The notes under the pieces are model-generated. The model made no database searches and was not told where the DNA came from. It saw nothing but the letters and a program-made list of their open reading frames with translations. A program made the position numbers and the translations under genes. DNA of 64,000 nt. Source: Anolis carolinensis. Taxonomy: Eukaryota. Position 1 is the stretch's first letter; each line of letters begins with the position of its first letter. The DNA is taken from the NCBI RefSeq assembly GCF_035594765.1, contig NC_085844.1, positions 226,192,107 to 226,256,106 on the forward strand. The letters are read 5' to 3'. Below are positions 1 to 64,000 of the stretch, one piece after another.

Positions 1-580
1 CTCATTATTGATTTGGGCCAGATAAAAGGGCTGTTCTACCACTTGTTTAGGTTTGTGCAGGTTTTATGACTCTTGTTCCGAGGAGTTTCAATGTGTTTGG
101 TTTTGCCTTATTCTCCCAGGTCTCCTATTGACATTGGCTGTGCTAAGTGATGTGTGTGTCAATGCCACTCCAGGAAGCACTAGCGTCTGGCAGCCTTATG
201 ACCTAATCCTACTTCTCCATTTTCCTATTTTCATTGTTGTTACCACCTCTGACACACCCAACCCTCAACCTCAGGCTTTTCATGCTAAAGAAATATGAGC
301 GTAACCTTTACCTCAGAGTATGAAAATAATCCAGAGGATTCCTTTCAGTGGTAGCTGATAAAGTGAAGAAACAAAGGTTAAGCTTTGTCTCATCCCAGAT
401 CTGCAAGTGTCAAGTGAAGGAAGCAGAATCCTTGAGCCAAAACATAGTTAGGAGCAGTAACATGGAAGTGAGGGGACCAAGCCGAGATAGAGAATGGGGA
501 AACATCTTGGTGAAATTTGTTTTTGTTGTATTATATATTGCTTTGTTTAATTCACAGTAACAAATTAATGGTGCTCTAGG

Positions 581-717
581 CAGTCATGCTGGCCACATGA
601 CCTTGGAGGTGTCTACAGACAACGCCGGCTCTTCAGCTTAGAAATGGAGATGAGCACCAACCCCCAGAGTTGGACACGACTAGACTTAATGTCAGGGGAA
701 AATCTTTACCTTTACCT
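581..717 (+). mobile_element. Sauria SINE, 3' part
   Basis: GCCACATGACCTTGGAGG...GGACACGACT...(ACCTTT)n tail. Confidence 0.85.
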
Positions 718-727
718 GTATATAATA

Positions 728-1181
728 CTAGCTGTGCCCAGCCACGTGTTGCTGTGGCAAAGTGGTGGTGGTATTGGTTAAAAATTGTTGTGTAATTTTT
801 ATTTGATGTTATTTGCATTTTTTAATTAATTTTATTGTAAGTTATATTTTTATTTATTATATTTCATTATTTTCTTGTATTATTTTTAGTTATTTTCTGT
901 TATTATAGTATTTTATTGTATCAATTTTTAGTGTTTTTTATTATTTTTTATTGGGTTGCTAGGAGACCAAGTTGGAGGAGCTTAGCCTTCTAACTGGCAG
1001 CAATTGGATAAAAGCAATTATTCCTCTCTCTCTAATTAGGACTTTATTTTTCTTTTCTTTTTGTTGTATCAACCTAGAGGCATGGATGATGGGTTGTGTT
1101 GTCAAATTTCGAGGTTGGGGGGCCTGTAGTTTTGTTGTTTTGTGGGTCGCCGTGATGCCATCACTCTTTTATATATATAGA
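728..1181 (-). mobile_element. Non-autonomous Helitron
   Basis: Minus strand begins TC(TATATATATAAAAGAG) and ends CTAG; subterminal hairpin GCCAC...GTGGC; inserted between A and T with no TSD. Confidence 0.85.
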
Positions 1182-3192
1182 TGATACGACATTCGCAAAA
1201 GCATTTGCAACCATCACAGTCTGAGCCCTTTAGGTGACTGTTTTTTCAGAATACATGCATATGTGACCAGAGGCAAATGTATTTGAAATATGGTGAGAGC
1301 ACATGAAGCACTGCCTTTCTCTGAACGGGCTTCATGCTGATGTTATGTAGACAATGATGATATCAACTGCTACATTTTGCAGTGTTTGCAAAAATACCAC
1401 TAGTCAGTTAAAATGGCACTGATTGTAAAAGGAAGAGAGAGCAAGTCATATCAGAAAGGCTGTGTTCTCTGTTCAATATCTGTAGCTTTTCTCTTTCTGT
1501 AGCTAAGCACATGCACACAGAAAGCACAAAAAGGTTGTTCAGAAAAATCAAGCTGCCTCTATAAGAAGAAAGGTGGGATATACATGTGAAATAAATATTG
1601 AAACTATCTGATGTGACTCCTTTTAACAGCTCAGTCAGCCAGGCAATTACAGAAATGTGCAAAATTATCCAGAAAATGTCAAGTTTTCTTGAACACCACT
1701 CGCTCTTCCTCAAATGATGGAGAAAAATCACTAGGGAGAAAAATCTTCAAATTTTCTCATTGACTTTACAAGGATGGACACAGTTAGGATTTTACCTTCC
1801 TAGATATTTGCTAGGAAATATGTCCAGTTAAGGAACCATTCTACCATGCTCTGTTTTGAAAGCATCTTTGCCAACAGGATCATCACTTGTTTTGAAGTTT
1901 CTTGCAATTATGGAGTGCTATTAAAAAGCCTATCCTTCCTGTGCCATTTGCGTATGTATCTATGGATTAACCTACAATAGTCACTGTATAAGTACTTTAT
2001 CGACAATTGTTGTAGGATTAACAACATTTACTCAATGCACCAATTGAGCAAGTCAGAAGGACATGTATAATCCACATTTTGTGTCCTGTTTGTTCCCTTT
2101 CCTTGAAGAATTCAACTTATTGCAACAAAAAAAGTTTTTGCTCTGGAGACATGGTGATTTTGGCCATCTCTCCCTTACCACCAGGCAGAACTAAGAAAGC
2201 TACCTTTTTACTGTTAACTCCCAGAATTCCTCACCTAGGATGGGGAATTGTAGTGCAAAATAATACATTTTGCATATGCTACATCCTAATATAAAAATAG
2301 CTTGAAAAATCCTATAACAGCCTTCTGAAACCATAATTCCACCAAAAACAGCAACTGCACAGACATTGTTAGGCCAAGAGCATGATATTTTAGCATCTGC
2401 AAATGGCAAATTAGCCAGGCAACTACAGTAAACCCTCCACAATTCAAGATTTGATTGTTTGCAAATTTGATTATTGTGTTATCTCTCGGAATCTCTGGTT
2501 CCTTCAGTAGAAATCTGTGGCTGACTTCCAATAGAAGCTGACTATATAGTTTTGCTGAAGCATCTACAGATTTCTGGGGAGAGCACTTCTCTAGGCATTT
2601 ATAGGTCTTCCAGAATGATTTTTTTGGAAGGTGGCCATAGAGTTGTGCTGGGGGACCTGGAAATTCCTAGAGAGGAGTTTGCCTCTGGTTAAAAAACATT
2701 CTTATTTATTTGTTCCACTTTCACAGGAGTACTATGTCCCTTTCTTGTGCCGCTAACCCCAGCAAATATTGAGAGATTGAAGTAATTTGCCAAAACACAG
2801 AGAGGAAAAACAGCAGTTTCCTTGGACAGGGCAGTCATGTGCCTTGACTTTCTCCAAGAGCTGTCTAAGGGCCCTTCTACACAGGCCCAAACCTGGGAGG
2901 AACTGGGTTTTTAAAACCCAGTTCCTCCTGGGTTTCTGTGTCCAACCCTAACCCAAACCCTGGGTGTTCCCTCAGGGGATGGCATCCAGCCCCTCACCAC
3001 AGCCTCCTGTTTTCCCCTCCAAAACTTACCCAAGGGGCCTGCCAATGGTGAAAATGACATGTCAGAAGTTGGTACAGTCAACCGTCCACATTCGTGCATT
3101 TCATTTTTGTGGATTTGATTAATAGGTTCTCTTTATGAATCTCTAGATTCTCCAGGGCAAGTCTGTGGTCAACTTTGAGGGGCCTAGAGATT

Positions 3193-3264
3193 CTAGGACT
3201 GGATCTACATTGCCATATAATGCAGCTCAAATTACATTATATGGCAATGTAGATCCAGCCCTAG
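3193..3264. mobile_element. Tiny palindromic MITE (PIF/Harbinger-like TCTACACTGCCATATAA family) nested in an older MITE
   Basis: Perfect 24-bp arms at 3199-3222 and 3235-3258; relatives at about 4022-4095, 25286-25436, 28934-29080, 31853-31979, 45196-45300 and 62835-62935. Confidence 0.7.
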
Positions 3265-5310
3265 AGAGGTGTTTTCTCACTTTTGGAGGAATAAAAAAAA
3301 CAACAACTCTCTTTTGCAGTTTTTTTTTTTTTTTGCGGGAGTAAAAAATAGTGTTTTTGTTATGGTTTTTCCCCCTCCATTTTTGCAGGAATGCCAAAAG
3401 AGGAGAGTCTATGTAAAAAACCCCTCTTTAAACCACTCTGGGAGTTTGTTTGGATTAAGCATGGGAAAATGTTGGGGATGGGAGAATGTTTTTAGTCAGA
3501 CAGAGGCAACTTGTAGCCCTAGTCAACAGACCTTCAGGTAAGTGGCTATGGGAGTCATCAACAATTGAAGAGCAACATTAAAAAAATAGATTCTGTTCCC
3601 ATAAAAACCTGGTAAAAAGTCTTTTCTCCGTTACTGAAAGGAGAGCAATTCTATCCTGATGGTGGTAGCAACAATTGTTGCCTTAATTCTTCACAGTCCA
3701 TCAAACACACACGTGTCTTTGCCTTCAAATTGCCTATTGATTTGTGGAGACTTCAAGGATTTCATTGGGTTTTCTTGGACAAGAAACACTCAGAGGTAGT
3801 TTTGCCAGTTACTTCCTTTGAAACATAGGCTATGGCACATGGTTTTCATTCTTGGCCTCCTATCAAAATATAAACCAGGGTTGACCAACAAACAAAAACA
3901 CACAGTCCCTCATAAATATAATCATTATATAATGTAATGTACATGCCCTCAATGATCTAATGTAATGTACGTGTCTTCAGCTGTCAGTTTTTGCAATCTT
4001 TGAATTTCATAGGGTATTCTTAGGCTGGATCTACACTGCCATATAACCCAGTTTCTGAATCCTGATTATCTGCTTTGAACTGGATTAGATGGCATTAGTC
4101 AAAGTCATCCAGAAAATCATTAGGCTATAAATTTAAACAACAGGTGCAACCATTTCCCTGATGCTTCAGTGGCAAATGCTTAGCCGAAAAGTAAGCGGTA
4201 GAAGCAGAACTGAGAAGATTTCTAACCCTGAGTGGTTTTCATAAATGAAATAGTTAAGATCCAATGTGGTGTAGTAGTTTGGATTTAATTGTCAGAGGGA
4301 CCATGATTTAAATCCTCACTCAGCCATGAAAACCCACTCGGTCACTTTGGACAACTCACACTGTCTGGTAACGATGGACAACGGAAAGGCACATATAAAC
4401 AACCACAATTGAAGGATGATAACATAATAACACCGCCCTGAGTCTCCTTGGGGAGATAGGGCATGGATAAAAGTAAAGTTTTATTTATTTATTATTATAT
4501 AAGTGCATCAACTTGAAAATCACTTAATATCTAAAGCAGCATTAGAGGCATCAATGTCTTGGGGCTATAGAAGATGGTTACCATGCCATCACTATGCTTC
4601 AGGATACCATGCCATCACTATGCTTCAATTACTCTATATTAGGAGGTTTCCTCCACTAAATCTTACCTTAGCTTGGAAAATAAATTTGTGGATTTTCCCA
4701 ACATAGAAACAAAACCAAAGCAAAAAGAGAGAGACTTATTCAGGAAAAACACTTAAATGAAAGAAAACAGATAAATCTGAACTCCAGTTCTTGAGAAAGA
4801 ATAGTATATTTAACATAGCTCCATTTATCTTACAATTAAAAACATTAAATGTAATGCTTGATAGCTTGGAGATTGATTTCATAATTCTCCATATTAAACA
4901 GATAGACATGAGAAAAGCATTCAGCAGCATCCATCAAAGTTTTTCCTATGGCAAAGAAATTAAATATGTTGAGTTTATGTTTTCATTTTTTTGCTCTTCT
5001 GAGAGAACTCCCTAACGCCTTTTGTGGGAAACCTGCTTATCACAATTATACCTGCTGCCACTTTTGACTAGTTGCAGCTTAGGTGTGAAGGAGAGGGTCA
5101 ATGAACAGAGAAAACCTGATGTTTATCATTACCAACCCAACCCTCCCATTGAGGCAACCCTTGGCCTGAAAAGTTGCAGGGCTCCCTTTTTGCTTGGGCT
5201 ATGGGCATGTCATATTTTCCTTGACAACATCTGTCAGAGAGGATAATTCACAACCATGCTACCAATCTATTGGTGAGATCCTTGGACTGCTGACATAGGG
5301 AAGAAAGAAG

Positions 5311-5407
5311 ACAACCTCTGAGGATGCCTGCCATAGATGTGGGCGAAACGTCAGGAGAGAATGCTTCTGGAACATGGCCGTACAGCTCAGAAAACTCACA
5401 GCAACCC
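5311..5407 (+). mobile_element. Penelope-like element pLTR fragment
   Basis: Same sequence as the 3' end of the PLE at 48560-49135; further copies at 8328-8426 and 62941-63050. Confidence 0.8.
5313..5357 (+). ncRNA. Minimal type I hammerhead ribozyme motif in a Penelope pLTR copy
   Basis: CCT-CTGAGGA-T-GCCTGC(catagat)GTGGGC-GAAAC-GTC^AGG: intact CUGANGA/GAAA core, stem II, palindromic ACGT stem III and GUC cleavage triplet. Confidence 0.75.
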
Positions 5408-5762
5408 TAGAGGATAGCTGATTGCATACTTGCTCCAACAGACACTTAGGTTGTAGATCAAGCCATACTTATCCATTCAAAGCAAACCTGCTTTAAGTAT
5501 GCTAAGCAGTATATTGAACTTTACACTGGGAACATGGTATTTTTCTTCAAGAGACTTATATGAGGAAAAGAGACTGTTGACTTTTGGAGAATAGAAGCGT
5601 GGCCCTAGAGTTCATGCTTGCAAACAAGAACAAAATATATAAAACTGAAGATTATGCCTTTCATTCATTTTCAAAGATGGGCAAGAGAAATGTACCTCAT
5701 ATAATTGTGGATATTAACTGGAATGGCAAGACACAGAACCAAAGGGATAATTTAATGGTCTC

Positions 5763-5799
<37 letters not shown>

Positions 5800-6019
5800 T
5801 TTTATTTATACCTTGCCTCCATCTCCCATGGTGCCATACAACATATAAGGTGCAGTACAACAACGTATAAGATCCATAACACAGTAGATAAAACCAACAT
5901 ATAAAATTAATGAAAGTAACCTCTAGGTTTGCAACTATCTTAAACAATGTCAAAATCCTACTGAAACAACCAAGTTTTTAGCTCTTTCTGAAAGTGCTGT
6001 AGTGTAGAGGCTTGCCTGA

Positions 6020-6353
6020 TAATGAGAAATGAACGTTTTATGAAAATCTGTTAAAAACGACATATGAACTAAACTTACAAAATTGAATTTACATGGACAA
6101 TTGGAATGGAGTCATTGATCCCAATAAAGATAAATATTCCATTATAGGTATTAAATAAGATCAAAGAAACCTGAACTTCATTTGACTATATAGCATATTT
6201 TGATTTAAGAAATGGTTGGAGGCATCTGCAGCCAAATTTCTAGACATTACACTTTCTTTCAGATCATCACAAATCTTTCTCCAGAATAAATAGGTTCTGG
6301 ATTTTTAAGAATATGGCTTACTTTAAAAAGTGCATGGACATTTTACCATTTAA

Positions 6354-6425
<72 letters not shown>

Positions 6426-6720
6426 ATAAATCAGATCATAACCCTACCATGATATCCTTAAAAACTGAACAAACGCAATTGAGATGGAAACTTAATGAAT
6501 ATTTATATTCAAAATGTAAATATTACAAAAATGTAAACAAAAATTAAGGTTTACATTTCTGTACTATTTGAGCTGAATGTAAACAGGGGTACAGGGCAAA
6601 CAACTATTTAGGGTGCAAACAAATTATAAAATATGAATCCAAACCGAATAAGGAAAGGGAAGCTAAAAGGGGAGAGTTTTGATTTCACAAAATCTTAATT
6701 TGCTCCAAGAGCATGGCCAA
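6020..6720 (+). mobile_element. Degenerate L1-like ORF2 endonuclease fragment interrupted by (AAT)n at 6354-6421
   Basis: Broken APE-type motifs (NGVIDP, WR..., YTFF..HHKSFSRI, SDHNP, WKLN) in an A-rich segment. Confidence 0.55.
6354..6421. repeat. (AAT)n microsatellite
   Basis: Direct reading; others at 30231-30272, 40263-40304 and 41211-41257. Confidence 0.95.
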
Positions 6721-8781
6721 TCTAGGATTCAAACTATGGACTCCGGAGCTGTAACCCAATGTTGAAGCCACTCCACCACATTAACTCTGTGACATATGAA
6801 AGGAATACATCACATTACCTCCTCTGACCTGCTCTGAATCTCTAGGCTATTTCAAACTCTTATAATTATAGATTTCAGAGAATGAACATGGATCAGCCTT
6901 CATGCAAGACATTGGCTTTGCTCCTGAGCTGTAGCCTCCTTCCTATGAGGTTCAGATTTTGAAGTTATTTTAATGCCTATGGTACATTAATGCCTATGGT
7001 GCATTAAATTGTTGTTTTTAACTGCCTAATGTAATTAAGGCTTCTTCTAGTGCTCTTCAGCTATCTCTCTTCCCAAATACACATACAAGGAGTTCAGCCT
7101 TATATCAGTTCATGCTGAACAAAGATCTTCCATAATTCCTTTCCAGTCTTCCCTTGGCAGTAGGCCTTTTGGATGACCTGAGCCCATCCTCTGCTCTCCT
7201 TCATCTTATATTTGGATAACTTCGTAACCTATCTGTTTAAGAGGACTGTTGTCCTTCTGCCAGCTCTGCTGCCTTTGCTCCTGAAGCATCATCTCAATCT
7301 CTCTGTTTTTTTGTTTTTTGTTTTGTTTCCTTCTGCAAGTCCAGACTCAGCTAGACTTGGCAGGCTTTCCTCATGACCAGTGTTTAAATAAGAAGAGCCT
7401 GCGGAAGAAACATAGAGAGTGCTTGCCTTTTTAAATCCCTTGAAACAGATGGCAAAGAGATGGAGCTGGCTGCTGGGATGTCAAGACTAGAATGAGGATT
7501 TGAGGCCCTTTCACACTACACAATTATAGTGTCATTATCCAATTGAGTCCCATATCACTCGCCTATAGTTTTTTGTAGTTTAGGATAGGGTATTTAAATT
7601 TATTATCTAAAGACTTCTAGCACCTTGCTAATCCACAAGACCCAGGATTTCATAGGATCTATAGATAACAGTTGCTATAAAAGCAATTATAATATAGTGC
7701 CATCAATATGCATGGTACATCACAGAATAAAACAACAAAAAGACAGCCTTCCTAAAGATGTACTACCTACCTACCTACCTATCAGTCTATGTATGTATCT
7801 ATGAATAAGAAGGATTGATACAAATATAAAAGTAATACAATCTGTGAAACAAATTACAGTATATGAATATACAGTACATTCAAAAACCCACATGATACAC
7901 TATAAAACAAAATATATAAGAAAATGAAAGTCAATTAAATTAAAAGCTTAGAAAGGCAACAAATGAAGTTCACACACATTCAAGGAGACAATTCCAGGAA
8001 TATAGAGCAGCAAGTGAAAAAGACTGAAACAAAGCCAAAACAGAAGGAACTCTTGCTTGAATTAGAAGCCTAAAGTTCCTAGAACAAAGCTGGTAAAGAG
8101 AAACAAAGGCTGAAAGATAGGGGAGAACTGGGTCATGTAGAGTTTCAAAAAATAAAACAAGAAACCTGTGTATATGTGTGCCTTTAAAAAAAACTCCATG
8201 ATTTTCATTTCAAGTACACCCAAAAGTCATTTTGCTCGGTCTCTTCATGGAAATACAGCCTATAGCATCTGTAAAGTGGCAAATATATCTCTTTTACAAG
8301 ATCAGCTATGCTGCAAAACTGATTTTCTTCACAACCTCTGAGGATGCGTGCTAAAGATGTGGGTGAAATGTCAGGAGATAATGCTTCTTGAACATGGCCA
8401 TACAGCCTGGAAAACTCACAGCAACTTAATTTTTCTAGTTTGATAAGAGGTATAGGAACCTTTCTTCTTTTTAATCCAGGTATTTTCTTGTGGCAAACTG
8501 CGAAGATACTGATGTTTTTAAATGTATTCGTAACTCTATATTGAAGTCCTCCTTAAAAAAAACAACTAATTCCAGTACAATCTGAATGTCACCACTGTAT
8601 TTCGTAATTAAGCTTACACTCGCAAACCTTTTCAATGGAAGAACGGTCCTGTGGTCAGGATTTCTTTACAAATATGCTGCCTAGAAGTTAAACTCAGAAG
8701 TTCAACTAGGCTTATTCTCAAGTAAATCAATGATGGATTGTGCATGTATATATCTGACTTCATATGTTACAGCGATATTTA

Positions 8782-9128
8782 CAAGTTGAATATTCCTTAT
8801 CTGTAATACTCGGGACCAGAAGTGTCTGATATTTTGGATTTTTTTCAGATTTTGGAATGCCTATATTTGCACTTAAATACCTACATACTGAGATATCTTG
8901 TAGATGGGGTCCAAGTTGAAAAACAAAATTCATTTATGTTTCGTATGCACTTTAAAACCCATAGTTGGAAGTTAACTTTATACAATACTTTTGATAATTT
9001 TGTGCATGAAACAAAAATGATGTGTTCCGAACTATCAGAAAGCAAAGATATCATTACCTCAGACACACATGTGGACAATTTTCATTTAGTTCACATTTCA
9101 GGATTCTGGATAAAAGATTCCCAACCTG
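8782..9128. mobile_element. Tigger/pogo-like MITE
   Basis: TA-flanked, degenerate CAGGTTGAGTATCCCTTATC-type TIRs; related cluster at about 56180-56869. Confidence 0.7.
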
Positions 9129-9787
9129 TACCAATTTTAAAATCTTCCTTGAAATCTTAATAATTATAATAATAAAGCTTTATTTATATCCTACCCCCTC
9201 TCCCCAAAGGGACTTGGGCGGCTTGATTCTGCCAGTCTCCTATGGGGTCACACAAAAATACACACAAGCTGAACCTCATTGTTAGTCCTGACTACAGCAT
9301 ATCTATTGAATCAGTGGTGTTGACTTACATGTTGCAATTCAACAATTCATTCAGCGAGTCTATGCTAGTTGAAATGAATGTATAGGATTCAGGAATCCAC
9401 TCTAAGATTGGAGGATCCCAGACCGATCGCATGTAATAATTATATTTTGTTCTGCAAACTTTTCCTAACACAGAATTGGAAAAAAAGATGAAAAACTTTG
9501 ACTTGTTGTTTCAGATAGTTCACTCTTATTTAGGTCAACAGACATGGCCCCTGTTTCTTCAACTGAAGAACTGAAGAAAGCAACATATGTTGAAATCCAC
9601 CACGTGTACAGCCTACAAATGCATTTTGGACCAGGGCATAAAGGTCTTCATGCCAGATCCAACCCTCATGTGTGTGTGAGATAGTTATGCCCTCATTGTA
9701 GACTGCCCTGCCCACATCTCAATTTCTTCTGTACTCTTTCTCATCGGCAGCAAGAAAAGGAGAGAGGATAATAACTCATGTACTCAC

Positions 9788-9836
9788 CAAACGGTGCTTC
9801 CATCTTAGGACTTAGCGGTGTAGTTGCATTGACCAT
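9788..9836 (-). CDS. HNF4A: HNF4A P2-isoform first coding exon (exon 1D); the rest of the gene lies off the left end of the window
   Basis: Minus strand reads ATG GTC AAT GCA ACT ACA CCG CTA AGT CCT AAG ATG GAA GCA CCG TTT G|GTGAGT = MVNATTPLSPKMEAPF plus 1 nt. This has the same 16-codon+1 structure as the recalled human exon 1D (MVSVNAPLGAPVESSY/D). It has a consensus donor, lies directly downstream of a P2-type promoter, and sits just 3' of R3HDML on the same strand as in mammals. Confidence 0.88.
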
Positions 9837-9939
9837 TTCTCATTGGTGTTATTTTAGAGAAAATGGAGAAAGTGTAAAATAACAAGAAAAAGAAGCTGTG
9901 TGAAGGAGGGAGGGAGGGAGGAAGGGTGAGGAAACCTGC

Positions 9940-10010
9940 CTCGCCTGTTATCTTATTGATTCGCTTAATCAGGCCTAATGTGGGTGGAGATGTTAAATAG
10001 TAACCAAACT
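9940..10010 (-). promoter_or_regulatory. HNF4A: HNF4A P2 core promoter: HNF1 site (9992-10004), PDX1-type TGATTA (9966-9971), ONECUT/HNF6 AATCAATA (9954-9961), GATA AGATAA (9948-9953)
   Basis: Minus strand GGTTACTATTTAACATCTCCACCCACATTAGGCCTGATTAAGCGAATCAATAAGATAAC is collinear with the recalled human P2 promoter (GGTTACTCTTTAAC...CCACCCAC...TGATTA...GAATCAATAAGATAAC). Confidence 0.88.
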
Positions 10011-11696
10011 CATATGGAAACCAACTTGCAAGGTGCCGTCTGCCACGGTAGCTATAGTAACTGCTAGCAAGCTTGAAACTCAAACATGACTTTATGGCAC
10101 ACTTTTGGGATGTCCACTGACACCAGGTTTCAAGCCCCAGGTGACCCTTGCGGCCACAGGTTTGCTTCCCTTCTTATTCTTCTAAACAGATCCAGGACTC
10201 CATAGCCCGGCAGATCCAGGAAACCGCCAGTCGGGAGGTGTGAACTAGGTCAGTTTCACAGCAGCTGAGACATGGGACGTTTTATTGCCTCTGCTGAACA
10301 AACACAGAGAACAAAGACTATGTGTCTGTGTGTGCAAATGCTTGAGGCCCCTCACACCATCCTTGTCAATGTTCTCTGCACATACACCTGAGTATACATT
10401 TGCCTATATGGAAATGCATAGATGTCTGTACATTCATTAGTGTTCATGTACAGAATAACTCGAGTCATCTGGATTTGAGCAATTGGAATGTGTATATCTG
10501 GGGGCTAGTGGCTCTCATGGTTTCAACATTTAGGGACTGCCTTTCAGCCATGTTTCCAGGGCAGTCTTACATAAAAGCAAATAAAACAAATGTACAGTAC
10601 TTCTCAAAACTAAAATCAGTAATGATATCTAAAGAAAATGGGATGGAAGGTGGAATGGGAAAATGGGATGGAAGATGTTGGCATCAAACTAATAAAATAT
10701 AATTCATAATATACATTGTGAAATTCATGGTTCAAAAATGTAACTTTTCCAAAAATGTAACTTTGCAACAGTCTTGGAAAGTTACTTTTTTGAACCACAG
10801 TTCCTCTTATTTTCCAGCCAGCAAAAACAGAATTGGATAGCTGAAGTGCTATCCATCTAACATAGCAGAATCTCAGAGAAGTTACTTTTTTAGACTACAG
10901 CTCAGATACAACTGACTGCAAGTAGGAAGGGGCTGGAACCATCATTTTTCAGTACCTCATCCACTAGTAACACAGATCTTTATCCTTCAGTGCCATGGCT
11001 GCATTTTGAGTTAGATTTGGGGGTGAATTTTTCCAAGTTCTGCATGCTCTCATCGCTTCCAATCACCGAGGCAATTTGATTCAACTACCTGCAAGGAAAG
11101 AAAGCACCAGCCATAGATGTGACATGCTTTATCACACTGGAGCTGAAAGAGTTGGCAAAGAGTATGCATTCCATCTGAAATACTGTGGTTGCCTCCTGCA
11201 GAATTCTGGGGCTTGTAGTTTAGTGAGACCCAGGACCCCTCAGGTTGAGCATTTAAAAGCCCGTCCCCTAAGCTACAAGCCCCATAATTCTTCGGGGGCA
11301 ACCACAGGATTTTAGATGGGGTGCATACTCTTTGCCGGCTCTTTCAGCTCTAGTGTGATCTCATCAACAGTTCTTTAGATCTGCTACCTAAAGTCACCAT
11401 GGACTTTGTACTGTTTTAATGATTTGTTATTGTTTTTACTGATCCTGTGTCAGCCACTCTAGGAGATTCTGTGGATGAAGAATGTGGTAATAAATGCTTA
11501 AAAGAAATGATGAGACTGTTGGATTTGGATGACAGACACCAAAGTTTAAATCCCAATTTGTCTCTAAAGTTCACTGTTTGACACTCAAAATAAATCTGTC
11601 ATCCTAACCTTGTGAAAACAAAGTGAAGAATGGCCATGTATGCCACCCTGAGGTGTTTCATGAAAACTAACAAACAAAAGAAGAAATTCTCCCACA

Positions 11697-11964
11697 TGCT
11701 CTGGAGACTAGAACATGGAGCAATGGATTCACATTGGAGGAAACAAGATTCCACCTAAACATTAAGAAGAACTTCCTGTTGGCAAGAGCTGTTCAGCAGT
11801 GGAACTCTCTGCACCGGAATGTGGTGGACTCTCCTTCTCTGGAGGTTTTTAAGCAGAAGCTGGATGGCCATCTGTCGGGGGTGCTTTGATTCTATGCTGC
11901 TGCATGGCAGGGGTTGGTCTGGATGGCCCTTGTGGTCTCTTCCAACTATGATTTATGATTCTAT
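11697..11964 (+). mobile_element. CR1 LINE 3' fragment
   Basis: ORF2 C-terminal remnant (RFHLNIKKNF..RAVQQWNSL) and ATTCTATG-type tail. Confidence 0.85.
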
Positions 11965-12984
11965 GAAAAAATACTTCAGAAACTTCTTCCAAATAATTGT
12001 CACAATCTCAGCCATTCATATGGAGGGAGTTCCATTTCGGAGTTCCTCGATTTCTGGTTTTGGCAATATGAATAAGAGATACTTAACCTGTGCAAGACCA
12101 GCACAAATAACAACAACAACAACAACAATAACAACTTTATTTTTGTATCCCGCCTCCATCTCCCCGAAAGGACGTGGGGCGGCTCACATGGGAACAAGCC
12201 CAACAACACAAGTTAAATCACAGAACAATCCATTAAATATATGGAATAGTCAGGAAGGAATTGTAGGCTGATGTAAGAACATTTTGACGGAACGTGTCTG
12301 AATCTGATATGTACAAGTTCAAACATGGTTCTGGCAGAAGGCATAAATAGGAAACTATTTTGGAAGAGTAGCAGCCACCAGAATATGTAGCTTTGAACAA
12401 ACTCAGGAATCAGATTTGACTAGGTTAATACACTGCATTTTTATTAAAAAGAAATTGGTCAAGTATTCATGAAATGCTAAAAAATATTTGACTAGTGTTA
12501 ACAAGTAATGCAAAGAGGTTCAGATGACTCATTGAATGGCAGATAATGAATTCTGTCCTTGAGAACATATCACATGCTTTAAAAATGGTACAGTAAATGC
12601 AAGAAAGGTATTTAGAAACAACTCTTGCCTGGAAAATGATCTACTGGGTTCAGCAATGACCAAATTTGCTTTGAAAATGAGTTGCTTTTTACTACATACA
12701 AAAAACATGTAAATACAGTATCAGAGACATAACAGGTATAATTTAAATGAAAAAGGCTTCCATAGGTAGCTGTATATTTTAAAACACACACAAACACACA
12801 AAAAGCAGTCCCATAAGGGATACACAAATCAGAATTGTGGCCTGCAGTGCAATGAAGTTTAAAAACCTTTTTCCATTCCAAAACTATGGGAACTGCAGGT
12901 GTCGAGGAGAAGTGTAAAAGGTAAAATGAAGGAGAATCCAAACCAAAAGGTCAAGAGAAAGTAGCCTAGGACTTTGTGTGAATA

Positions 12985-12990
12985 TTTATT
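12985..12990 (-). terminator. Candidate polyadenylation signal of R3HDML
   Basis: AATAAA on the minus strand about 115 nt after the stop codon; another occurs near 12440. Confidence 0.4.
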
Positions 12991-13105
12991 TCTATATTAT
13001 CAGAATTCACTGTATGCTGTGCCATGTGGCTTCTGTCGTTTCCAGCTATGAGTCCTGCTCCCAAGTCCTCCAGCTGTCGTAGAGCTCAGAATCAAGGTGG
13101 CAGGC

Positions 13106-13238
13106 TCAGAACCAGCTCACTCGATTGGATCGGAGTCCAGCGGAGCACATGTTGTTGCTGCAGCTGCCTCCATAACTCGGCGGACAGGCTGAGCAAGGCC
13201 TCCCCATTTTGTAAGGGGCTTCTCCTACCCAGTTTCCC
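13106..13238 (-). CDS. R3HDML: R3HDML coding exon 5 ([31 protein letters not shown]...SWF*)
   Basis: 133 nt; polypyrimidine tract plus CAG acceptor; TGA at 13108-13106. Confidence 0.95.
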
Positions 13239-16200
13239 CTGGAAAGAATGAGAGAAGCAAAACATGAGGTACGTTTCATTGTTGCATGGGTGGAGAGAAC
13301 ACTTACTTTTCAAAATACGGGCAGTCCCCGAGTTACAAACATCCATCTTGCAAACAACTTGTTAAGGTCTAAGACAACAGGAAGTGAGAGAAATCTGCCT
13401 CTCAGAAGGGCAATTCCCTCCTGGAAAGGTTATCATGGGAAAAGGGTGGTTCCACTGATGTTTTATCACCAATCCTTGTTTCCACAATGAGACAAATTTT
13501 TCAAAATCCATTTGTCACAGAGAAAATGAGATGAAATCTTCTAAACAGGGGCAGAGACAGCAAAACAGACCCTTCCCTATGCTATCCAAAGCTATATAAG
13601 GTAAAGGTAAAAGTTTTCCCCTGACATTAAGTCTAGTTGTGTCTGACTCTGGAAGTTGGTGCTCACCTCCATTTCTAAGCCGAAGAGCCGGCGTTGTCCA
13701 TAGACACCTCCAAGGTCATGTGGCTGGCATGAAGGGATGGAGTTACATTTAGAAATGTATCTGTTCTAACTTACATACAAATTCAACTTAAGAACAAACC
13801 TACAGAACCTATCTTGTTCGTAACTTGGAGACTGCCTGTATTTACTCTTGAAGGAACTTTTCTACATACTAATGTCATTGCTTTTATTCTAATGTTTCCT
13901 CTTTCATATTACTTGTGTCAATCCCATTGTTCATCACTATGTGGTCTCCAAAATGTATAGATTATATATTTATAAATTAATACATGATAACAACCTTCCA
14001 GAGCTTGGTAAATATGTTTTTGTACTGCTGCTCCCAGAATCCACTAGTTAATGTGCCTATTGGTCTAATTGCCTGGGATGGGATTCTGGGACATGTACTT
14101 TCATTGAAGTTAGGGATGCAGGACTTCTACAAAAGTGGGAAAATGCAAATACCGATCCCTTAGATACACTATTTTTTTATCTGAGAAAACACATCTCTAG
14201 GACTCTTTAGATCCCACAGTGCAACACTATGGTCAACTCCTGCTGGAAGTTGACCATTGAATCATGCTAGACGACTTATGAATGCCTAAAGAAATGTTCT
14301 TTCTAGGAATGCCTAAATCCTCCAGCACAACTCTATGACATAAATTGATTATAGGGTCACACTGAACGTCCTAGAGATTCCTAGAGCAAACATATTAATC
14401 AAATTCACCAAAGGGAAAACTGCAAATGTAGAGAGATGACTGTAGTTTAAAAACCACCTTTTCCCAAGCTTGAGTTCACAGCAATAGCCTATCTAGTCCA
14501 GCGCCATTTTTTCCATAGTGGCTAAGCAGATGCATCTGGGAAACCCATAAAGTAATAGCCTCTCCTCTGGTGCTGCCCAACATATTCTCCTTAGAGTAAT
14601 CTGCTTCAAGCTCTCAGAATTTTACACTGTTCTGTATTGAATTTCTTCAAACATGTGCATTTTTGCTTACTTGACAGCATAGTTGCACACTAAGTAGACT
14701 GCTCTCCGCCATGTGCTGCCCCACACATTCATGTTGTTGCAGGTGTGGATGGCACAGCCAATTCTGTTGCTAGAAGCCCACACCATCTGTTTTGGAAACA
14801 ACAGAGTTGCTGTTAAAATAAACAGTTTGGAAACAAGCAGACACACTCCTTAAGGCACGCCAGATTTTTTCTCATTGGTTAACTAGCTGAAATGTACCAG
14901 GCACTCAATACCTCCAAGATGGAGGAAATTTCTCCTCTTCCATTTTAACCTTCAGAAATCATACCAGGAAGGAAACAACTTACTGCCCTGGGGACAAGGG
15001 CAAGAAGAACAAATTCTCACACTAGAGTTAGTGTATGATGGACATTGTTCAGCAACATTTCAGACAAGGCTTTAATGTGCCCTGGGATTAATTGGTCATC
15101 ACAGTTTGGAAGAAGACCCTAGCAAAAACAAAAATATTTGGGCTTCATGGAAGCACTGGGTGGTACAAAGATGCCTAGAACTGATACTGCTGTAACTAAG
15201 AATCTCACATGACAGCAACTTTTAATTTCCGGCAGACTTCCCTTCTTTTGAATATCAACATCATAGGAAACATTTATCAGTTCTTTTCTTTATGCATCTA
15301 GCAATTCTCCACAATAGGGAAAGTCTCACCATATTACTTGTTTCAAGAAACTGAAGTTTGGTGGGGACAAGGGGGGGGGGGGGGAGAGACATTCTAAAGA
15401 AAAATACATTTTTCCTAGCATCCCTCTCCAACCGAGAAACTCATAAAACATTTAAGGGGAAAGCTGAAAAAGACCAGATATGTAACATAGGTAGATCACT
15501 CCAAATGACAACACTTTAATTGCTTTGAATCCATCTCCTAGAACAAACATGGGCAAACTTCGACCTTCCAGGTGTTTTGGCCTTCAACTCCCACAATTCC
15601 TAATAATTTACCGGCTATTAAGAATTGTGGGAGCTGAAGTTCAAAACACCTGGAGGGCTGAGGTTTGCCCATGTCTGTCCTAGAACCTTGGGTTTTATAC
15701 GTAGTTTGGTGGGATACTTAGAGTTCTTTGTTAGAGAGTTGTAGTGCTATTGTGCAATAGATTAGCACTCTCTAGGGCCATGCTGACATGGGCCAAATAA
15801 TACAGACTGCAGGACTGGCAGCAGAAGTGATGCTTGTAGCTGTTAACTTGAAACAAAGTGAAATGAAATTTTCTCTGAAGCTTCCGGGAGTCTCCAGAGT
15901 AATGCTGGTATTTTTGAGGTATGGATAGCCCAATACAGTATCACATGTCTAACAGATTGATCACTGTATCAGCAACCAGATACAGCTGTCTGGCAGAGGC
16001 TTGCTGGGAATGTTGCTTCTGATGAGGTCACAGCAAGGCACTGAGCAGAGGCGTCATTGCCACCAAGCCTCTGCTACCGAGCTTCTTTTGGACGGTCACA
16101 ATGTGTTCTCAGCCTGACCAGCCTTCTGGACACAAAAAAGACTCTGGGGGTGCTCCTGTGTTGCACTGGGACAGCTTTGGAGCACACTACTCTGAATTCA

Positions 16201-19200
16201 TTGGGTAGGTTGGAAGCCCCCAGTGGTGCAGTAGGTTAAACCCTTGTGCTGGCAGGACTTATGACTAGAAGGTTGGGTTGCTGACCTGAAAGTTGCCAGT
16301 TCGAATCCAACCCAGGGAGAGCGCAGATGAGCCCCCACTATCAGCTCCAGCTCCATGCAGGGACATGAAAGAAGTCTCCCACAAGGATGGTAAAAACATC
16401 AAAATATCCGGGCGTCCCCTAGGCACTGTCTTTGCAGACAGCCAATTCTCTCATACCAGAAGTGACTTGCAGTTTCTCATGTCACTCCTGACATGAAAAA
16501 AAATGAGTAGGTGTAGCTGCTGCATAGCAGAGCGCTTTAAGTACCTCCCCAGACTACAAATCCCAGGATTCCATTGGAAATTGTCATGGCACAGTGTATA
16601 TAACCACTGCAATTATGCACCACGGATGGACCCTATGTCTCCAAGAGGAGTTCAAGAAAATGAGCACCAAAAAAACCATTTCACCAAGGGAAAAATGACA
16701 TGTGAGTGACTTCATCTGAGGATAGTTCACACTATTCTGCTGCCAGGAAAATTCCTTACAAAAAGTGTGGAGAAGAACTGTCTGAGAAAATGAGTACAAT
16801 TCTCAATTTTAAAAGATGCTCATTTTTGTTCCAATTTTCCTTTCCTCTCTCTTTACTGTTCTTCCTCCAGACACAACATTGTAAAGGAGACAGTTTAGGT
16901 TTCTTTCAGAAGGTGGCTATAAACAACACAGACACCCATGCAAATACAGGGCTGGATATTTTGAGAAGCCAAACTGGCAGGGCAGACATGGATCCATACT
17001 GAAGTGGTGTAGCAGGCCATTCATTATGGGCTGGAAATGCCTTGCCACAACTCAACATAGGACCAGGAGGTGTTCCACCTCAGGCTGGCTTAACACCTAC
17101 GGGGAGGAGCAAATGAAGGGGTTGTATTCACAGACGTGCCAGACGCTTCAGCAAAGTCCTGTCACCACCACAGGGATGATTCATGGGCGGTGAGGAGGAA
17201 AGGAGCTTTACCTTTCCTTAAGAGGCTGCTCTTGGTACAATACCAAGTGCCCTGTGGAAAGCTGGTAAGGAAGGTTTCAGGAGCCCAGAAGATCTGTCTC
17301 ATCTCCCCATGAGACCAATAAACACCAAGCTGACGATGGGATAAAACTGAGCTTAGACAAGTAGCATTTTTTAATTGCAGTTTTAAGAATCTCCCAGCCA
17401 ACCCGACCAGCATGCCTCCTGGTGGATTCTGACAATTGCAGGCTTAAAAGTGACTTTTCTAGGGTCTGGAAATAAACCTGATGATTTGTTATATTTTAAT
17501 ACTACAGTAGAGTCTCACTTATCCAAGCTAAATGGGCCGGCAGAAGCTTGGATAAGCGAATATCTTGGATAATAAGGAGGGATTAAGGAAAAGCCTATTA
17601 AACATCAAATTAGGTTATGATTTTACAAATTAAGTATCAAAACTTCATGTTATACAACAAATTTGGTAGAAAAAGTAGTTCAATACGCAGTAATGCTATG
17701 TAGTAATTACTGTATTTAGGAATTTAGCACTAAAATATCACAATATATTGAAAACATTGACTACAAAAATGGCTTGGATTATCCAGAGGCTTGGATAAGC
17801 AAGGCTTGGATAAGTGAGACTCTACTGTACTTAATGGTGACTTTCTTAATGTATTCTGATTTTAATTGTAAGGTGCTCCAGGAAGATTTGAATCCTGACA
17901 ACAAAGCTTCGATATATCCTTTTAAAAAGTCACCATCTTCTTTATTTATATACTGTCCTATTTCCCCAAGAGGACTCACAGCAGTTTCCAACATATACAA
18001 AGTATTCAATTGCCAATAGAAGACCATGCATAGAAGACCAATTATGATTCTAAAGACCTCAAAAGTAATTGACTACTATTATAGTCACTTTTTAAACATT
18101 AATTTATTTTTTTCAACATAATTTTATTTAAAATATTACAGAGTTACATGTTTCTGGTCTGTGATGCAAAATACTAAGAAATGCTGTAACTATCAACATA
18201 ACTGAAGTTATAGTTGCATCATAAAGGGAGGAACCTCCTCTCTAGCAGAGTTACAAACATAGTCTATTTTTTTCTATGTGTTTATTATTTTTAAAAGGCA
18301 TTAATTGCAAGTAACTGGTTGTTTTTTAAAGCTTACTCCCAATTTCTGATTACATATGTGATTTTTCAATGAACAAACAAAAAAAGAGAAGAAAATGTAA
18401 GGCCTATGTAAGATTATATTTCCTTTCCAAATGTGGATTCAAGTTAGTTGGCCAACATTTGATTTAAAAACAGCCTTTTCTCTGTAAAGTAGTGATTCTA
18501 ACTGTAACTCACACTAGCCATCCTTTAGTAGAAATTCCTTGTGCAAGTATCAGATCCAACATTCCTTTTGTCTCGTTGTCGCATTTTAAATCATACTGTC
18601 TCCCAGCATTGTCAATTTTCTGTCTCTTACTTCTTCCAGCCACCTAACTGAGCTGGAATTGATGACTGCTTCCATGGCAGATGGTGCAGTGGAAAAAACA
18701 GACAGTGCTTCTTAGGAAGAAAACAAGATTCAGTCAGTCTGCTTTAATGGGGGGGTAGGATTGGTATCTTTGGAGATTATACAAATCACAGATTTCAATC
18801 AGGGATAGGAATCCTTTCACTTTTCTTATTGTCGGTCTACAACTCCTATCAGAAATTCCAGTATAGCTAATAGTAGAGTAATGTAGAAACTGTAGTCAAA
18901 CACAATTTAGAAAACCATAATATCCCTACATGTTACATAGAGTGAATCTACACTTTAGAATTAATGCAGGTTGACACCACTTTAATGGACATGGCTCAAT
19001 GCTATGAACTCCTGGGAATTGTAGTTTGGTGAGGCACCAGCACTCTTTGGCAGTGAAGGATAAATACTTTGCAACTCCCATGATCCCATAGCATTGAGTC
19101 AATGCGGTTCTCCTCCCTCTTATTAACATTTGCCTTAAAGGATTTCTTGTTTCTGAGCCCCATGCCACTTAATGGGTAATTTTTTTTAAGTCAGGTTGCA

Positions 19201-22200
19201 TTCTGATGAACAGCAAGAACTTCAGGCTGAAAAGAGTCAATCCTATACTGGCTGGGGGCTTCTGTGAGCTTCAAGTTCTTGTCTGGGGCATATGAGACAT
19301 CTTGCGAGATCACATGGATCATTAAAGAAGGTAATAATACTAGATGAGGTGGAAATCAGTAGGAAAAGAATATTACAGGTGGATGGCTTCAATAATGGAA
19401 GCCACAGCCCTGAGTTTGCAAGATCTGAGCAGGGCTGTCTGAGATTTTTCATTCATAGGGATGCTATAAGTCAAAGCAAGACTTGACAACAATATGTGGT
19501 GGTGGGTGGTTGCTTCTAAATTGTTGGAGTAGTAGATCACTGGATTTTAGTTTGAACTTCAAGCAAACTATTCAACGTGTCAAGCTTGATCTCCAGACTC
19601 GGTCCAGCACCTTGGATAGCTCCTTTCAATTCAAACTGTGAGTACTGAAAAGGACAGCTTAAATTCTGCAAAGGCCCAATTTCTGTCTAATCTTGGAAGC
19701 TAAACAGGGCAAGGCACACTGCAAACAGTGCTATAAGTTATATTCCAGAGGATGTACTGGAGAAAACCATAGTTGAGTATTCTTTGCTTAAGAAAACGAC
19801 AGAGAATAGACCAAAATTCTCCCTGCCATAATGGGATAGTTGAAGGAAATGTAAATGTTAATTTAAATAATTACAGTATTATAACTCAAAACTACTGGTA
19901 TATACCTGGGTGTAATGGCTGCAGACAGAGCCACTGCATTTGGAAGGGCAGCTGGGCTTGCATTCATAGGGATAAGGAAAGGCGTAGTGCTGCTTTTCAT
20001 AATACCAGGATTTCACAAGGTCCACAACTGAATTATACCTGCAGAGAGTCACATACAAAGCACATATTATTCATTTAGCTTTCAAAAAGATATTCCAGTT
20101 AATACAATCTGCCAGTATATGTCTCCAATTCTCAATGCATTTGATTTGTTGCTGGTAATGTGGAGGTATTGGGGAAAGCTTCAAAATATTCCTGAAACTC
20201 CAGACCTGTGTTTTCGGGGCAACGTAGACAGCAGAATCAGGTCTGATTTGAACAGGTCCATCGTCGTTTTGAAGTACTGCTGCCTTCCCCTTTCCCCTGT
20301 ACTCATTACCACAGAGAAAAGGGGACAGATTGTGCTTTGTGTGAGCTTCTGGCAGTTGCAGGAGCTGTGTGCTAATATTAGTAGAGGCACTTGTGCAGGA
20401 GTATTGGCCCTCTACTTCTCCCTGGTCACCTCCACTAATGTCAGCATGAGGTGTCCATGATGACCCCAAGCTCATATGGAGCTCTGCTGCTCTCTGGGCA
20501 TGGTGATGGCAACATGGATCCACAAAAGTTAAACCTGCAAATGTGGAGGATGAGCTGTTTTTTTTCTTCCAGGCCAGAAAGAATGTATTTGAAGGGCTCT
20601 CCAGTCCAGCTATTCTGATTACCAGGGGACACTGCTTACCTGCCAGAGTGGATGGCAAGGTTTTGACCAATGTATTTCATCAATTGTGGAGGTCCATGCT
20701 CCCATATACACTGTTTTGCCCATGCTTCGGCAGATCTGGCAAGTCTTTCATCCCACACCTAGTCATGAAAAAGATCAAGAACAAAGATGAGACAAGGTAC
20801 AAATAGCGAATAGGCTGCTGGTCAAGTACAGTAATTCGTTCCATACTGTCAAACAAATATTTGTCAAACAGCAATAGAAACATCATTTGGCCCTAAAGAA
20901 TTTGTTATTAATAATTAGAGTTGTACTGATGGCTGGAGAACCTGTTGTTGTTGGTTGTTATTAGCAGTGGCCAGTGTATTCCTTGAAACTACTGTTCCTA
21001 GAATCATCCAGATACAAAGCCAGGTAATCACACACTGACTGGGAATTCTAATTCACATAAGTAACTTAGTTTTGGTAAATGTTTAGGGCTGGCAATGGTG
21101 AGCAAGAGCCAAAAAGCAGTCTTTTCTTTCTTAATATGTCTTTCCTTACTTTCTGATTCTCCTTTCCCTCTTTTGATCCATCTCCCTTTATCCAACACTT
21201 CCCTGTTTCTTCCTGTCCATAAAATTTGGTCTTGCCAGATGTCTAATTTCACTGCTATATGATCAACAGATGTCTTGCTGCTCCCTTGAATTGGCTTAAT
21301 CTAAAAGCATTGAGATAACATTTAATGATATGACAATGCAATGCTTGATATTTATAACTGGTCCTCCACATCTGCAGATTTTACTTTTGCTGATGTGATT
21401 ATTTGCAGAGGTGATTGAAATGTTCTCTCCAGGATTCTCTAGGCTAGTGGTTCTCAACCTATGGATCTCCAGATGTTTTGGCCTTCAACTCCCAGAAATC
21501 CTAAGCTAGTAAACTGGCTGGGATTTCTGGGAGTTGTAGGCCAAAACACCTGGGGACGCACAGGTTGAGAACCACTGCCCTAGGCCCACCACAGAGTCAT
21601 GCTGGAAGCTCACACAGAGTCATGTTAGATGGCCTAGGCATAACTGCAGAAGACTAACCAACCCCTCTAACAAGGTTTCAGCAAAGTTCTACAAGACACA
21701 GCCAGATAACATGGTGAAAAATAAGACAGAGCAGGGAATTGTATCTTGCATGACTGGCCGTGCCTGCTGGGATGCTCTGTCTGCTGAACATAATTTTGAT
21801 GCTTTACCCTTCCTTCATTTCCATGGGATACATTTTCAGAATTAGCAATGACAATGTGAGGTTCCTATGAAGACACAGAAACTGAATTATATTAGACTAT
21901 CCTTCTATTTAACGTAACTAGTGATTAGTTTCTTGGAATTACTAAATTTTTCCTGTGGGTTCCTGCAGTTTTAATAGCTGTCTGACAGGCAGAAAACTAG
22001 TGAAGATTTACACAGCACAGAGATGCAATAATGGAAAACAGTGTACTTGCTGATTCTGCCAAACCCCTAGTCTCCTTTGGCGGAGAGATTTGGTTGGGAA
22101 AAAATTGTATTCTATTTTGTAACCTCAGTTACAAAATAGAACACCACTATTCTCCAGAGATACCCATGAGGTGAATGCAGAAAACAAAATATATAAACCA

Positions 22201-22778
22201 CAGAGCCTGTTCTGGCCTATGAGCTATATTATCAGAGGGCAACAAGAGGAGTCCTTATCTTATTGATAAAGTGTCATCAGCCTGGTAGAACTTTGCATTC
22301 CAAATCAAAGGAATTATATATATGAGAGCCATATTTATAACACTTTATGTCTTCCCAGTTCCTCCCCTCCCATTAAGAGCTCAAGAATTTTAGGTTTTAG
22401 ACAACAAATCTCAGAATCCCCCAGAAAAAGGATTCAAAAAACTAGTCCAAACAGTAGTCTAAAAGCTAACCTTTTCAACCTCAGTCTTTACCAGGAATAA
22501 GTACAAATAGAACTCACCATATACTCCATGTTGGCGGCAGGTGGAGACACCTGAGCCCGCACTTGATTGTGGTAGTCCAAAAGTGCATTCATGTCCCTGG
22601 CGGAAATATAGCGCTTCCTGCGAGTCCTGGGTATTCCAAGGCCAGATGTCAAGCCTGCCTCAGGGCTGCTGGATGGATAAAGGAGTTCAGTAGCATTGGG
22701 CAGCAAGAAGGAGTTGGATTTCTGTATCATCCAGAAGATGGAGCCAGCCAAATATAAGTGTGCATGGAAGAGAGTCAT
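13106..22778 (-). CDS. R3HDML: R3HDML (peptidase inhibitor R3HDML, CAP/CRISP superfamily); join(22778-22518,20758-20640,20038-19906,14786-14671,13238-13106) = 762 nt, 253 aa
   Basis: Five exons with GT-AG sites and consistent phases splice into an open frame: signal-peptide-like N-terminus, furin-type RTRRKR, CAP motifs (HNQVR, GQNL, SHYTQMVWASS, LVCNY) and a Cys-rich hinge ending SWF*. Position between HNF4A and FITM2 distinguishes it from the paralog PI15. Confidence 0.95.
13318..13838. mobile_element. Tigger-like MITE with a nested Sauria SINE (13598-13731, minus strand)
   Basis: TA TSD; TIR C(A/G)GGCAGTC(C/T)CC.AGTTAC; sister copy at 57597-58092. Confidence 0.8.
14671..14786 (-). CDS. 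R3HDML: R3HDML coding exon 4 ([16 protein letters not shown]...LVCNYAV)
   Basis: 116 nt; CAG acceptor and AA|GTAAGC donor. Confidence 0.95.
15544..15677. mobile_element. hAT MITE
   Basis: TIR CA.ACATGGGCAAAC; perfect 8-bp TSD TCCTAGAA; sister copy at 53343-53459. Confidence 0.85.
16211..16503 (+). mobile_element. Full-length tRNA-derived SINE with a Vingi-type 3' tail
   Basis: A box TGGTGCAGTAGG, B box GTTCGAATCC, tail GTCACTCCTGACATG(A)n, TSD TG(G/A)GTAGGT; a tail-only copy lies at about 51905-51955. Confidence 0.75.
17505..17827. mobile_element. Tc1/mariner MITE
   Basis: TIR CAGTAGAGTCTCACTTATCCAAGC and TA TSD; sister copies at 47150-47456 and 57264-57582. Confidence 0.88.
19906..20038 (-). 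CDS. R3HDML: R3HDML coding exon 3 ([15 protein letters not shown]...CSHYTQ)
   Basis: 133 nt; CAG acceptor and CAG|GTATAT donor. Confidence 0.95.
20640..20758 (-). CDS. R3HDML: R3HDML coding exon 2 ([39 protein letters not shown])
   Basis: 119 nt; TAG acceptor and AG|GTAAGC donor. Confidence 0.95.
21445..21577. mobile_element. hAT MITE with SPIN-like termini
   Basis: TIR CAGTGGTTCTCAACCTGTG; 8-bp TSD C(T/C)CTAGGC; partial sister copy at about 36728-36838. Confidence 0.78.
22518..22778 (-). CDS. R3HDML: R3HDML coding exon 1 ([12 protein letters not shown]...PPAANMEYM)
   Basis: 261 nt; donor ATG|GTGAGT at 22517; upstream acceptor (ttcttcttcttttag) ends at 22880. Confidence 0.92.
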
Positions 22779-24439
22779 TTTAGGATTCGCATACGTTTTT
22801 CTCCTGAGCCACTGAAGGTTGGTTTTTAAAAATGTAATCAATGTGGCAAATCTTCTTTTTCCTCTCCTGGATTATGTGTCTAAAAGAAGAAGAAGAAACA
22901 ATTAGACATTATTTTATTTTTTTGTCATCAATGGCAGGGAGGGACTGTAACTGGAAAGAGAAGATTTGAGCATATCAAGGGGAACTTTGCTAGCCGCATG
23001 AGAATAAAAGAGCTTGGCTAAGCTGTATTTATAAAGTACAAAATTCCTAAGCCCAGCTGCGAAATCTCCAGCAGTATCTTATTTATCACTTCTGTCTGAA
23101 AAGAGGAAAGCTTTTCCCCTCATTGCTTGTCCAGAAATCATTCCAAATGTTCCCATGTACCTGCCAAATGGGACACTAATTAATAATATGCTGCCACAGT
23201 GGCAATACATCAAACAAAGCTGCCCAGTAAATTGAAATATTCCTGTGATAAGTGAGCAATTTCTCACCAAAAAATGTAAGCTCTAAAAATGATTTAATAA
23301 GAATATAGCAGCTAACCATTTTTATTTTATTTTATTGCTAGGATTCTTTTCATTTATTCTAAGATATTTTTTTTTTAAAAAATCCCCTTCTCATTCTTTT
23401 CCACTCCTAGAAAAATCTTCTAAGATATTCCTTGAAGCTGCTCAAGAGATATTTCCCAGACTACATACCTTGAAGGCTGGGCCAAGAACAGCTGAGAAAT
23501 GATGCTGCAGCCACAGTAAACTCACAGAGATTGACCTTTACAAACAACCTGCGCTCAGGAGCATGTGGCAGAGAGATTTAACACCGCCGAGTCCAAGGAA
23601 TCTTTGAGGACGATCTGACGCAAAAACTACATCAAAACTCTTCCCTTGAGGAATGTCCCAAAGCCTGAAATGTGTACAACCGGACAATTTATGGCCTTCC
23701 CCTTATGTACACATGTCTCCATCTCTACCAAGTATCTCTGCTTGTTTTCAGCAATGGAGTAAGGACTGTGAAAAACACCAGATTATGACGCTAAAGGTTA
23801 TTCACTTGAAGTTAAGAGCTACTTATACATACATTTGCATACTCTAGAAGATCTGATTGAGAAAATTATAGCTGTGACACATGAGATTTCTACCTTCTTG
23901 ATGATTAAATTGGGAAGCAGAAGAAACTACAGTTCTCATAATCTCTAGCATGAAAGGGCATTCCTGATTCTGAACATGTTCAGGAACAATCTCCCTATAT
24001 ACAACCTCTTCTACATATTTAGGATGTCCCATTCACTACTGGTTTCTTCTTCCCTCTACTTTGGAAAGGAGGAAAAGAAGAGCTGAGGAGCTGCAGAGAG
24101 AAATCCTGTGCTTTGACATCATATAATAAGGCTTTTCAGGGTGGATGAATTTGTATTTCAAAGTACCCTGCTTCCAAAATCACAATGTTTTGCTATTTGT
24201 CCTTGATTCCAAATTGTGTCTGAAAAGAGGAAAAATAAATCACAGCGCTAATCAGTGATCCCATTATGTGCTTGCCTTCTTTGGAAAAACTATGTCTCCT
24301 TATCCTTCTCTTGATGGTTTTGGAACTCATGGTTATAGTAAACCCCCCATAACTGTGGAATCTATACCTGCAAATTAACTTATCTGTCCCTGGGTAAATA
24401 TGGTCTCTCAAAGAATTTGCCAGATCTTCCAGGCAACCC

Positions 24440-24440
<1 letters not shown>

Positions 24441-24503
<63 letters not shown>
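24441..24503. repeat. (ATC)n microsatellite at an L2-type tail
   Basis: Direct reading; another at 5764-5799. Confidence 0.95.
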
Positions 24504-24731
24504 TTTATTTATACCCTGCCCCATCTCCCTGAAGAGATTCAGGGCAGCTTACAACATAGATAAATATAATAAAAATACATAGAAAATAAAAATTAACAAA
24601 ATAATAACACATCCAATTAATGTAAGACAAAACAAAATAAGCCAAAATAAGCGTATGGTCTGCTTCCCCTGGAAGTTACCATATAATCACTTAGCAAATT
24701 CCTGGAGAGGCTACCCTTGTAGGAATTTCTA

Positions 24732-25150
24732 CCCTGTTTCCCCTAAAATAAGACATCCCCAGAAAATAAGACCTAGTAGATGTTTTGCTGGATTGTTAAA
24801 TATAAGGCCTCCCCTGAAAGTAAGACCTAGCAAAGTTTTTGTTTGGAAGCATACCCGCCAAACAGAACACCAGAGCATAAAGGATTGGTAAATGTACGTA
24901 CCATAGAGTGTTGTACATGGAAATATTGGTAGTAACAAGAAATTCTTGATAGGATTCACAGTTTGTCTGGTTATGCTGGTTTGTGATGACAACTACTGTA
25001 CAGTATATAATAAATGCTCCTTTTTTTGTTCAACAATAAATGTGAATTCTTCTTCATGGAAAAATAAGACATTCCCTGAAAGTAAGACCTAGTGCATCTT
25101 TGGGAGCAAAAATTAATATAAGACACTGTCTTATTTTCGGGGAAACATGG
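24732..25150. mobile_element. Tc2/pogo-like MITE
   Basis: TA-flanked TIR CC.TGTTTCCCC.AAAATAAGACA; internal AAAGTAAGACCTAG repeats. Confidence 0.8.
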
Positions 25151-28100
25151 TAGGTTTTCCGAAGTGATTTTATAGTAACATCCAGGGGAAGCATACCATA
25201 GGATTGCCTGGAGGACTTAGCAAATGGGTTCAAATTACAAGAAAGAAGATTCACCAAAACATTAGGATGAAATTCCTGCTGTTTAAGGGCCCTTCCACAC
25301 AGTCATATAACCCAGAATATCAAGGCAGAAAATCCCACAATATCTGCTTTGATCTGGGTTATCTGAGTCCACACTGCCATATATTCCAATTCAAAGCAGA
25401 AAATGTGGGATTTTATTCAGCTGTGTGGAAGGGGGCAAAGAACTGTGTGACAGTGTAATGGACTGCTTTGTAATGTGTTGGAGATCTTTGAGGTGAGGTT
25501 GGATGACCATATCTCAGAAAGTGCTTTGGAAGTGTATTCCTGCATGGCAGGGGTTAGATTAGATGGCTCTTATTGCCCTTTCAAATTGTATGTTTCCATA
25601 ATGGTTTATTGTATTTATTACAAGAATAAGAAATATTTGGCCCTTTAGATGTTTGGGATTTCATCTACTAGAAGCTCTACCCAGTATCACCAGTAGCAAG
25701 GGAAAATGGGCAATTAAGGAGGGCCCAGTCCTTTCAAGAAACTTAAGGGCTATAAAAGACAGAACATCATATGAGGGTTAATGTGATGCAGTGATTTGAG
25801 CATTAAACTATAACTAAGGAGACCAGGGATCAAATTCATCTTGGCCTTGGAACTTGGCCTTAAGCAAGTCACACTTTCTCAGCCTCAGAGGAAGCTAAAG
25901 ATAACCCCTCGCCCCTCGAACATATCTTGCCAAGAAAACAATGATGGGTTTGCCTTGAAGTTTCCATATATCGGAAATAAAGGCACACAATAACATCAAC
26001 AATTTAAAATGTTTGGAGGGCCATACATTCCACACTCTCCTCCACAATGGAAGGAGAAAGAATGAGATCCAGCCATACATTATCTCAAAGGTCTTTGCAC
26101 TATAATATCCGTTTACTTTTTAAACCACATATTATTTCAGAAGAGACTTTTGCTTTCTATCTGGCAGTCTTGGATCCAGAGCAGCCCAGCTGTGGTTGCC
26201 AGTGCCACAAAGGAAGTTGGCCTGCAACCATCTTATGATGAGCCTTTGTCTTGGGCACAGATTGAAAGAGCTACTTAATCAGCACCCAGCCAGACAATCT
26301 ACAGTCTAGGAACTGGTAGGTTTTGCATCCCTGCCAGGTGCAATATCCTGCAGCCCAGACTATCTTGTTTGCCAAAGCACACAGTATCTGCAGCGAGGAT
26401 CTAACTGTGAGCCAAAAGGCACACACAATTGGACTCAAGTCATCACAGCAGCAGTCCCAACAAATTGTCTTTTTTAATTACTGGAGGGAGAGTGAGCAAG
26501 TGAGGAAGGGAAAGGAAGAGAAGATAAATCTTCAGACTAACCATATCCTTTCATGCCAGGTACTCAACAGCATTTGAGAAGCTGCTACATAAGCAAAGCA
26601 GTCTGCTCCTGCTAAACAGAGTTGTCTCCACTACAGAGTTGGCAAGGCTTGCAGGGAGTCCTCTGTCTGTCTGGTTAAAAATGTGCTTCCAACTGCAGCC
26701 AGTCCAGATGCTTCTGGGAAGCCCTTAAGCAGCAGAGCACAAAAAAGCAAAGGACTGGTTGCCCCCGTTCTTTGTTCTTAGCATCTGTTAGCACAAATCT
26801 ATCCTCTTTACAACCCAAACATAATACACTCATCTGCTTGTTTATGATAGATTATGGGACATTTTCCTCCCCCTCTTCCTATATCTTGGTTTGAAAAAAC
26901 ACACAACTTTTTTGGCTTTTAGAGGCTTTTAATTGAGGAAAATAATGCCAATCAACAGATCACAGGGCAGGTAACACAAGTTTAACTGCTAGTCAAATAC
27001 CTTTCAACTAAACAAACATTCTGAAAATTAATTTATTTGGTACAAGTAGCTATATCAGCTTCACAAGGTTAGATAGATACTCCAAAATCAGACCTTTGTC
27101 TCTTTTTCAGGAAAGTTGAAAAATCATGTCCCCATATTAATGTCCATACAAAGATATCAAGGGTGGATTCATTTTGGAAATTGATAGCAATTTAATGCCA
27201 CTATAACTGTTGTGGCTCCAGGGGTGTAGCTCCAAGCAGAGGCAAATGAGAACGTTGTCCTCCAATAAGATTTCTATCGCCTCAAAGGACATTTGCATCT
27301 TGAATTCTTATATTTGTTGTGTGTGCATTCCCTTGATAATTTTGCCTTCCTCATTTCTTTGAATGCTTGAATTGCACTTTATTATAACAATGGAATAGAA
27401 TATAAAAGGTATACACATTTAAAAAATAATATCTGTAAAATACAGTTACCCTGTGAAACCTGTATGCAATCAAAAAACAGACTTCCTGTGTCTTATGAGA
27501 AATTTACTAGTTCTGCATAATTTCCACCCATTTCCTGCCAAATGTGTGAGAATGAAGAATTGGTACATGGCGCCCTGCTGAGAATAAAAATTGGGAAGAA
27601 AATGTTAAAACAGAAAAAAAACCATTAATAAGGAGTGGAGTTGGGAGGAGAAAGCTGTTGTAAGTGTTTCTAGTGGAATGGGTATTTTCTGCCTGACAGA
27701 AAAAGCACAAGAGTGAGAAAACATCAAAACAGTGTTGGTTCAAAGCTTCAAGTGACAGAGGATGAGGGAGAAAGAGGACAGAACTTAGTCATGCAAAAAC
27801 AGTACAAATGGGAGAGCCAAAGAGAAGGACTTCATTGGTGAGATGCAAAGCACAAAGAATTGTACTAGAAACAGTATGTAGAGACTGGAATAGCTTCATC
27901 TAAAGGGGAGACTGGAGTTTTAAAAGTTTTGGGTCAGGCTATAGCAAAGTTAGGGGGAGAGAAAGCAAGAAAAGGAGAAAGCATACCTTACCATGGATTG
28001 TCTTACGTTTTCTCAGGATGGTTGAGTGTAGCATGCCTTGTTCAATTCTCAACTGCAACATAAACCATCCTTCTGGACAGCCCTCTTTATCCTATTTTTT

Positions 28101-30229
28101 CTGATTGGTTACATCTGATGTTTGCATCCTACTATCTGTTTTCCTATCTATGTTAATTCTGAAGTCTAGTCTCTGATTGTTTGCTCTTTTATCTACCACC
28201 TATTGTGTCGCTAATCTGAAGAAGGAAAATTGCCTGTCTTCATTAACACAACTGAAATTTCCTCTGAAAGGATTTTCCAACAGTATGTCTCATGATTTAT
28301 TGGCCAATATGACCATCTCAGACTTATAGTTGCCATCTTTCTCATTCCCAAGTTGGGGGTGGGGTGGGAGCTGTGCAGGGCTTACTAATGGTTACTCCAA
28401 GCTACATCACTATTACTTTAGTACCATGTTTTTCAGATTAATAGTTGGGAGTGAGGATGTGCCATTTTGCCCACTTATTGTTGTCATTGTTGCATGCCTT
28501 CAAATCATTTCTGGCATATAGCAATCCTAAAACCTATAATGGGGTTTTCTAAAACTCAGACTGTGTGACTCGTCCAAGGTGATCCACTGAGTTTCTATGG
28601 CTGAGTTGGGAATCGAACCCTGGTCACACTCCAAAGCTTAAACAACTACACCATGCTGGCTCTCAATTTTGCCCATTGCCTCGATAAAAAACCTTGTGTT
28701 AGTCCTACAAGTAACTAAAAACTTCTCGATGGTTTGTCATATCTACAAATTCAGCACCAATCAATGATAATGGAAGATCTGAAATGCCATGTCTTTTTGA
28801 CTATGCACAATTAGCTCATATCTTCAAGGGCCATCTTACTGAGTTTAGCCAAACCATACTATCTCCTAGATACTGTTAGTAGGTAGCAATATATCTTTTG
28901 CTTTGTTGGGTGTCTTCCCCTACTCCCTGCTTAAGGCTGGATTTACACTCCCATATAAAATCCAAAAATATCTGCTTTAAACTTGGTTATATGGCAGTGT
29001 AGACTCATATAATCCAGTTCAAAGCAGATAGTTTGGATTATCTGATTTGATAAACTGGATTATATGGCAGTGTAGATCTGGAGGCATACTCCAGAAACAC
29101 ATTATTGTGCTGAATATACCCACATTTATAAATGTATGGGTTTCAAACAGCAATATCATAATATGAAAATAATATTCTCAATGTGGTCTCATTTCTCATG
29201 TTCTTTGTATAAAAGAAAAATATTCCCCTCTTTCTTTCCAATGGATTTTTATTTAAACAAAATTCCTTACAGCCTTTTTAATGGATTTACTCTGGGTAAA
29301 CTTGAAGTGTGTGGGGTTTGCGCATATAAATAAATATGTCTGAGGAAGGAGAGCTTGTTGGGAGGAGAGACAGCAGAAGAACCAAACTGTTAAACTACAA
29401 ATGAAGCCCTCATGGATTGAAGGCAGATGCTTCCTTAAATAGTCAGGGACTGTGCTGAAAATGGCTACGTTTAGTGTTTTTGTAAAACTGCTTGCTAGGA
29501 AGGTGAGCCAAGATGTCCCAAGGTTATTTGCTGTATTTTTCAAGGTTATTTTCAAGACTTATGTTTATTGATTTCATGTGCTTTTTTCCCTTATCCTCCA
29601 TCTCTTTTGAATCTTAAATCATGTTAGTGGTCAGTGCCTCCCAAACCATCAAGACAGGAAAATGGTGTTTGCTAGCCAATGTTTTTGTTGCTCAGAGCCA
29701 ACTCAGAAACTGTGATGTGGCATGTCTTGTATGTAAGCAAATGCCACTAAAGTGAACATTTCACCTCTGCTGTACCTGTGACAAAGAGCAAAGGATGTCA
29801 GAAATTGAGCCACAAATAAACGTGAATGTGAGAGGGGCTCTGTGAATTTGCCAAAGATCGCCACCCAACACCTGAAGGCAGATTTACAAGGGAGAACTCC
29901 GATAGACTCATAATAATATGTTGTTCCTCATTATGGCCACTATTATATATACAGCTGAAACAATACCACTAACAAGAGGGAGGTATCAGCAGGCTGGGGG
30001 GAATCCCAAGGTGTACAGAAGTCACCAACCCAATAATGAAACAGCATGCTTAGTTGGCATGGAAATCTAATGTGTGTCTTGCTGTGTGGAGGGAGACAGT
30101 GAATCCAGAGAAGAGGTTGGTGTAAAATGTCAGTCACTCAAATGGAAAACTCTGTGATGTAATACTTTACTGGGAGTCCCATCTGAATCCAATGTAAATA
30201 CTTTGTTTGCATTTTGCTGCAACTTGACA

Positions 30230-30272
<43 letters not shown>

Positions 30273-30273
<1 letters not shown>

Positions 30274-30910
30274 CCAAAAGTGAAAAGTCGATGACAGATC
30301 CCAAGTGTAGACTCTGCAAGGAAGCAGATGAAACAATAGATCACATCCTCAGCTGCTGCAAGAAGATCATAATACCGTTGCTCAAATGATCCATTGGAAC
30401 TTCTGCAACAAATACCATCTGCCTGTGACAAAGAACTGGTGGGATCACAAGCCTGAAAAAGTTACAAAAAATGAACACGTCAAACTACTCTGGGACCTTA
30501 CTAAACCTCCCCTCCCCCTTTTTTTTCTTTCTTTTTTTCTTCTTTTTCTCTCCTTTTGTTTATATATATATATTAGTTTCTATATTTACTACTTTTCTAT
30601 TTACTTAGATTGTTCCCCCACTTTTTATGTAAAAGAAATCTATTCTTATCCTAATAAAAATTATAATAATAATAATAAAAAAACTACTCTGGGACTTCCG
30701 AATTCAGACTGACAAGAGTTTTGGAGCACAATACTCCTGACTTCACAATCGTGTTAAAAAACAAAGTATGAATTGTTGATGTTGCAATCCCAGGTGACAG
30801 CAGGATTGAAAACAACTGGAAAAGCTGACACGATATGAGGATTTAAAGATTGAACTGCAAAGACTCTGGCACAAGCCAGTAAAGGTGATCCCAGTGGTAA
30901 TCGGCACACA
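30273..30910 (+). mobile_element. R4/Dong-clade LINE fragment with a nested L1-type tail insertion (30497-30680)
   Basis: Encodes DPKCRLCKEADETIDHILSCCKK, homologous to 40305-41210; preceded by (TAA)n; the nested insert has a 15-bp TSD AAACTACTCTGGGAC. Confidence 0.82.
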
Positions 30911-32257
30911 AAGGATTGGGAAATCATGTAAGCCATGTCATAGACACTGAGCAAATTAGTAAATTACTTGTCAGGAAGTTGCTTGGAAAATTGGTCTCTG
31001 TCATTTTCCTCACTCCCATCAAATTATGCCCATATTCTTTGTTTATTCTCACTTTTTAAAGTATATCACACTTTAGCTAAGAAGGTTTTCAAAATTATGC
31101 TCTACCGAACCTTTAAAAATCATTGATTTTACCCAAAGATCTGCACTTAAAACATGACCCCACCACTTACTTGTGGAAAGTTTCTTCCAAGAAATATTAC
31201 TTTTCTTTTTTTCAAGTCTTCATTTCACTTTTTTTCTATATTTATTTTTAAACCTGTATTTTATTTGCATATTATCCTGCAAATATTTATATACTATGTG
31301 GTGTGGTGGTTTGAGCGTTGGGCTATGACTCTGGCTACCAGGGATCAAATTCCTGCTCAGCCATGGAAACTCACTGGCAAGAGAGGGTAATCTGACCAAG
31401 GTCACCCAGGGGGTTTCCAGGGCGTAGTAAAAATTCAAATTCTGGTCTCCAGAGTCATAGTCCTACACTCAAACCACTACACTGTGGTAAGTTGGCTCAT
31501 ACTATGAGTACAGCTAAAGCGAGATTGGAGCACTGTCTCTAAATATCTCCATGCTCCTGGTCGGATTGCATGCAAATATCTGAAATAAGACTTGTAAACA
31601 TGTTCAGCTAAACATGCCTACATGGTTTTCAAGGTCATGAACCAAACCTTTATCCTATTTCCAAATGCAGAAGCTTTGTAAGCATGTTGAACGACTTCAC
31701 TTGCATAATGCCATTCTCAGAACATGAATATTTTTAACATGGAGGGTTGAGGACATCTGGGAACAAGGTTTGCATTGTTGCCCATTTCTTTTCGTAACTT
31801 TAACTGTATGCATCTGATGGTGCGAAAATGTATCTGAAATCAGGTGTGTCTAGACCACTTCTATGCTGCCATATAAAATCCAGAATATCTGCTTTGAACT
31901 GGATTATATGGCAGTGTAGACTCATATAATACAGTTCAAAGCAGATAATTTGGATTATATGGCAGTGTAGAATGGGCCTTAGTTTTCATTCCTCACATGT
32001 TCTGGGGTCTTACTTTATGGCCTTCAACTTCAGGGGATTTGCTTCATGGCTTCATTCCTTTGATCCTGGTTCCTAACACACTTCAGGCTGTTGCCAATGT
32101 TCCAGCATGATGACTGTCTTAAAAGGAGCACATTGTTTGCCTATCATTGCTCTGTACTCTGACCAGCAGCAGTTCTCTACCATATTTAGCCACAGACATT
32201 TGGCTACCTGTGAAACAACAATCATTGCCCACCAATCTCACAATACATAATACCCGT

Positions 32258-32680
32258 TGTTCTGTCACGCGCTGGGCCTGTGACTGACTGTCTGTTATAT
32301 AGGACATACGCTTTACGCCCAGCGGGAAGGGTCGTCGAGGAATTTTCCTGAAAAGATGGCCTTGAAGTCTTTAAAGAAATAACAAAGTCTTTATTGACGA
32401 ACAAATAATAAATCTTCAAGGAGTCTTGTCCCACAGGACAGGCTATAGGCTTTGAATAACTGTGAAAACCCTCTTATAACCCCTCCCAGGCTATCTGTTA
32501 TCTGGGCCTAGCTAGTCTGGGACCCACTGCCAACTCCAAGTGCGTCTGGTAGTTGAGTGGACCTACCAGCCAATGGCTTGCAGATGTTTCTGTGCTGTTG
32601 TTCTGTATCCCTGGACAGTCAATATCCCTGGGGTTCTTTAACCTTGGTGCTCTTTATCCCTGGTGGCCTTTATCCCTGGT
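32258..32680 (-). repeat. 3' LTR remnant (R/U5 side only)
   Basis: Nearly identical to 35270-35709; joins gag directly inside the tandem-repeat tract. Confidence 0.9.
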
Positions 32681-34682
32681 GGGGAGTTGCACCACAGCAC
32701 CTGAAGCAGATCCCGGATTTCTTGAGGATCTCGACTTTGTCTGCGTGAGGCTTTCTGGCAAACTCTCTGCAGTCGGCCAAACTGTGGGGCTTTGCATGCA
32801 GTGGGCACAAAACCTCTTTTGGTGTCATCTTGGCATCAGGTAGAGATGGGATGGTCTCTGTAGTCTTGTTTCTTTCAATGCCACTGTCCTTCTCAGGTTT
32901 CTTGGCCTCTTTGATGGGCCTATCCGTCCTTGGAGCCCCATAAAGAGTTGGAAATCCTGTCTGTGGGTCGTTAAGTTGCATGGCAGCATTTGTAACAAAT
33001 TCCACAAGATGGGTGAATGGTGGGTAGACCTGATGATTAGCCTGCTTGTATCTGAAGACTTCCCTGCCCCATTCTTCCTGCAAGAAAAAGGGCAGTCTTT
33101 GAGTGATGGCAGTTTGGGACAAGTGCTGGTCCAGGCAGGCAAACCCTGGAAGCTGTGGGTTTCCCTTAGCTGACTGGAGCTCAACCAATAAGTCTGATAG
33201 GTCCCAAAGCTGTTCAAAGTCCTTAGGTTTGAGCACCGGGAACTTATGAAGTCTGTCCATCAGCGAGGCTTCAATTTGGGTGCTGGACCCGTAACACTGG
33301 TTAAGCCTTGTCCATGCAGTGTCCAGTGCTCTTTCTGGTTGGTCGATGAGGGCTGAGAAGATTCTTCTCACCTGGTGGGCTGATGTTGGACCAAGCCAGG
33401 CAACCATAAGAGTTAGTTCCTCCTCAGAGGTGAGTCCTAAATTCTGTATGGCACGATGAAAGGTCTTCTTCCAAAGTAGGAAATCTTCTGGCCTGTCAGA
33501 GAATTTCTCCACACCTTTGTCCCTCAAATCCTTCTTCGGGTTCCTGAACAGAGACTCGAGCTGTGACTGAGGAATCTGAAGAAACGGAAGGGGTATTTGG
33601 TCAGGGGTAAAGGTGAAGTTCTTCTCAAACCTAGAAGGTCCCTTCAGAGGAACATCTGTGATCTCAGGTATGGGTGAAACCCTGATTTCTATTGGCCTTG
33701 CAACCTGAGTTGGTGGCTGTGGGCTCCTGGCCCTGGATTCTTCGACCTGCCTGCGTGGCACGATGACGCTGTCCACCTGCACCAGCTTGTTGTCTTGGAA
33801 GCCAACGTGGGCTGGCAGAAGAGGTGTGCTTGGTGGTGTCGGTAGGCGGTTGACGTTTTCCTGAGACAGCTCTCCTTGCAGCGCCTTCGCCAGGATGTTG
33901 GCACAAACCCTCTTCTGAGCTGCATCTTGTTGGACACGTGTGAGCTTTAACTTTGCTTCTAATTCAGTTTGAGCCTGCTCGAAGTTCAGGCTTAGCTCTG
34001 CTGCTGCTGCCTCAGCTTCCGCCTCGAGGATCTTCTCCTGTAGCTCCATGCGCTTGGCTTCCTTGTTGTAGAAGGCCGCCATCGATGAGGAGCTGCTCCT
34101 TGAAACAGAAGATCCAGGCGCAGAGTCATGTCTGCTGCCAAACTTCTTGCTGGGGTGGCTGTGTTTGCTATGGGCAGACGTGCCTCCCTGACTATCCTTC
34201 AAACATAAGGCCTGTAGGGAATGTTTAAGGAGCTCAGGGCTCGCGCTACGGGTGGGAGAAGCTTGATCATCCCTTTCCCTTCTGGGGGAGGGGCTGAAGT
34301 CAGCTACATGAAACAGGTGTGCATAACTAGATTCCCTATGCTTAACACTATTTAAAAACTGTAGAGCTCTAAGATCTGATTCCTGGCTGTTTATTTTGCC
34401 AAGCACCTGGGTGATGCTATCCACTAGGGCTCTCCATTCGTTAACCAGAACCTTGAGATTAGCCCTGATACACTGAGACTCCCTAGTGTCTTTAGAACCT
34501 TCTAGTTGACCATCAAGGTTAACAATAGAAAGCCAGATGCTTTCAGCCTTATTTGTCAGCTGAGCCTCTTCTAGCAAAAGCAGGTCTAAAGCCTTTTGGG
34601 TAGGATGAATTGAACCCTGAGATCTCAAACTATTAGCTTTTCCCTCTGATTTTGCAGAGCCTAGAGTATGAGCCATAATCAC
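32670..34682 (-). CDS. gag: BEL/Pao Gag-like protein, 670 aa, C-terminally truncated by fusion to the LTR
   Basis: Uninterrupted ORF: coiled-coil N-half, DUF1759-like capsid motif FSDRPEDFLLWKKTF, Cys-His boxes CPLHAKPHSLADC and CFRCCGATPH (cut); the stop codon is supplied by LTR sequence. Confidence 0.88.
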   Translation of the reverse strand: MIMAHTLGSAKSEGKANSLRSQGSIHPTQKALDLLLLEEAQLTNKAESIWLSIVNLDGQLEGSKDTRESQCIRANLKVLVNEWRALVDSITQVLGKINSQESDLRALQFLNSVKHRESSYAHLFHVADFSPSPRRERDDQASPTRSASPELLKHSLQALCLKDSQGGTSAHSKHSHPSKKFGSRHDSAPGSSVSRSSSSSMAAFYNKEAKRMELQEKILEAEAEAAAAELSLNFEQAQTELEAKLKLTRVQQDAAQKRVCANILAKALQGELSQENVNRLPTPPSTPLLPAHVGFQDNKLVQVDSVIVPRRQVEESRARSPQPPTQVARPIEIRVSPIPEITDVPLKGPSRFEKNFTFTPDQIPLPFLQIPQSQLESLFRNPKKDLRDKGVEKFSDRPEDFLLWKKTFHRAIQNLGLTSEEELTLMVAWLGPTSAHQVRRIFSALIDQPERALDTAWTRLNQCYGSSTQIEASLMDRLHKFPVLKPKDFEQLWDLSDLLVELQSAKGNPQLPGFACLDQHLSQTAITQRLPFFLQEEWGREVFRYKQANHQVYPPFTHLVEFVTNAAMQLNDPQTGFPTLYGAPRTDRPIKEAKKPEKDSGIERNKTTETIPSLPDAKMTPKEVLCPLHAKPHSLADCREFARKPHADKVEILKKSGICFRCCGATPHQG

Positions 34683-35269
34683 AAATTAAGCAAACAAAAT
34701 GGCAATGCAGTTACAAAAGCACACTCAAAACTTATTACTTTAAAGCAAGAAATAAGAACACAGCAATAAATCAGTTGCAAACAAACTCCTGCAAGCACCA
34801 AGGAGTTTGCAAAACCCCTTTTGCAGGCACCTGGTAGATGAAGTAGCAAGCACTGTGCAGACTTAGTCCTGATGCTACTGGAACAAAATGTTGCAATTTG
34901 CTGTGGAAAGCTTGCTTCTGCAGAGCGAATGTAGCAAATGCTGTGCAGGACTTGCTTCAAAAAGGGCGGGAAAGGCTTGCTTCTGTTGCTGGATCAAAAT
35001 GTTGCAAACTGTTGTGGAAGGCTTGCTTTTGCAGAGGCTGCTGCAAATGTAGCAAACTTGGAAGAAAGGAGGAATGCACCGGCCCCTCCCTTCTGGTCAC
35101 ATGGGCTGTCTTCCAAGATGGCCGAAAATGCAGGAACACATTCACATGGATAGCAGGTAATGGAGGCTTGGAATGGCCCTGAACTGGCTCCCTTATGCAC
35201 TGTCTTTTAGCTTTTTCAAGTCCTTTACTTTACTCCCGGGTGGCAGAAGCCACCAGCTACCTATTTCAA

Positions 35270-36399
35270 TGTTCTGTCACGCGCTGGGCCTGTGACTGAC
35301 TGTCTGTTATATAGGACATACGCTTTACGCCCAGCGGGAAGCCAGGGGCCTAAAGAAGGGTCGTCAAGGAATTTTCCTGAAAAGATGGCCTTGAAGTCTT
35401 TAAAGAAATAACAAAGTCTTTATTGACGAACAAATAATAAATCTTCAAGGAGTCTTGTCCCACAGGACAGGCTATAGGCTTTGAATAACTGTGAAAACCC
35501 TCTTATAACCCCTCCCAGGCTATCTGTTATCTGGGCCTAGCTAGTCTGGGACCCACTGCCAACTCCAAGTGCGTCTGGTAGTTGAGTGGACCTACCAGCC
35601 AATGGCTTGCAGATGTTTCTGTGCTGTTGTTCTGTATCCCTGGACAGTCAATATCCCTGGGGTTCTTTAACCTTGGTGCTCTTTATCCCTGGTGGCCTTT
35701 ATCCCTGGTATTCTTTAACCCTGGTGTTCTTTATCCCCGGTGGTCTTGAATTTCTCCACACCTTTGTCCCTCAAATCCTTCTTCGGGTTCCTGAACAGAG
35801 ACTCGAGCTGTGACTGAGGAATCTGAAGAAACGGAAGGGGTGTTTGGTCAGGGGTAAAGGTGAAGTTCTTCTCAAACCTAGAAGGTCCCTTCAGAGGAAC
35901 ATCTGTGATCTCAGGTATGGGCGAAACCCTGGTTTCTATTGGCCTTGCAACCTGAGTTGGTGGCTGTGGGCTCCTGGCCCTGGATTCTTCGACCTGCCTG
36001 CGTGGCACGATGACGCTGTCCACCTGCACCAGCTTGTTGTCTTGGAAGCCAACGTGGGCTGGCAGAAGAGGTGTGCTTGGTGGTGTCGGTAGGCGGTTGA
36101 CGTTTTCCTGAGACAGCTCTCCTTGCAGCGCCTTCTTTATCCCCGGTGGTCTTGAACCCTGGTGGTCTTGAACCCTGGTGGTCTTGAAATAGGAAGCCTT
36201 TTATGGGACGAGCTGGTCTATGTCCTACAGCTGAATTTCCCAAGAGAAACTAACTTAAAAATGGCTCCTTCCCTCCCAGAGCCCTGAACAGGGGGCGGAA
36301 CCAAACTTAATGGTGATTGACAGGTGGCCTGTCCTATGGCTGCAAACATTTGCAGCAAGAAAGTAAAATAGAAGGTTCTGGTACAGCTGTACCAGCACA
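35270..36399 (-). repeat. 5' LTR of the BEL element, containing a 388-bp inserted gag duplicate (35748-36135)
   Basis: Matches the left LTR remnant; contains a GC box, a CATAAAA motif (36205-36199), ~15-bp tandem repeats and AATAAA (minus strand, about 35419-35424). Confidence 0.9.
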
Positions 36400-49755: not shown

Positions 49756-50743
49756 CAGGGGTCCTCAAACTTTTTAAGTGGAGGGCCGATTCATGGTCCC
49801 TCAGATTGTTGAGGGGCCGAATTATCATTTGGAAAAAAAAAATGAACAAATTCCTATGCTCACTGCACATGTCTTATTTGTAGTGCAAAAAAAAACCCCA
49901 GCAACAATTACTTATTTATTTATTTACTATATTTATATCCCACCCTCTCTCACCCGAAAGGGGACTCAGAGCAGCTTACAAGTTGTATGTACATACAATA
50001 TATTATATTATTAGCATAGCACAATATTAACATTATATATTACTATATTGTACTATACCATTATACCGTAATATTATTAGTAATATTACATTTAATATAT
50101 AATATATAATTAATATTATTATATTATACAATATTATTATATTGTATTATTATTAGCTGCCCTGAGTCCCCTATTGGGTGAGAAGGGCAGGGTAGAAATA
50201 CAGTAATAAATAAATATTATATTGTATTACATTATAATATTATTATGAATATTACATGTATACACAATATATTATTACCATATTATTCATTTACAATATT
50301 GGTAAATAAAAGAACAATACAATATTTAAAAATAAAAATAATTTTAACCAACATACTGTAAACTTATCAGGATTTCAGTGGGAAGTGAATATATACGTTT
50401 TTAAGGTTTTTATAATGTGTTTTAACAATGTTATTAATAGATCTGTTTATATTGTTTTGTTTTTATGATTGTATTTTGGGCATTAAATTTTGCCAATTTT
50501 TGTAAGCCGCCCTGAGTCCTCTTGGGTGAGAAGGGCGGAGTATAAATGTTGTAAATAAATAAATAAATAAATAAGTGTGGGCCTGCTTCTGGCCAATGAG
50601 ATAATCAAGTAGGATTGTTGTTGTTGTCCCTTCAGGTCATTTCAGACTTTGGGCGAGCCTAGGTCTAAAACTGAGGGCGGGGGCCAGGTAAATGGCCTTG
50701 GAGGGCCGCATCCGGCCCCCGGGCCTTAGTTTGGGGACCCCTG
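49756..50743. mobile_element. Non-autonomous hAT (OC1/Charlie-like termini) carrying L2 tails and AT-rich filler
   Basis: TIR CAGGGGTCC(T/C)CAAACT; perfect 8-bp TSD ATCTAACC at 49748-49755 and 50744-50751. Confidence 0.88.
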
Positions 50744-52449
50744 ATCTAACCCTTTAGCGTTATGGAGAAACAAACCAAAACGAAGTCTATAGTGGCTTGG
50801 TCGTTACCCAGGATAAAAAGGACTGTAGTGGATGCTGCTGATTCTGGACATCCATCGACAAGTGGGCTACAGAATAACAGACAAAGAATTATTATTATTA
50901 TATTAATAATACGTATTTCAGAGCAGCTGGGGTTGGTTAAATATAATTATATATTATATATTAAATGTAATATTACTAATAATATTACCATAAAATTATA
51001 TAGTACAATATAGTAATTTAATTGCTTATATTGTGCTATGCTAATAATATATTGTATGTACATTTGATTTGCTTCCAGGACTTGGACAGATCACTATCAT
51101 CATGGGATGCCCATTTCTGGACTTCTGACTTTAGATTGTGAGTTATGACAATGGCAAACAAAGCAGGGCTACCACAAAACATGAGGTAAGAGATCTAGAA
51201 CATTCTGAATTATGCATTCTGCTTATCAATTCACCTACATCTGCACCACTAAAATAGGCAACTTGCTTCAAAATCATCATCTCCCAACCTATGCCTACAG
51301 CATAACTGTATTTGTGACTGAGAGACATATTACTGGTTATAGGGGAGAGATCTATTTTTTTCTAAACATGTGCTGCCCCTCTGTGGACATCAGCAGCCAA
51401 GCACACACAATTGTCCAACTCTGATCCTTCCGTTTCTAGTCTGATTCTTATAATTTTCTGAAATGGAGCAGTGTGGATGAACTACTGATTTAAGCAGGGA
51501 TATTTCTATCTATTATTATTTCCCCCTAGCATTTGTCATTTATGCAGATCGCTAAATGAAATATTTGGAAGAACCTATCTAGAAGCATTTTAAGTGCCAT
51601 GATCAATGCTAGCATTATCGTATTATGTATACTCATATAAAAAGGGACCTTGTGTGTAAGTTGAGGGCAGGTTCTGGGGCTGAAATCATGGATTTTTTTT
51701 ATGACTAAATACATGTCAAGGGTCATTCTACAAAGAGGGGAGAGAACCGATGCTACCTCAGGAAGCAGGCAACTATCAGAAGCACCTGGAACCAGTGCCT
51801 GGCTAGTACCTTCAGGACTTATGCAAATTAGGGGACTTCAGAAGGTACTTCTTGCATTACATTGCAGCACTGGCAGGTACCTCCTCTCCACATTTTGACT
51901 TCTATGACATCAAGTAATTGCAGTTTCTCAAGTCGCTCCTGACATGAAAAAAAAAGTAATTATAAGTGTGGTTTTCTCACAAGATCTAAGATCACAAGAT
52001 ATTCTGCTTAGAGAGTAATTATTATGTTTATTTACCTTGTGTATCCTGCTTTTTCTCTCCATATGGAGACTCAAGTGGTTCACAACTAAAAGCACTGAAA
52101 TACAACTTAAAATATACAACTATACTTGCACCAAGTTCGGAAATTCCAACTGGTTAAAAATACAGCAGCCAAATTGGTTATATAGGGTGCTGGTTGAGAA
52201 AACTGCATTGGATAAACCACATCAGATCTAGATTATTAAACATGGTTTTCTGTGGGTGAGCAGATGGCGACTACTGGATGGCATATGTTCTGTATCAGAA
52301 ACTAGAGCTGATGTGATCTATCCAGTGCAATTTTCTGAATCAGCACCCTAAATAACCGAATCTAAAGTTGACCAAAAACTGATTTGTAACCCTTTTGGTA
52401 TTAATGTTGGAGAGTGGTCCCTGGTCAAAAAAAGGTTGGGAACCAATGG

Positions 52450-53000
52450 GTTACAGGAACATCTAGGAGTGAGTATCTTACACCTATCCTAAAGTCACTC
52501 AGCTGGCTGCCAATTAGTTTCTGGGCAATATACAAGGTGTTGGTTTTGACCTTTAAAGTCCTACATGGTTTGGGTTCAGGTTACCTAAAGGATCACCTTT
52601 TCCCATACAATCTGCCCCACACACTTTGGTCTTCTGCGGGAGTCTGCTCCAACCAGCGAGAATCCAACTGGCAACCACCACCTGGAGGACCATTTCATCG
52701 GCCGCCCCAAGGCTCTAACTTGCCGGTGGAGCTCCGACAGCTAAATAAACTGTCAGAATTTAAGACACAAGTGAAGACTCATCCCAGGCAGTCTTTAAAC
52801 ATAAACATGAATTTTAATGCATGTCCTTTGTTTAATCTCTGCTTTGTCTGTTTTAATATGTGTTTTGTAGAGATATATTTTGGAATGTAGCCTTTATGGA
52901 GGTACGTGTTGATATGTGTATTTGTGGTGTTTTTGCTGTGTTTATGTGTTTTGATTGTTTTGTGACTCGCCTCGACCCATGAGAAGAAGCGGATAAAAAA
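52450..53000 (+). mobile_element. L2 LINE 3' fragment
   Basis: LTPILKSLSWLPI...YKVLVLTFKVLHGLGSGYL motif in ORF 52414-52890; L2-type tail. Confidence 0.82.
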
Positions 53001-53879
53001 TGAAATTATCATAAAAAGGTTGAACACAATTTAAAAAACCCTCCTTCTCTGCCAGAATTCTAACAACAAGTTCAGAGGGTCAACTTATTCAAATAAAGGG
53101 TGGGTCTATTCTACATAGTGCATTTAATTCAGTTTGACATCACTTCAATTGCCATGGCTTAATGCTATGGAATTATGGGAGTCACAGTTTGGTGAGACAC
53201 CAGCGTTCTTTGACAGAGAAGCCTCAAGGCCTTGTAAAACTGCAACTCCCACAATTCCACAGCCTTGTGCCATGGCAGTTAAATTGGTGCCAATTATTCT
53301 GCATTAATTCTACTATGTAAATGCCTTTTAACTCTCTTAACTCAGGCATGGGCAAACTTGGGCCCTCCAGGTGTTTTGGACTTCAATTCCCACAATTCCT
53401 AACAGCGGTAGGGAGTTGAAGTCTAAAACACCTGGAAGGGCCAAGTTTGCCCATGCCTGCTCTAACTGGTGAGATGGCCTTATGTGCACAAAAAACCTTT
53501 CAAATTACACAATTATAGTGTGATGATCCCGCTTTAATCACAGGATCGTTAAATTTAGAATCCTCAGCAAACTACAAGTCCTAGGATTCTGTAGGCAGTT
53601 GCCATGGCAGCTAAAGTGTATATAAATTAAATAAATAATAAAGTGGGGGTAAGAACGCTATAACTGTGGAGTGTGAAAAGGCCCCACAATGTTAGGTCTG
53701 TAAGGCATTTACCATATCTAGACATCATCTCTAACTTGCCCAACGACTGTCTTCCCCCTTCAATGTTGGTGGCTCACCAAATTACAACTCCCAGGATCCC
53801 ATAGTATTTAGGTATAGCATTTAAAGTGCTTCTCGATCTGTGGCATGTTCTGAGACAAAAAAACAAGCTCTCATATTGG

Positions 53880-54450
53880 AGTGAACGTCCAGGTCCGTGA
53901 GAACGGCAAAAGGCAGGCAGCTCAGGTTCACGCCAGGACAGAGCATGGCAACGCAAACGCTCTGCGCAGGCGCAATAAGGAGGGCCTCGCGAGCGACGGT
54001 TACTGTCTCAGCAACCGCCGCAGCGCGAGCCCCACGCTCCTCCTCAACCCCCCTCTCCTTTCCAGCCGAGTTGCGCCTGCGCACTAGAGGCCGCCTGGGA
54101 AGCTTGTGGGCGGGGCCAAGTGACGCAGCCTGGTGATGCAAGTACGGCGGCTGTGGAGTTCGGCCGGCTTGTGACTCTCGCCGAAGTCTCCTCAGGGATG
54201 GAGTACGTAGACCAATCGGCCCGCTTCTTAACGCCCTATGTGGGGAGCGGCGGCCGGCTGCGGAGGCTGATGCCCTGGGCGCTGCTGGGCCTTATGCTGA
54301 GCGGATCCTTCGTGAAGGAATGGACTCCGCTACCCGAATCCTACATGAGCAACAAGCGCAACCTGCTCAACATGTGAGGGACCTGGGGCGGGGCCTCGGT
54401 CTAGCGGGGGCACTTGATTGACAGGCTTGGAGAGCGGGTAGTTCCAGGGT
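53880..54450. promoter_or_regulatory. CpG-island promoter of FITM2 with two NRF1 sites, a GC box and a CRE half-site
   Basis: Only CpG-dense host segment in the window; TGCGCAGGCGCA at 53963-53974, TGCGCCTGCGCA at 54072-54083, GGGCGGGG at about 54108, TGACG at 54121. Confidence 0.8.
54198..54373 (+). CDS. FITM2: FITM2 exon 1 coding part
   Basis: GGGATGG Kozak context; 176 nt; donor GTGAGG at 54374. Confidence 0.94.
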
Positions 54451-57400
54451 TGGAGAACCACTCAATCTGGGCGGGATGGTAGGGGGAGAGGTCATCTTTT
54501 GGTGGGAGAGCGAGGATAATGTTCAGGGATTTTCTATTCCTTTTTTGAAGGGGGTGGGGATACCATTGATGTCAATGAAGTTCTTGCTCTCCTACTTTAA
54601 GAAGGATCAGGCGGACTCCCCTAAGGGTGATAAAGCATGATAAAGCAGACATGGGCAAGAAAAAGTGGCTGAAAGAAATTAAAATGTAAGAGAAAACTAT
54701 TCACGAAACCAATATAGTATTATTTTTTATTTTTTTATTCATTTATTTACTATGTTTATATCCCACTCTTCTCACCCCAGAGCAGCTTACAAGTTATATG
54801 TACATACAATATTTTATATTATTAGCATAGCACAATATTAGTATTATATATTACTATATTGTACTATACCACTATACTGCAATATTATTAGTAATATTAC
54901 ATGTAATATATATTATTATATTGTATTACATTATGTTATCAATATTATATGTATATACAATATATTTTATTATTAGCATAGCACAATATTAGTATTATAT
55001 ATAACTATATTGTACTATACCACTATACTGCAATACTATTGGTAATAGTACATGCAATATATAATATATAATTATAATATAAGAATTAGTATATAAGAAT
55101 AGGGCCATAGATCCTATCATCATGAAAGGAAGGTTTTTCCTTTCCTCTTTATCTCTCAAACCACCTGAATTCATCCCTGAGAAAAAGGCCTATTTGAAAA
55201 GGGAGGGAGAATAATTAAAAGTTATCAACCCTTGTCTGTGATTGAGCATGGAAAATATTGCTTACATGCACCTAAGTTCACTTTGGCTGCACCCAGACTG
55301 AGTAAAAGGAGTAGAAAGTCCTTTTCCTTCCAGTTCTTTACAATTTTATTTTGGAGATTCAGGGCCTCATCACACTAGAGCTTGGATTCATTTTCAGTCC
55401 ACTTTAAATCCACTTTAGGGAGGGGGCTTTAAACAGCTCAGCCAGCCAGTCCTGGACCTCACCAAACTACAAACCCCAGAATTCTGCAGGAGGCAGAAAC
55501 AAGATTTAAAGTGGATTCATGCTCTAGTGTGATGAGGCTATCATACATGTTTTCCTTAGGCCAGAATAGCTGACCAAAGGCTCCTGGTATGATCACAGGC
55601 TTTTGTATCAGCTCTCCAGGTCAGTTTATTTTTATCCCAGTATCATGCTGAAAAAGAACAGAAACAAAATATGAAGATTTTCTGCCTACCTGGATTCACC
55701 CCTACTTTAGAAATCAAATCCAAGCCAGTGTTTAGGGCATTGGTGAGAGGAGCATATTGAGCTTGAATCGCCTGATATTAGATAATGAGAATATTTCTTT
55801 AACTGAAAATACAAGTAAATGAGGTTTTTTAAAAACCATATTTTACTGGGCTAACTGCTATAGGGCAGTACTTATAGAAACAATGTTTCTCAGCTCTCTG
55901 ATTCTCTGTTAGGAATTGTGGGAGTTGGAGTCCAAAACACCTGGAGGGCCCAAGTTTGCCCATACCTTCTCTATACTGTAGAATTAATTCAGTTTGCCAG
56001 CACTTGCCAACTGCTATGGCTCAATGGTATGGAGTCCTGAGATGTGTAGTTTGGTGAGGCACCACCGCTCTTCAGCAGGAAAGGCTAAGGGTCTTGTAAG
56101 ACTACAACTCCCAGCATTCCCTAGCTTTTCAAGTGGTGTCAAATGGCATCAATTCTACAGTGTTAATGCAAGCATATCCTAAAGGTCATTTTATACCCAG
56201 ATTTTAAAAATTGTTTTATACATTTTTACACAAAAGTTTGTGTGCATCAAACCACCACAAAAGAAAAGTATCACTATGTCAGCCACCTGTATGGGCAATT
56301 TTTGAGCATTTTCAGCCTTTGGGATTCTTGATAAGGGATGCTCAAACCATGATGATGATGATAATAATAATACAGGTTGAGTATTTTTTTTAGGACCTGA
56401 ACTGCTTTAGATTTTAGATTATTTTAGATTCTGGAGTACATCTATTTGTAGAAATGTACATAATGAGATATCATGGAGATGGGACCCAAGTCTAAACTTG
56501 AAATTTGTGTATACACACACCGGCTAAAGGAAATTTTATGCACAGAAGTTTGAAGTATTTTGTGCATGAAAAAAGGTTTCAGCACAATGAACCATCAGAA
56601 AAGAAAGGTTTCAGCTCTCCATGTGGACAATTGTGGATTTTATGGTTCTGGATAAGGTTGAGTATCTCTTATCCCAAATGCTTGGGTCCAGAAGTGTTTC
56701 GGGTTTTGTAATATTTGCATATGTATGTATAATGATATAAATTGGATATGGGATCCAAGTCTAAACATGAAATTCAACCATTAGAAAGCAAAAAGTGTCA
56801 TTAATCTCAGCCACTCATGTGGACAGTTTTGGAGCATTTGGGATTTCCAGATGAGGAATACTCAACCTGTACAGTAAAGTGACAGTTCTTAAATATATCA
56901 GGAATTCCAAAGCAGCATGAAGACACCAGTTGTCATATACATAACACAAATAGTAGCCCTAATAACTTATTTCAATAATGGATTTTCTCTGGAGTTCATG
57001 CCTTTATGAAACTGGGTCCATACTGCTTAGTTTTATCTACAATGAGTAGCAGTGACTCTGGAGAATTTCAGGCAGGGCTCTTTCCCAAGCTGAAAACTGC
57101 AATACAGTCAAGCTGTGTTCTTTTATATATAAATTGTATGCTTTACATTAAGGTATAGCTTCATCTCTAATTCAGGTTGGGGCCACATATTCTACTCCTA
57201 ACCTAGATGGAAGTTCAGGCCCATTTGATCCTAATTATCTTTTGGCTTGGCTAAAACTAAGTACAGTAGAGTCTCACTTATCCAAGCCTCGCTTATCCAA
57301 GCTTCTGGATTATCCAAGCCATTTTTGTAGTCAATGTTTTCAATATATCGTGATATTTTGGTGCTAAATTCGTAAATACAATAATTATAACATAACATTA

Positions 57401-58931
57401 CTGCATATTGAACTACTTTTTCTGTCAAATTTGTTGTATAACATGATGTTTTGGTGCTTAATTTATAAAATATAACCTAATTTGATGTTTAATAGACTTT
57501 TCCTTAATCCCTCCTTATCCAAGATGTTCGCTTATCCAAGCTTCTGCCAGCCCATTTAGCTTGGATAAGTGAGACACTACTGTATATTTGTCAGTACAGG
57601 CAGTCCCCAATCTATGAACAAGATAGGTTCTGTTGATTTGTTCTCAAGTTGAACTTGTATGTAAGTCGGAACAGGCACATTTTAAAGTGTAATTCTAGCA
57701 TGTGTGTGTTTCAGATAGCATAGGGAAGAGTTAACACCCTTGTGTTTTTTTGCTGCCTGTGGCCCTGTTCAGGAGATTTTAAGTAAATCAGATCTAATTT
57801 GCCAAATAGTCACTGTTGAATGTTTTTATGTTGAATGTTTTTGTATTGTGGAATGATATTTTAAATTGTAAGTCGCTCGGAGCACTCTGGTAGAGAGCGA
57901 CTAATTAAGAAAAAAAGTGAAGTGAAGGATAGATGAGAAAACTTCAGTGGAGACATGTTTCGCCATGATCGCTCCTTCAGGAGTGGATTTTCCTTCTGAG
58001 GAGTTGATTTCACTCACTTTCTGTTGTCTCACCCCCCCTTCTTAACTATAAGTTGTTTGTAAGTTGGATGTTTGTAACTCAGGGACTATCTGTACTTGAT
58101 TGCTTTTGAAATCTGAAATAAAATCAGATTATTAGATTTTATTAGAGGAGCATCAAAAAGAGTGGTAGGTATTTACATAAGTTTTTCCATCAACACTCCA
58201 TTTTAGAAATTCAGGGATAATCAAATAGGATTAACAGTCTGGATGGTATTATTTAGTAATATCAGTGGCTAGAATTCTAAATCCTGACGGTTTCTGTTCA
58301 TTTTCTTGTTGGCAGCTATTTTGTCAAGTTCGCTTGGGCCTGGACACTCTTTCTGCTCTTGCCTTTTATCAGCATTACCAACTACATTGTCACCCAAAAT
58401 GCTCTGTCCGTGGCTCAGCGTCTCAGTACTCTCCTGGTTGGCACTGCCATCTGGTATGTGTGCACAGGGCTGTTCCTTCACATTGAAGATGTCACAGGCG
58501 TCTGTTACAGTTCACCAGCACTCGACCTTCTGCACCAGGAGCATTCTAGCAAACTTCTGTGCCGTCAAGCTGGTGGCTTCTGGCATGGCTTCGACATCTC
58601 GGGACACTGCTTTCTCCTCTCCTATTGTACTCTGATGATCATGGAGGAGATAGCTGTGATGCAGAGCATGAAAACCTCCAAGGGGTTCAGACTGCGCAAC
58701 GTGATCAATGGCTTATTCCTGGCCTTAAGTTGTTTGACCCTGATCTGGATTTGGATGTTTTTAACTACTGCCATATATTTCCATGACTTTTCTCAAAAGT
58801 TATTTGGCACCTTTGTGGGCATGTCTGCTTGGTATGGAACATATAGATTCTGGTACCTGAAACGTTTGTCTCCTGGACTTCCACCCCAAAGAACTGCTTT
58901 GAGTTCCCAAAAGTATAACCGTAGCTTATAG
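54198..58931 (+). CDS. FITM2: FITM2 (fat storage-inducing transmembrane protein 2 / acyl-CoA diphosphatase); join(54198-54373,58316-58931) = 792 nt, 263 aa
   Basis: Exon 1 (MEYVDQ...PLPESYMSNKRNLLN) splices AT|GTGAG...CAG|C into IYFVKFAWAWT. The protein contains DISGH, the FIT signature FLLSYCTLMIMEE and YFH. Two-exon structure, divergent from R3HDML as in mammals. Confidence 0.96.
57264..57582. mobile_element. Tc1/mariner MITE in the FITM2 intron
   Basis: TIR CAGTAG(A/T)GTCTCACTTATCCAAGC and TA TSD. Confidence 0.88.
57597..58092. mobile_element. Tigger-like MITE in the FITM2 intron with a nested L2-like tail
   Basis: TA-flanked CAGGCAGTCCCC-type TIRs; inverted sister of 13318-13838. Confidence 0.75.
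58316..58931 (+). CDS. FITM2: FITM2 exon 2 coding part
   Basis: Acceptor ttttcttgttggcag; in frame with ORF 58359-58931; TAG stop. Confidence 0.96.
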
Positions 58932-61900
58932 AAACAATTTGTGGCTGAGATTTCCATTTCAAGAGTATCCATTATTTAATAAATGAATGTTAAAGGCTGT
59001 TATTAACAAATATATTTAAAGAATGGAGTAAAAGACCAAATATTTTTTGTGCTTTAACAAAAAGCTGATTTCTAGGTAACTGATGGGAAAGTTGGTAGCC
59101 ACCCTGTCCCTTTGGGGAGAGAGGGCGGGTTAAAAATAAACATTTATTATTATTATTATTATTATTATAAAATCCTGTTGTTGGAACACTACTAGTTACA
59201 AGATGAATAGTTAACTTTTTGGCTAGCTTGTTGAAAACACTAATTATCATATAGGTAGTGGAATCTAAATTGCACTAACATGGGGTGGGGAACTATTTTA
59301 TACACTGACTGTAGACTAGCTTATGAAATAAACTAGTTTCATTCAGTAAGAAATAATAAAAACTCAAAGGTTTTGCTGCAGAAATAGTACCAGGGGAGGA
59401 GGGAGCCAAATTTTCTGGTGAAGGAAGCTTCTCAGCTGAAGACCTATCTATACTGGCAAGTATTTTGTATCTGCTTATCTTTGTTCAGTAGGATTTGAGT
59501 CAAGGTAAAGCTTTTTGGAAATTCTTTTGTTAGGCACCAATGTGTCTATCTAAGGAATGGCTGCCAGATGAGTCAATAGTAATTTTTGTCATTTGTGTAT
59601 TAACAGAATATACATTTAGACATAAAACAGCTCTTCAAATGTGGGGGCTTTTTGTATATCAGAAATTTTCAGTCTTTTGCTATTCGGCTATTTTATCACA
59701 CCGCCACAAGTTGCCTTTCCAAATCATTTTCTTTCAACAAAGTGGCTTGCATCACTCTTGCTAGAATGTATTTCTTCATCTTATTCAAATGTCTCAAGTG
59801 TGTTGACATGTTTGCAGGAGTATAATGCATCTCACTGTTGCAACATTAGCAATCCTTGGATTCTTGTAAAATCCTGGCATTGCTTGCAAAGTCATGGCAT
59901 TTACTTTCTTTATAAATTATCATAATTAATTGCATTCAGTTTTGCAGCAGTAGTGCTCTTTGAATAACCTGATATAAAATGCTTTATTTGTATTGATCTT
60001 TATTGCCATCCTTTAGCATGGAAAAGTCCATAAATAATCTTTCTTTATGTTCCCTTCCCCATAACAAATGACAGTAACTTAAATTTGCATGCACACTCCT
60101 GCTTTCACTACCTTCCCTATTTTTTGTACTTTATCTGTGTGAGACCTCTGCATGGAATAAGAAATGCAATCATATTTGATTCTTTTTAAGACTCTAGCTT
60201 TAACAAATGGTGCTGTTCTGTATATTTTGTCCAGAAGCCTATGGTACGTATTTCTGAGCTTCTAGTATGTGTAGAATCGAAAGGCACAAAGTTTGCAACT
60301 ACTATTCTAATTTTAAAAATAGTACTATAAAAGTCATGGACTCTGCTCCACAGTTTTCAATAAGTTTGTCTAAAAACTGACATCTTCAGTTCTAAAAGGG
60401 ATAAGGATATTTCAGTAACTTTCTCAAGTATTAAATTGGTATATTGTGTGTGACTTGTGGCAAGGTAACTAGTCTAAATTCAATTGTTAGTTTCAATTAA
60501 ATCAGTTGAACATACATAAATATTGTTCTAACAAATTCCCATTGATTCAGGGAGGCAAAATTCAGAATTAACCATTGAATTTATCTCTCAGCAGCTCATA
60601 CATTGACAGATATGCGACTTTACATTTTGCCATAGTCCTAAACATAATTATATGGATGTTTCTTCCGAAGTGATCCAGTGGATGTATGACATATACACCT
60701 GCTAAATAGGATTTTTAAGGCCATATTTGTCTCATCTGTTCTGCTTGTCAAATCATCTAACTTGCTTTTTAAATAAAGAGTGTAAACATTACAGGTACGT
60801 TACACATTTTGATAGAACACAGCCACAATGTTTAGTATTCTCTGTGATTAAGATGGTTGTGCAAATATGGCTTTGTGCTATGAACAGGGCTCGTTTACAT
60901 AGCCCAATATTTCTACATGAAAGCCATTCTCATCCATGTCCGTGTCCATAATCTGGGAACAAAGAACACCAGGCATTTCATTGGCCCAAATGCCAGCTGT
61001 TATGGCAGTAAGATAATGTGATAGGCAGTGGGAATCATTGCAAGGGCCAAATGAAATTATGGGTTTCTAAAAGTGACCATCCCAGATTGATTATGCATCT
61101 GGGGAGATGAAAGTAGATTCTGCTTGCTTTATATGTTTGTAAAATGTCTTGTAGAATCATCAAATAAAAGGGTTTTTTAAATCTGAAATTTTTAGAAATT
61201 AGACCTGAACAAGGTATTTTGACAGTTTTTATTACTGTGGCTGTACTGTCTACAGCCAGTTTGACCAGATGACACATAGTGGCCATAGCCCTTTATGTGC
61301 CAAGCTCTTTCTTGCCTTTTCCTTGTGTGAATTAGGGAGGATCACCCCAAGCAGCTTGTAGGTAGAGAAAATATGCTGAGTGAGGATATTAAGTGCTGAT
61401 CCTAAGTACTGAATGTATTTCCGTTTGCTGACATCTAATGGTATTATAAGCAGTAAGCCAATATATGCTTGCTTTAATATTCATTTTTAATATCCATTTT
61501 GTGTTGTATTTTTAAAAGGTTGCATAAACATCCCTTCATTTATTAAGCACATTCATTTTTATGAATGCTTAATTGTTTTGATTGTGTATTAAATATTATG
61601 AAACTAGTTGTGGAGTTTAGCTATATCTGATGCATCAACATAGGTTATCAGCTAAATTCTTCCATGATGTTTTATCTTTCAGGCAATACAGGTATCTGAT
61701 ACAATACTGCTTCATGTCTGTTATTTTGTCGCATTCTCCATGATTGAACAAATCAACTTTAATTAATAGCTGCAACAGTGAATGCAACCATCCAGCAATC
61801 GTCCTTATGTATTACAATCTATACGTCATGTCTTATGGTAATATTCTTATCAGAATATTTTGGAGGGGAATCTCATTTATTTTATTAGTATTTCCTTCCA

Positions 61901-62955
61901 AGTAAAGTATTAGAGGTATATAGATTACACTTTATATGCATTTTATTCCTGCCAAAACGGCTTCTCGTTTCACAGTGTTAACATTTATTGTTTTTAATGG
62001 AGAGCAAATTAGCTGTCCTGCTGAAACTGGCCGTCTGCATGAAGATTTGGAAATAGAAATTAACTCCTTCTGCACACATAGGGTTTTGAAGAAAAATAAA
62101 GAAACTTGTATTCATACATTGTTTTACTTTAGAGTGTCAGTCTTCAAACTGCTTTTCCAAAATAGGAACTGAATCCTATTATTGAAGTTACATGTGGGTG
62201 GCTTGCCTTTGAAAACTAATTAAAAGCTTCTGTTATTTGACCCTGGTGCATGAAAACTGATTAGAGTTTGCTATTCACTTCTCCGGCTGCTTTCTGTTAT
62301 TGAACAATTTGCACTGAGTTCTAGAGCATAAACAAAATGTAAGGTATTTTGTATTACTACTTTTTAGTACTATGGGGTTTTGCTTGACTTAAAATAGCTA
62401 ATCTATATATGAGAAGTATTTTTTAAAATGTTTTACAGGTAACAAATGAAACTGAGTTCCAATAGTGGGACAGAAATCCTGCACTTTTGCATGAATAGAA
62501 ATTGCAGCTGAACCTAAAGTAATTGCAGTTACTTAGAAATAAGCCTGTTGACTTCACTAGGGTTCACCTGCAAGTGTTTATTCACTATCTTAATAACTGG
62601 TAATCTCATAGTAGGAATCCTGCAACATACAGCTGCAGGAAACCTAGCATGGGTAAAGTATGTATATGTGGGAAGGGTACATGCTTCAGTACTGTTTTCT
62701 CAATAAGTGTCTTGGTTTTGGCATAAGCACCTTTTTATTGAACAAACAAATACCTTGTGTTGTATGGGGAGGCTTACCCTCAATACACTGTTGGGAGTTA
62801 TATTTTTATTTTAATCCTGTGCCTTTAATTTGTTTGACATGGCCATATAAAATCCAGATCATCTGCTCTGAACTGGATTATATGGTAGTGTAGATTCATA
62901 TAATCCAGTTCAAACCAGGGAATGTGGATTATTTTAGTTTTCCCATATACCTCAC

Positions 62956-63000
62956 AACCTCTGAGGATGCCTGCCATAGATGTGGGCGAAACGTCAGGAG
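62956..63000 (+). ncRNA. Minimal type I hammerhead ribozyme motif in a Penelope pLTR copy
   Basis: Same motif as 5313-5357, with an intact core. Confidence 0.75.
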
Positions 63001-64000
63001 GGAATACTTCTGGAACATGGCCATACAGCCCGGAAAACACACAACAACCCATTATGTTAATTATGTGGTAATGTTCCTTTTTTTACAGTAGGTCTGACAT
63101 TAACTTTACCATTTCTTTTACACTGATCCAACAAAAGCACTCAAAGTTTTATGGGATGGAATCGGTAGCCTAATCTTGGAAAAAAGTGGTGGAGTGGAAT
63201 CTAAAGCCACCAAGAGTTTCTGTAAAAGATTAGAAGGCCAGTGGCATTCTTGTAAATCAGGAATGAAGAGCGTGCGGCCCTCCAAATGCTGTTGAGCATT
63301 GATGTCCAATAATCCCAGCTGATTTCACGTATGATAAAAGATGCAGTGAACAATAGTTCACCAATAACTGCACTGTCACATTTTCCCTGTTCCTTTGCAG
63401 ACTAAGAGCTTACCTGTTAGCTTGTAGATCAGGACAACAAAAGTCCAATTCTGGGAATTCATGTGACTTTTCAAGTCTTTTTGGAGCCTCAAATCTTCCA
63501 GTTTCCCTGACCTTTTGGCCACTTCTGGGTTGGTTTGTGTTTTTCCTTCTCCCCTCCCTCCTCCTCCTCCCAATCTGAGATATCTCAAGACCATATTTTC
63601 TTCATCTCCAGGCTTACCAAAGTTACCCACCAATACTGAAAACTCATAGCATGTTTGTTTACTGTAAGTAAAACTGATCAGAGTCAATATGATATAGTGG
63701 TTCACATTCTGGACTAAGACTACAGGTTCAAATCCTTCCTCAGCCATAGAAACCTGTTGGGTGATAGACTTGCTGCCTAAGAGGAAGGCACTGACAAACC
63801 TCAAAATAAATCTTACCCCAAAAAAAGCCTGTGAAAGAGTTGCTATTTGTCAAAATTGAGATGAAGGCACATAATGAAATTAAAACTCTATCGAGCTCTG
63901 CTGAAAGTGATGCAGGTGGTACTGAATTTAGACTCATACCTGTACACTGCATTTGCTCTTGAAATCAGGCCCCAAACTGGACCGTTTTGTATGTGACACC

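What the first reader, a model, noticed from the sequence alone, without database searches (positions are those of the whole stretch)
35255..36205. BEL/Pao retrotransposon with no tRNA PBS but an LTR-complementary primer site: possible self-priming
Seen in sequence: on the element (minus) strand the 5' LTR ends ...GACAGAACA and is followed immediately by TTGAAATAGGTAGC (35269-35256), not by the TGG of a tRNA-CCA primer site. Inside the LTR the same strand reads GCTTCCTATTTCAA (36197-36184), its reverse complement at 13/14, with the 10 junction-proximal bases perfect. The 3' end of this would-be primer lands exactly on the first base after the LTR, so extension would start by copying the terminal ACA. 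A perfect 10-mer arising by chance in about 700 bp has probability of roughly 700/4^10, below 0.001. Established: this geometry is how Tf1/sushi-group Ty3/gypsy elements self-prime, using the 5' end of their own mRNA. Inference: this BEL/Pao family may self-prime; I am not aware of that being shown for BEL/Pao, but this needs a literature check. Caveat: CATAAAA lies only 2 nt upstream of the complementary segment. If that is the TATA box, the segment is in U3 and priming would need a different route, such as the 3' LTR copy in the RNA.
Basis: partly seen in the sequence, partly recalled or inferred. Interest (0 to 1): 0.8.

Follow-up and report, generated by a model that had tools for sequence, protein, structure and literature searches.

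The report
Candidate self-priming BEL/Pao retrotransposon, defective copy
A lizard BEL/Pao retrotransposon has no tRNA primer site; the bases right after its 5' LTR pair with a segment inside that LTR, and two sister families keep the pairing with different sequences, so the group probably primes reverse transcription with its own RNA, which was not found described for BEL/Pao.

Summary
On the minus strand the 5' LTR ends ...GACAGAACA at 35270. The next 14 nt (35269-35256) are the reverse complement, at 13/14, of 36197-36184 inside the LTR, and the 10 junction-proximal bases are perfect (shuffle P about 0.001-0.002).

The element (36399-32258, TSD ACGGG) is a gag-only, pol-less derivative. Its 5' LTR carries a 388-bp gag fragment. 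Its 3' LTR has lost its first ~290 nt, including the complementary segment.

An intact-LTR relative (L001) has the same pair 475 nt apart. Two sister anole families (gag 46-47% identical) have unrelated post-LTR sequences, and each matches its own LTR flush with the junction (9 and 10 nt). Foreign LTRs match only 4-6 nt. A hairpin follows in all three, and MFE folds form the helix. No tRNA-type site exists. More distant relatives give only weak 7-8 nt matches.

Self-priming is the best reading (about 0.6). The transcription start is unmapped, so Tf1-like geometry is not shown.

The scan found this before on other DNA of the same genome (s1-528321, s1-535995, s1-568249). No held paper links BEL/Pao with self-priming.

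The parts
36400..36404 (-). 5' target-site duplication ACGGG
   Evidence: The same 5-mer follows the 3' LTR at 32257-32253.
35270..36399 (-). 5' LTR, TGTGCTGG...GACAGAACA, 1130 bp. It is chimeric; the related copy L001 has a 691-bp LTR without the gag insert.
   Evidence: BLAST and alignment to L001 8668-9358. A Logan contig joins 35738 to 36189, skipping the insert.
36250..36322 (-). Promoter-like block upstream of the complementary segment: TGTCAATCACC (36322-36312), CCGCCCCC (36300-36291), CCATTTTTAAGTTAG (36264-36250).
   Evidence: Read from the sequence. Similar motifs, in the same order, lie upstream of the complementary segment in L002 and L003. Promoter function is inferred only.
36184..36197 (-). 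LTR-internal segment GCTTCCTATTTCAA, complementary to the post-LTR 14-mer (perfect over 36193-36184). Proposed 3' end of the self-primer.
36204..36208 (-). TCCCA, the weak distal strand that pairs with CGGGA after the leader hairpin (4 bp here, 5 bp in L001, about 18 bp in L002).
   Evidence: MFE and cofold structures.
36136..36183 (-). Three 16-nt tandem units (GACCACCAGGGTTCAA type) that start directly after the complementary segment.
35748..36135 (-). 388-bp gag fragment inserted in the LTR. It is 99.2% identical to resident gag 33888-33501 and is flanked by a duplicated AAGACCACCGGGGATAAAGAA. The junctions show GAA and TTC microhomology.
35499..35507 (-). TATAAGAGG, an alternative TATA-like box about 75 nt upstream of AATAAA (35424-35419).
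   Evidence: Function is not tested.
35256..35269 (-). Primer-site position: TTGAAATAGGTAGC immediately after the LTR (perfect pairing over 35269-35260).
35239..35254 (-). Leader hairpin GGTGGC-TTCT-GCCACC. Hairpins with other sequences sit at the same place in L002 (AGCGG-TTTTT-CCGCT) and L003 (CTTCT-TTTCC-AGAAG).
32670..34676 (-). gag ORF (ATG at 34676). It has a weak DUF1759 hit and ends inside the first zinc knuckle, where it is fused to LTR repeats.
   Evidence: It is 95% identical to residues 1-670 of P0001. Junction microhomology is CACCA.
32258..32682 (-). 3' LTR, 5'-truncated. It lacks about the first 290 nt, including the complementary segment, has no polypurine tract upstream, and carries a 17-nt deletion.
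32253..32257 (-). 3' target-site duplication ACGGG

Best explanation
This is a young, gag-only, rearranged copy of a green-anole BEL/Pao family that most likely starts minus-strand DNA synthesis with a piece of its own RNA instead of a tRNA.

Proposed mechanism:
- An LTR segment (...CCUAUUUCAA-3') folds back onto the first 10-14 nt after U5. The helix is flush with the LTR end.
- A leader hairpin follows, and then a second, weaker helix.
- A cut after ...CAA would leave a 3'-OH whose first templated base is the last base of the LTR.

What is shown: the complementarity, its flush register, its conservation with different sequences in three anole families, and the lack of a tRNA-type site.

What is inferred by analogy with Tf1: the cut, the enzyme (the element's RNase H), and that the segment lies in the 5' leader (R) of the RNA.

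This copy lacks pol, a polypurine tract and the start of its 3' LTR. It could at best be transcribed, not copied properly.
For: - Flush 10-mer (13/14) in the window and in L001.
- Sister families were found through gag alone, without reference to the primer site. L002: post-LTR GTTTTGAGG pairs with LTR CCTCAAAAC, 9 flush, 12/14, P=0.002. L003: GTGCTGAGAG pairs with CTCTCAGCAC, 10 flush, P=0.001.
- Swap control: own LTR matches 10/9/10 nt, foreign LTRs 4-6 nt.
- Control offsets in the leaders reach the observed length at 0-3 of 210 positions.
- In an unanchored sliding cofold, the LTR windows holding the segment are the best partners of the first 60 leader nt in L001, L002, L003 and L004.
- MFE folds form the helix in 38 of 40 contexts, and also in the window copy across 915 nt.
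- Extended bipartite pairing around a hairpin that is conserved in position but not in sequence.
- None of the three post-LTR sequences begins with TGG. No tRNA or Rfam hit was found.
- 5-bp TSDs fix the LTR ends.
- BEL/Pao identity: DUF1759; Pao protease and DUF5641 in P0001 and other relatives.
Against: - The TSS is unknown. A TATA-like TATAAGAGG about 75 nt upstream of AATAAA would place the segment about 240 nt inside U3 in an intact LTR.
- CATAAAAGG lies only 2 nt upstream of the segment, too close to serve as the TATA box for a start at the segment.
- If the start is upstream, R would be unusually long (about 340 nt), and the 5' poly(A) signal would have to be ignored.
- Perfect pairing stops at 9-10 nt.
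- More distant relatives (L009, L011, L006, L008) have only 7-8 nt flush matches, no better than the swap controls.
- tRNA halves and other small RNAs could not be screened.
- There is no RNA or cDNA evidence. Read laying returned contigs only.
Confidence: 0.6

Rival explanations
1. Self-priming, but from the 3' copy. [quoted passage not shown] It pairs with the site after U5 of the same or the co-packaged RNA and is cut there. The primer is then the 3' end of a long upstream RNA fragment.
For: - The TATA-like box and AATAAA have conventional spacing in the window family. Similar TATA-like motifs lie 90-130 nt upstream of AATAAA in L002, L003 and L004.
- The flush register and the covariation hold equally under this model.
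Against: - It needs an extra template jump across the cut.
- No precedent is known to me.
- A CAAT-like / GC-box / CCATTTT block sits upstream of the segment in all three anole families.
- TATA-like strings are frequent by chance.
Confidence: 0.13
2. A long-range RNA-RNA contact with no priming role (genome cyclisation, dimerisation, packaging or strand-transfer aid, as with Ty1 CYC5/CYC3 or the Ty3 bipartite site). The real primer is some other, unidentified RNA.
For: - The pairing is bipartite and extends about 45 nt in L002, longer than a primer needs.
- In L009 the best LTR-leader pairing is not flush.
Against: - It does not explain why the helix ends exactly at the first base after the LTR in every anole family and in L004.
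- It leaves three families with three different post-LTR sequences and no candidate primer.
- No TGG-type site is present.
Confidence: 0.17
3. A host small RNA (tRNA half, other ncRNA) is the primer, and the LTR match is coincidence or mimicry.
For: Some copia-type elements use internal tRNA fragments (Neumann et al. 2019, PMC6317226, read). I could not screen anole tRNAs.
Against: Three families would need three different host RNAs, and each would also have to match its own LTR flush at 9-10 nt. The per-family shuffle P is about 0.001-0.002.
Confidence: 0.05
4. Chance complementarity.
For: Many windows were read in the first stage, so a single event at P about 0.002 could surface.
Against: It was replicated in two independently retrieved sister families with different sequences, and in swap and offset controls.
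Confidence: 0.02

Closest known systems
Tf1 (S. pombe) and the Tf1/sushi group of Ty3/gypsy elements: self-primed reverse transcription (Lin & Levin 1997, as cited in PMC3601003 and PMC5445492; the mechanism is from established knowledge)
   Same: No tRNA site. The bases after U5 pair with the element's own LTR-derived RNA. The helix is embedded in a larger folded structure. The perfect stretch is 9-11 nt.
   Different: A different superfamily (BEL/Pao). In Tf1 the complement is the first 11 nt of the mRNA. Here the start is unmapped, the pairing continues upstream of the 10-mer, and the span is about 470 nt rather than about 150. Cleavage has not been shown.
Predicted self-primers in plants: Tcn1 chromoviruses and the TAR lineage of Ty1/copia (PMC6317226)
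   Same: Self-priming inferred from sequence alone, outside yeast. This shows the trait recurs across LTR superfamilies.
   Different: Plant Ty3/gypsy and Ty1/copia elements, not BEL/Pao. I did not compare the geometry.
Ty1 CYC5/CYC3 and the Ty3 5'-3' bipartite primer site
   Same: Long-range pairing between the region next to the primer site and LTR or U3 sequence.
   Different: Those elements still use tRNA-iMet. Here no tRNA site exists, and the helix is flush with U5.
tRNA-primed BEL/Pao elements, e.g. Achilles of the olive fly with an 18-nt tRNA-Tyr site (PMC4580426)
   Same: Same superfamily. LTR with TG...CA ends and a primer site directly after the LTR.
   Different: Achilles has a classical tRNA 3'-end site. 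The anole families do not.
[quoted passage not shown]
   Same: Tandem repeats inside a BEL/Pao LTR. In the window family a 16-nt array starts directly after the complementary segment.
   Different: I could not read the paper. Whether the anole repeats lie in R is unknown.

Membership tests
BEL/Pao LTR retrotransposons (Belpaoviridae/Semotivirus) | Gag with the DUF1759 domain and CCHC knuckle(s) | tested here: met
   The DUF1759 hit has E=3.7e-4, which is below Pfam's cut-off. The ORF ends inside CFRCCGATPH. HMMER finds 1860 relatives, and the top hit is 95% identical.
BEL/Pao LTR retrotransposons (Belpaoviridae/Semotivirus) | Pol with Pao-type aspartic protease (PF05380), RT/RNase H, and integrase followed by DUF5641 | tested here: not met
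   This copy has no pol at all. Its 95%-identical relative P0001 carries PF05380 and DUF5641. More distant relatives do too, and some also carry rve. The family membership holds; this copy is a non-autonomous derivative.
BEL/Pao LTR retrotransposons (Belpaoviridae/Semotivirus) | LTRs with TGT...ACA ends and a short target-site duplication | tested here: met
   TGTGCTGG...GACAGAACA with a 5-bp TSD ACGGG. Relatives have 5-bp TSDs: GTCAT, GCCCC, CAGTC, ATATG.
Self-priming LTR elements (Tf1 type, defined by mechanism) | No site complementary to a tRNA 3' end next to the 5' LTR | tested here: met
   The post-LTR sequences begin TTG, GTT and GTG. The only nearby TGG (+15) is part of a hairpin that sister families replace with hairpins of unrelated sequence. 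ARAGORN and Rfam found nothing. tRNA halves were not screened.
Self-priming LTR elements (Tf1 type, defined by mechanism) | Bases directly after U5 complementary to the element's own LTR RNA, conserved through covariation | tested here: met
   Own LTR matches 10/9/10 nt flush in three anole families, against 4-6 nt for foreign LTRs. The evidence is weak (7-8 nt) in more distant relatives.
Self-priming LTR elements (Tf1 type, defined by mechanism) | The complementary segment is the 5' end of the mRNA (start of R) | not testable with these tools
   All runs returned were Logan contigs, which cannot show RNA starts. The promoter motifs are ambiguous.
Self-priming LTR elements (Tf1 type, defined by mechanism) | RNase H cut that frees the primer; strong-stop DNA linked to element RNA | not testable with these tools
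   This needs bench work.
Tf1/sushi clade of Ty3/gypsy (by phylogeny) | Ty3/gypsy-type Gag-Pol, often with a chromodomain integrase | tested here: not met
   The proteins are BEL/Pao type. The resemblance is in mechanism only.

The most novel reading that the evidence does not exclude
The complementary segment lies in U3, with the TSS at the downstream TATA-like box. The primer would then be cut from the 3' U3 of the genomic or co-packaged RNA and annealed next to U5. Reverse transcription would start on a circularised or dimeric genome. That priming geometry has not been described for any retroelement.
Probability: 0.13. Interest if true: 0.85.

Novelty: new variant of a known kind. Interest (0 to 1): 0.62.

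Why it matters
Self-priming has been shown for Tf1. It has been predicted for the Tf1/sushi group and for some plant Ty3/gypsy and Ty1/copia lineages. BEL/Pao would be the third LTR superfamily with it.

That bears on two questions: whether tRNA priming or hairpin priming is ancestral for LTR elements (raised in PMC3601003), and whether such elements escape host defences aimed at tRNA primer sites, such as 3'-tRNA fragments (bioRxiv 10.1101/2025.05.12.650695, listed).

It also matters for annotation. Pipelines that demand a tRNA-type primer site will miss or misjudge these families.

The three anole families provide a ready natural covariation series for experiments.

Tried and rejected
- tRNA site at +15 (TGGTGGCTTCTGCCACC): rejected. 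It is a perfect hairpin, sister families have hairpins of unrelated sequence without TGG at the same place, and its complement lacks a T-arm pattern.
- The search for homologous proteins with gag: no hit at 1e-5. This says little. The exhaustive HMMER search then found 1860 relatives.
- ARAGORN on the window and seven loci: no tRNA, so no local tRNA set to compare with. Rfam: nothing.
- Read laying: contigs only. It gave no RNA starts and no way to phase variants.
- Loci left out because the LTR ends could not be fixed: L005 (no LTR in the contig), L007 (ambiguous LTR end) and L010 (no LTR pair found). L006 and L008 are short Logan contigs with incomplete LTRs. They were read by eye only and are not in the statistics.
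- P0004 had no contig on record.
- Distant relatives L009 and L011: the flush 7-mers are not above the swap controls, and their best LTR-leader pairings are not flush. I do not count them as support.
- Papers not held: Lin & Levin 1997 (PMC1369541) and Xiong et al. 1993 (PMC309473).
- Findings search by sequence: blank.
'Intact LTR' refers to the natural copy L001.

Full report
**1. Observation**

On the minus strand the repeat ends GTGACAGAACA at 35270 and is followed by TTGAAATAGGTAGC (35269-35256). GCTTCCTATTTCAA lies at 36197-36184. The two 14-mers are complementary at 13 of 14 positions. The 10 bases next to the junction are perfect, and the helix ends on the first base after the LTR. In 20,000 dinucleotide-preserving shuffles of the LTR, a flush exact match of 10 or more occurred at P=0.002. 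For the intact-LTR relative the figure was about 0.001.

**2. Anatomy of this copy**

Self-BLAST shows two repeat blocks, 35270-36135 and 32258-33888, that do not behave like simple LTRs. Positions 35270-35709 match 32258-32680. Positions 35748-36135 match 33501-33888, and that stretch lies inside a 670-codon ORF (34682-32670, minus strand). The ORF has a weak DUF1759 hit, the BEL/Pao Gag domain.

A 5-bp target duplication, ACGGG, at 36404-36400 and 32257-32253 shows that 36399-32258 is a single insertion. Comparison with a 94-96% identical element in the anole assembly GCA_035594765.1 (L001, found through protein P0001) gives the intact layout: a 691-bp LTR, the same post-LTR 14-mer, and the same LTR segment at LTR positions 203-216.

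Relative to L001, the window copy differs in three ways:
- It has no pol. Gag is fused, inside its first zinc knuckle, to the LTR's tandem repeats through a CACCA microhomology.
- Its 3' LTR therefore lacks its first ~290 nt, including the complementary segment. There is no polypurine tract, and the 3' LTR also carries a 17-nt deletion.
- Its 5' LTR carries a 388-bp gag fragment (36135-35748, 99.2% identical to the resident gag). The fragment sits between duplicated AAGACCACCGGGGATAAAGAA, with GAA and TTC microhomologies at the junctions.

A Logan contig joins 35738 to 36189 without the insert, so other copies have the plain LTR. The two LTR remnants are otherwise nearly identical (100% over 300 and 72 nt), so the copy is young. 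Three microhomology junctions in a young copy with an intact TSD suggest template switching during one aberrant reverse transcription. That is inference only.

**3. Relatives**

The word-based protein search found nothing. The exhaustive HMMER search with Gag found 1860 proteins. Twelve look-ups gave usable loci, and I chose them without reference to the primer site.

Two further anole families have Gag 46-47% identical to the window's:
- L002: LTR 8263-8978, TSD GCCCC. Post-LTR GTTTTGAGGTCGAT faces LTR AATCATCCTCAAAAC (9 flush, 12/14).
- L003: LTR 16775-17474, with the 5' LTR split by a nested insertion. Post-LTR GTGCTGAGAG faces LTR CTCTCAGCAC (10 flush).

Shuffle P values are 0.002 and 0.001. 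Of 210 control offsets further down each leader, none reaches the observed length in L002 or L003. Three do in L001, and all three belong to one palindromic 12-mer.

In a swap test, each post-LTR sequence matches its own LTR over 10, 9 and 10 nt but foreign LTRs over only 4-6 nt. The three sequences are unrelated to each other.

**4. Structure**

In all three families the 14-mer is followed at once by a 5-6 bp hairpin with a U-rich loop. Its sequence differs between families: GGTGGC/GCCACC, AGCGG/CCGCT, CTTCT/AGAAG.

MFE folds of RNA running from 0-100 nt upstream of the segment to 45 or 150 nt past the LTR form the segment:site helix in 38 of 40 cases for L001, L002, L003 and L004, across 190-480 nt. 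The helix also forms in the window copy across 915 nt, for 3 of 4 start points.

The folds extend the pairing upstream of the 10-mer and downstream of the hairpin:
- about 18 bp in L002 (LTR AGCTGTGCAAGGCTAACTGG with leader TCAGCTAGCTTGCACGGCT);
- 5 bp in L001;
- 4 bp in the window.

In an unanchored scan, the 50-nt LTR windows that contain the segment are the best partners of the first 60 leader nt in L001, L002, L003 and L004. They rank 10th or better of about 650, and every better window overlaps them. The flush register was therefore not imposed by my search.

**5. More distant relatives**

L004, L009 and L011 come from other NCBI assemblies. The Logan contigs L006 and L008 were read by eye. 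All begin GT(A/G)AAAA after the LTR, and all have a TTG(T/C)AG..TTTT(A/C)AC motif in the LTR, 12-130 nt upstream of the poly(A) signal where that signal is on the contig. GTG pairs with CAC in two of them, and GTA with TAC in three.

These flush matches are only 7-8 nt. Their P values are 0.016-0.04, and they are no better than the swap controls. Only L004 shows a clearly best, extended duplex. In L009 and L011 the best LTR-leader pairings are elsewhere and are not flush. I count them as compatible, not as support. The earlier agent's statement about ticks, frogs, fish and molluscs (s1-528321) is thus only partly reproduced here.

**6. What primes?**

A mature tRNA ends in CCA, so a tRNA 3'-end site starts TGG. 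The three families start TTG, GTT and GTG. The TGG at +15 in the window is the hairpin stem. ARAGORN and Rfam find nothing in the element.

A host-RNA primer would require three different host RNAs, each of which also happens to match the family's own LTR. A pure cyclisation or packaging contact would not explain why the helix ends exactly where DNA synthesis must begin, and it would leave the elements without a primer.

The most economical reading is self-priming. The LTR-derived RNA anneals next to U5, is cut after ...CAA, and is extended. As with tRNA primers, the site would be rewritten from the primer in each cycle, which would explain how the pair co-varies.

**7. What remains open**

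Tf1 uses the first 11 nt of its mRNA. Here the start is unknown.
- Upstream of the segment lies a CAAT-like / GC-box / CCATTTT(TAAG) block, and similar motifs precede the segment in L002 and L003. A start there would put the segment and its upstream pairing partner in a 5' leader of about 35-70 nt. R would then be about 340 nt long.
- Alternatively, TATAAGAGG (35507-35499), about 75 nt upstream of AATAAA, is the TATA box. The segment would then be in U3 and present only at the RNA's 3' end.
- CATAAAAGG, 2 nt upstream of the segment, is too close to be the TATA box for a start at the segment. In L001 it reads CGTAAAAGG.

All sequencing runs on offer were Logan contigs, which cannot show RNA ends, so I could not settle this. 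I put Tf1-like or 5'-leader self-priming at about 0.6, priming from the 3' U3 copy at 0.13, a non-priming RNA contact at 0.17, a host RNA at 0.05 and chance at 0.02.

**8. Literature**

- Full-text searches found no held paper that links BEL/Pao with self-priming.
- The two BEL/Pao surveys read do not discuss primer sites at all (PMC3118150, PMC554778).
- One insect BEL/Pao element, Achilles, has a classical tRNA-Tyr site (PMC4580426).
- Self-priming is described for Tf1/sushi and predicted for the plant Tcn1 and TAR lineages (PMC6317226).
- Subscription papers, for example Frame et al. 2001 on BEL-like elements, are not held. Prior description cannot be excluded.

**9. Verdict**

The scan had already noted the same feature on other DNA of this genome (s1-528321 with a follow-up; s1-535995 and s1-568249 as first readings). 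A Tf1/sushi-type self-primer in the same genome was also noted (s1-539926).

What this window adds:
- a defective gag-only copy whose rearrangement junctions all lie in the tandem repeats directly after the proposed cut site;
- the bipartite pairing around a leader hairpin conserved in position;
- own-versus-foreign LTR controls.

Noticed in passing
window 35748-36135 (minus): A 388-bp gag fragment sits inside the 5' LTR. It is flanked by a 22-bp duplication, with 3-nt microhomologies at both junctions. The 104-aa and 110-aa ORFs listed at 35715-36029 and 35911-36243 overlap it. Other copies lack the insert (joint 35738 to 36189 in run X17).
   Followed up: partly
window 32258-32690 (minus): Gag is fused inside its first zinc knuckle to the LTR tandem repeats through CACCA microhomology. 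This removes pol, the polypurine tract and about the first 290 nt of the 3' LTR. A further 17-nt deletion lies between CCTTC repeats. The TSD is nonetheless intact and the LTR remnants are nearly identical. This may be one aberrant reverse transcription with several template switches.
   Followed up: partly
L001 14538-15108: The 3' LTR of the related element lacks about 122 nt (LTR positions ~140-260), including the complementary segment, while its 5' LTR has it. In both elements examined, the 3' LTR has lost this region.
   Followed up: no
window 35667 and 35683 (loose ends of run X4): Contigs from another subfamily read ...GTCCCGTAAAAAGCTTCATATTTCAAG..., a C-to-A change inside the perfect 10-mer, with fewer repeats. 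The post-LTR site of that subfamily is unknown. It would be a within-family test of covariation.
   Followed up: no
window 36148-36400: The first ~250 nt of the LTR have the highest summed contig depth of the whole stretch, 2-3 times that of the rest of the LTR. This part may be shared with other families or with many truncated copies.
   Followed up: no
L001 leader +219 (9577-9588) and LTR positions 43-54: This is the only other long leader-LTR complement (12 nt, ACATTTGCAGCA with TGCTGCAAATGT). It lies in a palindromic TGCAAA..TTTGCA context and is repeated in the leader.
   Followed up: no
L003 4085-9053 and 9275-9340: The 5' LTR of the L003 element is split by a nested insertion of about 5 kb that has its own 415-bp repeats. 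The L003 leader repeats the unit CTGAGAGAAGCCTTCTTTTCCAGAAG two to three times, so the primer-site-like sequence and the hairpin are duplicated.
   Followed up: no
window 36728-36846 and 21437-21583; 36901-36990 and 55449-55538: SINE-like repeats lie just upstream of the insertion, in direct and inverted copies elsewhere in the window. Several other dispersed repeat families and (ATT)n tracts are also present.
   Followed up: no
L001 10001-14464 (P0001): The 1487-aa Gag-Pol of the closest relative shows Pao protease and DUF5641 but no RT hit on record. This fits the scan's earlier notes on RT-less BEL/Pao elements in this genome.
   Followed up: no
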